This document shows positions 1 through 64,000 of a stretch of DNA of 64,000 bases, one piece after another (within the stretch, counting starts at the first letter, position 1; every line of letters begins with the position of its first letter). Origin of the DNA: Escherichia coli (GTDB taxonomy: Bacteria > Pseudomonadota > Gammaproteobacteria > Enterobacterales > Enterobacteriaceae). The DNA lies in the NCBI RefSeq assembly GCF_003334815.1, contig NZ_QOWO01000007.1; one strand, given 5' to 3'. The notes under the pieces were generated by a model. The model worked only from the letters and a program-made list of their open reading frames with translations, was not told the origin of the DNA and searched no databases. The position numbers and the translations under genes are program-made.

Positions 1-11450: not shown

Positions 11451-12451
11451 ATGCTGTAACTGAAGGAAGAAAAGTCCTCCTTGAAATCGCCGATCTTAAA
11501 GTGCACTTTGAAATCAAAGATGGCAAACAGTGGTTCTGGCAACCGCCGAAAACGCTCAAAGCCGTCGATGGTGTCACTCTTCGCCTGTATGAAGGGGAAA
11601 CATTAGGTGTGGTAGGGGAATCGGGATGCGGTAAGTCCACCTTTGCTCGCGCCATCATCGGTTTGGTCAAGGCGACCGACGGTCATGTTGCCTGGTTAGG
11701 TAAAGAGTTGCTGGGCATGAAACCCGATGAATGGCGTGCCGTTCGCAGTGATATTCAGATGATTTTCCAGGATCCGTTGGCATCGCTAAACCCGCGTATG
11801 ACCATCGGCGAGATCATCGCTGAACCACTGCGTACTTATCATCCGAAAATGTCACGCCAGGAAGTTCGCGAGCGCGTGAAGGCGATGATGCTGAAAGTCG
11901 GGTTATTGCCTAACCTGATTAACCGCTATCCGCATGAGTTCTCTGGTGGGCAGTGCCAGCGTATCGGGATTGCGCGTGCTCTTATTCTTGAACCGAAGCT
12001 GATTATCTGTGATGAGCCGGTGTCGGCGCTGGACGTGTCAATTCAGGCACAGGTGGTCAACCTGCTCCAGCAATTGCAACGTGAGATGGGATTGTCATTA
12101 ATTTTTATCGCTCATGACCTGGCCGTGGTAAAACACATTTCCGATCGTGTGTTGGTGATGTATCTCGGCCATGCGGTAGAACTGGGGACCTATGATGAGG
12201 TCTACCACAATCCACTACATCCTTACACCAGGGCATTGATGTCGGCAGTCCCCATACCTGATCCGGATCTGGAGAAGAACAAAACCATCCAGTTACTGGA
12301 AGGGGAATTACCGTCGCCGATCAACCCGCCTTCCGGTTGTGTTTTCCGTACCCGTTGCCCGATTGCCGGTCCAGAGTGCGCCAAAACACGTCCTGTTCTG
12401 GAGGGGAGTTTCAGACACGCCGTTTCTTGCCTGAAAGTCGATCCGCTTTAA
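11447..12451 (+). CDS. oppF: oligopeptide ABC transporter ATP-binding protein
   Basis: 334 aa; Walker A GESGCGKST; 4-nt overlap with oppD. Confidence 0.93.
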   Translation: MNAVTEGRKVLLEIADLKVHFEIKDGKQWFWQPPKTLKAVDGVTLRLYEGETLGVVGESGCGKSTFARAIIGLVKATDGHVAWLGKELLGMKPDEWRAVRSDIQMIFQDPLASLNPRMTIGEIIAEPLRTYHPKMSRQEVRERVKAMMLKVGLLPNLINRYPHEFSGGQCQRIGIARALILEPKLIICDEPVSALDVSIQAQVVNLLQQLQREMGLSLIFIAHDLAVVKHISDRVLVMYLGHAVELGTYDEVYHNPLHPYTRALMSAVPIPDPDLEKNKTIQLLEGELPSPINPPSGCVFRTRCPIAGPECAKTRPVLEGSFRHAVSCLKVDPL

Positions 12452-12460
12452 AAACAATAA

Positions 12461-12487
12461 GGGCTGACAGTTGTCAGCCCTTTTTCA
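12461..12487. terminator. bidirectional intrinsic terminator between oppF and yciU
   Basis: perfect hairpin gggctgaca-gt-tgtcagccc flanked by A-run upstream and T-run downstream. Confidence 0.7.
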
Positions 12488-12503
12488 CGCTAAAAGCGAT
12501 TAT

Positions 12504-14328
<1,825 letters not shown>

Positions 14329-14470
14329 AGATTAGAAATCCTTTTGAAAGCGCATTGTTATGAGTTTACGCATATGGATTCATCTGGCAAATAAAAACGC
14401 GGGAAAAGCACTGGCCAGCGTCGGGGGTGGGGGTATAATGACCATTCTGTTATTGCATAGAGTAGTTAAC

Positions 14471-14644
14471 ATGAAGCGGAGTAGAACGGAAGTGGGGCGC
14501 TGGCGCATGCAGCGTCAGGCTAGCCGACGTAAATCGCGTTGGCTTGAGGGGCAATCGCGCCGAAATATGCGTATCCACAGCATCAGGAAGTGCATTCTAA
14601 ACAAACAGCGTAACTCGTTATTGTTTGCGATCTACAATATCTAA
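14471..14644 (+). CDS. yciY: small basic protein of unknown function
   Basis: 57-codon ORF MKRSRTEVGRWRMQRQASRR...; matches my recollection of YciY between cls and kch. Confidence 0.55.
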   Translation: MKRSRTEVGRWRMQRQASRRKSRWLEGQSRRNMRIHSIRKCILNKQRNSLLFAIYNI

Positions 14645-14698
14645 ATGTACTGGGCACCATTGCGGTGCCCAATAAGTTTACTCTTCCGTCTTTAAACT

Positions 14699-15952
14699 CT
14701 ATTTTTGCGCCGATTCTTTACTGTCAGCTTTCGTTTCTAGTTCATCGTTATCGCTGAAAATACCATGACCTGAGTTCAACAACATTGAAACGAGCATATC
14801 ATTATTAATCTCTTCACCATTTAAAACTCGCGCCAGAATTTCGCTGCCAAACAGTTGCGGTGAGAGAATGATATCCGGATGTACCATCTTAATCTTATTC
14901 AGGTTTTTGCTATCACTGACGGCGAGAACTGTTTTGACATCACTGCTCATATCTTTTGCCGAGAGTACAACAAACGCGTTATCTGCATCGTTATCACTCA
15001 GCGCCAGAATGGCCCGGCAACGATCGATTCCCGCTTTCTTTAATACAGAACTGTCATTACTGTCACCGGGGATAACATCAGCATTATCGCCTAAGCGTTG
15101 CTCAAGTTGCTTGATATCATCTTCAGGCAAGTTGCTGATAACCGTTACGTTTTGTCCGCGTTGATTCAGTTGCAGGATCGTATTGATGGCGAGAATCGAA
15201 TGTCCGCAAACAATAAAATGATCTTTACGATGCATTGTATGATTGTTTCCTTTTACAAGTTTGTTGAATCCCCCGCGGATAAGCGGACCAAAAATTGAGG
15301 TCATAGATGTGGCAAAAACGGTAATGCCGGAAATAATGACCGAAATAGTGAACAATCGTGCTGATTCAGAAACAGGGACAATATCGCCATAGCCGACGGT
15401 TGACATGGTTTCTATCGAAAAATAGAACGCGGTCATCAAACTTTCTATTCGCGGATTAAAACCTTCGCTTAAATAAAGCGCACCGTAGGTTGAGTAAAAC
15501 AGTAATGTCGTGAAACTAATAAATGCAAAAATTGTCCCGGCTGCGGCGCTACTGTGGGAGAAGTCTTTGCGCAGTATCAGCAAAAACACCAGCGTAAAAA
15601 TGCAAAATCCAATACTAAATTTCAGCCAGGGATAAAAATGCAGGGTGTAAATTAGCGCTATCAACAACAAAATGATACTGATTGCCCATGCGAGCTTTGC
15701 CCGGAACAGTAAGCCAATGGAGTTCAGGACAAGAAAGACGCCGAGCATAAAGAGTGGGGCGTTTGCCAGCAAGGAGAGATCCAACTCTGAAAATGCTTTG
15801 ATATGGAAAATATCAAGCAAATTGACCGACATACCATAGATTGTTTTAAAAATAAGCAATCCATTTAAAAAGACGGCCAGCGCGAGAATGTCGTGCCGAA
15901 GGGTCACCCATAAATTTGTTGCTGTTTGTTTGAATGTAGCCCAGTGACTCAC
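14699..15952 (-). CDS. kch: voltage-gated potassium channel
   Basis: 417 aa from a GTG start (V7 of the 423-codon ORF); K+ selectivity filter TVGYGD and RCK/TrkA-N domain. Confidence 0.9.
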   Translation of the reverse strand: MSHWATFKQTATNLWVTLRHDILALAVFLNGLLIFKTIYGMSVNLLDIFHIKAFSELDLSLLANAPLFMLGVFLVLNSIGLLFRAKLAWAISIILLLIALIYTLHFYPWLKFSIGFCIFTLVFLLILRKDFSHSSAAAGTIFAFISFTTLLFYSTYGALYLSEGFNPRIESLMTAFYFSIETMSTVGYGDIVPVSESARLFTISVIISGITVFATSMTSIFGPLIRGGFNKLVKGNNHTMHRKDHFIVCGHSILAINTILQLNQRGQNVTVISNLPEDDIKQLEQRLGDNADVIPGDSNDSSVLKKAGIDRCRAILALSDNDADNAFVVLSAKDMSSDVKTVLAVSDSKNLNKIKMVHPDIILSPQLFGSEILARVLNGEEINNDMLVSMLLNSGHGIFSDNDELETKADSKESAQK

Positions 15953-16251
15953 TGATACCTCTGTAACCACAATTTTGTTTAATTATCTTAGCGTGCACAT
16001 TTTCTGAACATACATGCAGCGCGTGAATGTGTTAAACAATAGTAGATGACTTTATCCGCAGTAATCAAAGGATTTGAGCGAGCAACTGTACCTCAGGAAA
16101 GGTCATTTTTCCTGAATATGCTCACATCATATAAAGAAATACAGATAAAGTTATTATCTGCTTGTGGTGGTGAATGCACTGACCGGCTATAAGGAAAGGC
16201 CAAACAAGAACACGGTTGCAAAAACCGTGCCCTTAAATATTGAATCTCTAT

Positions 16252-16548
16252 TCAGAACACTTTCTTAAATGGTTTCACTGAAACGTGTTCATAGACTCCT
16301 GCCTCTACGTACGGGTCAGCATCGGCCCAGGCCTGAGCTGCTTCCAGCGATTCAAATTCAGCAATAACGGTTGAGCCAGTAAATCCCGCAGCCCCTGGAT
16401 CGTTACTGTCTACCGCTGGCATTGGACCAGCTGTCAACAAACGACCTTCATCATGCAGTAACTGTAAACGTGCTAAATGTGCCGGACGAACGGAAAGGCG
16501 TTTTTCGAGGCTATCAGCTTTGTCTTGAGCGTAAATAACATACAACAC
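16252..16548 (-). CDS. yciI: YciI-like protein
   Basis: 98 aa from GTG start ([17 protein letters not shown]); recognised as YciI. Confidence 0.8.
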
Positions 16549-16703
16549 GGGCACAACTCCTTGTTCGGGAAAGTTGTAAAGTACGTTATTTGAAAGGGCG
16601 AAGATCTGCAACGGAAAGATGATGTCTTTGTTAAGGCCATGCATAAAGTAAGGGTAATTACGCCAAAAATGACATTTTCACTGATCCTGATCGTCTTGCC
16701 TTA

Positions 16704-16728
16704 TTGAATATGATTGCTATTTGCATTT
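16704..16728 (+). promoter_or_regulatory. Fur box overlapping tonB promoter
   Basis: ttgaatatgattgctatttgcatt about 45-70 nt upstream of tonB start; matches the known iron-box architecture of tonB. Confidence 0.6.
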
Positions 16729-16771
16729 AAAATCGAGACCTGGTTTTTCTACTGAAATGATTATGACTTCA

Positions 16772-17491
16772 ATGACCCTTGATTTACCTCGCCGCTTCCC
16801 CTGGCCGACGTTACTTTCGGTCTGCATTCATGGTGCTGTTGTGGCGGGTCTGCTCTATACCTCGGTACATCAGGTTATTGAACTACCTGCGCCTGCGCAG
16901 CCGATTTCTGTCACGATGGTTACGCCTGCTGATCTCGAACCGCCACAAGCCGTTCAGCCGCCACCGGAGCCGGTGGTAGAGCCAGAACCGGAACCTGAGC
17001 CGATCCCCGAACCGCCAAAAGAAGCACCGGTGGTCATTGAAAAGCCGAAGCCGAAACCTAAGCCAAAACCGAAGCCGGTGAAAAAGGTACAGGAGCAGCC
17101 AAAACGCGATGTCAAACCCGTAGAGTCGCGTCCGGCATCACCGTTTGAAAATACGGCACCGGCACGCCTGACATCAAGTACAGCAACGGCTGCAACCAGC
17201 AAGCCGGTTACCAGTGTGGCTTCAGGACCACGCGCATTAAGCCGTAATCAGCCGCAGTATCCGGCACGAGCACAGGCATTGCGCATTGAAGGGCAGGTTA
17301 AAGTTAAATTTGACGTTACGCCGGATGGTCGCGTGGATAACGTACAAATCCTCTCAGCCAAGCCTGCGAACATGTTTGAGCGTGAGGTGAAAAATGCGAT
17401 GCGCAGATGGCGTTATGAGCCGGGTAAGCCAGGCAGTGGGATTGTGGTGAATATCCTGTTTAAAATTAACGGCACCACCGAAATTCAGTAA
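16772..17491 (+). CDS. tonB: TonB energy transducer
   Basis: 239 aa from MTLDLPRRFPWPTLLSVCIHG; characteristic (EP)n/(KP)n proline-rich spacer. Confidence 0.97.
   Translation: MTLDLPRRFPWPTLLSVCIHGAVVAGLLYTSVHQVIELPAPAQPISVTMVTPADLEPPQAVQPPPEPVVEPEPEPEPIPEPPKEAPVVIEKPKPKPKPKPKPVKKVQEQPKRDVKPVESRPASPFENTAPARLTSSTATAATSKPVTSVASGPRALSRNQPQYPARAQALRIEGQVKVKFDVTPDGRVDNVQILSAKPANMFEREVKNAMRRWRYEPGKPGSGIVVNILFKINGTTEIQ
16960..17090 (+). repeat. coding tandem repeats for the Glu-Pro / Lys-Pro spacer of TonB
   Basis: reiterated gaaccg/gagccg then aagccg/aaaccg codon pairs. Confidence 0.9.
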
Positions 17492-17500
17492 GCAGAAAGT

Positions 17501-17528
17501 CAAAAGCCTCCGACCGGAGGCTTTTGAC
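17501..17528. terminator. bidirectional terminator between tonB and yciA
   Basis: hairpin gcctccg-ac-cggaggc flanked by caaaa and ttttga. Confidence 0.8.
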
Positions 17529-17530
17529 TA

Positions 17531-17929
17531 TTACTCAACAGGTAAGGCGCGAGGTTTTCCTTCAGGATCAACCGCGACATACTTAAATAATGCTTCTGTC
17601 GCTTTATAGCGTTGCCCAATTGGTTCAGACGCTACTTTTTTCACCCACACTTCAATATTAATGCTGACCGATGTCGTCCCTTTCTGGACACAGCGTGCAT
17701 AGCAGCACACCACATCGCCGACCGCAACCGGCCGTAAGAAAGTCATTCCTTCAACCCGCACAGTCACTACGCGACCGTGGGCAATTTCTTTTGCCAGAAT
17801 AGCGCCGCCAATATCCATTTGTGACATTAACCAACCACCAAAGATGTCACCATTGGCATTGGTATCGGCGGGCATGGCTAAAGTACGTAAAACAAGATCG
17901 CCCTGAGGGACGTTATGTGTTGTAGACAT
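17531..17929 (-). CDS. yciA: acyl-CoA thioesterase
   Basis: 132-aa ORF; recognised as YciA hot-dog thioesterase. Confidence 0.9.
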   Translation of the reverse strand: MSTTHNVPQGDLVLRTLAMPADTNANGDIFGGWLMSQMDIGGAILAKEIAHGRVVTVRVEGMTFLRPVAVGDVVCCYARCVQKGTTSVSINIEVWVKKVASEPIGQRYKATEALFKYVAVDPEGKPRALPVE

Positions 17930-18033
17930 GGTAAAACCGACTTAAAAGGAAAATCACAGGCGCGATGCTACTATGATTTTCCTGAGGAGAACAGAGGAGA
18001 TACAGCGCCAGCCCCGAAGGACTGGCAGTCTGG

Positions 18034-18573
18034 TTAGGATTTATCTTCCTGCGGCATGTGGCGGTAGATATAGATACCGCTTAACAATGTGAAGATTAAG
18101 GTAAGGGCGGTCAGGCCAAAGACTTTAAAGTTGACCCAAATATTTTGCGGCAGCCAGAATGCGATGTAGATGTTTGCCAGACCGCAAAGGATAAAGAAAA
18201 CAGCCCAGGCCAGATTCAGCTTCGACCATACCGGTTGCGGCAGCGTGAGTTCTTTACCCAGCATCCGCTGAATTAGCGGCTTTTTCATCACCCATTGGCT
18301 GACTAACAGGGCTCCCGCAAATAGAGCATAAATGACTGTAACCTTCCATTTAATAAACTCATCATTGTGGAAGAACAGCGTCAAGCCACCGAAGACGACC
18401 ACCAGAACAAAAGTGATCAGGGCCATCTTCTCAACCTTACGAAAGCGAACCCAGCTATAGATAAGCACAATCGCCGTGGCGACGATCAGCGCCGCAGTAG
18501 CCGCATAGATGTCATAAATCTTGTAAAACGCGAAAAAGACAACCAGCGGTAAAAAATCAAGAAACTGCTTCAT
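18034..18573 (-). CDS. yciB: inner membrane septation/envelope protein
   Basis: 179-aa polytopic ORF; recognised as YciB. Confidence 0.9.
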
Positions 18574-18602
18574 TTTACGATTCCGTAATCAAATGCTTAA
18601 GG

Positions 18603-19346
18603 TTATTGGCGAATCAACATATACAGGCGGAACAGATAGATGAGCAATATGGCTGAAATCAGGTTGCTCAAGGTGTTCGCCAGTACGGCACCAATTTCCG
18701 GGGTTAATGCGGCAAAAGAAGAGGCAAAAAGCAGCAACAGTGTTTTTGCCAGCAACCAGCTCAGTACTGCGGGTGCCACCAGACGCATATTCGCCCAAGT
18801 CAGCCGCATACTGCTACGCATCGAGGCAAAAACGCCCATTTTGTCCTGTACCAACATCACCGGTGCCAGGGCCAGTAAAATGGCCATGATAATTCCCGGA
18901 ACGACCACCAGCATGATGCCAATCTGTACTAAAAGGGTAGTCAGAAAAATCAGAATAAATAACTTTGGCAATATCGGCGCACTGGCACCAATAGCTCGCA
19001 GCGCACTGACTCTCTGACCCGCAGACACCAGCTGGATAATTAATATTACGCCTCCGGCGAGAATGGCGTTACCGATTAATCCTGAAAAAGTGGACGCTGC
19101 TGAAGCCTGCAGCAAAATTTGTTGCTGTTCCGGTGACATATTCTGAACCAGGTCGAACAACCCACTACTGCCGCTAACGGGCACGCCGTCATTGAGCTGC
19201 GCAAGCTGTGCATCACTGGGTGAGAAAACATGCCCTAACACCACTGTGATAAACGCACATAGCAACGATACCAACAGAATGGTCATAAATTGATTACGGA
19301 AGAAATTTCCGGTGTCACGGTATACGGACTGCGCCGTGATAGACAT
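18603..19346 (-). CDS. yciC: UPF0259 inner membrane protein
   Basis: 247-aa polytopic ORF; recognised as YciC. Confidence 0.88.
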
Positions 19347-19540
19347 GCACTCTCCTTGAGTTTTATGCAGGTGTTAATTAGCGGGCAATTGTACCCTGGT
19401 TAAGCCTCGGGTGGCAGCATCAGGTCTTGTATGGAAAAGCATATCTTTGTAAAGCGGAGGTAATTGCTGGCCTTCAGGCATGGGCAAATCGCGGCAAGTG
19501 GCGACCGAGTTAATATTTGCGTAGCGAAAATATTTAAAAA

Positions 19541-19554
19541 TTGATTTAAATCAC
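19541..19554 (+). promoter_or_regulatory. candidate FNR site upstream of ompW
   Basis: TTGATttaaATCAc matches the FNR half-site spacing; about 150 nt upstream of ompW start; ompW is known to be FNR-regulated. Confidence 0.4.
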
Positions 19555-19702
19555 ATTAACCAGGATTCTCAATGCAACTTCTAAATTAATCCAGATCAAT
19601 AAAGGGTGAATTATCATATGTAATGTGATCTATGTAGGATCATTTGTTACTCCAATGTAGGTATATTCGTCACGTTTTTATAACCATAACGACGGAGCGG
19701 AT

Positions 19703-20341
19703 ATGAAAAAGTTAACAGTGGCGGCTTTGGCAGTAACAACTCTTCTCTCTGGCAGTGCCTTTGCGCATGAAGCAGGCGAATTTTTTATGCGTGCAGGTTC
19801 TGCAACCGTACGTCCAACAGAAGGTGCTGGTGGTACGTTAGGAAGTCTGGGTGGATTCAGCGTGACCAATAACACGCAACTGGGCCTTACGTTTACTTAT
19901 ATGGCGACCGACAACATTGGTGTGGAATTACTGGCAGCGACGCCGTTCCGCCATAAAATCGGCACCCGGGCGACCGGCGATATTGCAACCGTTCATCATC
20001 TGCCACCAACACTGATGGCGCAGTGGTATTTTGGTGATGCCAGCAGCAAATTCCGTCCTTACGTTGGGGCAGGTATTAACTACACCACCTTCTTTGATAA
20101 TGGATTTAACGATCATGGCAAAGAGGCAGGGCTTTCCGATCTCAGTCTGAAAGATTCCTGGGGAGCTGCCGGGCAGGTGGGGGTTGATTATCTGATTAAC
20201 CGTGACTGGTTGGTTAACATGTCAGTGTGGTACATGGATATCGATACCACCGCCAATTATAAGCTGGGCGGTGCACAGCAACACGATAGCGTACGCCTCG
20301 ATCCGTGGGTGTTTATGTTCTCAGCAGGATATCGTTTTTAA
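19703..20341 (+). CDS. ompW: outer membrane protein W
   Basis: 212 aa, signal peptide MKKLTVAALAVTTLLSGSAFA, beta-barrel ending GYRF. Confidence 0.95.
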   Translation: MKKLTVAALAVTTLLSGSAFAHEAGEFFMRAGSATVRPTEGAGGTLGSLGGFSVTNNTQLGLTFTYMATDNIGVELLAATPFRHKIGTRATGDIATVHHLPPTLMAQWYFGDASSKFRPYVGAGINYTTFFDNGFNDHGKEAGLSDLSLKDSWGAAGQVGVDYLINRDWLVNMSVWYMDIDTTANYKLGGAQQHDSVRLDPWVFMFSAGYRF

Positions 20342-20352
20342 TTCCGCACAAA

Positions 20353-20378
20353 AACGACCCCGTAATATACGGGGTCAA
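20353..20378. terminator. hairpin terminator between ompW and yciE
   Basis: gaccccgta-tatta-cggggtc; T-run on the minus-strand side. Confidence 0.55.
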
Positions 20379-20400
20379 TAAGGACATGGTATAAAGGGTA

Positions 20401-20907
20401 TTATTTCTTCGCTTCTACGCCATCAGTTTCAGAGCGAATTAAAAATTTCTCAGTTGTTTGCGGAATATTCTGAATCAGCCAGTCGGCCATTTGCTTTTCC
20501 TCATTTAAAATCGCTTCGATGGTTGGAATTGAAGCTGTATCACCGGCATTTTTTGCTGCTGCTAATAGTGAGGTGTAACAGGCGATTTCAAATTGCTCGA
20601 AGACATATCCGCTAATAGAGCCTTTGACTATTTCATCAGAAGGGAATATACCACCGATTGACTGCCCAAGCGCAGCCATTTTACTCATGGAATCTTTAAT
20701 GACTGAACGTGAAATGTCATTACGATCAAGAATAGTTTCCAGTTGAACAATCTGGTTTTTGGTTTCACTAAGATGTTGTTCAATACGAGCGCGTAGTTCA
20801 GGATAATTATCTATACGGCTGGCCATGGATTCAAGCATAGATTCGGCTTGCTTTTCCATTGCGTGGGCGTCACGTAACCAGTCATGATAATGTTCAATAC
20901 GATTCAT
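20401..20907 (-). CDS. yciE: ferritin-like DUF892 stress protein
   Basis: 168-aa ORF; paralogous to the adjacent yciF. Confidence 0.88.
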   Translation of the reverse strand: MNRIEHYHDWLRDAHAMEKQAESMLESMASRIDNYPELRARIEQHLSETKNQIVQLETILDRNDISRSVIKDSMSKMAALGQSIGGIFPSDEIVKGSISGYVFEQFEIACYTSLLAAAKNAGDTASIPTIEAILNEEKQMADWLIQNIPQTTEKFLIRSETDGVEAKK

Positions 20908-20952
20908 GAAAATGTCCTCTTTATAAAATGACTAAAAGTTAAAATTCATATT

Positions 20953-21453
20953 TCAGGCTTTATTTTCGGCTTTCTTATTTACGTTATTAATGGCCAGATC
21001 AGTCAGTTTGATGTCGGTGGCCTTTTCTTCTTCCAGGGTTTCTTTCAGAAGCTTCGCTGCTTTACGGTAACCTAATTGTTCAGCCAGCGTCGCTAATGTC
21101 CCGTAACTGGCAATCTCATAATGCTCGACTTTCTGTGCTGCGGCAATCAGTGCGGCATCACGCACTTCGTTTTTCTCGGTACTTTCGATGACCTCATTAG
21201 CTTCTTCAATAAGACCTTCCATTGCCACACATTTCATGCGCTTAATTTTCAGGTTCGATTCGGACTCCACAACTTGATCAATACGTTCAATCTGTCCATG
21301 AGTTTCCTCGAGGTGCGCATGAAAAGCCTGACTTAATTTTTCATTTGATGTTGCTCTTGCGAGTTTTGCCAGTGCCCGGGTTAATTGTTTTTCTGCGCTG
21401 TAGGTATCTGAAAGCAGGTGAATAAATACATCTTCAATGGTCTTCATATTCAT
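20953..21453 (-). CDS. yciF: ferritin-like DUF892 stress protein
   Basis: 166 aa from MNMKTIEDVFIHLLSDTYSAEKQ. Confidence 0.88.
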   Translation of the reverse strand: MNMKTIEDVFIHLLSDTYSAEKQLTRALAKLARATSNEKLSQAFHAHLEETHGQIERIDQVVESESNLKIKRMKCVAMEGLIEEANEVIESTEKNEVRDAALIAAAQKVEHYEIASYGTLATLAEQLGYRKAAKLLKETLEEEKATDIKLTDLAINNVNKKAENKA

Positions 21454-21538
21454 ATTTTTCTCCAGTGAAATCACTGCGAGCCATACGGCCCGCAGATGCA
21501 ATTATCTTTATCAGCTGATATTAATAATTAACGGTGAA

Positions 21539-21718
21539 TCAGGATTTGCCTGATTTATTACCACCGCTTTGTTGACCGCCTTTTTTACCCGCTTCAGATG
21601 CGCGTTGCGGATCATTTTTAAAATTACCGCCGCTATGCTGACCGCCTTTACGGCCTGCGTCGGATGCCTTCTCACGGTCTTCGGCGAAATTTCCTGAACC
21701 ACCACGATGTTCGGCCAT
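21539..21718 (-). CDS. yciG: KGG-repeat stress protein
   Basis: 59 aa from MAEHRGGSGNFAEDREKASDAGRKGGQ; two internal repeats ending ...KGGQxSGG. Confidence 0.8.
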   Translation of the reverse strand: MAEHRGGSGNFAEDREKASDAGRKGGQHSGGNFKNDPQRASEAGKKGGQQSGGNKSGKS

Positions 21719-22065
21719 GTTATTTCTCCCGTTGCGTTGCATTGTTTCATTAATATGAGTGTTGTGTGTCGACACTCATTAAAATTAGTCGCTAATGAGA
21801 ATTAGTCAAATTAAGCGCAACGAGAAGATAGAGGGAAAATATATTTTGAGGAACATTCTGGATATATTAACAATTACCTGAGGAATAAGTGACTTAGAGA
21901 AAATTATTGATTTTACTGGTGTTATGTTGCGGGATTAATTTGTTTGATTATATTACTGTTGGGCGGAAAAATGACGTAAGTTGACGTTCGACCGGGGTAA
22001 GCGAAACGGTAAAAAGATAAATATTAAATGAATTTAGGATTTTTCCGGCTTCATTAAAGAAAGTT

Positions 22066-22092
22066 AAAATGCCGCCAGCGGAACTGGCGGCT
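22066..22092 (-). terminator. trp operon terminator (trp t)
   Basis: gccgccag-cggaa-ctggcggc hairpin with T-run on minus strand, a few nt past the trpA stop; matches textbook trp t. Confidence 0.85.
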
Positions 22093-22098
22093 GTGGGA

Positions 22099-22905
22099 TT
22101 AACTGCGCGTCGCCGCTTTCATCGGTTGTACAAAAACTTTCAGTGCCGCCAGCATTTTCTCTGGCTCATTAATATGTTGCTCGATGATTTTAACAATGGC
22201 CGAACCAGAAATCGCGCCCGCAGCTCCTGCATCAATCGCTGCTTTTACCTGATCCGGGGCGGAAATACCAAATCCCTGCAATGGAGGTGCAGCGTTGTAC
22301 TCTTTCAGCTTCGCAACCAGATGATTGAGGGGTAACGCGGCGCGGTTTTCTGCGCCGGTCACGCCTGCTCGTGACAGCAAATAGGTGTAACCACGACCGT
22401 AAGAGGCTATCTGGCGCAGCAGGTCGTCATCGGCATTTGGCGGGCAGATGAAGATAGGTGCGACGTTATGACGCAACGCGGCCTGGCGGAAGGGCGCGGA
22501 CTCTTCAACTGGCACATCGGCAACCAGCACCGAATCGACGCCGACTTTTTCGCACTGGGCATAAAACTCATCAATGCCTTTGTTAAACACCAGATTGGCA
22601 TACATCAACAGGCCAATGGGAATGGTCGGGTGTTTCTGGCGAATCAGTGCCAGCATTTCAAAACATTGTGCCGGAGTCACACCTGCCGCAAAGGCGCGCA
22701 GAGTGGCGTTTTGAATCGTCGGGCCATCCGCCAGTGGGTCGGAGAAGGGGATACCTAACTCCAGCGCGTCAGCACCGGCTTCAATTAGCGTATCGATAAT
22801 TTTCAATGACTGCTCAATGCCCGGATCACCGAGCGTGACGAAAGGAACGAATGCGCCTTCTTTGCGCTCCTTCAACTGGGCAAACAGAGATTCGTAGCGT
22901 TCCAT
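22099..22905 (-). CDS. trpA: tryptophan synthase alpha subunit
   Basis: 268 aa [28 protein letters not shown]. Confidence 0.98.
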
Positions 22906-24098
22906 CAGATTTCCCCTCGTGCTTTCAAAATATCGTGAACGGTGAAGATGTCTTTATCGCCGCGACCGGAAAGGTTAACCACCAGTAGCTGCTCTTTATC
23001 CGGGTTTTCGCGCATCATTTTCAACGCATGGGCCAGGGCGTGGGAGGATTCCAGCGCCGGGATGATCCCTTCGTGCAGGCACAGCGTTTTGAAGGCTTCA
23101 AGGGCTTCATCATCGGTAATAGACACGTAATCAGCGCGTCCAGTGCTGTTAAGATACGCGTGTTGTGGGCCGACAGACGGGAAATCCAGTCCGGCGGAGA
23201 TGGAGTAAGATTCTTCAATCTGCCCGTCTTCGGTTTGCATCATCGGCGCTTTCATACCGAAATAGATACCCACGCGACCATGTTTTAGCGGTGCGCCGTG
23301 CTCGCCAGTTTCGATACCGTGACCACCTGGCTCCACACCAATCAGGCCGACGTTGGTTTCATTGATGAAATCAGCAAACATGCCGATGGCATTCGAACCG
23401 CCGCCAACACAGGCGATAACGGCATCCGGCAGGCGACCTTCTCTTTCCAGAATCTGCGCTTTGGTTTCTTCGCCAATCATCCGCTGAAACTCACGCACAA
23501 TGGTCGGATAAGGATGCGGGCCAGCTGCGGTGCCCAGCATATAGTGCGCGGTTTCGTAACTACCGGACCAGTCGCGCAGCGCCTCGTTACAGGCATCTTT
23601 CAGCGTCGCGGAACCGCTATGCACCGGGATCACTTCCGCACCCATTAAGCGCATACGAAAAACGTTAGGCGACTGGCGTTCAACGTCTTTGGCACCCATA
23701 TAAATACGGCATTTCAGGCCGAGCAGGGCGCTGGCAAGGGCCGACGCCACGCCATGCTGACCGGCACCGGTTTCGGCGATGATTTCGGTTTTACCCATCC
23801 GCTTCGCCAGCAACGCCTGCCCCAGCACCTGGTTAGTTTTATGCGCGCCGCCGTGCAGCAAATCTTCACGCTTGAGATACAGCGTGGTGTTCGTCCCGGC
23901 TGTAATGTTCTGGCATTTGGTCAGCGCGGTTGGACGCCCGGCATAGTTTTTCAGCAGGTCGTTGAACTGAGCCTGAAATTCAGGATCTTTTTGCGCACTG
24001 ACAAAAGCTTCTTCCAGCTGGCGCAGAGCAGGCATCAGGATTTGTGGCACGTACATGCCGCCAAACTCACCAAAATAGGGGTTAAGTAATGTTGTCAT
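22905..24098 (-). CDS. trpB: tryptophan synthase beta subunit
   Basis: 397 aa [21 protein letters not shown]; 1-nt overlap with trpA. Confidence 0.98.
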
Positions 24099-24109
24099 TG
24101 TTCCTTTCC

Positions 24110-25471
24110 TTAATATGCGCGCAGCGTCTGGAAAACCGAGGCCAAAAGACGTGCGTCTTTGATGCCCGGTTGCGACTCTACAGCAGAATTAAAATCAAGT
24201 CCGGCGCAGCCGGTTTGTGCCGCTTCCACGCAGTTATCTGCGCCTAAGCCCCCCGCCAGCAGAACGTTGCCAAGCGATTGACCATTTAATAGTGACCAGT
24301 CAAAACGTTGCCCGCTTCCACCCTGGCCGTTGTCTAAAACATATTTATCAACGTGCTGAAACTCGCGGGCGGGCAGGGTTTCACCGACGCTTAATGCTTT
24401 CCAGATGGCAACATGTGCTGGCAGAGCTTCACGCAGCGTATCGATATACAGCTGTTCTTCATTACCATGCAGTTGCACTGCCGCCAGCGATAACACCTTA
24501 GCTTTGTCCACCACATCGGCAATATCGTGATTGCGGAACACGCCAACATACTGCAACGGTGCCGCAGCCATCACTTCCTGCGCCTGTTCAACGTTGACGC
24601 AACGCGGTGATGTCGCAACAAAAATCAACCCACCGTAAATCGCGCCCGCGTCATAAGCTGCTTTAGCATCTTGCCCACGCGTCAGGCCACATACTTTATT
24701 CTCACCCAGCAACACCCGGCGCACGGCGGCGTGCAAATCGTCATGGGCCATCAACGCCGAACCAATCAGAAAACCGTTAGCGAAGTGGCTTAACTCGCGC
24801 ACCTGAGCGTAAGTATTGATGCCGGATTCGCTGATTACCGTCACGTTGTGCCCCAGTTTCGGCGCAAGCTCGCGGGTACGGTTGAGATCAATCGACAAAT
24901 CACGCAGATCGCGGTTGTTGATGCCAACGACCTTTGCTCCCAATGCAATGGCGCGCTCCTGTTCCTCTTCATTACTGACTTCGGTCAGCACCCCCATCTC
25001 CAGACTGTGAGCGACGGCGGCAAGCTGGCGATATTGGTCGTCATCCAGTACTGAAAGCATTAATAAGCAGGCATCGGCCTGGTAATAGCGCGCCAGATAG
25101 ATCTGGTAAGGGTCGATAATGAAGTCTTTACATAAAATCGGCTGCGGGGCGATTTGGCTGACGATGGGGAGGAAATTAAAGCTCCCCTGAAAATATTTCT
25201 CATCAGTCAGCACCGAAATTGCCGAAGCGTAATGTTTATAAATGGCGGCAATGCGTGCTGGATCGAAATCATCACGGATCACGCCTTTTGACGGCGACGC
25301 TTTCTTGCACTCCAGAATAAACGCCGTGCGCGCACCCTGTAGCGCATCATAAAAATGTCGCGTGCTCGGCTGAACCTCATTCTGAAAACTGGCCAGCGGT
25401 TGCTGCTGTTTGCGGGCTTCTACCCAAATCGCCTTGTCTGCGACGATTTTCGCTAAAACGGTTTGCATCAT
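24110..25471 (-). CDS. trpC: bifunctional indole-3-glycerol phosphate synthase / phosphoribosylanthranilate isomerase
   Basis: 453 aa. Confidence 0.97.
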
Positions 25472-27067
25472 TTACCCTCGTGCCGCCAGTGCGGTGACTC
25501 TGTCGTAAGCGGAACCACTGCGCAGTACCTCAAGAACGGTTTGCGCATTGGCTTGCAGATCTTCATGGCCATGCAGGCGCATTAACATGGCGACGTTCGC
25601 AGCGACGGCTGCTTCATGGGCGGCGTCGCCTTTACCTTGTAACAAACGTGTTAAAATGTCACGGTTTTCTTCCGGTGTTCCGCCTGCCAGTTGCTCCTGG
25701 TGGTAGGGTGTCAGGCCAAAGTCTTCTGCGGTGAGCTGATAGCTTTTAATTTCGCCGTCATGCAGTTCGGCAACGATTGTCGGCGCGTGTAATGAAACTT
25801 CATCCATCCCGCCGCTGTGCACCACCGCCGCGCGTTGATACCCCAGCACGCGCAAGGTTTCGGCAATCGGCAGCACCAGTTCCGGACTATAAACACCAAT
25901 TAACGCCAGCGGCGGATGCGCCGGGTTAATCAATGGCCCCAGCACATTGAACAGGGTGCGGGTTTTCAGTTGCTGGCGAACCGGCATCGCGTGGCGGAAT
26001 CCGGTGTGATACTTCGGCGCAAAGAGGAAACATACACCTAACTCATCCAGCGCCTGGCGCGATTTATCGGCGTTCATATCAAGATTAATACCGAACGCCG
26101 CCAGCAGATCGGACGAACCAGATTTACTGGAGACGCTACGGTTGCCGTGTTTCGCCACTTTCAGCCCACAGGCCGCGGCGACAAACGCACTGGCGGTAGA
26201 AATATTGATACTGTTGCTGCCGTCACCGCCAGTACCGACGATATCAGCAAACAGATAATCCGGGCGCGGGAACGGCGCTGCGTTTTCCAGTAGCGCGGTT
26301 GCTGCCCCGGCGATCTCGTTCGGGTGCTCACCGCGAATTTTCATGCTCACCAGCGCCGCCGCCAGTTGTTCCGGCTTCAGCTCGCCACGCACCACCGCTG
26401 AAAACAGCTGGTGGCTTTCTTGTTGGCTAAGCGTCTGCGCCTGATACAGTTTTTCCAGAATCGGTTGCAGCGTGTTGGCTGGCTCTAGTTTCTGCTGCGC
26501 CCAGGCCAGCGTTTGTTCCAGCAGGCGAGCGCCCTGGGTGGTGAGAATGGATTCCGGATGGAACTGGAATCCACAAACGCGATCCGCATCGTGACGTACT
26601 GCCATCACCATGCCATTAAAATGGGCGTTGATGGTTAAACCGGCCGGAATGTTACTGCCAACCAGCGAGTGATAACGCGCCACCGGCAGCGGGTTTGTTA
26701 ATCCGGCAAACATCGCCTGACCGTCATGTTCAATGCTGGAGGCTTTACCGTGGAGAATTTCGCCCGCCTGACCGACATAGCCCCCGTAAGCTTCGACAAT
26801 CGCCTGATGTCCGAGGCAAATGCCAATAATGGGCAGCTTGCCACGCAAGCGGGTGAGGAGTTCCGGCATACAACCGGCTTCGCTCGGCACACCGGGGCCA
26901 GGAGAAAGCATCAGCACCGGATTGCTCATGGTCGCCAGGCGTTCAATTAAGGTTTGCGCCGGAATATGGTTGCGGTAAATCACCACGTTATGCCCATTGC
27001 TGCGCAACTGATCTGCCAGGTTGTACGTAAAAGAGTCGATATTATCGAGCAGCAGAATGTCAGCCAT
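25472..27067 (-). CDS. trpD: anthranilate synthase component II / anthranilate phosphoribosyltransferase
   Basis: 531 aa; glutamine amidotransferase N-domain. Confidence 0.97.
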
Positions 27068-28629
27068 CAGAAAGTCTCCTGTGCATGATGCGCGGTGGCA
27101 ATAGCGCGCAGTACAGCGCGGGCTTTGTTACGGGTTTCGTCGGCTTCCGACTGCGGAACAGAATCAAGGACTACACCAGCACCCGCTTGCACGGTGGCGA
27201 TACCGTTTTCCACCAGCGCCGAGCGGATCACAATGCAGGTGTCGAGATCGCCATGCGCGGTGAAATAACCTACCGCGCCGCCGTAGCTGCCGCGGCGACG
27301 ACCTTCCGCCTCGGCAATTAACTGCATAGCGCGTACTTTCGGCGCACCGCTTAACGTCCCCATATTCATACAGGCGCGATAAGCGTGCAGGGCGTCAAGA
27401 TCGTGACGCAGTTCGCCGACTACGCGAGAGACGAGGTGCATCACATAGGAATAACGGTCAACTTTGGTGAGATCGGCGACGTAGCGGCTGCCGGGGGTGC
27501 AAATGCGTGCCAGATCATTACGGGCGAGATCAACCAGCATCAGATGTTCAGACAGCTCTTTATGATCGGTACGCATTTCCAGTTCAATACGGCTGTCGAG
27601 ATCTCTGTCCAGTGAACCATCGGCGCGACGACCGCGTGGGCGTGTTCCGGCAATCGGGTAGATCTCAATCTGGCGGCTGGTGGCATCATACTTGAGCGAG
27701 CTTTCCGGCGACGCGCCAAATAGGGTGAAATCATTATCCTGCATAAAAAACATGTACGGGCTGGGATTACTCTTTTTCAGCACGTAATAGGCCGCCAGCG
27801 GTGACGGGCAGGGCAGAGAGAAACGGCGAGATGGCACCACCTGGAAAATTTCTCCAGCGCGAATCGCTTTTTGCAACAAACGCACTACGCCACCGAACTC
27901 TTCATCGCTCTGATTACATTCACAACGCATATGCGGCACGGAAACCACTGGCAGCGGCGGCGCGGCTTCGGTCAGTTGCTGACGTAGTTCGTTCAGGCGA
28001 GCAGTGAGACGTTGTTTTTCTTCTTCATTCGGAGCAAACAGGCTGGCCTGAATACGGGTGCTTTTTTTCTGATGGTCAATCACCATCAGCGTTTCAGCGA
28101 GATAAAAACAGAAATCAGGGCAGTTATTTTCCGCTGACAGTTGCGGTAAATCTTCAAATCCCGCCACAAGGTCATAAGAGAACAGGCCGCCGAAGAACAT
28201 GGCTTCTCGTTCTTCCTTCGGTACATTCAACAGATTCTGCAATAAACGGAAAGCGTCAAAAACCGAAAGGGAGCATAAGCGGGCGTCTTCATCCAGCAGT
28301 GGACTGACAGGGGGGAAGCGCAGCACACGGCAGTTTGGTGATTGTTCACTTTCCACACCCGCAGGCAGGGCGTTATCCAGTAGTGCCAGCAGGGCTTCGC
28401 CGTTGCCGGAAAGTGCCTGGATTGTGACAGTGTCACCTAAAGCTGTAATGCGCAGCGCACTGTCTACCAGCAGCAGGCTTTTTAAATCATCTTTGCTGTC
28501 GATATCTGCGGATTCCAGCAGCAGCGTTGCCTGACGATCCCCACACAACTGGTGAAAAAGCGCGGTGGGATTGTCGCGATAAGCGCCTTCGCAGGTTAGC
28601 AGTTCGAGAGTCGGTTTTTGTGTTTGCAT
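27067..28629 (-). CDS. trpE: anthranilate synthase component I
   Basis: 520 aa [28 protein letters not shown]; 1-nt overlap with trpD. Confidence 0.97.
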
Positions 28630-28650
28630 TGTTATTCTCTAATTTTGTTC

Positions 28651-28678
28651 AAAAAAAAGCCCGCTCATTAGGCGGGCT
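28651..28678 (-). terminator. trp attenuator (3:4 terminator hairpin)
   Basis: minus-strand agcccgcctaatgagcgggcttttttttt between trpL and trpE. Confidence 0.95.
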
Positions 28679-28720
28679 GGGTATCTGATTGCTTTACGCA
28701 TGGTGAATACACTGCCCGTT

Positions 28721-28765
28721 TCAGGAAGTGCGCCACCAACCTTTCAGTACGAAAATTGCTTTCAT
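28721..28765 (-). CDS. trpL: trp operon leader peptide
   Basis: minus strand encodes [14 protein letters not shown] with tandem Trp codons. Confidence 0.95.
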
Positions 28766-28794
28766 TGTCGATACCCTTTTTACGTGAACTTGCG

Positions 28795-28830
28795 TACTAG
28801 TTAACTAGTTCGATGATTAATTGTCAACAG
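28795..28830 (-). promoter_or_regulatory. trp promoter with TrpR operator
   Basis: palindrome cgtactagttaactagttcg (operator) and ttgaca -35 on the minus strand. Confidence 0.85.
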
Positions 28831-28902
28831 CTCATTTCAGAATATTTGCCAGAACCGTTATGATGTCGGCGCAAAAAACATTATCCAGAACGGGAGTGCG
28901 CC

Positions 28903-29784
28903 TTGAGCGACACGAATTATGCAGTGATTTACGACCTGCACAGCCATACCACAGCTTCCGATGGCTGCCTGACGCCAGAAGCATTGGTGCACCGTGCAGT
29001 CGAGATGCGCGTCGGCACCCTGGCGATCACCGACCATGACACCACAGCTGCAATCGCGCCAGCAAGAGAGGAAATTTCACGTTCGGGACTGGCGTTGAAT
29101 CTTATTCCCGGCGTGGAAATTTCCACGGTCTGGGAAAATCATGAAATTCATATTGTCGGGCTGAATATTGATATTACTCATCCGCTAATGTGTGAGTTCC
29201 TCGCGCAGCAGACAGAACGGCGCAATCAGCGGGCGCAGCTGATTGCCGAAAGACTTGAAAAAGCGCAAATACCTGGGGCGCTGGAAGGCGCACAACGACT
29301 GGCGCAGGGCGGCGCAGTGACGCGCGGTCATTTTGCGCGTTTCCTTGTTGAGTGCGGCAAAGCCAGTTCAATGGCGGATGTCTTTAAAAAGTATCTGGCG
29401 CGCGGGAAAACCGGATACGTTCCGCCACAGTGGTGTACAATAGAACAAGCTATTGATGTCATTCATCATTCTGGCGGTAAGGCGGTGCTAGCTCATCCTG
29501 GGCGGTACAATCTTAGTGCTAAATGGCTGAAAAGATTGGTTGCGCATTTTGCCGAACACCACGGTGACGCGATGGAAGTCGCGCAGTGCCAGCAATCGCC
29601 CAATGAACGTACCCAGCTGGCGGCCCTTGCGCGTCAGCATCATTTATGGGCATCACAAGGATCTGATTTTCATCAGCCATGCCCGTGGATCGAACTGGGT
29701 CGTAAACTCTGGCTGCCCGCAGGCGTTGAAGGCGTCTGGCAGCTATGGGAACAGCCGCAGAACACCACAGAGAGGGAATTATGA
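28903..29784 (+). CDS. trpH: PHP-domain 5'-3' exoribonuclease (RNase AM)
   Basis: 293 aa MSDTNYAVIYDLHSHTTASDG (PHP motif). Confidence 0.9.
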   Translation: MSDTNYAVIYDLHSHTTASDGCLTPEALVHRAVEMRVGTLAITDHDTTAAIAPAREEISRSGLALNLIPGVEISTVWENHEIHIVGLNIDITHPLMCEFLAQQTERRNQRAQLIAERLEKAQIPGALEGAQRLAQGGAVTRGHFARFLVECGKASSMADVFKKYLARGKTGYVPPQWCTIEQAIDVIHHSGGKAVLAHPGRYNLSAKWLKRLVAHFAEHHGDAMEVAQCQQSPNERTQLAALARQHHLWASQGSDFHQPCPWIELGRKLWLPAGVEGVWQLWEQPQNTTEREL

Positions 29785-30401
29785 GCCAGTTTTTTTATAT
29801 TCATCCTGATAACCCACAGCAACGTCTGATCAACCAGGCGGTGGAGATCGTGCGTAAAGGCGGGGTGATTGTTTATCCAACTGATTCCGGCTATGCGCTC
29901 GGCTGTAAAATTGAAGATAAAAACGCGATGGAGCGTATTTGTCGTATTCGCCAGCTGCCGGACGGTCACAACTTTACCCTGATGTGTCGCGATCTTTCTG
30001 AACTCTCGACCTATTCATTTGTTGATAACGTTGCGTTTCGTTTAATGAAAAACAACACGCCGGGCAACTATACCTTCATCCTGAAGGGGACGAAGGAAGT
30101 GCCACGCCGTCTGTTGCAGGAAAAACGCAAAACCATCGGTATGCGTGTGCCTTCTAACCCTATCGCTCAGGCGTTACTTGAAGCATTGGGCGAACCGATG
30201 CTTTCCACTTCGCTAATGCTGCCAGGCAGCGAATTTACCGAATCGGACCCGGAAGAAATTAAAGATCGTCTGGAAAAACAGGTAGATTTGATTATTCACG
30301 GCGGCTATCTCGGGCAGAAACCGACAACGGTTATTGATCTTACCGATGATACGCCGGTCGTGGTGCGTGAAGGCGTAGGTGATGTGAAGCCTTTCTTATA
30401 A
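29781..30401 (+). CDS. yciO: YrdC/Sua5-family threonylcarbamoyl-AMP synthase paralog
   Basis: 206 aa from MSQFFYIHPDNPQQRLINQAVEIVRKGGVIVYPTDSGYALG; 4-nt overlap with trpH. Confidence 0.88.
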   Translation: MSQFFYIHPDNPQQRLINQAVEIVRKGGVIVYPTDSGYALGCKIEDKNAMERICRIRQLPDGHNFTLMCRDLSELSTYSFVDNVAFRLMKNNTPGNYTFILKGTKEVPRRLLQEKRKTIGMRVPSNPIAQALLEALGEPMLSTSLMLPGSEFTESDPEEIKDRLEKQVDLIIHGGYLGQKPTTVIDLTDDTPVVVREGVGDVKPFL

Positions 30402-30428
30402 CAAATTGCGTTCCACGGATGGAAGACT

Positions 30429-32324
30429 ATGGCAGGGAAGTTTCGCTGCATTTTGCTGTTGATAGCAGGGCTGTTTGTATCATCTCTAAGTTATGCAGAA
30501 AACACGGAGATCCCTTCTTATGAAGAAGGGATCTCGCTCTTTGATGTTGAAGCCACTCTGCAACCAGATGGGGTGCTCGACATCAAAGAAAATATTCATT
30601 TTCAGGCGCGAAATCAGCAGATTAAGCACGGCTTTTATCGTGATTTACCACGACTATGGATGCAGCCTGATGGGGACGCTGCACTGCTGAACTATCATAT
30701 TGTTGGCGTCACCCGTGATGGTATTCCTGAACCCTGGCATCTTGACTGGCATATCGGGTTAATGAGTATTGTCGTGGGCGATAAACAACGTTTCTTGCCT
30801 CAAGGCGACTATCATTATCAAATTCATTATCAGGTTAAAAATGCTTTCCTGCGTGAGGGGGATTCTGATCTGCTAATCTGGAACGTGACCGGTAACCACT
30901 GGCCGTTTGAAATTTATAAGACCCGTTTTTCTCTCCAGTTCTCTAATATTGCGGGTAATCCATTTAGCGAAATCGATCTCTTTACCGGAGAAGAGGGCGA
31001 CACATATCGTAATGGCCGCATCCTTGAGGACGGAAGAATTGAATCCCGCGATCCGTTTTATCGTGAAGATTTCACGGTCCTCTACCGCTGGCCTCACGCT
31101 TTACTTAGCAATGCCTCGGCTCCGCAAACGACGAATATTTTCAGCCATCTTCTTTTACCCTCCACGTCATCGTTGTTAATTTGGTTTCCGTGTCTGTTCC
31201 TGGTTTGTGGATGGTTATATCTCTGGAAGCGCAGGCCGCAATTTACGCCGGTAGATGTGATTGAAACCGATGTCATTCCGCCAGATTACACGCCCGGCAT
31301 GTTACGTCTCGATGCGAAGCTAGTTTACGACGATAAAGGTTTTTGTGCCGATATCGTAAATCTGATTGTGAAAGGAAAAATTCATCTGGAAGATCAGTCT
31401 GACAAGAACCAGCAAATCCTGATTCGTGTTAATGAAGGCGCGACCAGAAATAATGCGGTATTACTGCCCGCAGAGCAGTTATTACTGGAAGCGTTATTTC
31501 GTAAAGGCGATAAGGTCGTTCTTACGGGGAGACGCAACAGAGTCTTACGCAGGGCATTTTTACGGATGCAGAAATTTTATCTGCCGCGTAAAAAGTCTTC
31601 GTTTTACCGGTCTGATACTTTTTTGCAATGGGGTGGACTGGCAATATTGGCGGTCATTCTTTACGGTAACTTGAGTCCTGTAGGCTGGGCAGGAATGAGT
31701 CTGGTGGGCGATATGTTTATTATGATCTGCTGGATTATTCCTTTTTTATTTTGTTCCCTTGAGCTTTTGTTTGCCCGCGATGATGACAAGCCTTGCGTTA
31801 ATCGTGTAATCATCACTTTGTTTTTACCACTGATTTGTTCAGGCGTGGCCTTCTATTCTCTCTACATCAATGTCGGAGATGTATTCTTTTACTGGTATAT
31901 GCCAGCGGGTTATTTTACCGCTGTTTGCCTGACCGGTTATCTCACTGGCATGGGGTATATTTTTCTGCCAAAGTTTACCCAAACTGGACAGCAACGTTAT
32001 GCCCACGGTGAAGCTATCGTTAACTATCTTGCGCGTAAAGAGGCAGCAACACACAGTGGACGTCGGCGGAAAGGGGAAACACGGAAACTGGATTACGCGT
32101 TGCTAGGTTGGGCTATATCGGCAAATTTGGGGAGGGAATGGGCGTTACGCATTGCCCCTTCGCTTTCTTCGGCGATTCGCGCTCCAGAGATTGCCCGTAA
32201 CGGCGTTTTATTCTCATTACAGACGCACCTAAGTTGCGGGGCCAATACCAGTTTGTTGGGGCGAAGTTATTCCGGTGGTGGTGCTGGCGGCGGCGCGGGT
32301 GGCGGAGGCGGTGGTGGCTGGTAA
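30429..32324 (+). CDS. yciQ: DUF2207 inner membrane protein, function unknown
   Basis: 631-aa ORF with signal/anchor, several TM helices and Gly-rich C-terminus. Confidence 0.8.
   Translation: MAGKFRCILLLIAGLFVSSLSYAENTEIPSYEEGISLFDVEATLQPDGVLDIKENIHFQARNQQIKHGFYRDLPRLWMQPDGDAALLNYHIVGVTRDGIPEPWHLDWHIGLMSIVVGDKQRFLPQGDYHYQIHYQVKNAFLREGDSDLLIWNVTGNHWPFEIYKTRFSLQFSNIAGNPFSEIDLFTGEEGDTYRNGRILEDGRIESRDPFYREDFTVLYRWPHALLSNASAPQTTNIFSHLLLPSTSSLLIWFPCLFLVCGWLYLWKRRPQFTPVDVIETDVIPPDYTPGMLRLDAKLVYDDKGFCADIVNLIVKGKIHLEDQSDKNQQILIRVNEGATRNNAVLLPAEQLLLEALFRKGDKVVLTGRRNRVLRRAFLRMQKFYLPRKKSSFYRSDTFLQWGGLAILAVILYGNLSPVGWAGMSLVGDMFIMICWIIPFLFCSLELLFARDDDKPCVNRVIITLFLPLICSGVAFYSLYINVGDVFFYWYMPAGYFTAVCLTGYLTGMGYIFLPKFTQTGQQRYAHGEAIVNYLARKEAATHSGRRRKGETRKLDYALLGWAISANLGREWALRIAPSLSSAIRAPEIARNGVLFSLQTHLSCGANTSLLGRSYSGGGAGGGAGGGGGGGW
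32271..32321 (+). repeat. glycine-codon microsatellite at yciQ 3' end
   Basis: ggtggtggtgctggcggcggcgcgggtggcggaggcggtggtggc encoding GGGAGGGAGGGGGGG. Confidence 0.9.
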
Positions 32325-32534
32325 TTAAGCTGATGTTAATCGAAACAAGCTTTAACCATAAAGATAGTGTAGTATGTTGCGCCTCAAAGCCAGGCCGATA
32401 AACGTCGAGTCGTTTACTTAAGGCCTGAAGAGTTCAAACAGACTTTACTATCAGTGAGTCAGATGTAAGTTCTGACTCACTGTTGCACAAAAGCATATCA
32501 GACGCCTGGGAAGGCGACACCAAAAGGAAGCTCT

Positions 32535-33410
32535 ATGAGCGAAAAGCTACAGAAAGTGCTGGCGCGTGCCGGCCACGGTTCTCGCCGTGAAATCGAATCT
32601 ATTATTGAAGCCGGTCGTGTGAGTGTTGATGGCAAAATTGCTAAACTCGGCGATCGTGTTGAAGTTACCCCTGGATTGAAAATCCGTATCGATGGTCACC
32701 TGATTTCGGTACGTGAGTCCGCTGAACAAATTTGTCGCGTTCTGGCCTATTACAAACCGGAAGGTGAGTTGTGTACCCGTAACGATCCGGAAGGACGTCC
32801 AACGGTGTTTGACCGTCTGCCAAAACTGCGTGGCGCACGCTGGATTGCCGTGGGTCGCTTGGACGTTAATACCTGTGGTCTGCTGCTGTTCACCACCGAT
32901 GGTGAACTGGCAAACCGTTTAATGCACCCAAGCCGTGAAGTTGAACGTGAATATGCCGTGCGTGTATTTGGTCAGGTTGACGACGCGAAACTGCGTGATT
33001 TGAGTCGTGGCGTGCAGTTGGAAGATGGTCCGGCAGCTTTTAAAACCATCAAGTTCAGCGGCGGCGAAGGGATCAACCAGTGGTACAACGTGACTCTGAC
33101 CGAAGGCCGTAACCGTGAAGTTCGTCGTCTGTGGGAAGCGGTTGGTGTGCAGGTGAGCCGCCTGATCCGTGTTCGTTACGGTGATATCCCACTGCCAAAA
33201 GGTCTGCCACGCGGTGGCTGGACGGAGCTGGACCTCGCCCAGACTAACTATCTGCGCGAACTGGTGGAGCTACCGCCAGAAACCAGCTCTAAAGTCGCTG
33301 TAGAAAAAGACCGTCGTCGCATGAAGGCGAATCAGATTCGTCGTGCGGTGAAACGTCACAGTCAGGTGAGCGGCGGTCGTCGTTCTGGCGGACGTAATAA
33401 TAACGGTTAA
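32535..33410 (+). CDS. rluB: 23S rRNA pseudouridine synthase B
   Basis: 291 aa; S4 domain followed by RsuA-type catalytic domain, basic C-tail. Confidence 0.93.
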
Positions 33411-33417
33411 TCAAAGT

Positions 33418-33446
33418 ATGCCGGACGTCATATCCGGCATTTTTAC
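33418..33446. terminator. hairpin terminator between rluB and btuR
   Basis: gccggacgtcatatccggc followed by atttttac. Confidence 0.7.
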
Positions 33447-33449
33447 AGA

Positions 33450-34040
33450 TTAATAATCGATCCCTATCTGCGCTTTTACACCGGCATCAAACGCATGTTT
33501 GACGGGGCGTAATTCACTTACCGTATCTGCCAGTTCAAGAATATCCCGATGACAACCACGACCCGTGATAATCACCGTCTGTTGATGTGGACGTTCATTT
33601 AACGCCTGCACCACTTCTTCCAGTGGCAAATAGTCATACGCCACCATATACGTCAGTTCATCAAGCAAAACCATATCCAGTGAGGAATCAGCAAGCATCC
33701 GCTTTGCATGTTGCCAGACTTCGCGGCAGGCGGCGGTATCAGACTCGCGGTTTTGTGTATCCCAGGTAAAGCCCGTTGCCATCACCTGAAACTCAACGCC
33801 ATGTGGCTCCAGCAGATTGCGTTCGCCATTAGGCCAGGTGCCTTTAATAAACTGCACGACGCCTACTTTTTTTCCGTGACCAACTGCGCGTGTTGCCGTA
33901 CCAAATGCCGCGGTGGTTTTGCCTTTTCCATTGCCGGTAAAGACGATGATAATACCGCGTTCATCCTGGGCCTGGGCCACACGAGCATCTACTTTTTCTT
34001 TCACTCGCTGCTGACGCTGTTGGTAGCGTTCATCACTCAT
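33450..34040 (-). CDS. btuR: cob(I)alamin adenosyltransferase
   Basis: 196 aa with P-loop GNGKGKTTAAFG; also called cobA. Confidence 0.92.
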   Translation of the reverse strand: MSDERYQQRQQRVKEKVDARVAQAQDERGIIIVFTGNGKGKTTAAFGTATRAVGHGKKVGVVQFIKGTWPNGERNLLEPHGVEFQVMATGFTWDTQNRESDTAACREVWQHAKRMLADSSLDMVLLDELTYMVAYDYLPLEEVVQALNERPHQQTVIITGRGCHRDILELADTVSELRPVKHAFDAGVKAQIGIDY

Positions 34041-34795
34041 TGGGAAATTCCTGGTTTACGGCCCGGTTGGGCGTCAAAGGTCATGCCGGTTTTACGGCGG
34101 CTGTCATCGCCCATCAGCCAGAGGTAGAGCGGCATGATATCAGCGGGTGTTTTAAGTTTCTGTGGATCTTCGGTCGGGAAGGCGCTGGCACGCATTGCGG
34201 TGCGCGTACCGCCTGGGTTAATGCAGTTGACACGCAGGCGCTGCTGATATTCATCGGCCAGTACCTGCATCATCCCTTCGGTGGCAAATTTCGACGCTGC
34301 ATATGCACCCCAGTTGGCTCGTCCCTGACGTCCAACGCTTGATGAAGTAAAGACCAGTGAACCGGCGTCCGATTTGAGTAATAAAGGAAGCAGTGCCTGG
34401 GTGAGCATAAAGGTGGCATTAACGTTGACCTGCATGACGTCCTGCCAGACCTGCGGATTTTGTTCGCTCATTGGGCAAACATCGCCGAGCAATCCGGCAT
34501 TATGCAAAACACCATCCAGACGCGGATAATTAACGGCAATGCGCTGTGCCAGTTGTTGGCAATTTTCGGACGTGCAGGTCAGCAAATCGAGAATAAACCA
34601 CTGTGGCTGACGCCCAGTTTCTTCGTTTATGTGGCTGGCTACCTGACGTAATTTTTCTTCATTACGGCCCAACAGAATCACTGTCGCACCATAGCGTGCA
34701 TACGTCATCGCGGCTTCACGACCAATACCATCGCTGGCTCCCGTCACCAGGATAATGCGATCATTGAGTAAATCTTGTTTTGGCTGGTAATGCAT
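34037..34795 (-). CDS. yciK: SDR-family oxidoreductase
   Basis: 252 aa with Rossmann motif TGASDGIG and YxxxK; 4-nt overlap with btuR. Confidence 0.9.
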   Translation of the reverse strand: MHYQPKQDLLNDRIILVTGASDGIGREAAMTYARYGATVILLGRNEEKLRQVASHINEETGRQPQWFILDLLTCTSENCQQLAQRIAVNYPRLDGVLHNAGLLGDVCPMSEQNPQVWQDVMQVNVNATFMLTQALLPLLLKSDAGSLVFTSSSVGRQGRANWGAYAASKFATEGMMQVLADEYQQRLRVNCINPGGTRTAMRASAFPTEDPQKLKTPADIMPLYLWLMGDDSRRKTGMTFDAQPGRKPGISQ

Positions 34796-35014
34796 GGCTA
34801 CTCCTCAACGACGTTGTCTGTCGCGCTGCCAGTGTACTTTATGACTTTGGGGCTTTATGCCTGAAACAGAAGGGCATTTCAATCAGCCTGGGGCGATAAC
34901 ACCGCAAAATGGATACTTTGTCATACTTTCGCTGCAATAACATCTCTGCGAGACGGCTTAACATGCCTGTTGTAAACTGTGAGCCAAAGCGTTGTTTAAC
35001 CAAGGTGGGGACTC

Positions 35015-36064
35015 GTGGAATTGTTGTCTGAATATGGTTTGTTTTTGGCGAAAATCGTTACCGTTGTGCTAGCGATTGCGGCGATTGCCGCCATTATTGT
35101 CAATGTTGCTCAACGTAATAAACGCCAGCGTGGCGAGTTACGGGTCAACAATCTCAGCGAACAGTATAAGGAGATGAAAGAAGAACTGGCCGCGGCGCTG
35201 ATGGACTCACATCAGCAAAAACAGTGGCACAAAGCGCAGAAGAAAAAGCATAAGCAAGAAGCGAAAGCAGCAAAAGCGAAAGCCAAACTGGGCGAGGTGG
35301 CAACTGACAGTAAACCCCGCGTCTGGGTGCTGGATTTTAAAGGCAGCATGGACGCCCATGAAGTGAACTCGCTACGTGAAGAGATAACGGCTGTACTCGC
35401 AGCATTCAAACCGCAGGATCAGGTTGTGCTCCGTCTGGAAAGCCCTGGTGGCATGGTGCATGGTTACGGGCTGGCGGCTTCGCAACTGCAGCGTCTGCGC
35501 GATAAAAACATTCCTTTAACTGTTACGGTAGACAAAGTCGCTGCCAGCGGCGGTTACATGATGGCCTGTGTGGCGGACAAAATTGTTTCCGCACCGTTTG
35601 CTATTGTGGGTTCCATTGGCGTGGTGGCGCAAATGCCCAACTTTAACCGCTTCCTGAAAAGCAAAGATATTGATATCGAACTGCACACTGCCGGGCAGTA
35701 TAAGCGCACGCTGACGTTGCTGGGTGAAAATACCGAAGAAGGGCGGGAGAAATTCCGCGAAGAGTTGAACGAAACGCATCAGTTGTTTAAAGATTTTGTG
35801 AAGCGTATGCGTCCTTCTCTGGATATTGAACAGGTGGCAACGGGTGAACACTGGTACGGACAACAGGCGGTAGAGAAAGGCCTGGTTGATGAAATCAACA
35901 CCAGTGATGAAGTTATTCTTAGCCTGATGGAAGGCCGTGAAGTGGTCAATGTACGCTATATGCAGCGTAAACGACTCATTGACCGATTCACCGGCAGCGC
36001 GGCAGAGAGCGCCGATCGATTGTTGCTACGCTGGTGGCAGCGGGGTCAAAAGCCATTGATGTAA
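35015..36064 (+). CDS. sohB: S49-family inner membrane peptidase
   Basis: 349 aa MELLSEYGLFLAKIVTVV, GTG start. Confidence 0.9.
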   Translation: MELLSEYGLFLAKIVTVVLAIAAIAAIIVNVAQRNKRQRGELRVNNLSEQYKEMKEELAAALMDSHQQKQWHKAQKKKHKQEAKAAKAKAKLGEVATDSKPRVWVLDFKGSMDAHEVNSLREEITAVLAAFKPQDQVVLRLESPGGMVHGYGLAASQLQRLRDKNIPLTVTVDKVAASGGYMMACVADKIVSAPFAIVGSIGVVAQMPNFNRFLKSKDIDIELHTAGQYKRTLTLLGENTEEGREKFREELNETHQLFKDFVKRMRPSLDIEQVATGEHWYGQQAVEKGLVDEINTSDEVILSLMEGREVVNVRYMQRKRLIDRFTGSAAESADRLLLRWWQRGQKPLM

Positions 36065-36068
36065 AAGA

Positions 36069-36099
36069 CAAACGCGAGGCTAAGACCTCGCGTTTTGCT
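36069..36099 (+). terminator. putative terminator after sohB
   Basis: hairpin acgcgagg-ctaaga-cctcgcgt followed by tttgcttt. Confidence 0.6.
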
Positions 36100-36351
36100 T
36101 TAATCAACCAGATGATATTTTTCTGAAAGCACATGGGCCAGGTGTTTGAACATATTAAACACCGCGGTGCTTTTGGCTGTTGGCAATCCTTGTTCATCTA
36201 AAAAGTAGTCGCCGGTAAATACCAGCACGCCATTACGCTGCGTGACGCCGGTGGCTTCAATCCCTGCGAGCGTATCCTCATGCTCACGAATGATTTTGTT
36301 GGCCTCTTTCAACAGCGTTTCGCGGTCGATGGGTTGTGTCTCTTTGTTCAT
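36100..36351 (-). CDS. yciN: DUF2498 protein
   Basis: 83-aa [29 protein letters not shown]. Confidence 0.85.
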
Positions 36352-36730
36352 TATTTACTCCTTAAACAAGGACATTAGTCTACGCCAGGCATGGCTTGCA
36401 GACAAATATACCACGCTGGTGGCAAGAGCGCCTTACTGGCAACTTTGGATTTTGCATGCTAATAAAGTTGCGTATCGGATTTTATCAGGTACAGTGTGAC
36501 GCTTTCGTCAATCTGGCAATAGATTTGCTTGACATTCGACCAAAATTCCGTCGTGCTATAGCGCCTGTAGGCCAAGACCTGTTAACTCAGTCACCTGAAT
36601 TTTCGTGAACAGAGTCACGACAAGGGGTTGATATCCGCAGAGAGCGAGTCCATATCGGTAACTCGTTGCCAGTGGAAGGTTTATCAACGTGCGACGCATT
36701 CCTGGAAGAATCAAATTAGGTAAGGTGAAT

Positions 36731-39328
36731 ATGGGTAAAGCTCTTGTCATCGTTGAGTCCCCGGCAAAAGCCAAAACGATCAACAAGTATCTGGGTAGTG
36801 ACTACGTGGTGAAATCCAGCGTCGGTCACATCCGCGATTTGCCGACCAGTGGCTCAGCTGCCAAAAAGAGTGCCGACTCTACCTCCACCAAGACGGCTAA
36901 AAAGCCTAAAAAGGATGAACGTGGCGCTCTCGTCAACCGTATGGGGGTTGACCCGTGGCACAATTGGGAGGCGCACTATGAAGTGTTGCCTGGTAAAGAG
37001 AAGGTCGTCTCTGAACTGAAACAACTGGCTGAAAAAGCCGACCACATCTATCTCGCAACCGACCTTGACCGCGAAGGGGAAGCCATTGCATGGCACCTGC
37101 GGGAAGTGATTGGGGGTGATGATGCGCGCTATAGCCGAGTGGTGTTTAACGAAATTACTAAAAACGCGATCCGCCAGGCATTTAACAAACCGGGTGAGCT
37201 GAATATTGATCGTGTTAATGCCCAGCAGGCGCGTCGCTTTATGGACCGCGTGGTGGGGTATATGGTTTCGCCGCTGCTATGGAAAAAGATCGCTCGTGGT
37301 CTGTCTGCCGGTCGTGTGCAGTCGGTGGCGGTTCGCCTGGTGGTCGAGCGTGAGCGTGAAATTAAAGCGTTCGTGCCGGAAGAGTTCTGGGAAGTCGATG
37401 CCAGCACGACCACGCCATCTGGTGAAGCGTTGGCGTTACAGGTGACTCATCAGAACGACAAACCGTTCCGTCCGGTCAACAAAGAACAAACTCAGGCTGC
37501 GGTAAGTCTGCTGGAAAAAGCGCGCTACAGCGTGCTGGAACGTGAAGACAAACCGACAACCAGTAAACCTGGCGCTCCTTTTATTACCTCTACGCTGCAA
37601 CAAGCTGCCAGCACCCGTCTTGGATTTGGCGTGAAAAAAACCATGATGATGGCGCAGCGTTTGTATGAAGCAGGCTATATCACTTACATGCGTACCGACT
37701 CCACTAACCTGAGTCAGGACGCGGTAAATATGGTTCGCGGTTATATCAGCGATAATTTTGGTAAGAAATATCTGCCGGAAAGTCCGAATCAGTACGCCAG
37801 CAAAGAAAACTCACAGGAAGCGCACGAAGCGATTCGTCCTTCTGACGTCAATGTGATGGCGGAATCGCTGAAGGATATGGAAGCAGATGCGCAGAAACTG
37901 TACCAGTTAATCTGGCGTCAGTTCGTTGCCTGCCAGATGACCCCAGCGAAATATGACTCCACGACGCTGACCGTTGGTGCGGGCGATTTCCGCCTGAAAG
38001 CACGCGGTCGTATTTTGCGTTTTGATGGCTGGACAAAAGTGATGCCTGCGTTGCGTAAAGGCGATGAAGATCGCATCTTACCAGCAGTTAATAAAGGCGA
38101 TGCTCTGACGCTCGTTGAACTTACACCAGCCCAGCACTTTACCAAGCCGCCAGCCCGTTTCAGTGAAGCATCGCTGGTTAAAGAGCTGGAAAAACGCGGT
38201 ATCGGTCGTCCGTCTACCTATGCGTCGATCATTTCGACCATTCAGGATCGTGGCTACGTGCGAGTAGAAAATCGTCGTTTCTATGCGGAAAAAATGGGCG
38301 AAATCGTCACCGATCGCCTTGAAGAAAATTTCCGCGAGTTAATGAACTACGACTTTACCGCGCAGATGGAAAACAGCCTCGACCAGGTGGCAAATCACGA
38401 AGCAGAGTGGAAAGCTGTACTGGATCACTTCTTCTCGGATTTCACCCAGCAGTTAGATAAAGCTGAAAAAGATCCGGAAGAGGGTGGTATGCGCCCGAAC
38501 CAGATGGTTCTGACCAGCATTGACTGCCCGACTTGTGGTCGCAAAATGGGGATTCGCACAGCGAGCACCGGGGTATTCCTTGGCTGTTCTGGCTATGCGC
38601 TGCCGCCGAAAGAGCGTTGCAAAACCACCATTAACCTGGTGCCGGAAAACGAAGTGCTGAACGTGCTGGAAGGCGAAGATGCTGAAACCAACGCGCTGCG
38701 CGCAAAACGTCGTTGCCCGAAATGCGGCACGGCGATGGACAGCTATCTCATCGATCCGAAACGTAAGTTGCATGTCTGTGGTAATAACCCAACCTGCGAC
38801 GGTTACGAGATCGAAGAGGGCGAATTCCGCATTAAAGGTTATGACGGCCCGATCGTTGAGTGTGAAAAATGTGGCTCTGAAATGCACCTGAAAATGGGGC
38901 GTTTCGGTAAATACATGGCCTGCACCAACGAAGAGTGTAAAAACACACGTAAGATTTTACGTAACGGCGAAGTGGCACCCCCGAAAGAAGATCCGGTGCC
39001 ATTACCTGAGCTGCCGTGCGAAAAATCAGATGCTTATTTCGTGCTGCGTGACGGTGCTGCCGGTGTGTTCCTGGCTGCCAACACTTTCCCGAAATCGCGT
39101 GAAACGCGTGCGCCACTGGTGGAAGAGCTTTATCGCTTCCGCGACCGTCTGCCGGAAAAACTGCGTTATCTGGCCGATGCGCCACAGCAGGATCCGGAAG
39201 GTAATAAGACCATGGTTCGCTTTAGCCGTAAAACCAAACAGCAATATGTCTCTTCGGAAAAAGACGGAAAGGCGACTGGCTGGTCAGCATTTTATGTTGA
39301 TGGCAAATGGGTTGAAGGAAAAAAATAA
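36731..39328 (+). CDS. topA: DNA topoisomerase I
   Basis: 865 aa from [22 protein letters not shown] (Toprim); C-terminal zinc ribbons. Confidence 0.97.
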
Positions 39329-39357
39329 CCTTTAATTCTGTCAGGTTTTTATAAACA

Positions 39358-39386
39358 AAGGGTCGCGAAAGCGGCCCTTTTTTATT
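39358..39386 (+). terminator. topA intrinsic terminator
   Basis: gggtcgcgaaagcggccc followed by ttttttatt. Confidence 0.75.
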
Positions 39387-39513
39387 GCATATTATTTTTT
39401 CTTCACACCTATACACTAAGGCTATAAATGATATAGTGGTTATAGTTAGCACCTTTTTTATTATTAAATCGTATTAGTCACCCGCCAGGTGTGACGAAAA
39501 AACGATGTTCTGA

Positions 39514-40512
<999 letters not shown>

Positions 40513-40528
40513 TTTCTTGCGTTATTTT

Positions 40529-40575
40529 CGGCACCTTTTATGTAGCGAAGGTGCCGGAATATATTCTCTTTTGTT
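40529..40575 (+). terminator. putative cysB terminator
   Basis: cggcacctt...aaggtgccg hairpin then T-rich tract. Confidence 0.55.
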
Positions 40576-40830
40576 ACTTATTTCTATACCGTGCACAATA
40601 TTTTTATCCCTCATATTTATAGGGTAAATTACCTGTAAAGTAGTGTCTAATTACCCGCCTCGCAAACTCCAGTTTTCAAATATCTATTTCAGGTCAAAAG
40701 ATTGAATTATTCACTGGAGACGATTCGTAAATTCGCTGGATTTTTGACTAAAGTTTCTTTAGGATTTGTCTCATCGTATGATTAATTACACCAATCGTTC
40801 AACGTCTTGCTGATAAGTGATGGCGATTAT

Positions 40831-40971
40831 ATGAGGTTAGCAATGCCTTCTGGAAATCAGGAACCCCGCCGCGATCCTGAATTAAAACGTAAAGCCTGGC
40901 TGGCGGTTTTTCTTGGTTCTGCACTTTTCTGGGTGGTTGTCGCACTGCTGATTTGGAAAGTGTGGGGATAA
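40831..40971 (+). CDS. ymiA: small single-TM protein
   Basis: 46-codon ORF MRLAMPSGNQEPRRDPELKRKAWLAVFLGSALFWVVVALLIWKVWG; name from memory, unverified. Confidence 0.55.
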   Translation: MRLAMPSGNQEPRRDPELKRKAWLAVFLGSALFWVVVALLIWKVWG

Positions 40972-40973
40972 CT

Positions 40974-41141
40974 ATGGTCGGTCAGGAGCAACTGGAGTCG
41001 TCACCATTATGCCAGCATAGTGACAATGAAACAGAAACGAAACGGGAATGTTCCGTCGTTATTCCAGACGACTGGCAACTAACATCGCAGCAGCAAGCCT
41101 TTATAGAACTGTTTGCTGAAGATGATCAGCCGAAACAATAA
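40974..41141 (+). CDS. yciX: small acidic protein of unknown function
   Basis: 55-codon ORF MVGQEQLESSPLCQHSDNETETKRE... starting 2 nt after ymiA stop; name from memory, unverified. Confidence 0.55.
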   Translation: MVGQEQLESSPLCQHSDNETETKRECSVVIPDDWQLTSQQQAFIELFAEDDQPKQ

Positions 41142-41513
41142 TTATCATCATTCTTATTACCCATTTTTAATGAATTAAAGGGCTTTTAATACACCGCAGC
41201 AATAACAGCTTGAGTTATCTCAACACAAAATAATAACCGTTAAGGGTGTAGCCTATGATCAACACAAATATGAAATATTGGTCCTGGATGGGCGCGTTTT
41301 CTCTGTCGATGCTCTTCTGGGCCGAACTCCTCTGGATCATTACTCACTGATCCTTGACCCCGCTGCGGCGGGGTTGTCATTTGCTTTGCCACAAGGTTTC
41401 TCCTCTTTTATCAATTTGGGTTGTTATCAAATCGTTACGCGATGTTTGTGTTATCTTTAATATTCACCCTGAAGAGAATCAGGGCTTCGCAACCCTGTCA
41501 TTAAGGAGGAGCT

Positions 41514-44189
41514 ATGTCGTCAACCCTACGAGAAGCCAGTAAGGACACGTTGCAGGCCAAAGATAAAACTTACCACTACTACAGCCTGCCGCTTGCTGCT
41601 AAATCACTGGGCGATATCACCCGTCTACCCAAGTCACTCAAAGTTTTGCTCGAAAACCTGCTGCGCTGGCAGGATGGTAACTCGGTTACCGAAGAGGATA
41701 TCCACGCGCTGGCAGGATGGCTGAAAAATGCCCATGCTGACCGTGAAATTGCCTACCGCCCGGCAAGGGTGCTGATGCAGGACTTTACCGGCGTACCTGC
41801 CGTTGTTGATCTGGCGGCAATGCGCGAAGCGGTTAAACGCCTCGGCGGCGATACTGCAAAGGTTAACCCGCTCTCACCGGTCGACCTGGTCATTGACCAC
41901 TCGGTGACCGTCGATCGTTTTGGTGATGATGAGGCATTTGAAGAAAACGTACGCCTGGAAATGGAGCGCAACCACGAACGTTATGTGTTCCTGAAATGGG
42001 GAAAGCAAGCGTTCAGTCGGTTTAGCGTCGTGCCGCCAGGCACAGGCATTTGCCATCAGGTTAACCTCGAATATCTCGGCAAAGCAGTGTGGAGTGAATT
42101 GCAGGACGGTGAATGGATTGCTTATCCGGATACACTCGTTGGTACTGACTCGCACACCACCATGATCAACGGCCTTGGCGTGCTGGGGTGGGGCGTTGGT
42201 GGGATCGAAGCAGAAGCCGCAATGTTAGGCCAGCCGGTTTCCATGCTTATCCCGGATGTAGTGGGCTTCAAACTTACCGGAAAATTACGTGAAGGTATTA
42301 CCGCCACAGACCTGGTTCTCACTGTTACCCAAATGCTGCGCAAACATGGCGTGGTGGGGAAATTCGTCGAATTTTATGGTGATGGTCTGGATTCACTACC
42401 GTTGGCGGATCGCGCCACCATTGCCAATATGTCGCCAGAATATGGTGCCACCTGTGGCTTCTTCCCAATCGATGCTGTAACCCTCGATTACATGCGTTTA
42501 AGCGGGCGCAGCGAAGATCAGGTCGAGTTGGTCGAAAAATATGCCAAAGCGCAGGGCATGTGGCGTAACCCGGGCGATGAACCAATTTTTACCAGTACGT
42601 TAGAACTGGATATGAATGACGTTGAAGCGAGCCTGGCAGGGCCTAAACGCCCACAGGATCGCGTTGCACTGCCCGATGTACCAAAAGCATTTGCCGCCAG
42701 TAACGAACTGGAAGTGAATGCCACGCATAAAGATCGCCAGCCGGTCGATTATGTTATGAACGGACATCAGTATCAGTTACCTGATGGCGCTGTGGTCATT
42801 GCTGCGATAACCTCGTGCACCAACACCTCTAACCCAAGTGTGCTGATGGCCGCAGGCTTGCTGGCGAAAAAAGCCGTAACTCTGGGCCTCAAGCGGCAAC
42901 CATGGGTCAAAGCGTCGCTGGCACCGGGTTCGAAAGTCGTTTCTGATTATCTGGCAAAAGCGAAACTGACACCGTATCTCGACGAACTGGGGTTTAACCT
43001 TGTGGGATACGGTTGTACCACCTGTATTGGTAACTCTGGGCCGCTGCCCGATCCTATCGAAACGGCAATCAAAAAAGGCGATTTAACCGTCGGTGCGGTG
43101 CTGTCCGGCAACCGTAACTTTGAAGGCCGTATCCATCCGCTGGTTAAAACTAACTGGCTGGCCTCGCCGCCGCTGGTGGTTGCCTATGCGCTGGCGGGAA
43201 ATATGAATATCAACCTGGCTTCTGAGCCTATCGGCCATGATCGCAAAGGCGATCCGGTTTATCTGAAAGATATCTGGCCATCGGCACAAGAAATTGCCCG
43301 TGCGGTAGAACAAGTCTCCACAGAAATGTTCCGCAAAGAGTACGCAGAAGTTTTTGAAGGCACAGCAGAGTGGAAGGGAATTAACGTCACACGATCCGAT
43401 ACCTACGGTTGGCAGGAGGACTCAACCTATATTCGCTTATCGCCTTTCTTTGATGAAATGCAGGCAACACCAGCACCAGTGGAAGATATTCACGGTGCGC
43501 GGATCCTCGCAATGCTGGGGGATTCAGTCACCACTGACCATATCTCTCCGGCGGGCAGTATTAAGCCCGACAGCCCAGCGGGTCGATATCTACAAGGTCG
43601 GGGTGTTGAGCGAAAAGACTTTAACTCCTACGGTTCGCGGCGTGGTAACCATGAAGTGATGATGCGCGGCACCTTCGCCAATATTCGCATCCGTAATGAA
43701 ATGGTGCCTGGCGTTGAAGGGGGGATGACGCGGCATTTACCTGACAGCGACGTAGTCTCTATTTATGATGCTGCGATGCGCTATAAGCAGGAGCAAACGC
43801 CGCTGGCGGTGATTGCCGGGAAAGAGTATGGATCAGGCTCCAGTCGTGACTGGGCGGCAAAAGGTCCGCGTCTGCTTGGTATTCGTGTGGTGATTGCCGA
43901 ATCGTTTGAACGAATTCACCGTTCGAATTTAATTGGCATGGGCATCCTGCCGCTGGAATTTCCGCAAGGCGTAACGCGTAAAACGTTAGGGCTAACCGGG
44001 GAAGAGAAGATTGATATTGGCGATCTGCAAAACCTACAACCCGGCGCGACGGTTCCGGTGACGCTTACGCGCGCGGATGGTAGCCAGGAAGTCGTACCCT
44101 GCCGTTGTCGTATCGACACCGCGACGGAGTTGACCTACTACCAGAACGACGGCATTTTGCATTATGTCATTCGTAATATGTTGAAGTAA
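41514..44189 (+). CDS. acnA: aconitate hydratase A
   Basis: 891 aa [48 protein letters not shown]. Confidence 0.97.
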
Positions 44190-44195
44190 CAACTA

Positions 44196-44232
44196 TTTGC
44201 TTGCCGGTTATTTTGCTTCCGGCAAGCAAATG
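44196..44232. terminator. hairpin terminator between acnA and ribA
   Basis: ttgcttgccgg-ttattttgc-ttccggcaagcaa. Confidence 0.65.
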
Positions 44233-44252
44233 AATTACACAATGCAAGAGGG

Positions 44253-44843
44253 TTATTTGTTCAGCAAATGGCCCATTTTCTCGGCTTTGGTATCGAGATA
44301 ATGTTCGTTATTGGGGTTACGACCTACAATCAATGGTACGCGTTCAACAATATTAATCCCTGCTTCGGTCAGAATTTCGACTTTTTTCGGGTTATTGGTT
44401 AACAAGCGGACTTCATTGACGCCAAGGAGTTTGAACATATCAGCGCAAAGAGTGAAGTCGCGCTCATCAGCGGCGAAGCCTAACTGGTGGTTAGCCTCTA
44501 CGGTATCGTAACCTTGATCCTGCAGTGCGTAAGCGCGGATTTTATTCAGCAGACCAATGTTACGACCTTCCTGACGGTGATACAGCAAAATACCACGGCC
44601 TTCCTCGGCAATTTGCGTCAATGCCGCTTCGAGCTGGAAGCCACAATCGCAGCGCAAGCTGAACAGGGCGTCACCGGTCAGACATTCGGAATGGACGCGC
44701 GCAAGTACCGGGGTATGCCCGGAAATATCGCCATAGACTAGCGCGACATGATCGTGTCCGGTTGCCAGTTCTTCAAATCCCACCATCAGGAAATCGCCCC
44801 ATGGGGTTGGCAGTTTGGCTTCTGCCACACGTTTAAGCTGCAT
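44253..44843 (-). CDS. ribA: GTP cyclohydrolase II
   Basis: 196 aa from [18 protein letters not shown] within a longer ORF. Confidence 0.93.
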
Positions 44844-45012
44844 GAAATTCTCCAGATAATGCTGGTTCTGTATTGGCTTATTTTGCCATAACGAGAAGGG
44901 GTTCACCTAATCACGACGCGTCGATCGTTCACGGAATGGCACAAATCTGTCAATTTTTCCTGGAACTGGCGTTTTCAGTTATGATTGTGGGACTTATCAA
45001 AAAGGAGAGGCC

Positions 45013-45777
45013 ATGCGTTCGATTGCCAGACGTACCGCAGTGGGAGCTGCACTATTGCTTGTCATGCCAGTAGCCGTATGGATTTCTGGCTGGCGTTGGC
45101 AACCTGGAGAACAAAGTTGGCTACTAAAAGCGGCTTTTTGGGTTACTGAAACTGTCACCCAGCCCTGGGGCGTCATTACACATTTGATTTTATTCGGCTG
45201 GTTTCTCTGGTGTCTGCGTTTTCGCATTAAGGCTGCCTTTGTATTATTTGCCATTCTGGCGGCCGCAATCCTTGTGGGACAAGGCGTTAAATCCTGGATC
45301 AAAGACAAAGTCCAGGAACCACGACCTTTTGTTATCTGGCTGGAAAAAACACATCATATTCCGGTTGATGAGTTCTACACTTTAAAGCGAGCAGAACGCG
45401 GAAATCTAGTGAAAGAACAGTTGGCTGAAGAGAAAAATATCCCACAATATTTGCGTTCACACTGGCAGAAAGAGACGGGGTTTGCCTTTCCTTCCGGTCA
45501 CACGATGTTTGCTGCCAGTTGGGCACTGCTGGCCGTTGGTTTGCTGTGGCCGCGTCGGCGAACGTTAACCATTGCTATCTTGCTGGTCTGGGCAACGGGA
45601 GTCATGGGAAGCCGCCTGCTGCTCGGGATGCATTGGCCACGCGATCTGGTAGTAGCTACGTTGATTTCGTGGGCGCTGGTGGCGGTGGCAACGTGGCTTG
45701 CGCAACGAATTTGTGGGCCATTAACACCACCTGCGGAAGAAAATCGCGAAATAGCGCAACGAGAACAAGAAAGTTAA
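45013..45777 (+). CDS. pgpB: phosphatidylglycerophosphatase B (PAP2 family)
   Basis: 254 aa; PAP2 motifs PSGH and SRLLLGMHWPRD. Confidence 0.93.
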   Translation: MRSIARRTAVGAALLLVMPVAVWISGWRWQPGEQSWLLKAAFWVTETVTQPWGVITHLILFGWFLWCLRFRIKAAFVLFAILAAAILVGQGVKSWIKDKVQEPRPFVIWLEKTHHIPVDEFYTLKRAERGNLVKEQLAEEKNIPQYLRSHWQKETGFAFPSGHTMFAASWALLAVGLLWPRRRTLTIAILLVWATGVMGSRLLLGMHWPRDLVVATLISWALVAVATWLAQRICGPLTPPAEENREIAQREQES

Positions 45778-45925
45778 CGCTGGTTGATTTTCCGAATTTA
45801 GCCCTTAAATCATCAACAATGCGTGTGGATGCCATTTCGCAGACGGCGCGAAAATGGTACTTTAAAGGGCTATTGCGGTAAGTTGACCATAATTTATTCG
45901 CTCTAACCACATAACGGGAAGTAAT

Positions 45926-46234
45926 GTGAAATATTTACTCATTTTCTTACTGGTGTTAGCGATCTTCGTGATTTCGGTCACGTTGGGTGCGCAGAACGAT
46001 CAACAGGTGACGTTTAATTATCTGTTAGCGCAAGGGGAGTACCGTATTTCCACATTGCTGGCGGTATTGTTTGCTGCGGGGTTTGCTATCGGTTGGTTGA
46101 TTTGTGGCCTGTTCTGGCTGCGAGTTCGTGTTTCCCTGGCGCGCGCTGAACGTAAAATAAAGCGACTGGAAAACCAGCTTTCACCCGCGACTGACGTGGC
46201 TGTAGTGCCGCACTCGTCAGCGGCGAAGGAATAA
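45926..46234 (+). CDS. lapA: LPS assembly protein A
   Basis: 102-aa two-TM ORF; formerly yciS. Confidence 0.88.
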   Translation: MKYLLIFLLVLAIFVISVTLGAQNDQQVTFNYLLAQGEYRISTLLAVLFAAGFAIGWLICGLFWLRVRVSLARAERKIKRLENQLSPATDVAVVPHSSAAKE

Positions 46235-46240
46235 CTTTCT

Positions 46241-47410
46241 ATGCTGGAGTTGTTGTTTCTGCTTTTGCCTGTAGCCGCTGCCTATGGCTGGTATATGGGC
46301 CGCAGAAGTGCGCAACAAAACAAGCAAGATGAAGCCAACCGCTTGTCGCGTGATTACGTAGCGGGGGTTAACTTCCTGCTTAGTAATCAACAGGATAAAG
46401 CGGTAGACCTGTTTCTCGATATGCTTAAAGAGGATACAGGCACCGTTGAAGCCCACCTTACGCTCGGAAACCTGTTCCGTTCGCGTGGCGAAGTTGATCG
46501 CGCTATTCGCATCCATCAGACCCTAATGGAAAGCGCCTCGCTGACCTATGAACAGCGTCTGTTGGCGATTCAACAACTGGGGCGTGATTACATGGCCGCC
46601 GGGTTATATGACCGCGCGGAAGACATGTTCAATCAGCTGACCGATGAAACTGACTTCCGCATTGGCGCGCTGCAACAGTTGCTACAAATCTACCAGGCTA
46701 CCAGTGAGTGGCAGAAAGCAATTGATGTTGCCGAACGCCTGGTGAAGCTGGGTAAAGATAAACAGCGCGTCGAAATTGCCCATTTCTACTGTGAGTTAGC
46801 CCTGCAGCATATGGCCAGCGACGATCTCGATCGTGCCATGACCTTGCTAAAAAAAGGGGCGGCGGCAGATAAAAACAGCGCCCGCGTATCCATAATGATG
46901 GGACGCGTGTTTATGGCGAAAGGAGAATACGCCAAAGCCGTCGAAAGTCTGCAACGCGTGATATCCCAGGACAGAGAACTGGTCAGCGAAACGCTGGAAA
47001 TGTTGCAAACCTGCTATCAGCAGTTGGGTAAAACTGCCGAATGGGCAGAATTCCTGCAGCGTGCGGTGGAAGAGAACACCGGTGCCGATGCTGAATTGAT
47101 GCTTGCTGATATCATCGAAGCGCGCGACGGTAGTGAGGCCGCACAGGTCTATATTACGCGCCAGCTTCAGCGTCATCCGACCATGCGTGTGTTCCATAAG
47201 TTAATGGATTACCACTTAAATGAAGCGGAAGAAGGGCGTGCCAAAGAGAGCCTGATGGTGCTGCGTGACATGGTTGGCGAGAAGGTACGTAGTAAGCCTC
47301 GTTATCGTTGCCAGAAATGTGGTTTTACCGCATACACCCTCTACTGGCATTGTCCGTCTTGTCGGGCCTGGTCAACCATTAAACCGATTCGCGGTCTTGA
47401 TGGCCTGTAA
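46241..47410 (+). CDS. lapB: LPS assembly protein B (TPR / rubredoxin-like)
   Basis: 389 aa; C-terminal CxxC...CxxC; formerly yciM. Confidence 0.92.
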   Translation: MLELLFLLLPVAAAYGWYMGRRSAQQNKQDEANRLSRDYVAGVNFLLSNQQDKAVDLFLDMLKEDTGTVEAHLTLGNLFRSRGEVDRAIRIHQTLMESASLTYEQRLLAIQQLGRDYMAAGLYDRAEDMFNQLTDETDFRIGALQQLLQIYQATSEWQKAIDVAERLVKLGKDKQRVEIAHFYCELALQHMASDDLDRAMTLLKKGAAADKNSARVSIMMGRVFMAKGEYAKAVESLQRVISQDRELVSETLEMLQTCYQQLGKTAEWAEFLQRAVEENTGADAELMLADIIEARDGSEAAQVYITRQLQRHPTMRVFHKLMDYHLNEAEEGRAKESLMVLRDMVGEKVRSKPRYRCQKCGFTAYTLYWHCPSCRAWSTIKPIRGLDGL

Positions 47411-47603
47411 TTTTTAAAAAAAATCCGACTTTAGTTACAACATACTAATTATTAATGTTCCATTGTGCTCCGGCAACGACGGCGCAGAAAAAGCCTGCCA
47501 GGGGAGAAATCGCAACTGTTAATTTTTTATTTCCACGGGTAGAATGCTCGCCGTTTACCTGTTTCGCGCCACTTCCGGTGCCCATCATCAAGAAGGTCTG
47601 GTC

Positions 47604-48341
47604 ATGACGTTAACTGCTTCATCTTCTTCCCGCGCTGTTACGAATTCTCCTGTGGTTGTTGCCCTTGATTATCATAATCGTGATGACGCGCTGGCCTTTG
47701 TCGACAAGATCGACCCACGCGATTGTCGTCTGAAGGTCGGCAAAGAGATGTTTACATTGTTTGGGCCACAGTTTGTGCGCGAACTTCAACAGCGTGGTTT
47801 TGATATCTTTCTTGACCTGAAATTCCACGATATCCCCAACACTGCAGCGCACGCTGTCGCTGCTGCAGCTGACTTAGGCGTGTGGATGGTGAATGTTCAT
47901 GCCTCTGGTGGGGCGCGTATGATGACCGCAGCGCGTGAGGCACTGGTTCCGTTTGGCAAAGATGCACCGCTTTTGATTGCTGTGACAGTGTTGACCAGCA
48001 TGGAAGCCAGCGACCTGGTCGATCTTGGCATGACACTGTCACCTGCAGATTATGCAGAACGTCTGGCGGCACTGACGCAAAAATGTGGCCTTGATGGTGT
48101 GGTGTGTTCTGCTCAGGAAGCTGTGCGCTTTAAACAGGTATTCGGTCAGGAGTTCAAACTGGTTACGCCGGGCATTCGTCCGCAGGGGAGTGAAGCTGGT
48201 GACCAGCGCCGCATTATGACGCCAGAACAGGCGTTGTCGGCTGGTGTTGATTATATGGTGATTGGTCGCCCGGTAACGCAATCGGTAGATCCAGCGCAGA
48301 CGCTGAAAGCGATCAACGCCTCTTTACAGCGGAGTGCATGA
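47604..48341 (+). CDS. pyrF: orotidine-5'-phosphate decarboxylase
   Basis: 245 aa from [29 protein letters not shown]. Confidence 0.95.
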
Positions 48342-48667
48342 TGAGTGATTCCAACAGCCGTCTGGTCTACTCAACGGAAACCGGACGTATTGATGAGCCC
48401 AAAGCGGCCCCTGTACGCCCTAAAGGCGACGGTGTGGTGCGTATTCAGCGTCAGACCAGTGGACGTAAAGGTAAGGGCGTTTGCCTGATTACCGGTGTCG
48501 ATCTCGATGATGCCGAACTGACAAAACTTGCAGCGGAACTGAAGAAAAAATGCGGCTGCGGCGGAGCAGTTAAAGATGGAGTTATTGAAATCCAGGGCGA
48601 TAAGCGTGATTTATTAAAATCACTACTTGAAGCGAAAGGGATGAAGGTAAAACTCGCAGGCGGTTAA
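48341..48667 (+). CDS. yciH: SUI1/eIF1-like translation factor
   Basis: 108 aa [20 protein letters not shown]; start overlaps the pyrF stop. Confidence 0.9.
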   Translation: MSDSNSRLVYSTETGRIDEPKAAPVRPKGDGVVRIQRQTSGRKGKGVCLITGVDLDDAELTKLAAELKKKCGCGGAVKDGVIEIQGDKRDLLKSLLEAKGMKVKLAGG

Positions 48668-48670
48668 CAT

Positions 48671-48700
48671 AAAAAGCCACGGATATATCCGTGGCTTTCG
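48671..48700. terminator. hairpin terminator between yciH and osmB
   Basis: agccacggatatatccgtggct flanked by aaaaa and tttcg. Confidence 0.75.
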
Positions 48701-48792
48701 AATATTTTACTGTGCGTATTATTCAGTTATTTCGTACTGAACAGAATCAAGCGTATTATAATTGCGAGTCGATAATCGACATTTATTTACGA

Positions 48793-49011
48793 TTATTTAC
48801 CGACCTGGTGACCAATAACACCACCGACAGCTGCACCACCTAATGTACCCAACGTACTGCCATCGGTCAGTACTGCACCGCCTAATGCCCCTGCACCCGC
48901 GCCGATTGCGGTGTTGCGGTCCCGTTTAGACCAGTTAGAACAGGCACTCAGAGACATTGCCAAAGTAATTGCCAGAACAGCCGCGGTCATTTTTTTGCTC
49001 GTTACAAACAT
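48793..49011 (-). CDS. osmB: osmotically inducible lipoprotein B
   Basis: 72 aa with lipobox LSAC and Gly-rich repeats. Confidence 0.93.
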   Translation of the reverse strand: MFVTSKKMTAAVLAITLAMSLSACSNWSKRDRNTAIGAGAGALGGAVLTDGSTLGTLGGAAVGGVIGHQVGK

Positions 49012-49279
49012 AATACTCTCTCCTGAATTTATGATTCACGGAAGTAAGCTCTCTATAACTATAATAGCTAAGAATAAGCCTGGTGAAATTATTCCGTGAA
49101 ATCTGCTCGCGCGCAGGGTTATATCACGCAGGTGATAATGACTTCCTGTTATATCGCTGATAATAATTTTATATCTTGAGAGTGTTAATAACAGGTAAAT
49201 AGTCTTAATTATCAACCAGGAATCATCTTAGAGCGGATGATTTGCCAAACTGCAAATCATCCGTAGAGAAGGGAAATGG

Positions 49280-50029
49280 TTAAATGTCAACGACGTGAAC
49301 GGTGAGTTTACTGTGCTCAAGATGCATCAGATCGCTGGCGCGTATTTTCGAATCGGTAATCACGCGATTGAATCGCTCAACGGGACCGATGGAGTATGAA
49401 TGTACAGCACCAAATTTCGAGCTGTCAGTCAGGACTATCGCTTCGCACTCTTTTTCCAGCACGGCATTGACCACATCGGTACGCATCATATCGCGACCGG
49501 TAAATCCAGTTTCAGGTTGCCAGCCATCAATACCAATAAATGCTTTGCTGAAATGCACCTGTTGGATGCACTGGCGTGTCAAAGGGCCAACCATACTTTC
49601 GCTTTTTTTCTGATACACGCCACCGAGCAAAATAACTTCACAAGGCGCGTCTTTCAGCAAATGCGCGATGTAGCTGCTGACCGTGATGATAGTGACATTT
49701 TTCTTCTGCTCGCCCAGAGTCCGGGCGAGTAGGGCATTGCTGCTGCCATTTTCGATAAAGATGGTTTCGCCCGGTTGAACCAGCGACGCGGCAAACTCGG
49801 CGAGTTCACGCTTCAGCGTATAGTTGCTCATCATACGGGTTTCGACGTCATCACTATCAAGCGAAACAGCAAAGCCATGTGCACGGCGGAGGTAACTCAG
49901 TTTTTCGAGTGTGTTGAGATCCTGGCGAATGGTAACTTCAGAAACTCCAGTGGCTTTTGCCAGATCGGTTACGCTAACCTGACCCTGGTCAATGACCATC
50001 TGTAGAATAGTTTGTTGTCGGGAATTCAT
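49280..50029 (-). CDS. yciT: DeoR-family transcriptional regulator
   Basis: 249 aa; N-terminal HTH followed by DeoR C-domain. Confidence 0.88.
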
Positions 50030-50118
50030 CGCTGTAATTCTTATAACGTTATAATACTTAATAAAAAAATACTGACGCGCCGGGCATCCTCAAATAGGAA
50101 AACCTGAAGGCACGATTG

Positions 50119-50292
50119 TTAAATCTCCCACGGTGCCTTCGGGATGTCTGGCGTAGATTCAGCAACCTGGCGCAAGAGTTCTGCTTTAAGTATCTCGAGA
50201 TTATGGATCGCAGAGTGGTAATCGCCTGCCACAAGGATATCTAACACAATATCAATACGTTCGGCAACGCGCTGGGCATCAAATTCAGACAT
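50119..50292 (-). CDS. yciZ: UPF0509 small protein
   Basis: 57 aa from [20 protein letters not shown]. Confidence 0.75.
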
Positions 50293-50439
50293 CAAGGACA
50301 TCCTTATAGCAAAAGGGGGAAAATGAATAATGCAAAAATTGCCGCTAAAAGAGAAGTGTTTAACAGCAACGGCTAATTATCATCCAGGAATACGATATAT
50401 AATGACGGGATATAGCGCTAAGTATATATATTCATCTAC

Positions 50440-52425
50440 TTATGCGCGCTTCAGATAGCGTTTATACCAGCGTTCGAAGGCGACGGCGGGCATCGGTTTG
50501 GCAAACAAAAATCCTTGCCGCTCATTGATCCCGTTCTTGGTTAAAAAAGCATCTTCCTTTGCACTCTCTACACCTTCGGCGATCACCTGAAGATTCAATG
50601 CCTGGGCCACAGCGACGATCGCCCGGACCAGTGACTGCGAGACAGGTTGTTTGTGAATATCTCGAACAAAAACCTGGTCAAGTTTGATGGCATCGATCGG
50701 AAAGCGCGCCAGTTGCGAAAGTGAAGAGTAGCCGGTACCAAAATCATCCAGATGCACTTGCGCACCTAGTTGGCTAAATTGTTGAATAACAGACAGTGCC
50801 AGTTCATCATTCTCAATCAGACAACTCTCTGTCAGTTCAACATCTATAGGGCAGTATTCAAAATTGAGTTCCTGGAGAACCTGTTTCAGGGCGGTGAAAA
50901 TGGTTTGATCGGCGAGCTGACGTGCAGAAATATTTACCGCCACTCGCAGGTTTATGCCTTTATCCCGCCACTTTGCCACCTGGCGTACGACATCGAGAAT
51001 CACCCAACGGCCTAAAGGCACAATTAGCCCTGACTCTTCGGCGTAGGAAATGAAGTCCAACGGTGGAATCAACCCACGTTCAGGTGACTGCCAACGTACT
51101 AGTGCTTCCAGACTGCGCACTTCGCCACGCCAGGTGATTTTCGGTTGATAGTGAATAACCAACTGATCGTTTTCCAGTGCTTTACGCAAGTTGGTATCCA
51201 GCCAGAGATATTCAAATACCCGTTGATTCATTTCTGGGGTAAAAACGCAAAATTGTCCTCGTCCGCCTTCCTTCGCTGTGTACATTGCTGTGTCGGCGTG
51301 ACGAATAATAGCCGTGCTGTCTGAACCATGTTCGGGAGAGAGTGCAATACCTACTGAACAGCTGGTATAAACTTCAATTAAACCAATGCGAAAGGGGAGC
51401 CGTAAGCGGGTCAAAATTCGTGATGCCATTGCTTCCAGCGCGCTTTGTGAGGTGTTGGATGCCAGTACCAGAAACTCATCCCCACCTGGACGCGCCAACA
51501 CCTGGTCATGTTCGAGACAGCTTAAAATAGCCAATGACACGTCGCGTAATAACTGGTCACCAAACAAATGCCCATAGGCGTCGTTGACCTTTTTGAAATT
51601 ATCCAAATCAAGATACACAACCCCAACTTTATTGTTATCTGCATGATTAATAGCGTGATCGATTAAATCCTGCATTGCGTTACGATTCGGCAGTCCGGTG
51701 ATACTGTCGGTATTTGCCAGAATACGCAGTCGCTCCTGAGCGCGGCGCTCTTCGGTAATGTCGGTGCCGGAACAGATTAAAAAAATCTCGTTTTTGCCAC
51801 TGCCGCTGTGGACAAATTTATTGCGAAACAGAAACAGCCGCTGGCCTTTACATGTTGGTATCCACAGTTCGACTTCATATGCATTGCCGCTTCGAAAAAA
51901 TACACGGTTATTGCGCCTGGATGCCGCAGCTTCACGACGGCTCATAAACAGTTTAAACACGCTTTGCCCAATGACGTCGTGTTCTTTCAACCCTGTGTAA
52001 TCTTCACATAACCGATTGAAGCGTTGGATATTCCCCCGGCTGTCGAGAATCACTATTGCGGAATGTGCTTCAGAAACTACCTGCTCAGCAAAGGAAAGCC
52101 CGTGTGATAAATCACGAGCAACCGCCGGTGTGTCATGCCATGCAGACGCGTTGCCAGCCCATTCCCGTTTATTGATTTTTCGTCCTACCAGATGCACAGA
52201 AAGATCGCTTTCATCGACGGTCAGACTCATCATCAGGCTGGAGGTGATGACCGTCATTTCCCTGATGCGAGCAGCCTGTTCGGCAGATAACTGCAATGTA
52301 CGATCAGGTTCTGTGGTTTCGGTGGTAGAAAAGCGCAAAACATCGCTGCTTTCCGTCAACCGCCAGTATGGATTGTGCGATCCGAGAAAGTTGTACAACG
52401 TTGTGGACTCCCTAACGGTTTTCAT
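50440..52425 (-). CDS. pdeR: c-di-GMP phosphodiesterase (PAS-GGDEF-EAL)
   Basis: 661 aa; GGDEF and EAL motifs present; formerly yciR/gmr. Confidence 0.93.
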   Translation of the reverse strand: MKTVRESTTLYNFLGSHNPYWRLTESSDVLRFSTTETTEPDRTLQLSAEQAARIREMTVITSSLMMSLTVDESDLSVHLVGRKINKREWAGNASAWHDTPAVARDLSHGLSFAEQVVSEAHSAIVILDSRGNIQRFNRLCEDYTGLKEHDVIGQSVFKLFMSRREAAASRRNNRVFFRSGNAYEVELWIPTCKGQRLFLFRNKFVHSGSGKNEIFLICSGTDITEERRAQERLRILANTDSITGLPNRNAMQDLIDHAINHADNNKVGVVYLDLDNFKKVNDAYGHLFGDQLLRDVSLAILSCLEHDQVLARPGGDEFLVLASNTSQSALEAMASRILTRLRLPFRIGLIEVYTSCSVGIALSPEHGSDSTAIIRHADTAMYTAKEGGRGQFCVFTPEMNQRVFEYLWLDTNLRKALENDQLVIHYQPKITWRGEVRSLEALVRWQSPERGLIPPLDFISYAEESGLIVPLGRWVILDVVRQVAKWRDKGINLRVAVNISARQLADQTIFTALKQVLQELNFEYCPIDVELTESCLIENDELALSVIQQFSQLGAQVHLDDFGTGYSSLSQLARFPIDAIKLDQVFVRDIHKQPVSQSLVRAIVAVAQALNLQVIAEGVESAKEDAFLTKNGINERQGFLFAKPMPAVAFERWYKRYLKRA

Positions 52426-52619
52426 GATGCATATCCTCCGGTTAACAGCGGAGTCCGCGGTTAAATAAAAGGAACAACATGACTTACATGAAATTAACGG
52501 CGGCTAAACGCATTGTTTTTTTTATATATTTATTTGTAATCCAGTTTTGGAAAAACGCCAGTTTTCAAACGAAAGTCAGTTAAAAAATCTGCCTGGATAT
52601 AACGAAGGTAGAGCGGGGA

Positions 52620-52650
52620 AATAAACGGCCCATCCATGAGGAATGGGCCG
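52620..52650 (-). terminator. rnb intrinsic terminator
   Basis: minus strand cggcccattcctcatggatgggccg followed by tttatttcc. Confidence 0.7.
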
Positions 52651-52660
52651 TGAAAGGAGA

Positions 52661-54595
52661 TTACGCGACCGGGCGCGCAATAATGCTGCGGGTTTCCATG
52701 CGGACTTCGGCAATAGTGACGTCAATAACGTCAGTCACTTTGTAAACCGTTTCACCTTTAATTTGTACAGTGCCGTTTTCCTGGCTGCAAACCAGTTCAT
52801 CGCGCACAGCGTGTAAGAAAGGTGCCGGAATAAAGGCGATAGCGCCGTTATCAACCAAACGAACACGCATGCCGCCACGGCTGATATCGACAATTTCCGC
52901 TGCGAAACGGGTGTCGGTCCCGGCTTTGTCTTTCAGGAAGCGTGCGTATAACCAGTCACCAACATCACGTTCTGCCATCCGGTTGAGACGGCGACGCTCG
53001 GCCATTTGGACAGTGATTTCATCCTGTGGGCGCGTCGCAGTTTCGCCTTTGATAACCGCTTTCAGCAGACGGTGGTTGATCATGTCGCCATATTTACGGA
53101 TCGGCGAAGTCCAGGTGGCGTATGCTTCCAGACCGAGGCCAAAGTGAGGACCGGGTTCAGTGCTAATTTCAGCAAATGACTGGAAGCGACGAATGCGGCT
53201 GTCGAGGAAACCAGTTGGTTGCGCGTCCAGTTCACGACGCAGTTTGCAGAAACCGTCCAGCGTGAGCACTTCTTCGGCATCGACATGCAGACCGTGCGTT
53301 TTCAGCAACGCTGCCAGCGCGTCGGCATTCGCCGGATCAAAGCCCATATGCACGTTATAGATGCCAAAACCGAGCTTATCGCGCAGTACGCGGGCCGCAC
53401 AAATGTTAGCGGCAATCATCGCTTCTTCGACGATACGGTTGGCAATGCGACGAGGCTCGGCGACGATATCCAGCACTTCACCTTTTTCACCGAGAATAAA
53501 GCGGTAATCCGGGCGATCTTTAAACACCAGTGCGTGGTTATGACGCCACTCGCCGCGGCGTTGGCAAATTTGCGCTAGCAAACGGACTTGTTCGGCAATT
53601 GCTTCACTTTCAGGCTGCCAGTCACCGGTATTTTCCAGCCAGTCAGAAACCTGGTCATACACCAGCTTTGCTTTGGATTCGATGGTGGCGGCAAAGAATT
53701 CGATATTATCTTCAATGGTGCCATCAGCGGAGAGCGTCATGCGGCATGCCAGTACCGGGCGGACTTCATTGGCGCGCAGTGAGCAGAGATCGTCAGAAAG
53801 CTCGCGAGGCAGCATAGGGATGTTGAAGCCAGGCAGATAGTTGGTGAATGCGCGAATTTTCGCGGCTTTGTCCAGCTTGCTGCCTTCAGCAATCCACGCG
53901 GTTGGATCGGCAATCGCCACAATCAGCTGAAGTTTGTCATCCGGCAACGCCTTAGCGAAAAGGGCGTCATCCATATCTTCTGTGCTGGCACTGTCGATGG
54001 TGACAAAATCCAGCGCGGTCAGATCTTCACGAACCAGACCTTCATCGAGCATTTCGGTAGCGACGCCGTCTGGTGCTTCTTTTTCCAGATTATGGCGTGC
54101 AAGGGTAACCCACCACGGTACAAAGTGATCGTCACCAAAAGTGATGTATTGTGTCAGTTCTGCATAGAAAGAACGATCGCCTTTCAGCGGATGACGGCGC
54201 ATTTCGGCAACCGCCCAGTCGCCTTCTTTAAACTCGTGGTTCAGGCCACGGGCTGCGCGGCAAGGAATGGCGTCTTTTAAGAGTGGATGATCAGGAACGA
54301 TGGCCAGACGGTCATTTTTGCCCTGAACCTTACCCACGAAACGAGTCAGGAACGGTTCAACCAGTTCTTCTGGCTCTGCGGATTCACGTTCTTTTTCACT
54401 GTGGATCACCGCGATAATTCGGTCGCCATGCATGACTTTTTTCATCTGCGGCGGCGGAATGAAATAACTTTTTTGCGCGTCGACTTCCAGGAAGCCAAAG
54501 CCTTTTTCTGTGGCTTTTACCACCCCTTCAGCGCGTGGCGTCTGGGAATGCAGTTGCTGTTTAAGCTGCGCTAGCAGCGGGTTGTCCTGAAACAT
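52661..54595 (-). CDS. rnb: exoribonuclease II
   Basis: 644 aa [38 protein letters not shown]. Confidence 0.97.
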
Positions 54596-54662
54596 AATTG
54601 TCTATTTTGGTGGCCATTAGAGCGGCTGACAGTTTTACGCGAATCTGTCTGACGCGGCAAGG

Positions 54663-55790
54663 TTAATATGTCTCACCCAACGCGATTTTTAAGCGATTTA
54701 TCCAGCCACACAGCCCGCTCCATACCAGCAGATTAATAATCTGCGTTGATGATTTTTCGTGTTCGAGTAAAGGGCTGAACTGGGCGGCGCTAAAGCGATC
54801 GGGTGCTCGGGTCAGCCATTGTATCGCCTGAACGGTAGCGCGCTCAACAGAATGACGGTCAGCCCATTGGTTAATTTCATTTTCGCCCTTGCGCATAAGG
54901 GTGCTGATTTTTTTATATTCATTTGATGAATCCATACAGGTGGCAAAACAAGCAGGACTGCCATTTATACGCGCGCATAACAACGCCGCAAGCTGATTAT
55001 CCGGCTGTGTATTGCCCCGTGTGCTGTTTAACAACTTTTCGAGAAGGGAAAGTGAAATAGGGTGGAGAGAGAGTATTTCGGCCAGTTGGCAAAGTTCTGC
55101 AGTTGAACTTTTTGTGTGCTCTTCAGGTAGTTTTTCCACCTCATAGCTGCTTCGCCAGCGTAATGATTCATCAGCAAACAGTGACGCGTCGGCGTAGTTT
55201 TGTATCTCCAGCCCGGGTAACCAGCGTACCGGATGCCCGAGATAAGCCTGAAATGTCGCAATTGTCCGCGCCTGAAAGCCAATAAAACCAATGATTTGGC
55301 TAATGATCACACAGTCCCAGGCAGTAAGACCGACGTCATTCAGATGCTGGCGCGATCGGTTGTCGATAATAGAAGGCGAGCTAGCCAGTTGGCGGGCATA
55401 TTGCGTGATTTGTGCCAACCGATGATTACTTTCCCTGGTGGAATCAGGCCCGGGGAGCGGCGTAAGTCGCGCCGAATAGTAGTTACATAACCGCTGGACG
55501 CCGCAAACCTGAGCAACCGTCAGGGCCGTCGACAAGCGTTCATAAGCGGTGAAGGTCTGTGAACGGGTCACGGTAAGCTGGTCAGGGAACAAATCCACTG
55601 CAAGAACACGCGCAGGGTCCAGCCATGAAAGGAAGGGGGCCAGCGTTTCTTTTTCAAGGATCACGTCGAGTAGAAAGGGATCGCTGACCTTTGCGGCTTC
55701 CGGGACCAGAGGCAGAACGTCATACTCCGTAGTACTGGATTGCGTTTCATGATACCAGTGGCTTTTGCCGGTGATGTGGCGTTGTTCCAT
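54663..55790 (-). CDS. yciW: CMD-domain (AhpD-like) protein of unknown function
   Basis: 375 aa from [19 protein letters not shown] within a longer ORF. Confidence 0.8.
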
Positions 55791-55933
55791 GGGCGCTCCT
55801 TGGTCGTAAAGGAAATCGTTATCCTGACGCAAGGCGGGAAGGGGAGAAAGACGGATCGGCGATAACAAATATCAGAAAGGTATAACAGAGATAACGGGCG
55901 GCAGAACGCCGCCCATCTTTACCAACAGAACGA

Positions 55934-56722
55934 TTATTTCAGTTCGAGTTCGTTCATTGCAGCAATGCTGAAACCGCCGTCAACGTGGACCACTTCACCG
56001 GAGATACCGGCAGAGAGATCGGAGCACAGGAATGCCGCAGAGTTACCCACATCTTCAATAGTAACGGTACGGCGAATCGGGGTAACGGCTTCGCAATGAG
56101 CCAGCATTTTGCGGAAGTCTTTGATACCGGAGGCCGCCAGAGTACGGATCGGACCAGCAGAGATGGCGTTAACACGCACACCTTCCGGACCCATCGCGTT
56201 CGCCATATAGCGCACGTTCGCTTCCAGAGACGCTTTTGCCAGACCCATAACGTTGTAGTTCGGGATAGCGCGCTCAGCGCCAAGGTAGGAAAGGGTCAGC
56301 AGGGCAGAACCCGGATTCAGCATGGAGCGGCAAGCTTTTGCCATTGCAACGAAGCTGTAGGAGCTGATGTCGTGGGCAATTTTGAAGCCTTCACGGGTAA
56401 CGGCGTTAACATAGTCACCATCCAGCTGATCGCCAGGTGCAAAACCAATAGAGTGTACGAAACCGTCAAATTTCGGCCAAACTTTCCCCAGTTCAGCGAA
56501 CATGGTGTCGATGCTGGCATCTTCTGCAACATCGCACTGCAGAACGATGTCAGAACCCAATTGAGCGGCAAATTCTTCTACGCGGCCTTTCAGTTTGTCG
56601 TTCTGGTAGGTGAATGCCAGTTCAGCTCCTTCGCGGTGCATCGCCTGAGCGATACCGTAGGCGATGGATAGTTTGCTGGCAACACCGGTTACCAGAATGC
56701 GCTTACCGGAAAGAAAACCCAT
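55934..56722 (-). CDS. fabI: enoyl-ACP reductase (NADH)
   Basis: 262 aa [28 protein letters not shown]. Confidence 0.98.
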
Positions 56723-56884
56723 AGCTTTAATCCTTATTGTTGATGCTTGTTGTGCCTGAAAATCAGGCGATTCGTCGTTTTAGTAAACAGTACGAACAGA
56801 TAAACGGTTATTATAATCAACCTGGCTGTGAGTAGCTATAGTTGCCAGGTCCGACCGGAGCAGGCTGCGGCAGGGGGGCGCTTT

Positions 56885-57146
56885 TCCCCTCACCCTAACC
56901 CTCTCCCCAGAGGGGCGAGGGGACCGTATTGTGCAAATATTGTTACCCCAGCAACAAACAGGCTCATACAGCCCCTAACCCTTTCATGGCGATGGCTGGG
57001 ACGGTTCAGACCTTGCCGAATATTCTCCAGCACCGTCTCCATGTTTTCACCACAACAGCTATTCGGCTCGGTCTGCCCCCTCGCTCTTTCAGGGAGAGGG
57101 TGACCGGCGGTTCAGTTCCTGCAGAATATTCTCCAGCACCGTCTCC
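56885..57146. repeat. GC-rich palindromic extragenic repeats with degenerate tandem copies of the ycjD 3' end
   Basis: imperfect palindromes ccctctcccc-agaggggcgagggg and ccctcgctctttcagggagaggg; 38-nt segment 57003-57040 matches 57109-57146 at 34/38 positions. Confidence 0.7.
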
Positions 57147-57442
57147 TCATTACAATCAATCTCGTTATTCCAGAAACGCAGCACGGTCCAGCCCTGCGAC
57201 TCAAGCCAGCTAGTGCGCCTGGAATCATAGGCAACTGCTAAATCATGCTGCCCACCATCCAGCTCAACGACTACACGCGCCGAGCAGCAAGCAAAATCGA
57301 GAATGTAGCTCCCCACTGGATGTTGACGGCGAAATTTGAAATCACTAAAACGTCGGCTGCGAAGATATCGCCAGAGCTTTCGTTCCTGCAAAGTGAGATT
57401 GCGTCTTAAATCACGCGCATTTGATTTAATTTTATCTATCAC
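57089..57442 (-). CDS. ycjD: DUF559 (Vsr-like endonuclease fold) protein
   Basis: 117-aa ORF MIDKIKSNARDLRRNLTLQERKLWRYLRSRRF. Confidence 0.85.
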   Translation of the reverse strand: MIDKIKSNARDLRRNLTLQERKLWRYLRSRRFSDFKFRRQHPVGSYILDFACCSARVVVELDGGQHDLAVAYDSRRTSWLESQGWTVLRFWNNEIDCNEETVLENILQELNRRSPSP

Positions 57443-57509
57443 CTCATTCTGACAAGATTTAATCTTTTGTCAGAATGAGGTGAATAATCTGGAAGGAGGA
57501 TTCAGAAAA

Positions 57510-58316
57510 TTAGCGATCTTTACGCCACGCATCCGCCGTCAATGCCTCGCCAAAATGACCGGCAATCAGCCGTTTGGTGAGTTCATGCAGCGGCGATGCC
57601 AGCACATCCGCGGTGCTGCCTCGCTCGACAACCTCGCCCTGATGCATCACCAGCACCTGGTCGCTAATGTGCTTCATCATTCCGATATGCTGGGTAACAT
57701 AAATATACGAAATGCCCTGTTTTTCCTGTAATTCCAGCATCAGATTAATCAACTGCGAACGCATCGACATATCCAGTGAAGCGAGGGCTTCATCGGCAAT
57801 AATGACTTTTGGGCGCAATATCAGCGCGCGCGCCAGACCCAGACGCTGTTTTTGTCCGGGTGCCAACATATGCGGATAGTAACTGACGTGATCCGGTAGC
57901 AGCCCAACCATACGCATCGTTTCAATAATCTGTTTGCGACGCTGTTCCGGTTCCAGGTCGGTGTTCAGGCGCAGTGGAAAATCCAGAATTTGCGAGATAC
58001 GTTGACGGGGATTCAACGAGGTCGAAGGATCCTGAAAAATCATGCGAATACGCTGACTGCGGAAGGAATAATCGCCAAAATGCAGTGGATGATCGTCAAT
58101 CAATAACTCGCCGCTGGTAGGCTCTATCATTCCCGCCAGCATTTTTGCCAGCGTGGATTTACCCGAACCATTCTCGCCAATAATCGCCAGTGTCTGGCCT
58201 TCACGTAGCGTAAAGCTCAAGGGTTTTACCGCTTCTACGGTCTGACGACGAAACCAGCCGGTCCGGTAGCGGAACGTTTTACTTAAATTACGCACTTCAA
58301 GCAGCGTTTCGATCAT
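57510..58316 (-). CDS. sapF: Sap ABC transporter ATP-binding protein
   Basis: 268 aa; Walker A GENGSGKST. Confidence 0.93.
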   Translation of the reverse strand: MIETLLEVRNLSKTFRYRTGWFRRQTVEAVKPLSFTLREGQTLAIIGENGSGKSTLAKMLAGMIEPTSGELLIDDHPLHFGDYSFRSQRIRMIFQDPSTSLNPRQRISQILDFPLRLNTDLEPEQRRKQIIETMRMVGLLPDHVSYYPHMLAPGQKQRLGLARALILRPKVIIADEALASLDMSMRSQLINLMLELQEKQGISYIYVTQHIGMMKHISDQVLVMHQGEVVERGSTADVLASPLHELTKRLIAGHFGEALTADAWRKDR

Positions 58317-58317
58317 C

Positions 58318-59310
58318 TCACTCTTTCTCCATGTTCAGCGGGAAATGACAGGCATAGAGATGATTTTTCGCCCCCGTCAAACGTGGCGTCACAATGCATT
58401 CTCGTTGTGCATACGGGCAACGTGGCCCCAGACGACAACCAATCGGTAACTGTTCCAGCAGTGGGATAGCGCCGGGCAGCGTATTGAGGCGACTTTTATG
58501 CGGCATCGCGCTGCCGAAGTCTGGTATCGCGCGGATCAGCGCCTGGGTATAAGGATGATGTGGCATCGTCACCAACTCCTTACTCGGCGCGGTTTCCACT
58601 GTTTGACCGCAGTAAAGCACGTTAATTTTATCCGCCCATTGGCTAAGCATTTGTAAGTCATGGCTGATAAGCAAAATAGTGGTATTGCTGTTTTGGTTGA
58701 GACGCGTCAGCAGGCGAAAGATTTGCGCCTGGGTTGTTGGCTCCATTGAGTTGGTCGGTTCGTCAGCAATCAGCAGACGCGGTTGATTCGCCAGTGCAAT
58801 GGCTATCATCACTTTCTGACATTCACCTTCGGTCAACTCATAGGGAAAACTGCGCATCGCATCTTTGTGATCTTTAATCCCCACGCGGTGCAGCAGTTCA
58901 ATGGCACGGCGTTTGCGCCAGCCAAAACGCTGCCACCAACGGCCTTTATAGGTCCAGGCTGGGATGTTTTGCATCAACTGGCGGCCCACACGTTCTGAAG
59001 GGTCAAGACACGACTGCGGTTCCTGGAAAATCATCGACACGTTATGGCCAACCAGTTTGCGCCGTTCGCGTGCGGAGAGACGCAGCAAATCGATATCATC
59101 AAAACGCATACGGTCAGCAGTAACACGCCAGTTATCTTTATTCACCCCACAAATCGCTTTCGCAATCAAACTCTTGCCGGAACCGGATTCACCAACAAGA
59201 CCGCGGATTTCACCTTCGGTTAAGGTCATACTTACCCGGTCGACGGCTTTAACCCACTCATCACCGGTTTTAAATTCAATGGTCAGGTTACGAATATCGA
59301 GTAATGGCAT
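58318..59310 (-). CDS. sapD: Sap ABC transporter ATP-binding protein
   Basis: 330 aa; Walker A GESGSGKS. Confidence 0.93.
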
Positions 59311-60200
59311 TATTCCACCCCCGCAATAATCGCACGACGAACGCCATCGCCAAGGAGGTTAACCAACAACACGCTAATCATAATTGCCGCACCTGGCAGC
59401 ATGACAGTCCACGGGGCGACATAAATCAGTTCCAGCGCATCACCGAGCATCGCTCCCCATTCAGGCGAGGGGAGTTGTGCGCCGAGATCGAGAAAGCCCA
59501 GCGCGGCGATATCGAGAATTGCCATCGACAGTGCGCGGGTGATCTCGGTGACCAGCCCGGCGGTGATGTTTGGCATCACAGCAAACCAGAGAATATTCAG
59601 CGTTGATGCGCCATCCAGACGGGCGGCGATAACGTACTCTTTTTCCAGTTCGTCATGCACCATGCTGTAAATCGAACGTACCATACGCGGCAGCAATGCC
59701 AGCCAGACAGCAAACATAGCGTGGGACAAACTCGGTCCGGCAAACGCTACAACGATAATTGCCAACAGCAGCGAAGGGATCGCCAGTAAGGTATCCAGAA
59801 TATGGTTAAGCACCGCTGAGCGGAGGCCGTGTGTCGCCCCGGCGAAGGTGCCCAGTACCAGGCCACAGATCGTCGCGGCAAGCGTCACCACAAATGCGCC
59901 ACCCACGGTTGGCGCAGCTCCGCTCAGTAAACGGCTTAAAACATCGCGTCCGAGGTCGTCAGTCCCCAGGAAGAAAGAAACTTCGCCATAGCGCGACCAT
60001 GACGGCGGCAATAATTGATAACCGAGAAATTGCTGGTCGATGCCGTAAGGCGCAAACCAGCCGCCAAAAATACACAGTACAGCCAGCCCCGCGCAGCCGT
60101 ACAGGCCGACCATCGCAGAGGCGTCACTATAAAATTTGCGCCAGGCGGTACGCAGCGTGCCCGGCGGGCGCTTTTCGCTGTATACGCTATCGTAAGGCAT
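59310..60200 (-). CDS. sapC: Sap ABC transporter permease
   Basis: 296-aa membrane ORF. Confidence 0.93.

Positions 60201-64000: not shown

Follow-up and report, generated by a model that had tools for sequence, protein, structure and literature searches.

yciQ as a probable lineage-specific passenger behind the conserved rnm-yciO pair in the trp-topA region of Escherichia coli

In the window, the whole 64,000-nucleotide stretch of E. coli DNA analysed here, four genes of the trp-topA region follow one another on the plus strand in the order rnm (also called trpH or yciV), yciO, yciQ and rluB. E. coli chromosomes annotated with these four names match the region at 100% identity. A preliminary description had given the reading frames, their common orientation and their spacing, and all were found exactly so. 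The stop of rnm (28903-29784, 293 aa, TTG start) overlaps the start of yciO (29781-30401, 206 aa) by 4 nt in the sequence ATGA, yciQ (30429-32324, 631 aa) starts 27 nt past the yciO stop, and rluB (32535-33410, 291 aa) starts 210 nt past the yciQ stop. The trp operon leader with the trpL attenuator (28651-28744, minus strand; Rfam RF00513, 93.1 bits, E 1.8e-19) forms the divergent boundary of the cluster, and at the other end a sequence scan placed a terminator-like hairpin (33418-33440, minus strand) between the convergent rluB and cobO.

The identities proposed for trpH, yciO and rluB were borne out by curated models. The rnm product matches the NCBIfam equivalog NF047791 (RNase RNM) over residues 9-282 of 293 with 505.9 bits (cut-off 375), which, like its RefSeq annotation, makes it RNase AM, a PHP-domain 5'-3' exoribonuclease responsible for 5'-end maturation in all three rRNAs (PMC7261194). 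YciO matches TIGR00057 (YciO/TsaC family) with 265 bits against a cut-off of 123 and is thus a TsaC/YrdC-family paralogue (PF01300), but it scores 71.9 bits with the TsaC type 1 model NF007919, under the cut-off of 175, and so is not TsaC proper. The family match, the failure to reach the TsaC equivalog and the position next to rnm place it in the YciO subgroup of the TsaC/YrdC/Sua5 family. Its RefSeq name, L-threonylcarbamoyladenylate synthase, is doubtful, because YciO is reported not to be isofunctional with TsaC (PMC12506659). Membership in RluB, the 23S rRNA pseudouridine(2605) synthase, was taken to be a full-length equivalog match with S4 and PseudoU_synth_2 domains, and the rluB product matches NF007976 over residues 1-290 with 630.7 bits (cut-off 290).

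The genes rnm and yciO were adjacent in all 75 measurable loci of a comparison of 80 Enterobacteriaceae species, never with a gap above 300 nt, and the 4-nt overlap was retained in 48 of the 80 species. YciO was 92-100% identical across the 80. The same order, followed by rluB, was found in Salmonella, Erwinia and Ewingella, and rluB is the usual same-strand downstream neighbour of the pair across Enterobacterales. Conserved neighbours are limited to rnm-yciO and, more loosely, rluB. The window does not differ from the published pair in genes, order or overlap; that yciO lies together with rnm has been published before, as has the suggestion of an action of YciO on rRNA (PMC12506659), and the uninterrupted state of the pair in 75 loci, with rluB as its usual neighbour, is what is added to this known link. 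The pair is tight and translationally coupled through the ATGA overlap; it would form a bicistronic core, whose promoter probably lies in the divergent spacer between trpL and rnm. A sigma-70-like sequence (TTCAGA-17-TATGAT; 28836-28864, plus strand), recognised by its consensus match alone, lies 5' of rnm; promoter-like matches across the region are rarer than in shuffles, so that this match is weak evidence. A scan of the cluster found no terminator-like site between rnm, yciO and yciQ, and an E. coli operon yciVOQ has been catalogued, with a site for the RpoD holoenzyme reported inside it, in the interval from yciO to yciQ (PMC3946193). Expression of yciQ by read-through from rnm-yciO is suggested by the 27-nt spacer, a Shine-Dalgarno sequence of its own and the lack of a terminator, and yciQ may additionally have its own promoter, as the reported sigma-70 site would suggest.

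The leader of rluB holds an element, GACGCCTG(G/T)GAAGGCGACAC plus the Shine-Dalgarno sequence AAGGAAG (32501-32534, plus strand), that is invariant across Enterobacterales irrespective of what lies upstream. The pattern GACGCC-N4-8-GGCGAC was present in 80 of the 99 fetched loci, some without rluB included, and occurs once in the window. Upstream of it, in the yciQ-rluB spacer, lies a perfect 12-bp hairpin without a U-tract (32452-32482, plus strand), in which Escherichia sp. E1V33 carries a compensatory A>G/T>C change. The leader belongs to rluB itself and comprises, in this order, a TATACT box, located in the ancestral spacer, a hairpin, the invariant stem-loop and the Shine-Dalgarno sequence.

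The preliminary description had called yciQ a DUF2207 inner membrane protein, and matches to PF09972 (DUF2207; E 2.1e-21, aa 35-175) and PF20990 (DUF2207_C; E 5.6e-9, aa 284-535) and an AF2 model (mean pLDDT 82.4) agree with this. Along the plus strand, the gene encodes a putative signal peptide or N-terminal anchor (aa 1-23, 30429-30497) with a hydrophobic helix at residues 2-17 and a possible cleavage site (...SLSYA/EN), and a presumably periplasmic beta-sandwich domain (aa 33-222, 30525-31094). Transmembrane helix 1 (aa 246-267, 31164-31229) is followed by a basic KRRPQ, which the positive-inside rule would place on the cytoplasmic side. A small juxtamembrane alpha/beta domain, predicted to be cytoplasmic (aa 289-389, 31293-31595), and modelled transmembrane helices 2-5 (aa 397-512, 31617-31964) come next. 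The C-terminal region (31980-32321) is helical and closes with a Gly-rich tail, the last residues of which are GGGW; this tail is nearly invariant family-wide. The tail GGGAGGGAGGGGGGGW is present, and its G and W are nearly invariant in an alignment of 63 sequences. YciQ has the DUF2207 architecture: an extracytoplasmic N-domain, several membrane helices and a Gly-rich tail with W as its last residue. It shares domains, a length of about 630 aa, the large N-terminal domain outside the cytoplasm, the membrane part of several helices and a Gly/Ser-rich tail with family members such as Streptococcus mutans SMU.243, for which a phenotype has been reported (PMC10457818), but it sits on a narrow enterobacterial branch, with just two 50%-identity clusters closer than 35% among 4368 representatives. 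The beta-sandwich resembles the lumenal domain of Ost1/ribophorin I and the N-terminal beta-domain of M1 aminopeptidases (LTA4H, PepN, ERAP1) at 7-12% identity; YciQ lacks the peptidase catalytic domain and the OST partners, and the likeness of fold assigns no function. There was no RNA-binding or RNA-processing fold in the predicted structure. YciQ gave no match to PADLOC or PHROG profiles at E <= 0.01, which argues against anti-phage defence and phage origin.

Within E. coli, yciQ was present in 3977 of 5426 complete genomes and yciO and rluB in 5423 each; 1446 of these 5423 (27%) keep both neighbours and lack yciQ. Alignment of the window with a yciQ-less allele (L001) delimits a variable cassette of about 2.1 kb (30402-32500, plus strand), made up of the 27-nt upstream spacer, yciQ and most of the downstream spacer. 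Homology ends directly after the yciO TAA and returns at about 32501. In the yciQ-less strains the cassette is swapped for 66 nt of unrelated, ancestral-type spacer, and yciO and rluB are separated by a 100-nt spacer homologous to those of Salmonella, Citrobacter, Enterobacter and others. Strain engineers also use the gene as a neutral site for integration, and it is routinely replaced in production strains. It is dispensable.

Across the 80 species loci, with junctions counted where they were measurable, the yciO|rluB spacing exceeded 1 kb in 15 of 66, and in at least six further loci no rluB lay within 7 kb. No such case was seen at the comparison junctions (trpE|rnm, 0/68; rnm|yciO, 0/75; cobO|yciK, 0/46; yciK|sohB, 0/46), and yciO|rluB is the sole joint in this region that is unstable. 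Some half of the Enterobacteriaceae species have a conserved spacer of around 100 nt there. Elsewhere the cargo is varied: an HNH endonuclease, an alpha/beta-hydrolase, a LysE exporter, AraC and LysR regulators, a DASS symporter with tartrate dehydratase, mannosylglycerate hydrolase, GGDEF/EAL proteins, choline sulfatase, an AI-2E transporter, a tyrosine recombinase and a glycosyltransferase. The slot is like the variable hotspot junctions of enterobacterial chromosomes in its conserved flanks, its unrelated alternative cargo and its presence or absence within a species. It differs in being small, mostly of one to six genes, and in that most cargos come without integrase or tRNA, a recombinase being seen only in locus L076 and an HNH endonuclease in L021. 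In 3 of the 80 loci the slot is occupied by yciQ, and about 95% of the sampled species are without it; it is also absent in Salmonella, Erwinia and Ewingella. Escherichia, the Klebsiella oxytoca complex and a single further lineage alone have it there. The gene order whose conservation the preliminary description proposed as a check is conserved for rnm-yciO(-rluB) across Enterobacterales and not for yciQ. Its own counter-indication, independent transcription of yciQ and no conserved synteny outside Escherichia, is only half borne out: synteny does occur in the two other lineages, as the exception and not the rule.

We consider it likely that the locus consists of a conserved core, rnm-yciO and then rluB, and a lineage-specific passenger, the envelope protein YciQ. 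Different enterobacterial lineages have fixed different accessory genes in the slot, yciQ being the one in K-12, and the position of yciQ would be an accident of the insertion site that says nothing for a function in common. Taken as a whole, the biology is ordinary and known. Against the passenger reading stands the fact that yciQ is kept directly behind yciO, at 27-44 nt, in three diverged lineages whose proteins are only 39-56% identical; long retention at one site would also be expected from a functional link. In Trabulsiella, moreover, a DUF2207 gene of another subtype lies directly downstream of rluB.

If yciQ had been transferred horizontally into E. coli as a recent genomic islet, this would account for its patchiness within and between species and for its lower G+C (0.44-0.47 across yciQ versus 0.52-0.55 in rnm and rluB), and the nearest non-Escherichia homologue is indeed just 56% identical. 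We regard this as very unlikely, since yciO itself is low in G+C (0.48) and the GC3 of yciQ is host-like in both hosts (0.46 in E. coli, 0.63-0.66 in Klebsiella). The dS between E. coli yciQ alleles is 0.18, against 0.09-0.32 for the flanking genes, which suggests that yciQ co-diverged with them. E. coli and Klebsiella share homologous sequence at the upstream junction and in the downstream spacer, and the cassette has neither a tRNA nor an integrase nor direct repeats at its flanks. A recently acquired genomic island was rejected on the host-like GC3, the flank-like dS and the lack of these three marks.

There is little probability, too, that yciQ is a decaying gene without function in E. coli, a pseudogene in waiting. 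Several strains carry IS1, IS3, IS26 or ISApl1 insertions in it, the O157:H7 protein has lost aa 279-378, the cytoplasmic domain, through an in-frame deletion, Escherichia sp. E1V33 has only a deletion remnant, and hundreds of database members are truncated; its clean absence from 27% of genomes and its use as a neutral integration site point the same way. However, the great majority of carriers keep a full-length frame (3967 complete genomes at >=80% coverage), the family-wide motifs are retained, and co-expression or overexpression of yciQ improves the accumulation of membrane proteins (PMC3120638). The dN/dS of yciQ is 0.15-0.16 within Escherichia, versus 0-0.06 for its neighbours at similar dS, and 0.09 against Klebsiella, which is purifying selection. 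Together with the host-like GC3 and the homologous junctions, these rates mark yciQ, where present, as old, functional and under purifying but relaxed selection.

From the position of the gene, the preliminary description had argued by guilt by association for an envelope-associated role in ribosome biogenesis, and this did not hold up. On that account YciQ would belong functionally to an operon for RNA maturation and connect the envelope with ribosome biogenesis, for example as a tether or regulator, at the membrane, of RNase AM, YciO or RluB. The co-orientation with yciO at 27 nt and no intervening terminator, the catalogued yciVOQ operon, the position kept in three lineages and the purifying selection would agree with this, and the cytoplasmic domain could contact cytoplasmic partners. 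However, it is exactly this domain that O157:H7 has deleted, and the model of YciQ offers no fold related to RNA. The E. coli strains and the roughly 95% of sampled species that do without yciQ all keep rnm-yciO-rluB, unrelated genes fill the slot elsewhere, and production strains routinely have yciQ replaced; the gene does not co-occur with the others as in a conserved functional operon. The reported internal RpoD site and the separate conserved leader of rluB also speak against the proposal, and distant DUF2207 genes pair with LemA and not with rnm, yciO or rluB. We therefore hold it to be highly improbable. Also highly improbable is that YciQ is an ancient, fast-evolving and often-lost accessory factor that has stayed right behind yciO in at least three diverged enterobacterial lineages because its cytoplasmic domain cooperates, at the inner membrane, with RNase AM or YciO; if true, late rRNA 5'-end trimming or nanoRNA clearance, for example, would be placed at the membrane under envelope stress, and yciQ would be optional and not core. 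Both its persistence at a single site and its frequent loss would then make sense.

For YciQ as a passenger of the slot, the most likely role would be a non-essential one in envelope or membrane homeostasis and stress tolerance, with the beta-sandwich probably binding a periplasmic peptide, glycan or protein ligand. Such a role fits the only phenotypes reported for the DUF2207 family and the improved accumulation of membrane proteins. LemA lies immediately upstream of the DUF2207 gene in three of four informative non-enterobacterial loci, and LemA (PF04011) genes occur in the DUF2207 loci L007, L096, L097 and L098. The DUF2207 proteins of these modules are 25-31% identical to YciQ over the full length, but where they have the LemA gene, often overlapping, the window has yciO, and the cluster holds no LemA. 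YciQ may have lost LemA, which is the typical partner in the family at large. A perfect 13-bp palindrome inside yciQ codons 27-36 (30507-30535) is absent in Klebsiella and kept in E. coli alleles.

The segment 28700-33500 of the window is 100% identical by megablast to many E. coli chromosomes annotated rnm, yciO, yciQ, rluB and cobO, and represents the trp-topA segment of the E. coli K-12 type. The gene rnm (also trpH; 28903-29784) has a TTG start, and its stop overlaps the ATG of yciO (29781-30401) as ATGA. yciQ (30429-32324) starts 27 nt past the yciO stop, and rluB (32535-33410) starts 210 nt past yciQ. The reading frames lie exactly where the preliminary description had placed them, with the same spacing and overlap, and the gene identities were confirmed with NCBIfam curated models and Pfam. 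The RNase RNM model scored 505.9 bits (cut-off 375) and the RluB model 630.7 bits (cut-off 290). The yciO product matched the TsaC family but stayed below the TsaC-proper model (71.9 bits vs 175), and because that model failed the protein was called YciO. RefSeq and NCBIfam TIGR00057 name this protein (29781-30401) 'L-threonylcarbamoyladenylate synthase', a label that has likely been over-propagated, given the score below the TsaC-proper cut-off and published arguments against isofunction with TsaC. YciQ had no NCBIfam match and matched DUF2207 and DUF2207_C in Pfam. Rfam placed the trp leader, divergent, upstream of rnm, and no terminator-like sites were found between rnm, yciO and yciQ.

To determine how far this gene order holds, we scanned one genome per species with YciO and mapped the neighbours of yciO by tblastn in the best 80 loci, all of them Enterobacteriaceae with 92-100% YciO identity. 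Erwinia and Ewingella were reached by a separate contig search, and the wider Gammaproteobacteria (Vibrio, Pseudomonas) lie outside the sample. The gap between rnm and yciO exceeded 300 nt in none of the 75 measurable loci among the best 80, and the overlap of the two genes was retained in 48/80. The distance from yciO to rluB was 86-105 nt in 34 of 69 loci; in a stricter measurement it exceeded 300 nt in 24/66 and 1 kb in 15/66, and in at least 6 further loci no rluB lay within 7 kb of yciO. The control junctions trpE|rnm (0/68), cobO|yciK (0/46) and yciK|sohB (0/46) never exceeded 1 kb, and rluB|cobO was the only one also somewhat variable (4/50). The conserved unit is rnm-yciO, and rluB is a frequent but separable downstream neighbour with its own leader.

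The cargo found between yciO and rluB differs from genus to genus and is unrelated. Among the enzymes found there are an HNH endonuclease, a tyrosine recombinase, an alpha/beta hydrolase, choline sulfatase, a glycosyltransferase and a mannosylglycerate hydrolase, the last with a PTS regulator. Transporters are represented by a LysE-type exporter, an AI-2E transporter and a DASS symporter accompanied by tartrate dehydratase, and regulatory and signalling proteins by AraC and LysR types and by GGDEF and EAL proteins. Just three of the best 80 loci have yciQ in this slot, those of K. grimontii, K. spallanzanii and a genome of an Escherichia cryptic clade; outside the 80 it was found there in one further Klebsiella sp. 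and in one more distant enterobacterial genome (L089). Outside Escherichia the order is kept in part: Klebsiella and L089 have yciQ behind yciO, but most sampled genera have no yciQ there. E. albertii, Salmonella, Citrobacter, Enterobacter, Erwinia and Ewingella carry rnm-yciO-rluB without it, and the empty spacer is homologous over its full length in these genera and in yciQ-less E. coli. We conclude that yciQ is one of many alternative occupants of an unstable yciO|rluB joint.

In some genera cargo is not confined to the yciO|rluB slot. A Klebsiella sp. (L003) has a Sel1-repeat gene between trpE and rnm (5127-6404) and an MFS-GH3-AraC block between rluB and cobO (12267-16999), and inserts of about 4.9 kb separate rluB from cobO in Raoultella, Kluyvera and Yokenella (L030, L031, L032, L038, L055). 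This last junction also varies within E. coli: downstream of rluB, where K-12 has the oppositely oriented cobO, strain 2020S05-235 (L091, 5654-6896) carries two hypothetical genes in the orientation of rluB. Two Trabulsiella species (L027, L037) show a second association of DUF2207 with the same neighbourhood. Their slot holds a 4.4-kb insert with tartrate dehydratase and a DASS transporter, and a DUF2207 gene starts about 730 nt downstream of rluB (from about 13660 to the locus end). Its product is of a different subtype, that of Serratia, with 41% identity to the Serratia fonticola protein and 34% to E. coli YciQ.

Within E. coli, yciO and rluB were present in 5423 of 5426 complete genomes and yciQ in 3977, so that about 27% have no yciQ. 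In these yciQ-less genomes, such as L001, the gap between yciO and rluB is 100 nt with nothing between. Homology of the window to L001 ends directly after the yciO TAA and restarts about 35 nt ahead of the rluB ATG, and a 66-nt segment occupies the place of about 2.1 kb. Several carriers have IS1, IS3, IS26 or ISApl1 inside the gene, truncated YciQ forms are common in the protein database, and in one Escherichia sp. genome yciQ is reduced to a deletion remnant. The O157:H7 gene (L002, 1649-3232) encodes 527 aa, with residues 279-378 deleted in frame. YciQ alleles differ by up to 6% at the protein level, and YciO and RluB are 99.3-100% identical.

Between E. coli alleles dS was 0.18 for yciQ and 0.09-0.32 for the flanking genes, and dN/dS was 0.15-0.16 for yciQ and 0-0.06 for rnm, yciO and rluB. 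The GC3 of yciQ tracks the host (0.46 in E. coli, 0.63-0.66 in Klebsiella). On both sides of the gene, in the junction that follows yciO and bears the Shine-Dalgarno sequence and in the spacer that precedes rluB, homology between E. coli and Klebsiella can be recognised. The yciQ cassette has no tRNA or integrase and no repeats at its flanks. yciQ is an old, functional, weakly constrained and easily lost gene. Two histories are possible. The cassette could have arisen once and spread by recombination through the highly conserved flanks; the empty spacer is uniform across genera, which argues against many independent precise deletions. Alternatively, yciQ could be ancestral and repeatedly lost; the YciQ proteins of E. 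coli and Klebsiella are 53-57% identical and share 39-42% identity with that of the third lineage, and this species-congruent ranking argues for vertical descent. Recent horizontal acquisition was rejected on the flank-like dS, the host-like GC3 in two genera, the homologous junctions and the lack of a tRNA, integrase or flanking repeat. Diversifying selection of the kind that acts on phage or colicin receptors was not supported for the periplasmic domain, as E. coli alleles differ evenly along the protein, at 3-9% in each domain, and none of the domains is hypervariable. An origin in a defence system or a phage was rejected for want of PADLOC or PHROG matches.

The DUF2207 family is very large (4368 representatives at E <= 1e-3), yet no more than two of its 50%-identity clusters exceed about 35% identity to YciQ. 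Of the four non-enterobacterial DUF2207 loci with enough context, three have an overlapping LemA gene directly upstream; one locus has neither. A Serratia homologue lies near metK and speA, and none of these non-enterobacterial and Serratia loci is adjacent to rnm, yciO or rluB. An AlphaFold2 model of YciQ, built on a 63-sequence alignment, was confident (mean pLDDT 82.4, pTM 0.73). It predicts an N-terminal signal peptide, a beta-sandwich domain (aa 34-222), a first transmembrane helix (aa 246-267) followed by KRRPQ, an alpha/beta domain (aa 289-389), four further transmembrane helices (aa 397-512), and C-terminal helices; the Gly-rich tail ends in W and hardly varies across the family. A PDB sequence-profile search with the family alignment returned solely low-complexity Gly-rich matches. 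In the role proposed below for YciQ, a bundle of membrane helices would link a binding domain in the periplasm to a small module in the cytoplasm. The O157:H7 deletion removes almost exactly the predicted cytoplasmic domain, and this allele is a natural domain-deletion variant.

The RNA theme of the core is real and already published. RNase AM matures the 5' ends of all three rRNAs (PMC7261194). A 2025 paper reported the co-localisation of yciO genes with rnm in many species and took this, together with a basic surface that is conserved, as an argument for rRNA and against tRNA t6A as the target of YciO (PMC12506659), so the RNA-maturation flavour of rnm-yciO is not new. The literature lists an operon yciVOQ and places an RpoD-holoenzyme binding site inside it, between yciO and yciQ (PMC3946193). 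In K-12, read-through would probably drive yciQ expression, with an internal promoter as a possible second source, and this context would be a result of the insertion site, not of YciQ function. In an overexpression screen yciQ improved membrane-protein accumulation (PMC3120638), and the gene serves as a neutral chromosomal integration site in many strain-engineering papers. The sole functional study of any DUF2207 protein that we found concerns S. mutans SMU.243, whose loss lowers acid and oxidative tolerance and biofilm formation (PMC10457818). With moderate confidence, the most likely role of YciQ is in non-essential envelope or membrane homeostasis, and future work is better directed at the envelope, with YciQ treated as a LemA/DUF2207-type protein and the E. 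coli strains that naturally have no yciQ already at hand as controls. The preliminary description had read rnm-yciO-yciQ-rluB as one RNA-maturation cluster and saw in it, by guilt by association, a hint of an envelope role for YciQ linked to ribosome biogenesis. The cluster itself stands, but the link to YciQ is very improbable, and we hold it unsupported with more confidence than we propose the envelope role. The main point for it is that yciQ is kept directly behind yciO in three diverged lineages; the 27% of E. coli without yciQ and the unrelated cargo in the slot of sister species together remove the guilt-by-association inference. This is a cautionary case: a gene can sit inside a seemingly themed operon of the model strain just by landing in a permissive junction. 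The biology is otherwise known and ordinary, and the modest addition is a cargo hotspot at the yciO|rluB junction.

rluB may be controlled separately. In alignment A3 of the empty spacers (L001, L011, L092, L016, L019, L041, L044, L067 and others) a TATACT box, likely the rluB -10 element, is invariant 17-22 nt past the yciO stop. It is followed by a hairpin of genus-specific sequence with compensatory changes (GGCGC/GCGCC, CAGGG/CCCTG, GGGGC/GCCCC). The box and the compensatory hairpin suggest a promoter of rluB's own and a 5' UTR with secondary structure. The rluB Shine-Dalgarno is closely preceded by an invariant element of about 21 nt, (C)GACGCCTG(T/G)GAAGGCGACAC (32501-32534), compared in the window, L001, L011, L092, L093, L094, L089, L003 and other loci and common to Enterobacteriaceae, Erwinia and Ewingella regardless of upstream content. 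Its stem-loop folds as CGCCU[GUGA]AGGCG (hairpin sequence GACGCCUGUGAAGGCGAC), and the rluB start codon lies inside another small hairpin, GCUC/GAGC. An Rfam search of 27-37 kb returned the trp leader only, with no match in the yciQ-rluB spacer or the rluB leader. The leader core ACGYC-GUGA-GRC loosely resembles helix 93 of 23S rRNA, AACGUC[GUGA]GACAGUUC, a sequence confirmed as 23S; this helix holds the RluB target U2605. Autoregulation of RluB through this element is a speculative idea for which we found no paper in the literature. The invariant stem-loop thus offers a minor lead of its own, on how an enzyme of rRNA modification might be controlled post-transcriptionally.

Two further symmetric elements were noted. 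A 13-bp perfect palindrome, GAGATCCCTTCTT-ATG-AAGAAGGGATCTC (30507-30535), lies within yciQ codons 27-36 and is one of only about five palindromes of at least 12 bp in the 64-kb window; it is kept in divergent E. coli alleles, with one mismatch in O157:H7, and is absent in Klebsiella. The yciQ-rluB spacer holds a 12-bp perfect hairpin without a U-tract, CAGTGAGTCAGA...TCTGACTCACTG (32452-32482), which shows compensatory changes in Escherichia sp. E1V33. At the equivalent place Klebsiella has a different, terminator-like hairpin.

Follow-up and report, generated by a model that had tools for sequence, protein, structure and literature searches.

The stable hairpin between yciQ and rluB of Escherichia coli K-12 is probably a relic of a mobile element without a dedicated role for rluB, and we put the probability of this reading at about 0.7. 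According to our proposal, elements that encode a 555-amino-acid tyrosine integrase would insert into a 16-bp core located just upstream of the ribosome-binding site (RBS) of rluB. Such an insertion would cut rluB off from its prior upstream DNA, and from then on the integrase end of the element would adjoin rluB. In relatives the hairpin lies in the attachment arm of these elements, and the hairpin in the window (the whole stretch of 64,000 nucleotides of E. coli DNA that was analysed) would, judged by sequence comparison, belong to the same class. Its most likely present state is that of a passive stem-loop in any plus-strand RNA that would cross the yciQ-rluB spacer; a modest structural or stabilising role in an element-derived rluB leader is possible.

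The hairpin in the yciQ-rluB spacer

The genes are ordered yciO, yciQ, hairpin and rluB, followed by cobO and yciK on the other strand (Table 1). A sequence-only reading of this DNA had described a perfect 11-bp inverted repeat in front of rluB. The sequence agrees with that description, and one additional A-T pair extends the stem to 12 bp, with arms that are 100% complementary. From the end of the stem to the rluB start codon (ATG at 32535) there are 52 nt, beginning with the tail TTGCACAAAAG / UUGCACAAAAG, which has no U-run. Over the yciQ-rluB spacer the window does not differ from E. coli K-12 MG1655; coordinates were converted as MG1655 = window + 1294317, set by the 3' end of the rluB terminator at MG1655 1327761.

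Table 1. Coordinates of the features around the hairpin in the window
Feature	Position	Strand	Remarks
yciQ	30429..32324	+	DUF2207 protein of 631 aa; G+C content somewhat below that of the neighbours
Putative integrase remnant	32359..32383	-	Codons ~18-27 (RGRTYYT region); 25 nt, 92% identical to the integrase of E. coli H15, E = 4e-5 (small search)
Hairpin 5' arm, CAGTGAGTCAGA	32452..32463	+	12 nt; homologue of CAGTGAGTTA, the arm on the integrase side in living elements
Hairpin loop, TGTAAGT	32464..32470	+	7 nt; 11-18 nt in living elements
Hairpin 3' arm, TCTGACTCACTG	32471..32482	+	12 nt; in relatives the arm plus T-run is a minus-strand IHF-consensus site, a consensus lost in K-12
Putative relic integrase promoter, extended -10-like TGATATGCT	32492..32500	-	Sequence reading
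Attachment core, GACGCCTGGGAAGGCG	32501..32516	+	5-bp stem CGCCU/AGGCG with GNRA cap (GGGA here, GUGA elsewhere)
rluB	32524..33410	+	RBS AAGGAAG at 32524-32530; coding sequence 32535-33410

Folded as RNA, the K-12-type hairpin reaches -21.4 kcal/mol, compared to -10.7 +/- 2.7 kcal/mol for 200 shuffled sequences (z = -4.0, none of the 200 as good), and it comes to about -20 kcal/mol whichever strand is folded. When the whole spacer is folded, it remains an independent helix and no coaxial extension is predicted. The hairpin pattern has a single match in the 64-kb window, with 0 expected. A first-order Markov simulation predicts 0.05 perfect 12-bp repeats with loops of 3-12 nt per 64 kb, whereas the window contains six perfect 12-bp short-loop hairpins (seven at >=11 bp), so the occurrence of this class of hairpin in the window is not random. 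The five further perfect inverted repeats of at least 11 bp with short loops (17498-17529, 44196-44230, 48673-48698, 49234-49263 and 57444-57478; expected, 0.05-0.25) are probably terminators. Inside the yciQ coding region there is also a perfect 13-bp palindrome with a 3-nt loop (GAGATCCCTTCTT ATG AAGAAGGGATCTC), located 5'-proximally at 30507-30519 / 30523-30535.

The Rfam 15 covariance models gave no relevant match in the window, even at E <= 10, and no match at the gathering score among nine related loci. Two other explanations were dropped. A start-stop mini-ORF, ATGTAA in the hairpin loop, is not conserved even in the sister Escherichia locus L004, and a REP-like or otherwise repeated element does not fit a hairpin that is single copy per genome (median, one place).

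Among 5426 complete E. coli genomes, 3977 contain the hairpin, as a single copy with rare second places in a few records, and it is absent from about 27%. The 3978 hairpin records comprise 2644 alleles of the K-12 form, 1037 with C32480T, which converts a stem G-C pair to G-U, 108 with the loop change G32469A, and about 189 others, 188 of which have one difference and one of which has two. The stem is therefore fully paired, by Watson-Crick pairs or with one G-U, in at least 3789 of the 3978 alleles.

Elements inserted in front of rluB

An 18-nt element, GACGCCTG(T/G)GAAGGCGAC in DNA and GACGCCUG(U/G)GAAGGCGAC in RNA, directly precedes the rluB RBS (window 32501-32518). This pattern was found in 90 of the 91 rluB loci that we compared (L001-L091, from Escherichia to Yersinia), and its sole variable letter is the N of the GNRA loop. 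The 16-bp form of the core is GACGCCTG(T/G)GAAGGCG. In E. coli H15, an 8.3-kb island is inserted between yciO and rluB and is flanked by a perfect 16-bp direct repeat, GACGCCTGTGAAGGCG, at L088 13390-13405 and 21728-21743. The left repeat (attL) follows an intact compact leader of the type found in genomes without yciQ, and the right repeat (attR) precedes rluB, with the hairpin at attR. The island encodes a YagK/YfjJ protein, a DUF4238 protein, a resolvase-type recombinase, a hypothetical protein and the integrase. E. coli A17 shows the same layout with a 9.1-kb island and direct-repeat flanks, and the repeat at the ends of both intact islands reads GACGCCTGTGAAGGC(G). The GNRA hairpin is thus the attachment core of this integrase family. 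A crossover in the loop of the larger hairpin was considered and dropped, as the direct repeats of H15 and A17 are the GNRA sequence; no second copy of the larger hairpin was found at the left ends of the islands. The window contains only one copy of the core.

Two further E. coli strains carry elements at the same place. In BA92, a phage-like element with the same integrase and hairpin adjoins rluB. In 2017-03-3CC, a K-12-type relic (yciQ, hairpin and core) is directly followed by a new element, which has a related integrase (N-terminus RGNTYYINFRL) in the opposite orientation. The rluB core is used in H15/EC93/EcWJ, A17, BA92 and 2017-03-3CC (intervals L088 13390-21743, L091 12578-21710, L089 8674-10441 and L090 8988-10728), and the elements seen there comprise islands of 8-9 kb, a single phage-like element and another element type that is oppositely oriented. 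Their cargo includes DUF4238 and YagK/YfjJ proteins, a resolvase-type recombinase and a RelA/SpoT-domain protein.

The integrase is a 555-aa tyrosine recombinase (phrog_1 match, E = 4e-31; Pfam Phage_integrase). It had no match in the phage collection, and a phage origin was dropped for this reason. The integrase or a remnant of it is present in 12 sampled loci, intact in two (L037 and L052) and as remnants in 10; intact copies are also present in E. coli H15, A17 and BA92. N-terminal remnants or the full-length gene adjoin the hairpin in 11 sampled species, where they start about 18 nt from the 5' arm (L018, L023-L026, L037, L048, L052, L063, L069 and L076), and a C-terminal remnant lies elsewhere in L053. 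Read on the opposite strand, the conserved block TTGTTTGCCATGCTGTGTACCAT just ahead of the 5' arm gives MVHSMANN, the start of the integrase. When the element end from the integrase to the rluB side was used as a query, 17 E. coli genomes matched, 10 of them only over the last 34-94 nt next to rluB. The integrase gene itself was matched in 7 of 5426 E. coli genomes, in 4 of them over nearly the full length.

Empty sites are also found. Of the 4918 E. coli genomes with a match to the rluB region, about 940 are homologous only from window position 32501 onwards; in these, yciQ and the hairpin are both absent, and yciO and rluB are separated by 103 nt. E. albertii, Citrobacter and Enterobacter likewise have a compact spacer of about 100 nt that ends at the same core. 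The sequence-only reading had taken the hairpin for an element of the rluB leader. Its absence, together with yciQ, from these E. coli genomes and from the species with compact spacers argues against this assignment, and so does its place in the integrase-proximal arm. For comparison we sampled rluB loci from 80 other Enterobacterales species. None of the 80 has yciQ, the distance between yciO and rluB ranges from 89 nt to more than 3 kb, and the cargo between them differs by species (a type VI Hcp protein, a BglG-like regulator, a hydrolase and others). On the basis of its co-occurrence with the hairpin, yciQ is probably cargo of a decayed element. A reading of yciQ as a defence gene was dropped, as PADLOC and NCBIfam gave no match.

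The compact spacers without yciQ have features of their own. In L001 (2935-3000) and in the Citrobacter and Enterobacter loci L005-L022, a conserved motif, CTATACT-ACGCGGCC, precedes the core, and it is followed by a G+C-rich hairpin with a U-rich tail, the stem of which varies between genera with full compensation. This hairpin looks like a terminator of yciO and/or an attenuator in the rluB leader, and the order of promoter and terminator is puzzling.

The inverted repeat in living elements

We aligned 23 homologous inverted repeats, which occupy a fixed position ahead of the invariant core in Escherichia, Enterobacter, Kosakonia, Leclercia, Cedecea, Shimwellia, Pseudocitrobacter, Pluralibacter, Erwinia and Yersinia. 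Counted by species, related hairpins occur in about 20 Enterobacterales other than E. coli. The family consensus is CAGTGAGTTA, 11-18 nt, TAACTCATTG, then usually TTTTTGAAAGTATACCA, and in relatives UUUUUG follows the stem, unlike in K-12. In the alignment 88% of the cells are paired, compared to 33-48% when the partners are slid, and changes on both sides occur at 9 of the 12 pairs; the observed values were reached in none of 500 shuffles. RNAalifold independently predicts the same helix, and on the plus strand there are many G-U pairs and almost no A-C pairs. The sister Escherichia locus L004 has three further double changes, covering six arm positions, and a new loop, and its stem is still perfect with almost unchanged flanks. 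The earlier proposal had been staked on conservation of the stem with compensatory changes in other Enterobacteriaceae, and the stem does recur in other Enterobacterales with such compensation. The same covariation pattern can also be produced by palindrome homogenisation or by an inverted repeat that acts at the DNA level.

A DNA-level role is suggested by the occurrence of sites for IHF. Of 85 loci, 21 have a perfect match to the IHF consensus, WATCAANNNNTTR, which is a degenerate one. The match is on the minus strand in every case, and its distance upstream from the core is 26-40 nt, in most cases 27 or 37; shuffled sequences gave 0.57 such loci on average (maximum, 4). Its four N positions vary between loci and its specified letters are kept, which is the signature of a protein site and not of a helix. 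The candidate IHF site consists of the 3' arm of the hairpin plus the T-run, and many hairpin-bearing loci have it with one mismatch. Perfect consensus sites are also present 17-27 bp from the core on the other arm of the H15 island and on the arm of the 2017-03-3CC element. IHF sites in the arms are the classical layout of attP. In the window, the arms differ from the consensus at 2 (plus strand) and 4 (minus strand) specified positions.

A different arrangement was seen in L016, L031-L034, L044, L046, L053, L054, L062, L064, L065, L077, L078 and L082, where a near-consensus promoter (GTTACA, 17 nt, TATAAT) starts 50-64 nt upstream of the core and is in most cases followed by a perfect IHF-consensus site. 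The Serratia loci L057-L061 have the same type of promoter at 71-80 nt, with a varying first hexamer. The GTTACA/TATAAT loci may represent the other arm of an oppositely inserted element, giving rluB a strong outward promoter.

On the minus strand, the living elements carry an extended -10 sequence, TGGTATACT or TGATATACT, 1 nt from the core and facing the integrase, which would be the integrase promoter. Moreover, at the start of the integrase gene (31 codons; L037 2806-2899 on the minus strand, and homologues), positions with an invariant amino acid use on average 1.41 distinct codons, compared to 2.24 further into the gene (p = 1e-5). This suppression of synonymous change indicates that the whole element end is constrained at the DNA level. 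As RNA, the repeats of living elements are weak (H15, -5.9 kcal/mol, z = -0.5; BA92, -8.0 kcal/mol, z = -1.1), which favours a DNA-level role there, and a terminator scan of the living E. coli element ends flagged none. In living elements the inverted repeat is therefore most likely a DNA feature of the attachment arm and/or of the integrase promoter region, as far as the sequences can tell. Reading toward rluB, the proposed order of such an element end would be the integrase (minus strand), about 18 nt, CAGTGAGTTA-N15-TAACTC(A/G)TTG, the T-run, the minus-strand extended -10, the core and rluB. The 3' arm with the T-run would be an IHF-type bend site, and the 5' arm would be an inverted near-copy of it.

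Proposed decay of the element in the K-12 lineage

In the window, the integrase remnant listed in Table 1 is one of two patches shared with the integrase end of the H15 element. The second, collinear patch runs from about 32444 through the hairpin to the core, and the middle of the spacer does not align; a tblastn search for the integrase found no match in the window. The relic status draws on these two short patches, on their collinearity and on the hairpin itself. Read on the plus strand, the integrase patch contains the -10-like TAGTAT with a G+C-rich stretch behind it. Part of it, GTGTAGTATGTGCGCC, persists in a dozen or more loci that are otherwise without the integrase, including the window (32367-32383). 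The surviving patch could be a candidate outward promoter for rluB, or it could contain arm-type sites of the integrase. We had also considered GTGTAGTATGTGCGCC as a conserved rluB promoter, and this was set aside because the sequence is antisense to integrase codons 18-25, so that it is kept as a candidate outward promoter only.

Comparison of the K-12 arms with those of BA92 shows five differences, all of which improve the pairing: one double change from T-A to C-G, one change from G-U to G-C, one from U-G to U-A, and two new pairs, with a loop that has shrunk to 7 nt from the 15 nt of BA92. These changes went along with the loss of the IHF letters and of the U-run. Both relic hairpins, those of K-12 and L004, have perfect stems, and their stability is far above that of the living copies. 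According to the proposed history, the K-12 lineage would have lost the integrase and would have deleted attL together with the older leader. The leftovers would be yciQ, two integrase patches, the palindrome, the relic promoter and the attR core, and the palindrome would have had its pairing perfected and extended while the IHF letters and the U-run disappeared. The perfected pairing could be the result of selection for an RNA stem, or equally of palindrome homogenisation by template switching. Taken together, the covariation and the perfect relics suggest selection on an RNA stem, and the word passive may therefore be wrong for the relic hairpin.

A possible role of the relic hairpin as RNA

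The strongest rival to a relic without a dedicated role holds that the hairpin works as an RNA stem-loop in the 5' leader of rluB: a leader derived from the element would have taken the place of an older one, and the stem would be kept by selection. We consider this tentative, and clearly less probable than the relic reading, with which it overlaps as far as the origin of the hairpin is concerned. The stem-loop might protect the transcript against exonucleases or RNase E, allow the GNRA hairpin and the RBS to fold undisturbed, or act as a weak attenuator in the relatives with a U-run. The covariation with the independently predicted RNAalifold helix speaks for such a role. The abundance of plus-strand G-U pairs over A-C pairs does so as well, but a dominance of G-U can also be explained when one arm matches the IHF consensus and the other does not. 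That all five differences between K-12 and BA92 improve the pairing while the IHF letters went, and that at least 3789 of the 3978 E. coli alleles are fully paired, also fits selection on the stem; double changes in a palindrome can, however, come from template switching without selection. Decayed loci that lack this particular hairpin (L036, L040 and L051) have another strong one in its place, and in the compact "type A" leaders and in those of Serratia the core is likewise immediately preceded by a strong hairpin. On the other hand, the hairpin is only weak in living elements, and about 27% of the E. coli genomes live without it, about 940 of them with the compact spacer that lacks yciQ. Moreover, no sigma-70-type promoter was found upstream of the hairpin, either in the K-12 spacer or at the ends of the living elements.

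The accessible parts of the supplements of Kim 2012, Ettwiller 2016 and the SMRT-Cappable-seq study contain no entry for the rluB/yciQ region, and our literature search on rluB in combination with yciQ, RNase III or a transcription start returned nothing relevant.

The core loosely resembles helix 93 of 23S rRNA, which has a GUGA tetraloop and, in its 3' strand, the RluB target U2605. The 47-nt sequence used for the helix-93 region was confirmed as 23S rRNA. It is conceivable, and in our view doubtful, that the core is an RluB-binding operator that mimics helix 93 and that its functional invariance makes it a safe landing site for the integrase, the perfected K-12 hairpin being a selected replacement of the displaced leader hairpin. 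If this were true, K-12 rluB would be run by a domesticated mobile-element end. The sequence-only reading had mentioned autoregulation as well, and autoregulation by RluB through the stem of the larger hairpin received no support in this analysis.

Other conceivable roles in termination, binding and processing

The hairpin might instead mark the 3' end of an rnm-yciO-yciQ transcript, as a terminator without U-run or as a barrier to 3' exonucleases after Rho-dependent termination; this appears distinctly unlikely. It is the first very stable stem-loop past the yciQ stop codon, 128 nt downstream, and in relatives a T-run follows the stem, but K-12 has no U-run. Rho is active nearby: among the Term-seq data of Adams et al. 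2021 (PMC7815308) there is a bicyclomycin-sensitive, i.e., Rho-dependent, site inside yciQ (MG1655 1325258, plus strand; window 30941), which bears on this alternative, and a second one lies at MG1655 1326939 on the minus strand (window 32622), antisense to the 5' part of rluB. These Rho-dependent sites are consistent with yciQ being foreign, poorly translated DNA. The tables of the same study list no 3' end at MG1655 1326500-1326899 among those given (PMC7815308), and yciQ is probably poorly expressed. In the living elements the divergent integrase lies upstream, so that no plus-strand transcript would need termination. The earlier judgement that the hairpin is not an intrinsic terminator holds up, given the missing U-run, a terminator scan that did not flag the K-12 hairpin, and the lack of a 3' end in that interval among the ends listed in PMC7815308.

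A present-day DNA operator in K-12, bound by IHF or by another dimeric regulator and acting on rluB or on the relic minus-strand promoter, is very unlikely. The perfect dyad symmetry, the descent from IHF-type sites and the position just downstream of the minus-strand extended -10-like TGATATGCT would fit an operator. Against it, the K-12 arms have lost specified IHF positions (2 and 4 of them, as given above), L004 has stayed palindromic despite six changed arm positions, which is unlike a conserved operator, and no matching regulator motif was recognised. The suggestion of the sequence-only reading that the hairpin is a protein-binding site applies in a different sense only: the arms of relatives carry the IHF consensus, and K-12 has lost it.

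Least probable of all is a processing site for RNase III or another double-strand-specific enzyme in the rluB leader, a role that had also been put forward from the sequence. A perfect duplex in the putative 5' untranslated region of a ribosome-biogenesis gene would suit it, but the known sites of RNase III in E. coli extend over roughly two turns of helix (about 20 bp), the 12-bp stem makes up about one turn and falls far below this, and the living homologues are weak, A+U-rich stems of 10 bp with 15-nt loops and z values near zero.

Significance and comparison with known systems

A relic of a mobile element in front of rluB accounts for the variable yciO-rluB spacer among enterobacteria and for yciQ being an accessory gene. 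The sequences directly upstream of rluB in K-12 would derive from a mobile element, the yciQ-rluB spacer being a domesticated end of it, and a specific 16-bp integration site is identified in the leader of an rRNA pseudouridine synthase gene. Our literature search found no paper that ties rluB to an integrase in enterobacteria. There is also a practical side, as yciQ is in wide use as a "neutral" chromosomal integration site for strain engineering. Constructs placed at yciQ adjoin, from upstream, the sole sequences that are available for driving rluB.

The hairpin does not have the features that define intrinsic terminators, RNase III sites, IHF sites (in K-12) or any Rfam family. With intrinsic terminators and with the stabilising hairpin at the 5' end of ompA it shares the position of a stable, independent stem-loop in an intergenic region or leader; unlike terminators, it has neither a U-run nor a mapped 3' end. 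The element ends resemble the attP sites of the lambda and P4 type in having a short core and arms with IHF-consensus sites a few tens of base pairs away. P4 has its integrase gene and the promoter of that gene right next to the attachment site. The integrase at the rluB site differs in that it is not present in any record of the phage collection, no arm-type sites of the integrase were recognised, and the two IHF-like sequences form an inverted repeat, which to our knowledge is not a described feature of the arms of lambda or P4 attP.

The dusA-associated genomic islands are similar in that, in many genera, a dedicated integrase family is directed to the 5' region of a single conserved gene for RNA modification, with variable cargo and decayed remnants at one hotspot. 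The target gene, here rluB, and the core are different, and the 2017-03-3CC element suggests that the rluB core is used in both orientations. SXT/R391 integrative conjugative elements insert into the 5' end of prfC. The likeness is that a tyrosine-integrase element sits at the 5' end of a conserved translation-related gene with its integrase beside the junction, and that the element end must supply the upstream sequences of the target gene. At rluB, in contrast, the core lies in a GNRA hairpin of the untranslated leader before the RBS, so that insertion does not replace any coding sequence. The 555-aa integrase is another protein, the islands of 8-9 kb showed no genes for conjugation, and the replacement promoter is a candidate only. 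The hairpin itself is ordinary, and its context is a modest further example of a 5'-end integration site, set in an invariant GNRA leader hairpin.

What the first reader, a model, noticed from the sequence alone, without database searches (positions are those of the whole stretch)
40831..41141. Tandem small-protein pair ymiA-yciX upstream of acnA
Two short ORFs on the same strand are separated by only 2 nt: a 46-aa single-TM peptide (ymiA) followed by a 55-aa strongly acidic peptide (yciX). A membrane peptide tightly coupled to a soluble acidic partner resembles small two-component modules whose function is unknown. Together with the candidate 31-aa ORF downstream, the cysB-acnA spacer appears densely packed with small genes.
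Basis: partly seen in the sequence, partly recalled or inferred. Interest (0 to 1): 0.3.

Follow-up and report, generated by a model that had tools for sequence, protein, structure and literature searches.

The report
Known ymiA-yciX small-protein gene pair

Summary
ymiA (40831-40971, 46 aa, one membrane helix) and yciX (40974-41141, 55 aa, net charge -9) lie 2 nt apart between cysB and acnA of E. coli. The 31-aa ORF downstream is ymiC. RefSeq annotates all three.

A PhoQ-dependent, low-Mg2+-induced promoter lies upstream of ymiA and none lies before ymiC. YmiA localises to the membrane and is detected by mass spectrometry. An RcsB box sits at the Salmonella ymiA transcription start.

New here:
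- A yciX ORF follows ymiA in 53 of 54 usable loci from many Enterobacteriaceae genera, usually with its ATG 2 nt after the ymiA stop. The terminal Trp-Gly codons of ymiA (TGGGG) serve as its ribosome-binding site.
- The yciX frame is never interrupted. Its last 26 codons are under purifying selection (pN/pS 0.31). The N-terminal half drifts, and net charge ranges from -10 to +5, so acidity is not a family trait.
- YciX is predicted to be disordered apart from one C-terminal helix carrying the motif IPxSWxL(T/S)xxQxxFI(D/E)xF.
- YmiA and YmiC look paralogous.

Function is still unknown. Verdict: real, ordinary, already known; low interest.

The parts
40526..40559 (+). cysB intrinsic terminator; marks the upstream limit of the ymiA transcription unit
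   Evidence: Terminator scan. The hairpin is -19.6 kcal/mol, z -5.1. The stem is conserved in other genera.
40676..40759 (+). Conserved non-coding blocks upstream of the ymiA promoter (TCAAATATCTATTTCAGGTCAAAAGATTGAAT; GTAAATTCGCTGGATTTT; CTAAAGTTTCTT). Their regulators are not identified.
   Evidence: Alignment of 24 representative loci. This region lies within the stretch upstream of ymiA (~200-500 bp per construct; exact bounds not held) that gave PhoQ-dependent reporter activity (PMC11429745). No convincing PhoP box is present: matches have 3 or more mismatches, no better than chance.
40760..40773 (+). RcsB box TAGGATTTGTCTCA, overlapping the probable -10 (TAGGAT) and the transcription start (about 40773, by homology with Salmonella)
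   Evidence: It is the only exact match to TN(G/A)GAN4TC(T/C)NA in the window. It is the reverse complement of the S. Typhimurium ymiA box TGAGACAAATCCTA, mapped at +1 to -13 of the TSS with log2 change -1.10 (PMC7913699). It is present at -81 to -83 from the conserved ATG in 52 of 53 loci.
40774..40830 (+). ymiA 5' leader, conserved at the nucleotide level (TGATAAGTGAT..CGATT.TATGAGG). It contains the TTG at 40807 that was used as the start in the 2014 GenBank record.
   Evidence: No significant RNA structure was found (z 0.14).
40831..40971 (+). ymiA, 46 aa as annotated. N-in single-pass inner-membrane protein with a basic cytoplasmic tail (RRDPELKRKAW) and a membrane helix at about residues 22-42.
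   Evidence: ORF. RefSeq WP_001300896.1. NCBIfam NF000536, 96.8 bits against a cut-off of 30. Pfam PF22868, 5.6e-37. pN/pS 0.22. GFP-YmiA is at the membrane (PMC11429745). PRM mass spectrometry gives 1000-3000 copies per cell (PMC12529367). TetRP start and the peptide LAMPSGNQEPR (PMC4909307 supplement).
40833..40845 (+). GAGG Shine-Dalgarno (40833-40836) plus the invariant internal ATG (40843-40845), giving the 42-aa family core
   Evidence: M5 is invariant. M1 is AAG or ACG in 7 of 53 loci. Codons 1-4 show no third-position relaxation (0.07/0.10/0.12 against 0.18/0.10/0.45 for the rest). The NCBIfam model has 42 positions and matches residues 5-46. TetRP signal at this site was 0, 32 and 37 in three replicates.
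40963..40976 (+). Coupling junction: the Trp-Gly codons TGGGGA act as the ribosome-binding site, followed by TAA stop, CT, then the yciX ATG
   Evidence: Junction sequences of 54 loci all carry TGGGG (or TGGAG), followed 5-7 nt later by the start codon of the next ORF. The ORFs overlap by 4 nt (L059) or 1 nt (L057) in distant relatives.
40974..41141 (+). yciX, 55 aa, a soluble peptide with a variable N-terminal half and a conserved C-terminal 26 residues
   Evidence: ORF. RefSeq WP_001297116.1. No Pfam or NCBIfam family. Syntenic ORF in 53 of 54 usable loci. 0 of 53 loci have a stop in this frame, against 34-53 of 53 in the four other frames counted from the forward strand and reverse frames 0-2. 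pN/pS is 0.72 for the N part and 0.31 for the C part.
41061..41138 (+). Conserved C-terminal module of YciX (IPxSWxL[TS]xxQxxFI[DE]xF plus an acidic/KKQ tail). The predicted helix covers residues 38-51 (41085-41126).
   Evidence: Alignment A2: W34, L36, Q40, F43 and I44 are invariant. AlphaFold block-mean pLDDT is 90 for residues 31-40 and 83 for 41-50; the rest is below 65. The motif is kept in the most distant profile hits.
41182..41384 (+). Match to Rfam STnc180; it covers ymiC and the terminator, so it is the 3' part of the operon mRNA
   Evidence: 198 bits against a gathering score of 50, full length.
41255..41350 (+). ymiC, a 31-aa single-pass membrane protein and third gene of the operon; probably a paralogue of the YmiA membrane segment
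   Evidence: NCBIfam NF041484, 66.3 bits against a cut-off of 42. Epitope-tag detection (PMC6001520). Membrane localisation and co-regulation (PMC11429745). hhalign of YmiA against YmiC gives probability 91.8% and score 28.5, against 9.5 +/- 2.5 for 200 column shuffles.
41355..41376 (+). Terminator-like hairpin ending the ymiA-yciX-ymiC unit. Its U-poor tail suggests it may be leaky towards acnA.
   Evidence: Hairpin -17.8 kcal/mol, z -2.6.

Best explanation
The locus is the known ymiA-yciX-ymiC small-protein operon of Enterobacteriaceae.

What is established or read from the sequence:
- One promoter about 60-70 nt upstream of ymiA drives a roughly 600-nt mRNA. The promoter is activated in a PhoQ-dependent way at low Mg2+. 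It carries a conserved RcsB-type box over its -10 and start site, which is a repressor position.
- The mRNA ends at the hairpin after ymiC.
- YmiA (46 aa, and probably also 42 aa, in E. coli) inserts in the inner membrane with its basic N-terminus in the cytoplasm.
- Ribosomes finishing ymiA stop 2 nt before the yciX ATG, directly over a ribosome-binding site built from the last two ymiA codons. YciX is therefore probably made by translational coupling, in step with YmiA.

What is inferred:
- YciX is a mostly disordered cytoplasmic peptide. Its one conserved element is a C-terminal amphipathic helix, which is the likely functional surface.
- The helix is proposed to dock on a partner at the membrane. 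The partner could be the conserved cytoplasmic juxtamembrane segment of YmiA (and its paralogue YmiC) or a larger protein that YmiA recruits.
- The module would then act as a small-protein modulator of a membrane-associated target during Mg2+ or envelope stress, in the manner of MgrB, MgtS or PmrR.

Status of each step: ORFs, conservation, junction, selection and the predicted helix are shown here. Transcription unit, PhoQ dependence, membrane localisation and YmiA protein detection are shown in the literature. Coupling, YmiA-YciX contact and the target are inferred.
For: - Anatomy and annotation.
- Pair conservation: a yciX-like ORF lies directly after ymiA in 53 of 54 usable loci from Escherichia, Citrobacter, Salmonella, Enterobacter, Lelliottia, Leclercia, Cedecea, Trabulsiella, Franconibacter, Buttiauxella and others. 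The same holds in three more distant contigs.
- Junction: TGGGG-stop-(0-4 nt)-ATG is conserved.
- Coding signature.
- Family extent: the YciX profile finds 69 cluster representatives. About 65 are stand-alone 20-100-aa proteins with the same motif; four large Q-rich proteins look spurious.
- Structure.
- Literature on the operon: PhoQ-dependent reporter upstream of ymiA and none upstream of ymiC, GFP-YmiA and GFP-YmiC at the membrane, and YmiA overexpression giving a long lag and longer cells (PMC11429745).
- ymiC lies in the yciX 3' UTR without its own promoter.
- YmiA is quantified by PRM mass spectrometry.
- The RcsB box sits at the Salmonella ymiA TSS with reduced expression, and is conserved in 52 of 53 loci.
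- Weak support for a YmiA-YciX contact: YmiA tail charge and YciX net charge are negatively correlated (Spearman -0.37, p 0.006, n 53).
Against: - No experiment seen here shows that YciX protein accumulates in E. coli. The Mg2+ study considered only proteins of 50 aa or fewer.
- A fused YmiA-linker-YciX AlphaFold model gave no confident docking. pTM was 0.24, and block-mean pLDDT over the YciX helix region fell from 83-90 to 59-77.
- The charge correlation is not corrected for phylogeny and has counter-examples (Pseudocitrobacter, Leclercia).
- yciX is internally deleted in S. enterica subsp. arizonae while ymiA and ymiC stay intact, so YmiA does not strictly need YciX.
- ymiA and ymiC single deletions have no phenotype at low Mg2+.
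- No PhoP box better than chance lies upstream of ymiA, so PhoQ dependence may be indirect.
Confidence: 0.55

Rival explanations
1. yciX matters in cis, not as a peptide. Its translation keeps ribosomes on the mRNA between ymiA and ymiC. This would protect the transcript from Rho or RNases, or set ymiC expression, and the peptide would be a by-product.
For: The N-terminal 30 codons evolve almost neutrally (pN/pS 0.72) with frequent in-frame indels. yciX is lost by internal deletion in S. arizonae without loss of ymiA or ymiC. No function or phenotype has been assigned. No evidence of YciX protein was found in the papers read.
Against: The last 26 codons show a clear protein-level constraint: pN/pS 0.31, and variability by codon position of 0.25/0.18/0.49. 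The other two frames of the same DNA give pN/pS above 1 and contain stops. Five residues are invariant and the same motif persists in relatives at about 30% identity. A pure spacer ORF would not keep an amino-acid motif.
Confidence: 0.15
2. The pair is a toxin-antidote-like module. YmiA would be a membrane-active toxic peptide and YciX, made in step with it, would neutralise it.
For: YmiA overexpression gives an 8-10 h lag that depends on its start codon (PMC11429745). Tight coupling would guarantee co-synthesis. YmiA tail charge and YciX charge are weakly anticorrelated.
Against: The same lag was seen for MgrB, MgtS, PmrR and YoaI, which are regulators and not toxins. YmiA is present at 1000-3000 copies per cell in normal growth. 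The locus is a fixed, syntenic core locus between cysB and acnA under purifying selection, not patchy or mobile. There are no hits in PADLOC or PHROGs. S. arizonae keeps ymiA without yciX.
Confidence: 0.07
3. The conservation of the 3' part of yciX reflects overlapping DNA signals, such as a distal acnA or ymiC promoter and its regulator sites, rather than the peptide.
For: From memory and not verified here: Cunningham, Gruer and Guest 1997 placed a distal acnA promoter about 400 bp upstream of acnA. That would fall near 41107, inside the most conserved yciX codons (TTTATAGAA). Rfam STnc180 starts at 41182.
Against: Third codon positions in this stretch vary about twice as much as first and second positions, and the frame is never broken. 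This is the signature of protein constraint, not of a DNA site. A reporter with the region immediately upstream of ymiC had negligible activity, and dRNA-seq shows no independent promoter there. Both kinds of constraint could coexist.
Confidence: 0.08

Closest known systems
ymiA-yciX-ymiC operon of E. coli K-12 (b4522, b4523, ymiC), as annotated in RefSeq/EcoCyc and studied in PMC11429745
   Same: It is this locus. The sequence is identical to many E. coli genomes, with the same three CDS, the same neighbours cysB and acnA, and the same family models.
   Different: Nothing differs. The present analysis adds the breadth of YciX conservation, the junction logic, the dual-start question and the YmiA-YmiC similarity.
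PhoQP-induced small membrane-protein regulators (MgrB, MgtS, PmrR)
   Same: All are under 50 aa, single-pass, inner-membrane and induced at low Mg2+. The overexpression phenotype is the same (prolonged lag).
   Different: Those act alone on known targets (PhoQ; MgtA and PitA; LpxT). YmiA has no known target and comes with a coupled soluble partner and a paralogous second membrane peptide. There is no sequence similarity.
Translationally coupled or overlapping small-ORF pairs such as mgtS-mgtT and yriA-yriB
   Same: Two small ORFs in one PhoQP-dependent transcript, with a stop and start within a few nucleotides.
   Different: Those pairs overlap out of frame. Here the ORFs are consecutive, with a ribosome-binding site made of the last two codons of the upstream gene, and the arrangement is conserved across genera.
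Rfam RF02079 STnc180 (Salmonella candidate sRNA)
   Same: Full-length match at 41182-41384.
   Different: The 'sRNA' contains the conserved, translated ymiC ORF and the operon terminator. It is better read as the 3' segment of a small-protein mRNA than as a non-coding RNA.

Membership tests
YmiA family (NCBIfam NF000536 / Pfam PF22868) | Score above the curated HMM cut-off | tested here: met
   NF000536: 96.8 bits against a cut-off of 30, residues 5-46 on model positions 1-42. PF22868: E 5.6e-37.
YmiA family (NCBIfam NF000536 / Pfam PF22868) | Single membrane helix preceded by the basic motif KRKAW | tested here: met
   K19, R20, K21 and W23 are invariant. Hydropathy peak 2.54 at residues 23-42. 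AlphaFold predicts a helix over residues 12-42 of the 42-aa form. Membrane localisation of GFP-YmiA is published.
YmiA family (NCBIfam NF000536 / Pfam PF22868) | Position between cysB and acnA | tested here: met
   cysB and acnA flank ymiA in nearly all of the 55 fetched loci.
YciX (RefSeq 'protein YciX'; no HMM family exists) | Sequence identity to the named protein | tested here: met
   Identical to WP_001297116.1 as annotated in the matching genome. There is no Pfam or NCBIfam model.
YciX (RefSeq 'protein YciX'; no HMM family exists) | Conserved C-terminal motif IPxSWxL[TS]xxQxxFI[DE]xF and position directly after ymiA | tested here: met
YciX (RefSeq 'protein YciX'; no HMM family exists) | Protein product detected | not testable with these tools
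   No report of YciX protein detection was found in the papers read. Coding selection supports translation only indirectly.
YmiC (NCBIfam NF041484) | Score above the curated cut-off | tested here: met
   66.3 bits against a cut-off of 42. Epitope-tagged protein is published.
Translationally coupled gene pair | Stop and start within a few nucleotides on one strand, conserved across species | tested here: met
   The spacer is 2 nt in the window. It ranges from a 4-nt overlap to a 4-nt spacer elsewhere.
Translationally coupled gene pair | Ribosome-binding site of the downstream gene inside the upstream coding sequence | tested here: met
   TGGGG or TGGAG lies 5-7 nt before the start codon in all 54 junctions.
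Translationally coupled gene pair | Downstream translation depends on upstream translation | not testable with these tools
   This needs reporter fusions with ymiA start or stop mutants.
PhoP regulon (direct target) | PhoQ/PhoP-dependent induction at low Mg2+ | not testable with these tools
   Published for the region upstream of ymiA (PMC11429745).
PhoP regulon (direct target) | PhoP box (T/G)GTTTA-N5-(T/G)GTTTA at the promoter | tested here: inconclusive
   Only 3-mismatch matches occur at 40745 and 40756. Matches of that quality number 199 in the window against about 149 expected by chance. A 2-mismatch box that binds PhoP in Salmonella lies in front of acnA at 41443-41459, not in front of ymiA.
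Rcs regulon | RcsB box TN(G/A)GAN4TC(T/C)NA at the promoter | tested here: met
   Exact match at 40760-40773, the only one in 64 kb. Conserved in 52 of 53 loci at a fixed distance. The same box is listed for Salmonella ymiA.
Rcs regulon | RcsB binding and RcsB-dependent expression in E. coli | not testable with these tools
   Only Salmonella RNA-seq is available (log2 -1.10). A RegulonDB-derived table lists YjjQ, a related FixJ/NarL-type regulator, for ymiA.
Toxin-antitoxin or defence module | Match to known toxin, antitoxin or defence families | tested here: not met
   No PADLOC or PHROGs hits. No significant PDB relatives.
Toxin-antitoxin or defence module | Patchy, mobile distribution | tested here: not met
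   The locus is fixed and syntenic in 5422 of 5426 E. coli genomes and across genera.

The most novel reading that the evidence does not exclude
YmiA, YciX and YmiC may form one conserved three-peptide module. It would consist of two paralogous single-pass membrane peptides plus a stoichiometrically coupled cytoplasmic peptide, whose C-terminal helix (IPxSWxLTxxQxxFIDxF) is a short docking motif for a conserved cellular protein. The module would let PhoQP and Rcs signalling retune a membrane-associated target, possibly linked to the neighbouring PhoP-bound acnA. A small-protein regulator built from three co-evolving peptides has not been described.
Probability: 0.2. Interest if true: 0.45.

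Novelty: already known. Interest (0 to 1): 0.15.

Why it matters
As handed over, the finding re-discovers annotated genes whose operon structure, inducing signal and localisation are published, so it opens no new question.

The comparative results give a modest practical gain:
- YciX has no Pfam or NCBIfam model and is named only in Escherichia. Elsewhere its orthologues are 'hypothetical' or not called. A family model built on the conserved C-terminal motif would fix that.
- The invariant residues (W34, L36, Q40, F43, I44) and the conserved coupling junction give concrete mutational handles for finding the function of a small-protein module induced by PhoQP signalling (and carrying a conserved RcsB box) that is still uncharacterised.

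Tried and rejected
- The word-indexed protein search with E. coli YciX found only Escherichia and Shigella sequences. I first read this as a genus-restricted orphan. tblastn on syntenic loci and profile searches then found orthologues at 30-50% identity throughout the family, so that reading was dropped.
- From conservation alone I first concluded that YmiA starts at the internal ATG (42 aa). The TetRP table and the tryptic peptide LAMPSGNQEPR show that the 46-aa form exists in K-12. I now report both starts.
- The PhoP-box search upstream of ymiA was no better than chance.
- Pfam, NCBIfam, PDB sequence, PADLOC and PHROGs searches for YciX found nothing significant. The YmiA hit to a 45-aa AmoD chain (E 0.028) was set aside as unconvincing; it may reflect only membrane-helix composition, which was not tested.
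- The AlphaFold model of YmiA-linker-YciX with paired orthologues showed no confident docking.
- The 5' leader showed no significant RNA fold.
- Fold search was not run, because a single helix gives meaningless matches.
- The 91-99-aa YmiA-YciX 'fusion proteins' in databases are scattered single-base indel variants at different positions. They are not a natural fused form.
- Supplementary tables of PMC11429745 are not held, so the exact reporter fragment and Ribo-RET values could not be checked.

Full report
**What is there.** The window carries topA, cysB, a 1-kb spacer and acnA of Escherichia coli. In the spacer, on the + strand, there are three small ORFs:
- An ATG ORF at 40831-40971 (46 aa).
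- An ATG ORF at 40974-41141 (55 aa), 2 nt after the first.
- An ATG ORF at 41255-41350 (31 aa).

RefSeq annotates them as ymiA, yciX and ymiC at exactly these positions. The spacer is present in 5422 of 5426 complete E. coli genomes.

YmiA matches NCBIfam NF000536 (96.8 bits, cut-off 30) and Pfam PF22868. YmiC matches NF041484. YciX matches no Pfam or NCBIfam family.

**What was already known.**
- A study of Mg2+-starvation small proteins treats ymiA-yciX-ymiC as an operon. A reporter with the region upstream of ymiA is induced at low Mg2+ in a PhoQ-dependent way, while the region immediately upstream of ymiC is inactive.
- In the same study GFP-YmiA and GFP-YmiC are at the membrane. Deletions are silent. 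YmiA overexpression gives an 8-10 h lag and longer cells (PMC11429745).
- ymiC was found by epitope tagging (PMC6001520). [quoted passage not shown]
- YmiA is quantified by targeted mass spectrometry at about 1000-3000 copies per cell (PMC12529367).

**The promoter.** In S. Typhimurium an RcsB box, TGAGACAAATCCTA, is mapped at +1 to -13 of the ymiA transcription start, with a log2 change of -1.10 (PMC7913699). Its reverse complement, TAGGATTTGTCTCA, is at 40760-40773. This is the only exact match to the RcsB consensus in the 64-kb window. It is kept at a fixed distance from the start codon in 52 of 53 loci from other species.

The start site is thus probably near 40773, with TAGGAT as the -10 and the box in a repressor position. 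A RegulonDB-derived table lists YjjQ for ymiA, and a Salmonella study counts yciX in the Cpx regulon. I could not find a PhoP box upstream of ymiA that beats chance, so the PhoQ dependence may be indirect.

**Is the pair conserved?** A word-indexed search with E. coli YciX returned only Escherichia and Shigella. I fetched 55 loci around YmiA relatives from one genome per species and searched them with tblastn. This showed a YciX-like ORF in the same place in nearly all of them, at 33-60% identity outside Escherichia. The genera include Citrobacter, Salmonella, Enterobacter, Lelliottia, Leclercia, Cedecea, Trabulsiella, Franconibacter, Buttiauxella and others.

A profile built from these sequences found 176 database proteins, annotated 'hypothetical' outside Escherichia. 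It also found 69 cluster representatives in an exhaustive search. About 65 are stand-alone proteins of 20-100 aa; four large Q-rich proteins look spurious. The most distant small hits keep the motif IPxSWxL(T/S)xxQxxFI(D/E)xF. Where context could be read, a YmiA-like membrane ORF lies directly upstream, overlapping by 1-4 nt or separated by about 10 nt.

The exception is S. enterica subsp. arizonae, where yciX has an internal deletion while ymiA and ymiC are intact.

**Coding signature.**
- Across 53 loci, ymiA has pN/pS 0.22 and yciX 0.53.
- yciX splits into a weakly constrained N-terminal half (0.72) and a constrained C-terminal 26 codons (0.31). In the C-terminal part, variability at codon positions 1, 2 and 3 is 0.25, 0.18 and 0.49.
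- No locus has a stop in the yciX frame. The other frames carry stops in 34-53 of 53 loci, and the two shifted frames of the C-terminal stretch give pN/pS above 1.

This argues that the peptide is under selection, not only the act of translating it or an overlapping DNA signal.

**The junction.** In all 54 junctions the last two ymiA codons (Trp-Gly, or Trp-Ser in a few) read TGGGG or TGGAG. The stop codon and the next start codon follow 5-7 nt later. In most loci the ATG is 2 nt after the stop. The conserved C-terminal WG of YmiA therefore doubles as the ribosome-binding site of yciX. This is the classic arrangement for translational coupling, but coupling itself is an inference.

**The YmiA start.** Only the internal ATG at 40843 (Met5) is invariant. 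Met1 is AAG or ACG in 7 of 53 loci. Codons 1-4 are conserved at all three positions and contain GAGG 6 nt before Met5, which looks like a ribosome-binding site. The NCBIfam model has 42 positions.

However, tetracycline ribosome profiling mapped initiation to Met1, with signal 58, 30 and 26 in three replicates. Signal at Met5 was 0, 32 and 37. The tryptic peptide LAMPSGNQEPR shows that the long form exists (PMC4909307 supplement). Both starts are probably used in E. coli. The 46 aa of the finding is the current annotation and is experimentally supported.

**Properties of YciX.** AlphaFold with 31 orthologues predicts a disordered peptide with one helix at residues 38-51. Block-mean pLDDT is 90 for residues 31-40 and 83 for 41-50, and below 65 elsewhere. 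W34, L36, Q40, F43 and I44 are invariant.

Net charge ranges from -10 to +5 across genera, and only the C-terminal part is consistently neutral to acidic.

YmiA tail charge and YciX charge are weakly anticorrelated (Spearman -0.37, p 0.006). Phylogeny was not controlled for. A fused YmiA-linker-YciX model showed no confident docking (pTM 0.24). There are no relatives in the PDB, PADLOC or PHROGs.

**Best explanation.** This is a PhoQP-induced tricistronic small-protein operon carrying a conserved RcsB box that probably mediates repression. YmiA is an N-in single-pass membrane peptide. YciX is a translationally coupled cytoplasmic peptide whose conserved C-terminal helix is the likely binding surface.

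I consider it most likely that YciX works at the membrane with YmiA (and YmiC) as a small-protein modulator of a larger target during Mg2+ or envelope stress. Neither the contact nor the target is shown.

The rivals are less well supported:
- A cis-only role for yciX translation.
- A toxin-antidote pair.
- Conservation caused by an overlapping promoter.

The first and third run against the amino-acid-level constraint. The second runs against the core, syntenic, constitutively expressed nature of the locus.

**Verdict.** The additions made here are incremental: family-wide conservation of YciX and of the coupling junction, the conserved motif, the dual start, the conserved RcsB box, and the YmiA-YmiC similarity. 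Interest is low.

Noticed in passing
window 40843-40971 and 41255-41350: YmiA and YmiC, the two membrane peptides of the operon, share a motif (lKRkAW.aVFlgSalFW against KYWSW.GAFslS.LFW). Profile-profile alignment gives probability 91.8% and score 28.5 over 20 columns. For 200 column shuffles of YmiC the mean was 9.5, sd 2.5 and maximum 17.9. They look like paralogues. I have not seen this reported.
   Followed up: partly
window 41182-41384: The Rfam family STnc180, described as an enterobacterial sRNA, matches full length at 198 bits. The match consists of the translated ymiC ORF plus the operon terminator. The 'sRNA' is likely the 3' part of a small-protein mRNA.
   Followed up: partly
window 41443-41459: TGTTTGTGTTATCTTTA, the PhoP-binding site shown by EMSA for the Salmonella acnA promoter (PMC10294627), is present unchanged just upstream of acnA. 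Both the small-protein operon and acnA are therefore tied to PhoPQ.
   Followed up: partly
window 40831-40845: There are two in-frame starts for YmiA. Published TetRP signal is 58/30/26 at the ATG at 40831 and 0/32/37 at the ATG at 40843. The 2014 GenBank record used a third start (TTG at 40807, 54 aa), and many non-Escherichia genomes are annotated with a 53-aa form from an ATG that is CTG in E. coli.
   Followed up: yes
window 40893-40973 (yciX frame upstream of its ATG): The yciX reading frame is open for 26 or more codons upstream of its ATG, overlapping ymiA. Single-base indels therefore create 91-99-aa YmiA-YciX fusion ORFs. Dozens of such 'proteins' are in public databases, with the indel at different positions. 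One 16-nt deletion variant has 37 member sequences. Most are probably sequencing errors or sporadic mutants.
   Followed up: partly
L037 3139-3230 (S. enterica subsp. arizonae CCUG 6322T): yciX is reduced to a 15-codon remnant plus the last few codons by an internal deletion, while ymiA and ymiC are intact. This is a natural yciX knockout.
   Followed up: partly
window 40513-41513, compared with NZ_CP049118.1: In E. coli strain EC931 an IS1A element is inserted in the cysB-acnA spacer: the match is split in two pieces spanning 1777 bp. Strain 102651 matches only the first 57% of the spacer at its best place, with a second place elsewhere in the record.
   Followed up: no
window 40676-40759: Several strongly conserved non-coding blocks lie upstream of the ymiA promoter, including the palindrome CTAAAG-TTT-CTTTAG at 40747-40761. 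No regulator is assigned to them.
   Followed up: no
L019 (Citrobacter sp. NCU1): ymiC is not detected, and acnA lies about 1.3 kb further from ymiA than usual, which suggests an insertion or rearrangement in the spacer.
   Followed up: no

What the first reader, a model, noticed from the sequence alone, without database searches (positions are those of the whole stretch)
41255..41350. Candidate 31-aa hydrophobic small protein between yciX and acnA
ATG at 41255, preceded by aaggg 8 nt upstream, opens a 31-codon ORF MINTNMKYWSWMGAFSLSMLFWAELLWIITH with one predicted transmembrane segment rich in Trp/Phe. It sits in the 370-bp acnA upstream region on the same strand as ymiA-yciX. It may correspond to one of the later-named ymi small-protein genes; I cannot verify that without a database.
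Basis: seen in the sequence. Interest (0 to 1): 0.35.

Follow-up and report, generated by a model that had tools for sequence, protein, structure and literature searches.

The report
Known small membrane protein gene ymiC
The 31-codon ORF is real, but it is the already named and experimentally validated E. coli small membrane-protein gene ymiC, so the finding is correct and not new.

Summary
The ORF at 41255-41350 (+) is exactly as described. It is the annotated gene ymiC ("small membrane protein YmiC", WP_001310756.1). It matches NCBIfam NF041484 (66.3 bits, cut-off 42) and Pfam PF23694 (87.4 bits, 1-31/31). The identical 31-aa sequence was published in 2018 after chromosomal epitope tagging. 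A 2025 study reports induction at low Mg2+ that depends on PhoQP, as part of a ymiA-yciX-ymiC operon. It also reports membrane localisation of a GFP fusion and no phenotype on deletion or overexpression.

A 31-codon ORF here is not beyond chance (46% of shuffles), so the support comes from conservation. Orthologues of 30-33 aa lie between ymiA/yciX and acnA in 12 other Enterobacteriaceae loci. Their differences are mostly synonymous (pN 0.19-0.36, pS 0.5-0.95).

Three further points:
- Rfam's "sRNA" STnc180 (41182-41384, 198 bits) is this coding transcript segment.
- Every orthologue is followed by a terminator-like hairpin.
- About 27% of complete E. coli genomes carry a 14-bp deletion that removes the hairpin's 3' arm.

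The biochemical function is still unknown. The most likely mode of action is binding to a larger membrane protein. Novelty: already known. Interest is low.

The parts
41255..41350 (+). ymiC coding sequence (31 codons plus TGA)
   Evidence: ORF. RefSeq CDS ymiC/WP_001310756.1 at the same coordinates (locus 1656-1751 maps to window 41255-41350). NF041484 66.3 bits. PF23694 87.4 bits. Identical to the published sequence.
41242..41246 (+). Shine-Dalgarno-like AAGGG, 8 nt before the ATG
   Evidence: Orthologues carry GGTG, GAGG or GAGT 7-10 nt before the homologous ATG. M6 is not conserved, which supports M1 as the start.
41356..41388 (+). Terminator-like hairpin (arms 41357-41363 and 41368-41374, loop TGCG) with an interrupted T tail (TGTCATTTGCTTTG). 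It starts 6 nt after the ymiC stop.
   Evidence: Scan hit and fold of -20.6 kcal/mol. A GC hairpin with a T run follows 11 of the 12 other orthologues within the 70 nt shown. In L008 it lies further downstream. Stem sequences differ between genera. No function was shown here. No 3' end at this position turned up in the held Term-seq tables.
41182..41384 (+). Match to Rfam RF02079 'STnc180'. It covers the leader, the ymiC ORF and the hairpin.
   Evidence: 198 bits against a gathering score of 50, model positions 1-208/208. The model consensus itself contains the AUG...UAA reading frame.
41188..41205 (+). Conserved non-coding motif AATACAC-N2-CAGCAATA(A), about 60 nt upstream of the ymiC ATG. 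Its role is unknown (promoter/TSS or RNA element).
   Evidence: Alignment of 14 loci.
41210..41223 (+). Small leader hairpin TTGAG-TTAT-CTCAA
   Evidence: Helix 4: 87.5% of cells paired, and 3 of 4 pairs show changes on both sides across genera.
40831..40971 (+). ymiA (46 aa), first gene of the operon
   Evidence: RefSeq annotation. NF000536 96.8 bits.
40974..41141 (+). yciX (55 aa), middle gene of the operon
   Evidence: RefSeq annotation. No NCBIfam hit.
41514..44189 (+). acnA (aconitate hydratase A), the downstream neighbour

Best explanation
The ORF is ymiC, a real protein-coding gene for a 31-residue single-pass inner-membrane protein. It is the last cistron of the ymiA-yciX-ymiC small-protein operon between cysB and acnA. 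According to the literature the operon is induced at low Mg2+ in a PhoQ/PhoP-dependent way, and a hairpin directly after the stop codon probably ends most of its transcription before acnA. These parts are shown: identity, coding constraint, synteny, and (from the literature) synthesis, membrane location and regulation. The mechanism is inferred. Like MgtS, MgrB, PmrR and AcrZ, YmiC most likely works by packing its transmembrane helix against a larger membrane protein, or against its operon partner YmiA, and changing that protein's activity or stability under envelope or Mg2+ stress. The packing would use the invariant KYWSW motif at the membrane interface, the stripe W11-A14-F15-S18-F21-W22-L25, and the conserved mid-membrane E/Q24. 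My confidence is about 0.98 for identity and coding status, and about 0.35 for the partner-binding mechanism.
For: RefSeq annotation at the exact coordinates. ymiC is annotated in 30 of 30 and 59 of 60 sampled E. coli genomes, and matching DNA is present in 5422 of 5426. NF041484 scores 66.3 bits against a cut-off of 42, and PF23694 scores 87.4 bits over 1-31/31. Literature: the published sequence is identical, the authors list YmiC among the small proteins their chromosomal epitope-tag screen identified, and they note it was also a positive in a tetracycline ribosome-profiling screen (PMC6001520). Low-Mg2+ induction depends on PhoQ and comes from the region upstream of ymiA; GFP-YmiC is at the cell periphery (PMC11429745). 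Orthologues fetched by acnA synteny alone (L004, L006, L007, L008) and by profile search (L083-L092) keep a 30-33-codon frame. K7, Y8, W9, W11, S18, L20 and W22 are invariant, and position 24 is E or Q in 12 of 13. pN is 0.19-0.36 against pS 0.5-0.95, and differences by codon position are 91/48/138. No other frame is open in all orthologues. The context is always topA-cysB-ymiA-(yciX)-ymiC-acnA.
Against: No partner, phenotype or activity is known. Deletion and overexpression had no effect at low Mg2+. The gene is dispensable in some lineages: it is absent in E. albertii NBRC 107761 and C. werkmanii, and rare frameshift or stop-loss variants exist in the protein library. The conservation stripe is only suggestive, with a helical conservation moment of 0.07. 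I found no PhoP box with 2 or fewer mismatches upstream of ymiA, so the PhoQP dependence may be indirect.
Confidence: 0.85

Rival explanations
1. ymiC acts mainly as an upstream ORF or leader for acnA. In this view, translating it modulates the hairpin 6 nt after its stop codon and so sets how much transcription from the ymiA promoter, or from a distal acnA promoter, reads into acnA. The peptide would be secondary.
For: Adams et al. 2021 list ymiC-acnA among validated small ORFs with a 3' end less than 200 nt downstream. In K-12 the hairpin starts 6 nt after the stop, within reach of a terminating ribosome. The K-12 T tract is interrupted, so termination may be partial. From memory, not verified here: Cunningham, Gruer and Guest 1997 reported a distal acnA promoter about 400 bp upstream, which would put ymiC in that transcript's leader.
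Against: The 3' end flagged 'uORF' in that paper's table is at MG1655 1335835, 4 nt inside acnA. That is not at the ymiC hairpin, and it was not Rho-dependent. The distance from stop to hairpin ranges from about 5 to more than 70 nt among orthologues, so there is no conserved coupling geometry. About 27% of E. coli genomes lack the hairpin's 3' arm yet keep ymiC intact. The amino-acid sequence is under purifying selection, and the protein is reported as detected after tagging and as membrane-localised as a GFP fusion.
Confidence: 0.1
2. The region is a non-coding or dual-function Hfq-associated sRNA (STnc180), and the ORF is incidental or secondary.
For: Rfam RF02079 matches 41182-41384 at 198 bits and matches 11 of 13 other ymiC loci. 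Reads in Salmonella were enriched 5-fold in the Hfq co-IP, 5 against 1. The Rfam structure is 72.9% paired on my 12-sequence alignment, against 34-49% when the partners are slid. The leader hairpin and the terminator show compensatory changes.
Against: The original paper found no small RNA, only a band of about 2000 nt, and called it a likely processed mRNA. The Rfam consensus contains the ymiC frame. Variation is concentrated at third codon positions. RNAalifold predicts no consensus structure on the MAFFT alignment. The paired-cell excess is expected in part because the structure was derived from these same kinds of sequence. The family hits only loci that have the ORF.
Confidence: 0.05
3. 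It is a chance ORF in an intergenic spacer that was over-annotated.
For: 46% of shuffles of the spacer give an ORF this long. There is no phenotype.
Against: There is cross-genus conservation with ω well below 1. The ORF is identical to a published protein reported as identified by chromosomal epitope tagging. A GFP fusion localises to the membrane.
Confidence: 0.01

Closest known systems
YmiC of E. coli K-12 (WP_001310756.1; NCBIfam NF041484; Pfam PF23694)
   Same: The sequence, coordinates and neighbours are identical.
   Different: Nothing. It is this gene.
Rfam RF02079 STnc180 (Salmonella sRNA candidate between cysB and acnA)
   Same: It covers the same DNA, 41182-41384, full-length and far above the gathering score.
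   Different: It is filed as an sRNA, but the segment carries a conserved, translated ORF. In the original study it gave only a band of about 2000 nt.
PhoQP/Mg2+-stress small membrane proteins MgrB, MgtS and PmrR
   Same: They are also single-TM proteins under 50 aa, and YmiC was grouped with them as induced at low Mg2+. They act by binding larger membrane proteins (general knowledge).
   Different: There is no sequence relationship: only the YmiC model hits at E of 0.1 or lower. No partner is known for YmiC, and it has no deletion or overexpression phenotype.
YmiA (NF000536), the operon partner
   Same: It is a small one-TM protein in the same operon. It is present in all ymiC-carrying loci examined.
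   Different: It belongs to a different family. YmiA overexpression delays growth, and YmiC overexpression does not. C. werkmanii has ymiA and yciX without ymiC.
Regulatory uORFs coupled to termination (for example mdtU-mdtJI)
   Same: It is a short ORF upstream of a larger gene with a hairpin just after the stop codon.
   Different: The geometry is not conserved. The hairpin is deleted in many strains. The peptide is reported as detected after tagging and is conserved.

Membership tests
YmiC (NCBIfam NF041484 / Pfam PF23694) | Score above the curated model cut-off over the full length | tested here: met
   NF041484 scores 66.3 bits against a cut-off of 42. PF23694 scores 87.4 bits over 1-31/31.
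YmiC (NCBIfam NF041484 / Pfam PF23694) | Identity with the named K-12 gene, in sequence and position | tested here: met
   The RefSeq CDS ymiC is at the same coordinates. The published 31-aa sequence is identical and lies between yciX and acnA.
YmiC (NCBIfam NF041484 / Pfam PF23694) | Conserved synteny cysB-ymiA-(yciX)-ymiC-acnA | tested here: met
YmiC (NCBIfam NF041484 / Pfam PF23694) | Reading frame under purifying selection | tested here: met
   pN is 0.19-0.36 against pS 0.5-0.95. Differences by codon position are 91/48/138.
YmiC (NCBIfam NF041484 / Pfam PF23694) | The protein is made and is located in the membrane | not testable with these tools
   Literature only. The 2018 epitope-tag screen lists YmiC among the proteins it identified, and a GFP fusion sits at the cell periphery. 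The hydropathy computed here is consistent with one TM segment.
Rfam RF02079 STnc180 sRNA | Covariance-model score above the gathering threshold | tested here: met
   198 bits against 50.
Rfam RF02079 STnc180 sRNA | Conserved secondary structure supported by covariation | tested here: inconclusive
   RNAalifold finds no consensus structure. The Rfam structure is 72.9% paired and shows compensatory changes, mainly in the leader hairpin and the terminator. The helices inside the ORF are rich in G-U pairs and are confounded by codon conservation.
Rfam RF02079 STnc180 sRNA | A discrete small non-coding transcript | not testable with these tools
   The literature argues against it. The Northern band was about 2000 nt and was called a 'likely processed mRNA'.
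Termination-coupled regulatory uORF of acnA | Conserved short spacing between the uORF stop and the terminator stem | tested here: not met
   The spacing ranges from about 5 to more than 70 nt.
Termination-coupled regulatory uORF of acnA | The terminator is retained wherever the uORF is retained | tested here: not met
   1484 E. coli genomes carry a 14-bp deletion of the 3' arm and still have an intact, annotated ymiC.
Termination-coupled regulatory uORF of acnA | uORF translation changes acnA expression | not testable with these tools
   No data. The 3' end reported in the literature is at acnA +4, not at the hairpin.
PhoP-activated small membrane regulators (MgrB/MgtS type) | A PhoP box at the operon promoter | tested here: not met
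   The best matches upstream of ymiA have 3 mismatches out of 12. The literature still shows PhoQ-dependent reporter activity.
PhoP-activated small membrane regulators (MgrB/MgtS type) | Sequence homology to MgrB, MgtS or PmrR | tested here: not met
   Only the YmiC model matches at E of 0.1 or lower.
PhoP-activated small membrane regulators (MgrB/MgtS type) | Binds and modulates a larger membrane protein | not testable with these tools
   Inference only.

The most novel reading that the evidence does not exclude
The ymiC segment may be more than a small-protein gene. It could be a regulatory junction between the Mg2+/PhoQP-responsive ymiA operon and acnA. In the roughly 27% of E. coli genomes (including Nissle 1917, the type strain ATCC 11775 and SF-468) where 14 bp of the hairpin are deleted, operon transcription would read into acnA. 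That would couple aconitase A to PhoQP in those strains but not in K-12. Independently, the conserved leader motif and hairpin (41188-41223) could mark a separate, condition-specific ymiC/STnc180 transcript with an RNA-level role.
Probability: 0.12. Interest if true: 0.4.

Novelty: already known. Interest (0 to 1): 0.08.

Why it matters
As a discovery it does not matter, because the gene is named, annotated, modelled in NCBIfam and Pfam, and experimentally validated. It does show that the first-stage reader can pick a real 31-codon gene out of raw sequence. Three by-products are modestly useful. First, the Rfam sRNA family STnc180 is the ymiC coding transcript segment, so the family appears to be mis-typed. 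Second, a common natural deletion of the hairpin could change acnA regulation in a large group of E. coli strains. Third, YmiC's biochemical function is still open.

Tried and rejected
It returned only 9 Enterobacterales loci among 80, so Salmonella and Klebsiella were not sampled directly. Salmonella is covered only indirectly, through the Rfam consensus and Sittka 2008.
- A PhoP-box scan upstream of ymiA found nothing with 2 or fewer mismatches.
- The sigma-70 consensus scan gave no plus-strand promoter in 40500-41600.
- RNAalifold on the STnc180-region alignment gave no structure.
- A literature search for the acnA P1/P2 promoter paper found nothing in the held library. The distal acnA promoter is therefore cited from memory only.
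- The Adams 2021 supplements contain no 'ymiC' entry and no 3' end at 133568x-133570x.
- The helical conservation moment for the TM segment was low, 0.07, so the 'conserved face' is only suggestive.
- Structure prediction was not attempted, because a 31-residue single helix would not be informative.

Full report
**1. Observation**

The window around the finding is the E. coli cysB-ymiA-yciX-acnA region.
- An ATG at 41255 opens a 31-codon ORF that ends with TGA at 41348-41350. It encodes MINTNMKYWSWMGAFSLSMLFWAELLWIITH.
- AAGGG lies at 41242-41246, 8 nt upstream of the ATG.
- The yciX stop is at 41141 and the acnA ATG at 41514, so the spacer is 372 bp. All of these genes are on the + strand.
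- The peptide has a GRAVY of 0.61. Its most hydrophobic 19-21-residue window is residues 10/12-30.

The ORF by itself is not statistically remarkable: 46% of shuffles of the 372-bp spacer contain an ATG ORF at least this long on the same strand.

**2. Identity**

A megablast search of 41100-41520 against 5,426 complete E. coli genomes finds the region in 5,422. Every row of a 30-row sample spread across the ranking lists "ymiC: small membrane protein YmiC".
- In a K-12 record the ymiC CDS (WP_001310756.1) maps exactly to window 41255-41350.
- NCBIfam NF041484 (membrane_YmiC, equivalog) scores 66.3 bits against a cut-off of 42.
- Pfam PF23694 (YmiC-like) scores 87.4 bits over model positions 1-31 of 31.
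- In a 60-row spread sample using the ORF alone, 59 rows carry the annotation. The one exception is the older Sakai record.

**3. Literature**

- VanOrsdel et al. 2018 (PMC6001520) list ymiC between yciX and acnA at MG1655 1335572-1335667, with this exact sequence. It is among the new small proteins identified by their chromosomal 3' epitope-tagging screen. They note it was also an unidentified positive in a tetracycline ribosome-profiling screen.
- Vellappan et al. 2025 (PMC11429745) place YmiC among 17 small proteins induced at low Mg2+. The region upstream of ymiA shows PhoQ-dependent reporter activity, and the region immediately upstream of ymiC shows negligible activity. They assign ymiC to a ymiA-yciX-ymiC operon and see GFP-YmiC at the cell periphery. 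Deletion and overexpression had no effect.
- Adams et al. 2021 (PMC7815308) mention ymiC-acnA as a possible uORF case.

**4. Independent conservation test**

I fetched loci by AcnA synteny, without reference to ymiC. I also ran a profile search of 1.84 billion representative proteins and followed it with context look-ups.
- Twelve non-E. coli Enterobacteriaceae loci carry a 30-33-codon ORF at the same place. The context is always topA-cysB-ymiA-(yciX)-ymiC-acnA.
- K7, Y8, W9, W11, S18, L20 and W22 are invariant. S10, A14, F15 and F21 are nearly invariant. Position 24 is E or Q in 12 of 13 sequences.
- For the 25-codon core, pN is 0.19-0.36 and pS is 0.5-0.95, which is saturated. Differences by codon position are 91/48/138.
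- No alternative frame on either strand stays open in all orthologues.
- The family is small: 19 representatives at E of 0.001 or lower, several of them frameshifted or fused variants.
- The gene is not universal. E. albertii NBRC 107761 has a deletion running from just after the ymiA promoter-like block into the 3' end of ymiC, and it keeps the hairpin. C. werkmanii has ymiA and yciX but no ymiC. Acerihabitans, Photorhabdus and Providencia have cysB next to acnA, or an unrelated spacer.

**5. Surroundings**

(a) Hairpin after the stop codon.
- A GC-rich hairpin (arms 41357-41363 and 41368-41374) begins 6 nt after the stop codon. It is followed by an interrupted T tract.
- Eleven of the 12 other orthologues show a GC hairpin with a stronger T run within the 70 nt after the stop. 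In L008 the hairpin lies further downstream. Stem sequences differ between genera, and the distance from the stop ranges from about 5 to more than 70 nt.
- The likely meaning is an operon terminator that separates ymiC from acnA. This is inferred, not shown. The held Term-seq tables of Adams et al. have no 3' end at this position. Their "uORF"-flagged 3' end is at 1335835, 4 nt inside acnA.

(b) Hairpin deletion polymorphism.
- Strain SF-468 lacks 14 bp (window 41366-41379), which removes the 3' arm of the hairpin.
- A junction-spanning query is covered in 1,484 genomes, including Nissle 1917 and ATCC 11775. The K-12 version is covered in 3,896 genomes.
- Because outgroups and E. albertii have the hairpin, the deletion is the derived state.

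(c) Overlap with an Rfam family.
- Rfam RF02079 "STnc180" matches 41182-41384 at 198 bits, full length. It also matches 11 of the other 13 ymiC-bearing loci and none of the loci that lack ymiC.
- Its consensus contains the ymiC reading frame, which translates to approximately MINTNMKYWSWIGAFSVSILFWAELIWIVFH. This indicates a Salmonella orthologue.
- Sittka et al. 2008 listed STnc180 as a predicted candidate between acnA and cysB. It had 1 control read and 5 Hfq co-IP reads, gave a Northern band of about 2000 nt, and was called a likely processed mRNA.
- The "sRNA family" is therefore the ymiC leader, ORF and hairpin.
- RNAalifold finds no consensus structure on my alignment. Counting pairs of the Rfam structure gives 72.9% paired, against 34-49% when the partners are slid. 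The clearest compensatory changes are in a small leader hairpin (41210-41223) and in the terminator. The helices inside the ORF are ambiguous, and the comparison is biased because the structure was derived from such sequences.

(d) Conserved leader motif.
- A conserved non-coding motif, AATACAC-N2-CAGCAATA (41188-41205), precedes the leader hairpin. Its role is unexplained. The consensus promoter scan did not call a + strand promoter there, and the literature reporter for this region was inactive at low Mg2+.

**6. Mechanism**

Shown here or in the literature: the ORF is a conserved, translated, membrane-located 31-aa protein in a stress-induced three-gene small-protein operon.

Inferred: YmiC most likely acts as other small membrane proteins do, by binding a larger membrane protein or YmiA through its TM helix. 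The invariant KYWSW block would sit at the cytoplasmic interface; the authors predicted the N-terminus to be inside. W11-A14-F15-S18-F21-W22-L25 fall on one helical face, and a conserved E/Q lies in the membrane core. I give this about 0.35, since no partner or phenotype is known.

The rivals are:
- a uORF for acnA (0.1);
- an sRNA or dual-function RNA (0.05);
- a chance ORF (0.01).

The reasons for each score are set out in the rival-explanations section.

**7. Verdict**

The feature is already known, and interest is low. The side observations are the mis-typed Rfam family, the hairpin deletion polymorphism, the conserved leader motif and the strongly conserved acnA promoter/5' UTR. They are recorded for anyone who wants to follow them up.

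Noticed in passing
window 41366-41379 (compare L002 1052-1100): A 14-bp deletion removes the 3' arm of the hairpin after ymiC in about 27% of complete E. coli genomes: 1,484 with the deletion junction against 3,896 with the K-12 version. The deletion strains include Nissle 1917, ATCC 11775 and SF-468. Outgroups have the hairpin, so the deletion is derived. It might let ymiA-operon transcription run into acnA.
   Followed up: partly
window 41182-41384: The Rfam family RF02079 'STnc180' is typed as an sRNA but is co-extensive with the ymiC leader, ORF and hairpin. Its consensus contains the reading frame. The original study saw only a band of about 2000 nt. The family looks like a mis-typed coding segment.
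   Followed up: yes
window 41188-41223: A conserved non-coding motif, AATACAC-N2-CAGCAATA, is followed by a small hairpin (41210-41223) whose stem changes by compensatory substitutions across genera. It could be a promoter/TSS with a 5' stem-loop, or a processing or binding site. It is unexplained.
   Followed up: partly
window 41400-41513: The acnA proximal region is almost invariant across Enterobacteriaceae (TTATCAATTTGGGTTGTTATCAAAnCGTTACG ... TTTGTGTTATCTTTAAT). It is followed by an ACCCTG-N8-CAGGG hairpin (41468-41485) and, in most genera, a second CCCTG (41493-41497) that could pair with the same CAGGG just before the SD AAGGAGGAG. There is no Rfam family at the gathering threshold. Adams 2021 record a 3' end at acnA +4 (MG1655 1335835).
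   Followed up: partly
L003 about 2240-2500; L005 about 2050-2500: E. albertii NBRC 107761 has lost ymiA, yciX and most of ymiC in one deletion, but it keeps the ymiA-upstream block and the hairpin. Citrobacter werkmanii keeps ymiA and yciX but has unrelated sequence and no hairpin where ymiC would be.
   Followed up: partly
window 40700-40830: The region upstream of ymiA has strongly conserved blocks (GTCAAAAGATT, AAATTCACTGGATTTT, TTAGGATTTGTCTCA, GATTAAT) but no PhoP box with 2 or fewer mismatches. This is despite the reported PhoQ-dependent activity, so the regulation may be indirect or may use a degenerate site.
   Followed up: partly
proteins P0001, P0008, P0009, P0012, P0013, P0015, P0018, P0019: The protein library holds rare YmiC variants with a lost stop codon (a 63-aa read-through in the hairpin-deletion background), frameshifts or internal deletions. 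These point to occasional inactivation in individual strains.
   Followed up: no

Follow-up and report, generated by a model that had tools for sequence, protein, structure and literature searches.

The DNA analysed here, referred to as the window, is a stretch of 64,000 nucleotides from Escherichia coli. In the window, pdeR (50440-52425) and rnb (52661-54595) are both encoded on the minus strand and are separated by a gap of 235 nt, in which an ORF of 34 codons is located on the plus strand. According to the window sequence and its translation, this ORF (52479-52583) starts with the ATG at 52479, ends with the TAA at 52581-52583 and encodes MTYMKLTAAKRIVFFIYLFVIQFWKNASFQTKVS. It is divergent from pdeR, whose start codon lies at 52423-52425. 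An SD-like AAGGAA (52469-52474) is located 4 nt ahead of the ATG, or 5 nt when only the core AAGGA is counted. Furthermore, a terminator scan placed the intrinsic terminator of rnb, a hairpin of 11 pairs followed by TTATTTCCCC, at 52625-52651 on the minus strand. The distance from the 3′ end of the ORF to this hairpin is 42 nt, so that, in the direction of rnb transcription, the ORF indeed follows the terminator. The coordinates, the translation, the SD-like site, the divergent orientation and the position relative to the terminator had all been given in a preliminary description of this DNA, and each of them was confirmed. At the other end of pdeR, a 42-aa ORF on the plus strand (50330-50458) corresponds to the annotated small-protein gene ymiD (b4772), which is convergent with pdeR and shares 19 nt with its 3′ end.

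An exact look-up showed that the amino acid sequence of the 34-codon ORF is identical to that of UniProt YMIB_ECOLI, 'Putative protein YmiB'. In the genome of MG1655 (NC_000913.3), ymiB (b4672, 'putative protein YmiB') is found at 1346796-1346900 on the plus strand, flanked by pdeR and rnb. PGAP labels the window ORF as hypothetical protein WP_000221855.1, and RefSeq additionally lists YP_002791239.1. Because it matches the annotated ymiB exactly, the ORF was already known and is not a new gene. It has the same 34-aa sequence, position and strand as ymiB, which the databases label 'putative' or 'hypothetical', and is thus the annotated but unverified K-12 gene itself, differing from it in nothing. 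The preliminary description had presented the ORF as a small-ORF candidate with weak evidence; the ORF is real and the caution was justified, but the annotated ymiB/b4672 had not been recognised. The paper that named ymiB is reportedly that of Hemm et al. 2008.

To see how often such an ORF arises by chance, the 235-nt pdeR-rnb gap was shuffled 5,000 times with preservation of dinucleotides. A complete ATG ORF of at least 34 codons was present in 30-31% of the shuffles, and 2.3% still qualified when an SD-like 4-mer was required 4-11 nt upstream. For a single region the latter value is unusual, yet many such combinations are expected over the intergenic DNA of a whole genome. On the minus strand, a 35-codon ATG ORF without SD-like site (52530-52637) overlaps the 3′ half of ymiB and enters the rnb terminator, which illustrates how easily ORFs are formed in the DNA of this gap.

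The encoded peptide had also been described as having a short hydrophobic core. Hydrophobic residues are indeed present, but codons 12-24 of ymiB consist of 62% T, and hydrophobic peptides result from each of the three sense frames, with a mean Kyte-Doolittle value of 1.2-1.9. The hydrophobicity of YmiB is for that reason a by-product of base composition. The longest uncharged run, IVFFIYLFVI, comprises 10 residues, or 13 when extended up to W24, and is bounded by R11 and K25, whereas ~18-20 residues are needed for a single-pass membrane helix.

We then determined the integrity of the ymiB frame within E. coli. The locus was found in 5,423 of 5,426 complete genomes, with an identity of 97-100%. 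Alleles were counted as exact matches among ~5,424 records using a 91-nt core query, in which one mismatch lowers the identity to below 99%. The K-12 type allele, with an intact frame, was found in 3,711 records. An allele in which the T8 homopolymer at codons 13-15 (52516-52523) is shortened to T7, combined with the substitution R11H, was found in 1,020 records, and an allele with the nonsense mutation Q22* (codon 22, CAG, 52542-52544), also combined with R11H, in 315. The tract varies between T7, T8 and T9 among strains, and both T7 and T9 break the frame. Other alleles were present in ~380 records; three of three that were sampled were frameshifted through T7 or T9, where single T7 or T9 alleles in K-12-like backgrounds are possible homopolymer assembly errors. 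Overall, the frame is broken in at least 25% and intact in at least 68% of the 5,424 E. coli records. The preliminary description had named interruptions of the orthologous frames by stop codons or frameshifts as evidence that would speak against the candidate, and both are found here, as is a frameshift in E. albertii (see below).

An alignment of divergent alleles showed an intact frame in K-12, HS and O111. In ST131 and AVS0225, T8 is changed to T7 and R11H is present, and in O157:H7 codon 22 is changed from CAG to TAG, again together with R11H. All polymorphisms inside ymiB in the aligned E. coli alleles are frameshift, nonsense or non-synonymous changes, and none is synonymous. In agreement with frame loss, PGAP calls ymiB frameshifted or truncated (pseudogene) in ST131, AVS0225, O157:H7, B19374, 210221272 and E30, and in strain 17MR471 an ISApl1 element is inserted inside ymiB (L007, 517-1491). 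Changes were also noticed in the surroundings. In O111 strain RM9322, an IS1203-family element truncates pdeR (L006, 1-346). In the HS and O157 alleles, the stem of the rnb terminator carries GAATGG instead of GGATGG, which converts a G-T wobble to an A-T pair, and the loop is changed as well; the hairpin is retained.

For a comparison with other species, the rnb-pdeR region was taken from 80 species-level genomes, in which the synteny of both genes is widely kept, and 58 intergenic regions were extracted. Three divergent Escherichia lineages could be aligned over the entire intergenic region. One divergent lineage harbours a 34-aa version of ymiB with a frameshifted tail, and another a 40-aa version. 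In E. albertii, the homopolymer is a T7 tract and the frameshifted product ends after 19 aa, and a fourth Escherichia lineage has a T6 tract plus a deletion. Both the ATG and an SD-like AAGG(A/T) are retained in each of the four full-length Escherichia sequences; outside E. coli, the SD-like site of this genus reads AAAGGT. In Citrobacter and Salmonella arizonae, ~14 codons are common with ymiB; starts and stops differ, the lengths range from 10 to 49 aa, internal stops interrupt two of these in-frame ORFs, and one of them lacks a start. Past Escherichia, Citrobacter and Salmonella, no similarity to the ymiB ORF was detected in the 58 intergenic regions. When 1.84 billion representative proteins were scanned in full with HMMER, six matches were obtained, namely five variants of the ymiB locus and an unrelated repeat protein, and NCBIfam holds no family matching YmiB. 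The neighbouring pdeR is apparently disrupted or strongly diverged in Escherichia sp. MOD1-EC7003 (L081, 5150-5250) and in S. arizonae (L030, 5196-5904); both gave only partial tblastn matches to pdeR, and the upstream block described below is kept in both.

Across Escherichia species, the ymiB region is 87-98% identical, compared to 54-85% for its flanks. Against three other Escherichia species, ymiB showed a pS of 0-0.08 and a pN of 0.026-0.078, and hence a pN/pS of ~0.7-1, a ratio based on only 2-8 substitutions per comparison. In the same genomes, pS was 0.37-0.40 and pN/pS 0.02-0.03 for rnb, and pS was 0.47-0.60 and pN/pS 0.05-0.06 for pdeR. With ~18 synonymous sites in ymiB, ~7-10 synonymous differences are expected if these sites are neutral, and 0-1.5 were observed. 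Even the sequence 3′ of the frameshift in E. albertii is still 92-98% identical. When ymiB is judged as a small protein, the frame is not preserved in orthologues and purifying selection on the protein is not seen. Conservation that is equal at all codon positions suggests a functional non-coding sequence, although the counts are small and an overlapping protein is possible: overlapping coding and regulatory roles would constrain the synonymous sites too, so that a pN/pS of ~1 is compatible with a protein.

The conservation is concentrated in a 43-nt block without indels (52502-52544), which extends from Escherichia to Citrobacter and S. arizonae with 81-98% identity. In Citrobacter and S. arizonae, the block is 81-93% identical, compared to ~35-55% for the remaining part of the ymiB ORF. 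On the strand of pdeR, the block has the core AAAAAAAACAATGCGTTTAGCC, and the motif AAAACAAT-N-GTTC/T is the best-conserved part of the ymiB DNA. In the window this motif is AAAACAATGCGTTT (52506-52519, minus strand); it lies 94 nt ahead of the start codon of pdeR and corresponds to the reverse complement of ymiB codons 10-14. We searched the intergenic regions for the pattern AAAACA[AGC]N2-8GTT[CT], which was chosen post hoc on phylogenetically related sequences. Of 57 species, 29 harbour it in the orientation of pdeR, without exception between −86 and −100 relative to the pdeR ATG; shuffles gave 0.2 on average and the opposite orientation gave 3. Genera harbouring the motif include Enterobacter, Lelliottia, Leclercia, Franconibacter, Yokenella and Superficieibacter. 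Outside Escherichia and Citrobacter, no consistent in-frame ORF was found over the motif, and most motif-bearing species have no ymiB-like ORF. The position of the motif relative to pdeR is thus fixed also in genera in which the ORF is missing. From these sequence comparisons, the motif seems to be a conserved element upstream of pdeR that has so far not been characterised.

In Enterobacter, Lelliottia and related genera, a TATAAT-type hexamer ends 10-13 nt upstream of the motif. A consensus scan of 52200-52800 revealed no canonical −10/−35 promoter in the pdeR-rnb gap of E. coli, and on the plus strand neither a promoter-like site upstream of ymiB nor a terminator was found. In Rfam only sub-threshold matches were obtained (best 20.7 bits versus a gathering score of 41), and these fall on the rnb terminator. 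A putative RNA structure in the pdeR leader and a putative ArcA-like box, GTTAATTTCATGTAA, were considered but not favoured, as the hairpins visible by eye are not common to the genera.

A single TSS upstream of pdeR has been reported by Kim et al. 2012 (PMC3415461, supplement 2), at U00096.2 position 1345073, with 39 reads and assigned to gmr/pdeR. Placing the corresponding 51-mer on the window located this TSS at 52732 on the minus strand, within the 3′-terminal part of rnb, 71 nt ahead of its stop codon and 307 nt from the pdeR ATG. The table of that study, which lists only TSSs assigned to then-annotated genes, has none in the pdeR-rnb gap (PMC3415461). Transcription from 52732 would either stop at the rnb terminator, giving a short RNA of ~110-120 nt, or pass through it and yield a 307-nt pdeR leader. 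Such a read-through transcript would be antisense to the entire ymiB. No further TSS was found in the literature on the pdeR/yciR promoter and gmr transcripts, and the Cappable-seq supplements contain no entry near the ymiB locus. On the transcription of ymiB itself, an RNA-seq study detected a transcript at a low level (PMC12704781).

Within the searchable literature, ymiB is mentioned in only four E. coli papers. In a TraDIS study, few transposon insertions were found in ymiB and the gene was listed as 'essential' (PMC5821084). The EcoCyc-derived labels in the same paper describe ymiB as 'putative protein' and ynbG, yobI and yqeL as 'small protein' (PMC5821084). The gene was subsequently taken into drug-target pipelines (PMC5821084, PMC8229198), in one of which ymiB had no match in ST131, and it was among the candidates of a Tn-seq study of ECA. 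In the searchable literature we found no report of a detected YmiB protein, and ymiB is absent from the list of an enterobacterial smORF survey. Since natural null alleles are present in at least one quarter of the complete E. coli genomes, ymiB cannot be essential; the common frameshift, nonsense and IS-insertion alleles exclude this.

In size, SD-like site, intergenic location and hydrophobic middle, ymiB resembles experimentally verified small proteins of E. coli such as YnbG, YobI, YqeL and YohP, which were identified through conservation and RBS models, and the names and b-numbers of all of these come from one era. Unlike the verified small proteins, however, ymiB lacks protein-type selection, its frame is disrupted in many lineages, and the hydrophobic run it encodes comprises only 10-13 residues. 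In other respects it is similar to conserved promoter or leader elements with an ORF on the opposite strand: its conservation is independent of codon position, the distance and orientation of the motif to pdeR are fixed, and −10-like hexamers are found just upstream of the motif in several genera. It differs from known elements of this type in that, in the data examined, neither a TSS nor a binding site of a regulator is mapped to the block, that no canonical −10 is evident in E. coli and that the single mapped TSS lies further upstream.

From the pattern of conservation, we consider it probable that ymiB is a dispensable, fortuitous frame lying over a conserved cis-acting, non-coding sequence that controls pdeR. 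The DNA would be conserved for its function on the opposite strand, as promoter or operator of pdeR or as the start of the pdeR leader, and the 34-codon frame would be a fortuitous reading of this T-rich control sequence rather than a protein under selection. We infer that the motif acts on pdeR expression, either as promoter DNA or as leader RNA. The element may be part of a weak, possibly stationary-phase promoter of pdeR, or part of a long pdeR leader. Because the gap in E. coli has no canonical promoter and the only mapped TSS lies inside rnb, the promoter reading is unproven.

Alternatively, YmiB might be a genuine small protein, possibly membrane-associated, that is young, restricted to Escherichia and non-essential, that overlaps the control region of pdeR and that has been lost repeatedly, namely in phylogroup B2, in O157:H7 and in E. 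albertii. The SD-like AAGGAA 4 nt from an ATG that is kept in Escherichia, the frame left unbroken in 3,711 of the 5,424 E. coli records and, as 34-aa and 40-aa versions, in two further Escherichia lineages, and the rarity of an ORF with SD-like site among the shuffles (2.3%) are consistent with this, as are the annotation in RefSeq, UniProt and EcoCyc, the low-level RNA-seq transcript (PMC12704781) and the infrequent transposon insertions. We nevertheless regard a genuine small protein as unlikely. Frameshift and nonsense alleles occur in at least 25% of the E. coli records and in E. albertii, pN/pS is ~0.7-1 with a pN above that of the neighbouring genes, and the aligned alleles contain zero synonymous polymorphisms. 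Moreover, with 10-13 residues the hydrophobic run falls short of a typical membrane helix and can be attributed to the T-rich DNA, the scan found no promoter-like site upstream on the plus strand, HMMER found no homologues elsewhere among the 1.84 billion representatives, and the searchable literature does not report a detected YmiB. In a related scenario, which we hold to be clearly improbable, ymiB is a very young de novo gene that arose within the control DNA of pdeR in Escherichia and is switched on and off by slippage between T7, T8 and T9. The gene would then be on in the examined K-12, HS and O111 strains and off in ST131-type strains and E. albertii. If true, a T-tract-switched ymiB would couple a small hydrophobic peptide to a locus of the c-di-GMP/curli switch.

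Two further explanations leave the peptide without a role. The ORF might be pure chance, as the preliminary description had considered for AT-rich DNA, and lie in an unconstrained spacer in which both strands are functionless. ORFs of this length are common in the shuffles (30-31%) and a similarly long ORF exists on the opposite strand; however, ymiB is 87-98% identical in Escherichia, compared to 54-85% for its flanks and to differences at 37-60% of the neutral sites in the neighbouring genes, the 43-nt block reaches Citrobacter and Salmonella, and the motif reaches many genera. An unconstrained chance ORF is rejected because the DNA is far better conserved than neutral sites, irrespective of codon position, and we assign hardly any probability to it. 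A plus-strand transcript could also act as a cis-antisense RNA to the pdeR leader or promoter, by transcriptional interference or by pairing, with the ORF being irrelevant. If pdeR starts at 52732, the pdeR leader would be the full complement of any plus-strand transcript arising here, and the low-level ymiB signal in RNA-seq would fit. An antisense RNA is very unlikely all the same, as neither a promoter-like site nor a terminator was found on the plus strand, Rfam gave no match, and the orientation and the fixed distance of the motif relate to pdeR and not to a plus-strand unit.

Taken together, the observation in the preliminary description was confirmed and its interpretation of the ORF was partly supported. 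As ymiB has been annotated for years, the value of the ORF as a discovery is small. The main use of these results is the clean-up of the 'essential' listing of ymiB that was carried into drug-target pipelines (PMC5821084, PMC8229198). Beyond this, the conservation pattern points to a so far uncharacterised element that would control pdeR from its upstream region, pdeR being a key switch in the regulation of curli and biofilms.

What the first reader, a model, noticed from the sequence alone, without database searches (positions are those of the whole stretch)
56885..57146. Degenerate tandem copies of the ycjD 3' end inside GC-rich palindromic repeats (fabI-ycjD spacer)
The last ~13 codons of ycjD (57109-57146, ggttcagttcctgcagaatattctccagcaccgtctcc) recur about 100 bp downstream in the intergenic spacer (57003-57040) at 34/38 identity. 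Each copy is preceded by a similar C-rich/G-rich imperfect palindrome (ccccctcgctctttcagggagaggg vs cccctaaccctttcatggcgatggctggg). A third, more eroded unit lies at 56885-56960 around ccctctccccagaggggcgagggg. This looks like repeated duplication or gene conversion of a gene terminus together with an extragenic palindromic element; alternatively the repeat family supplies the C-terminus of this DUF559 gene. It is not a CRISPR array: the units are degenerate and have no unique spacers.
Basis: seen in the sequence. Interest (0 to 1): 0.4.

Follow-up and report, generated by a model that had tools for sequence, protein, structure and literature searches.

The report
BoxC repeats flank a DUF559 nuclease gene
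The duplicated tail of E. coli ycjD is real: it is the decayed right end of a nuclease gene whose relatives across bacteria are flanked by inverted BoxC-type repeats, which suggests an origin for a repeat family that has had none for 30 years.

Summary
57002-57040 and 57108-57146 match at 35/39 (best of 200 shuffles: 28), and each copy adjoins a degenerate palindrome.

The "third, eroded unit" is misread. 56886-56922 is an intact BoxC/PIT/TMECO element (Holder 2015, TMECO #9) in the opposite orientation, with no ycjD fragment.

ycjD's last codons and its stop lie inside a BoxC copy. Escherichia alleles form a series: one unit with an intact BoxC, then a tandem copy of [3' end + BoxC + flank], then 13-nt block losses, gene conversion between units, and a crossover deletion. 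About 91% of ycjD+ E. coli have two units. The repeated 3'-end sequence never occurs next to other BoxC copies.

I searched with a query that excluded the C-terminal tail and recovered 80 YcjD-like DUF559 genes from many phyla. 69 carry a BoxC-like hairpin at the 3' end, and 59 carry an inverted copy upstream. Four pairs are perfect inverted repeats. About a quarter sit in frame inside host genes such as HrpA, CarB and PriA.

Best reading: BoxC-type repeats are the terminal inverted repeats of a selfish element encoding a Vsr-like nuclease, and ycjD is a one-ended relic. I found no paper making this link. Mobility and cleavage are inferred, not shown.

The parts
56886..56922 (-). Canonical BoxC / PIT / TMECO element (type A with one mismatch; TMECO #9 of MG1655). 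It has a hairpin plus a third G-rich block and lies inverted relative to the two BoxC remnants next to ycjD.
   Evidence: Regex match. Identical to Holder 2015 Table 1 entry 9 at the K-12 coordinates. Dispersed in E. coli genomes. RNA fold -26.2 kcal/mol.
56923..56971 (-). Spacer between the solo BoxC and unit 2. It is also present in single-unit alleles. Its GCTGTATG motif recurs beside another K-12 BoxC (TMECO #17).
   Evidence: Alignment of alleles; K-12 BoxC loci.
56972..57001 (+). Unit 2 BoxC remnant. It has lost 13 nt and its stem has eroded relative to the L011 and L006 alleles, where it reads TCACTCTCACCCCAGCCATCGCCCTGAAAGGGTTAGGGGG in gene orientation.
   Evidence: The hairpin is no better than shuffles (z -0.43).
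57002..57042 (-). Unit 2: a non-functional copy of the last ~13 codons of ycjD (METVLENIRQGLN). It donated the conversion tract seen in the K-12-type gene, and it is the crossover partner in the deletion alleles.
   Evidence: 35/39 identity; allele comparison; fusion proteins P0004 and P0012.
57043..57075 (-). Outer flank of the unit 1 BoxC (…GACCGAGCC…). Several other K-12 BoxC copies have similar outer flanks, so I take it as part of the extended ~50-56-nt BoxC element.
   Evidence: Comparison by eye with the outer flanks at L093-L097. Similarity to ycjD coding sequence is inconclusive.
57076..57103 (+). Unit 1 BoxC remnant (CCCCCTCGCTC TTTCA GGGAGAGGG TGA). It has lost the third block plus its loop (13 nt) relative to L011. 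Its reverse complement encodes the ycjD codons S-P-S-P and the stop.
   Evidence: It still forms a hairpin of -23.3 kcal/mol, z -3.2.
57089..57442 (-). ycjD: a DUF559 (Vsr-like PD-(D/E)XK) nuclease-fold protein of 117 aa.
   Evidence: Pfam PF04480, E 1.5e-49. PDB 3HRL, E 1e-27. Model pLDDT 87.6; Foldseek hits are 3HRL, then the I-Bth0305I catalytic domain, then Vsr.
57108..57146 (-). Unit 1: the genuine 3' end of ycjD (ETVLENILQELNR), which is the repeated 39-mer.
57439..57485 (.). Near-perfect hairpin (sapF terminator) that overlaps the ycjD start codon. It marks the left edge of the variable ycjD segment. There is no upstream BoxC here.
   Evidence: RNA fold -28.1 kcal/mol, z -8.3.

Best explanation
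Shown. The region is the right end of a DUF559-plus-BoxC unit. ycjD runs into a BoxC element from that element's third-block side, so BoxC encodes the last codons and the stop. The ancestral state is kept in E. ruysiae and one divergent E. coli: ycjD, one intact reverse-complement BoxC, about 48 nt, then an inverted BoxC. In most E. coli a ~119-bp segment [last ~13 codons + BoxC + outer flank] is present twice in tandem. Since then the units have each lost one 13-nt block, exchanged sequence by gene conversion (altering two YcjD residues in K-12), and in some strains recombined to delete 106 bp, which gives YcjD a new tail.

Inferred. BoxC-type elements (a hairpin plus a third G-rich block) are the terminal inverted repeats of a selfish element whose only gene is this Vsr-like nuclease. 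Short BoxC pairs and solo BoxCs are its gene-less derivatives. The nuclease would nick or cut at or near these structured repeats and so promote copying, either by homing-like repair or by transposition. Because the repeats read as Pro/Ser/Gly-rich linkers in several frames, insertions inside genes are tolerated. E. coli ycjD has no left repeat and is an immobilised relic.
For: Local anatomy and the allelic series:
-.
- Two-unit form in about 3077 of 3379 ycjD+ genomes; the repeated 3'-end sequence (tested as a 47-nt query, 57104-57150) never occurs more than twice per genome.

The 80 DUF559 loci, found with a query that excluded the C-terminal tail:
- The C-rich orientation of the element starts within -20..+60 nt of the domain end 50 times. 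The G-rich orientation lies just upstream of the gene 51 times. There are no hits inside the gene.
- A relaxed hairpin is present at the 3' end in 69/80 loci and at the 5' end in 59/80. Only 2.8% of background windows have one.
- 38 loci have both repeats, 72-100% identical, and four pairs are perfect.
- Gaps between forward and reverse-complement elements are bimodal: 13 at 15-40 nt and 34 at 300-460 nt.

Other support:
- K-12 BoxC pairs have the same inward-facing arrangement, with 18-29-nt linkers.
- There is a precise 148-aa in-frame insertion in HrpA at E. coli A244-P245, flanked by perfect 35-nt repeats. CarB and PriA also carry in-frame insertions.
- One HrpA loop shows four insertion states in four related genomes.
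- Two copies in one MAG are homologous over a 484-nt stretch whose left edge coincides with the repeat, with unrelated flanks beyond it.
- Enterobacterial homologs sit at four or more different loci, always with the 3' BoxC.
- The closest characterised structure is a homing endonuclease catalytic domain.
- A DUF559 protein causes DNA damage in vivo in Caulobacter (PMC12907096).
- BoxC count is higher in ycjD+ E. coli: median 21 against 4.
Against: - No cleavage or mobility has been demonstrated for any YcjD-like protein.
- No clean filled-versus-empty site for the gene-bearing element was found, so no target-site duplication is defined. The only hint is 'AP' codons on both sides of the HrpA insertion.
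- E. coli ycjD lacks the upstream repeat.
- BoxC copies persist in the ~38% of E. coli that lack ycjD (13 in O157:H7).
- The copy-number difference is not corrected for phylogeny.
- The 80 loci are the best-scoring relatives of one clade (48-66% identity), not the whole DUF559 family.
- Maher and colleagues found no promoter, terminator or conjugation effect of PIT elements (reported in PMC4666352), which says nothing either way about mobility.
- The local tandem copy could have arisen by ordinary slippage, whatever BoxC's origin.
Confidence: 0.65

Rival explanations
1. The DUF559 gene is a homing endonuclease that parasitises pre-existing BoxC-pair MITEs by inserting into their linker. A different, unidentified enzyme moves the BoxC elements themselves.
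For: The fold is closest to the I-Bth0305I homing endonuclease. Gene-less pairs with 15-40-nt linkers exist in the same orientation. BoxC copies persist in E. coli that lack ycjD.
Against: No other candidate enzyme is consistently nearby. The repeat sequence varies between taxa together at both ends of the gene, as expected if the gene and its repeats evolve as one unit. This rival differs from the best explanation only in which enzyme moves the repeats.
Confidence: 0.2
2. This is ordinary slippage. The 106-119-bp tandem copy arose by replication slippage or unequal crossing-over at GC-rich palindromes. The BoxC next to ycjD is an incidental insertion with no functional tie to the gene.
For: Holder 2015 reports BoxC loci as unusually variable. 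The block losses of exactly 13 nt and the extra block in L012 look like slippage.
Against: Slippage may well explain how the local copy arose. It cannot explain why 69/80 independent DUF559 genes from many phyla end in the same kind of element in the same orientation, with an inverted partner upstream.
Confidence: 0.1
3. The BoxC-like repeats are cis-acting parts of the DUF559 gene, such as an mRNA-stabilising 3' hairpin, a terminator or an autoregulatory binding site. Alternatively YcjD is a host repair nuclease that processes such structures. In either case neither part is mobile.
For: A stable hairpin sits at the stop codon. The PSPRPSP tail is conserved in Enterobacteriaceae.
Against: These findings are hard to explain by gene-local regulation:
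- The inverted upstream copy.
- Perfect inverted repeat pairs.
- In-frame insertion of the whole unit inside HrpA, CarB and PriA.
- Multiple copies per genome.
- Many gene-less copies.
PIT elements also showed no terminator activity (reported in PMC4666352).
Confidence: 0.08

Closest known systems
BoxC / PIT / TMECO repeats of E. coli (Bachellier et al. 1990s; Hoyne & Maher 2000; Holder et al. 2015, PMC4666352)
   Same: 56886-56922 is listed there as TMECO #9. The two ycjD-proximal palindromes are truncated copies of the same motif. The inverted A+B pairs described there have the same arrangement as the repeats that flank DUF559 genes elsewhere.
   Different: Those papers report the elements as always intergenic, with no associated gene, no link to mobile elements and no known function. 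Here one copy encodes a gene's C-terminus. Relatives flank a nuclease gene and also occur in frame inside genes.
REP / REPIN elements and their RAYT transposases (PMC3116915, PMC3333891)
   Same: Both have a dispersed short palindromic repeat, inverted doublets as the likely mobile unit, and a usually single-copy gene flanked by the repeats that is proposed to act on them in trans.
   Different: The enzyme here is a Vsr-like PD-(D/E)XK nuclease, not an HUH Y1 transposase. The repeat has a hairpin plus a third strand-like block. The elements are frequently translated in frame. Activity is untested.
EDxHD homing endonucleases (I-Bth0305I, PDB 3R3P; PMC3239194) and Vsr
   Same: They share the catalytic fold (Foldseek E 1e-4, TM 0.66/0.74; profile E 0.047). 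They are grouped with DUF559 in the PD-(D/E)XK survey (PMC3424549). Both are selfish genes found inside host genes.
   Different: YcjD-like genes have no intron or intein around them and no NUMOD or HTH DNA-binding domain. They are flanked instead by inverted structured repeats and stay in the host protein as an inserted domain.
Rickettsia palindromic elements (RPEs) and other MITEs that insert in frame (reviewed in PMC10969869)
   Same: Both are short palindromic repeats inserted in frame into unrelated genes and translated as tolerated peptide insertions.
   Different: RPEs have no associated enzyme gene. The BoxC-type elements here have a gene-bearing form and are GC-rich triplex-type motifs.
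Classical IS/MITE pairs (terminal inverted repeats around a transposase, with gene-less derivatives)
   Same: Both have terminal inverted repeats of 32-39 nt, a single small gene between them, and short gene-less versions with the same repeat orientation.
   Different: No DDE, serine or tyrosine transposase is present. No target-site duplication has been established. The putative enzyme, about 110 aa, is far smaller than known transposases.

Membership tests
BoxC / TMECO | Motif CCCTCNCCC N3-6 GGGNGAGGG N3 GGGNGAGGG (Holder 2015) | tested here: met
   56887-56921, minus strand, matches exactly and is Table 1 entry #9. Units 1 and 2 in the window match only two of the three blocks. Their alleles in L011 and L006 keep all three.
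BoxC / TMECO | Dispersed, multi-copy in the genome | tested here: met
   Median 18 places per E. coli genome, up to 36. 23 copies in MG1655 according to PMC4666352.
BoxC / TMECO | Always intergenic (as described) | tested here: not met
   The unit 1 copy overlaps the last four codons and the stop of ycjD. Relatives are translated inside HrpA and other proteins.
DUF559 (PF04480) / Vsr-like PD-(D/E)XK nuclease | Pfam profile match | tested here: met
   E 1.5e-49 over residues 4-111.
DUF559 (PF04480) / Vsr-like PD-(D/E)XK nuclease | Vsr-like fold with conserved acidic and His residues | tested here: met
   AF2 model pLDDT 87.6. Foldseek hits are 3HRL, 3R3P and 1VSR. D49, E60, D62 and H66 are invariant in alignment A1.
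DUF559 (PF04480) / Vsr-like PD-(D/E)XK nuclease | Nuclease activity | not testable with these tools
   Only indirect support: Caulobacter DUF559 VsrA triggers SOS (PMC12907096).
Homing endonuclease gene | Resides at a precise site inside a host gene | tested here: met
   In relatives, not in the window. HrpA insertion at A244-P245; CarB and PriA.
Homing endonuclease gene | Embedded in a self-splicing intron or intein, or free-standing next to its target | tested here: not met
   No sign of an intein or intron in the sequences examined (not specifically searched). The ORF is continuous through the repeat-encoded linkers.
Homing endonuclease gene | Cleaves the empty allele | not testable with these tools
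   -
TIR transposon with MITE derivatives | Terminal inverted repeats flanking the gene | tested here: met
   38/80 loci under strict criteria, four perfect pairs. Not met in the E. coli window, where only the right end is present.
TIR transposon with MITE derivatives | Target-site duplication | tested here: inconclusive
   'AP' codons lie on both sides of the HrpA insertion. No empty site from a close relative was available.
TIR transposon with MITE derivatives | Gene-less copies with the same repeat arrangement | tested here: met
   13 pairs with 15-40-nt linkers in the 80 loci. K-12 pairs 1/2, 7/8, 10/11 and 12/13.
TIR transposon with MITE derivatives | Recognised transposase | tested here: not met
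   The only ORF between the repeats is the ~110-aa DUF559 domain.
REP / RAYT | REP consensus and a Y1 (HUH) transposase | tested here: not met
   The repeat is BoxC, not REP/PU. The gene is DUF559.
CRISPR array | Regularly spaced identical repeats with unique spacers | tested here: not met
   There are two diverged units plus one inverted element. TRF finds no array.

The most novel reading that the evidence does not exclude
The BoxC/PIT/TMECO repeats of E. coli, and the similar GC-rich 'hairpin plus third block' repeats found across bacteria, are the ends and gene-less derivatives of a previously unrecognised class of mobile element. Its only gene is a ~110-aa Vsr-like (DUF559) nuclease. These elements colonise intergenic DNA and also insert in frame into essential genes, where the repeats are translated as Pro/Ser/Gly linkers.
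Probability: 0.5. Interest if true: 0.8.

Novelty: new variant of a known kind. Interest (0 to 1): 0.62.

Why it matters
- BoxC (1990s), PIT (2000) and TMECO (2015) are names for one repeat family that has had no origin, no function and no associated gene.
- DUF559 is a large family with no assigned role, and YcjD is an uncharacterised K-12 protein.
- If the link holds, it would explain three things together:
  - why the repeat is so conserved across distant bacteria;
  - why its loci are unstable;
  - why many proteobacterial proteins carry odd PSPxPLP…GEG insertions.
- It would add a very small nuclease to the enzymes known to propagate repeats.
- It also gives a directly testable substrate for YcjD.
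- Practically, it warns annotators that ORFs such as 56890-57042, and the variable YcjD C-termini of 117-160 aa, are products of repeat turnover.

Tried and rejected
- Tandem Repeats Finder found nothing in 56700-57460.
- Rfam gave only chance miRNA-like hits on the sapF hairpin.
- The TRIP1 repeat paper is unrelated to this locus.
- The promoter and terminator scan gave no meaningful sites for the repeats.
- I asked whether the 35-nt stretch between the units derives from ycjD coding sequence. By eye the similarity is only ~50%, which is inconclusive. It looks more like the outer flank of other BoxC copies.
- I looked for a clean empty site for the Enterobacter-group DUF559 locus (downstream of hemW) in E. 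coli. The region is rearranged and gives no clean comparison.
- Plasmid carriage is rare: 35 of 72,556 records, many of them chromids or mislabelled chromosomes.
- SapF and FabI are not neighbours of the homologs in other genera, so the gene was not inherited at one fixed locus.
- I rejected CRISPR and REP/BIME readings.
- Literature searches on DUF559, COG2852/PF04480/EDxHD, TMECO/PIT and Vsr-like plus MITE terms found no paper linking the gene to the repeat. One search was badly designed and uninformative.

Full report
**Setting.** The window is E. coli (K-12-like). On the minus strand it carries yciW, fabI (55934-56722), ycjD (57089-57442), sapF (57510-58316) and sapD. The finding lies in the 366-nt fabI-ycjD spacer and the 3' end of ycjD.

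**Observation.** 57002-57040 and 57108-57146 are direct repeats, 35/39 identical and 106 nt apart. The adjoining palindromes 56972-56995 and 57077-57100 match at 18/24. In 200 dinucleotide shuffles of 56700-57460 the best 39-mer match was 28, mean 22.4. Read on the gene strand, copy 2 is in frame behind an ATG and produces the spurious 50-aa ORF 56890-57042. Tandem Repeats Finder and Rfam report nothing relevant.

**What the palindromes are.**
- 56886-56922 (minus strand) reads CCCCTCGCCCCTCTGGGGAGAGGGTTAGGGTGAGGGG. It fits the motif CCCTCNCCC-N3-6-GGGNGAGGG-N3-GGGNGAGGG. It is entry #9 in Table 1 of Holder et al. 2015 (PMC4666352) at the matching MG1655 coordinates.
- This is the element called BoxC in the 1990s and PIT in 2000. 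It is inverted relative to the other two and has no ycjD fragment next to it.
- The palindrome at the end of ycjD is a plus-strand BoxC cut short after its second block (CCCTCGCTC TTTCA GGGAGAGGG TGA). Its reverse complement supplies the codons S-P-S-P and the stop of ycjD.

**Allelic series in Escherichia**.
- E. ruysiae (L010) and a divergent E. coli (L009) have one unit. ycjD ends …LSPSPQPSP* inside an intact reverse-complement BoxC (CCCTCACCC CAG CCCTCTCCC TGAAG …). About 48 nt further on lies the inverted BoxC.
- L011 and L006 have two units, each with a nearly complete BoxC and an outer flank, roughly 119 nt per unit.
- The window and K-12 have two units that have each lost 13 nt (one C block plus its loop). 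L012 is intermediate and has an extra block in the solo BoxC.
- L007 and L008 have a crossover within the repeated 39-mer. It removes 106 bp and gives YcjD the copy-2 tail (P0004 and P0012, 147-148 aa).
- Gene conversion is visible. Unit 1 reads GAGGCGGTGCTGGAGATTATTC in L010, L011 and L012 but GAGACGGTGCTGGAGAATATTC in K-12. The two derived states are those of unit 2 in K-12 and L012. They change YcjD A102T and I106N. Unit 1 and unit 2 are about 79% alike in L011 and 90% alike in K-12.
- The 47-nt 3'-end sequence occurs in 3379 of 5426 complete E. coli genomes, at 6456 places and never more than twice per genome. So about 91% of ycjD+ genomes have two units, and the sequence is not attached to other BoxC copies.

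**The locus is dimorphic.** 3346 of 5426 genomes carry the ycjD segment. The rest, including O157:H7, carry a 7.9-kb five-gene efflux island between fabI and sapF. Homology breaks just left of the solo BoxC and at the sapF terminator hairpin.

**The wider pattern.**
- YcjD homologs in Enterobacter, Klebsiella, Kluyvera, Phytobacter and others end in …PSPRPSP*. This is the translation of CCC TCA CCC CGG CCC TCT CCC, the reverse complement of the two G blocks of a type B BoxC.
- To test this without circularity, I aligned nine DUF559 cores with their tails removed (A1) and scanned one genome per species. The scan patterns lay inside the domain. It returned 80 loci from Gamma-, Beta-, Alpha- and Deltaproteobacteria, Chloroflexi, Planctomycetota, Melainabacteria, Elusimicrobia and Armatimonadota.
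- Nearly all have a BoxC-like element at or just after the domain end. It is either translated (PSPRPSP*, SPSPQPSPQRGEGD*, PHPNPLPQAGEG…) or follows the stop directly.
- I then applied a strict three-block motif over 450,895 nt:
  - The C-rich orientation starts within -20..+60 nt of the domain end 50 times.
  - The G-rich orientation lies just upstream of the gene 51 times.
  - No hits fall inside the gene.
  - Background is about 0.1 hits per kb per strand.
- A relaxed hairpin test finds the element at the 3' end in 69/80 loci and upstream in 59/80. Only 2.8% of control windows have one.
- 38 loci have both repeats, 72-100% identical, and four pairs are perfect.
- Gaps between consecutive forward and reverse-complement elements are bimodal: 13 at 15-40 nt and 34 at 300-460 nt. 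Other orientations are diffuse.

**Comparison with K-12 BoxC pairs.** Pairs 1/2, 7/8, 10/11 and 12/13 have the same inward-facing arrangement, with 18-29-nt linkers. Pair 17/18 has the outward arrangement seen at ycjD.

**In-frame insertions.**
- In about 22 of the 80 loci the reading frame stays open for more than 100 codons upstream, and often continues downstream into a host gene.
- In L036, E. coli HrpA (PDB 6ZWX) aligns over residues 49-245 and 244-561 on either side of a 148-aa insertion. The flanking repeats are identical for 35 nt (CCCCTCGCCCTCTGGGAGAGGGGTTGGGGTGAGGG).
- CarB (L053) and PriA (L038) carry similar insertions.
- One HrpA loop shows four states in four related genomes: empty, one element, a pair, and a different element, all in frame.
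- Two copies in one deltaproteobacterial MAG are 87% identical over 484 nt. The left edge of that stretch coincides with the upstream repeat, the right edge runs ~60 nt past the downstream one, and the flanks beyond are unrelated.
- Within Enterobacteriaceae the gene sits at four or more different loci, always with its 3' BoxC and without an upstream one.

**The protein.**
- YcjD matches Pfam DUF559 at E 1.5e-49 and PDB 3HRL at E 1e-27.
- The A1 profile also reaches the homing endonuclease I-Bth0305I weakly, at E 0.047.
- An AlphaFold model (pLDDT 87.6) matches three structures, in order: 3HRL, the I-Bth0305I catalytic domain (E 1e-4, TM 0.66/0.74) and Vsr.
- The PD-(D/E)XK survey groups Vsr, DUF559 and I-Bth0305I together (PMC3424549). 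I-Bth0305I is a proven homing enzyme (PMC3239194).
- A Caulobacter DUF559 protein causes an SOS response in vivo (PMC12907096).

**BoxC load and ycjD.** I took an evenly spaced sample of genomes. 37 ycjD+ chromosomes had a median of 21 BoxC places (range 13-33). 21 ycjD- chromosomes had a median of 4 (range 1-19), Mann-Whitney p = 2e-9. This is not corrected for phylogeny. B2/ST131 strains have 1-3 places and O157:H7 has 13, so it is only suggestive.

**Literature.** None of the 25 held papers that mention DUF559 connects the gene family with these repeats. The same is true of the papers found with TMECO/PIT, COG2852/PF04480/EDxHD and Vsr-like plus MITE terms, and of the one MITE review I opened. 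Holder et al. state that the motif is always intergenic, is not associated with mobile elements, and has no common neighbouring gene. The library is incomplete, so an earlier report cannot be excluded.

**Interpretation.**
- Shown: the local structure is a duplicated, decaying right end [ycjD 3' end + BoxC] that undergoes conversion and deletion, next to an inverted solo BoxC.
- Shown: YcjD-clade genes are systematically bracketed by inverted BoxC-type repeats, occur as in-frame insertions, and have gene-less counterparts with the same geometry.
- Inferred: the repeats are the terminal inverted repeats of a selfish element propagated by the DUF559 nuclease, and E. coli ycjD is an immobilised one-ended copy.
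- Not established: cleavage, the mode of movement (homing-like repair or transposition), target-site duplication, and whether YcjD acts on the other BoxC copies of E. coli.

Noticed in passing
window ~56846-57495 versus L005 12186-20065 (O157:H7): The fabI-sapF slot is dimorphic in E. coli. About 62% of complete genomes hold the 650-bp ycjD/BoxC segment. About 38% hold a 7.9-kb efflux island instead (TetR, RND adaptor, RND permease, outer-membrane factor, MFS). The RND permease is frameshifted in the O157:H7 example.
   Followed up: partly
window 57439-57485: A near-perfect 20-bp hairpin (sapF terminator, -28.1 kcal/mol, z -8.3) overlaps the ycjD start. Its arms are conserved in the efflux-island allele but the loop differs. 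In the window and K-12 the usual ATG of ycjD (MDKIK…) is ATA, so the annotated start is the GTG inside the hairpin arm (MIDKIK…).
   Followed up: partly
L036 2286-6315; L032, L052, L055; L053; L038: In Gallionellaceae and Nitrosomonadales genomes the whole repeat-DUF559-repeat unit sits in frame inside hrpA, at the position of E. coli A244-P245. Other genomes carry it in carB and priA. It is unknown whether the host proteins stay functional with a ~150-aa nuclease domain inserted.
   Followed up: partly
L032 4107-4317, L052 4053-4182, L036 4032-4194, L055 4053-4143: One surface loop of HrpA shows four states in four related genomes: empty, one BoxC-like element, an inverted pair, and an unrelated short element. 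All are in frame, which suggests a permissive hot spot for these repeats.
   Followed up: yes
L021 (Methylococcus capsulatus), downstream of 3324: The DUF559 ORF runs into six or more tandem in-frame copies of a repeat translated as …NESPSPAGSGGE…, and then continues into a long host ORF. This is a local array of BoxC-like units.
   Followed up: no
L012 (E. coli RM13752), solo BoxC: The solo BoxC has an extra third-strand block (GGGTTAGGGTAAGGGTAAGGGG). This is block-wise slippage, the reverse of the 13-nt losses seen in K-12.
   Followed up: no
P0018 (Shigella dysenteriae), P0022: Further YcjD variants carry internal deletions that fuse mid-gene sequence to the unit 1 BoxC or to unit 2. The gene is probably inactivated in these.
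   Followed up: no
L093-L097 (K-12 BoxC pairs): The linkers of pairs 10/11, 12/13 and (reversed) 7/8 resemble each other (TAAWTDTTCGCRCCAGTGCYGGCCTGTTC). The outer flanks of many copies share G(Y)GC…GGTC next to the hairpin. The mobile unit is therefore probably longer than the 36-nt triplex motif, consistent with the original 56-bp BoxC.
   Followed up: partly
E. coli genomes sample: BoxC copy number varies from 1 to 36 between E. coli genomes and is lowest in B2/ST131-type strains, which also lack ycjD.
   Followed up: partly
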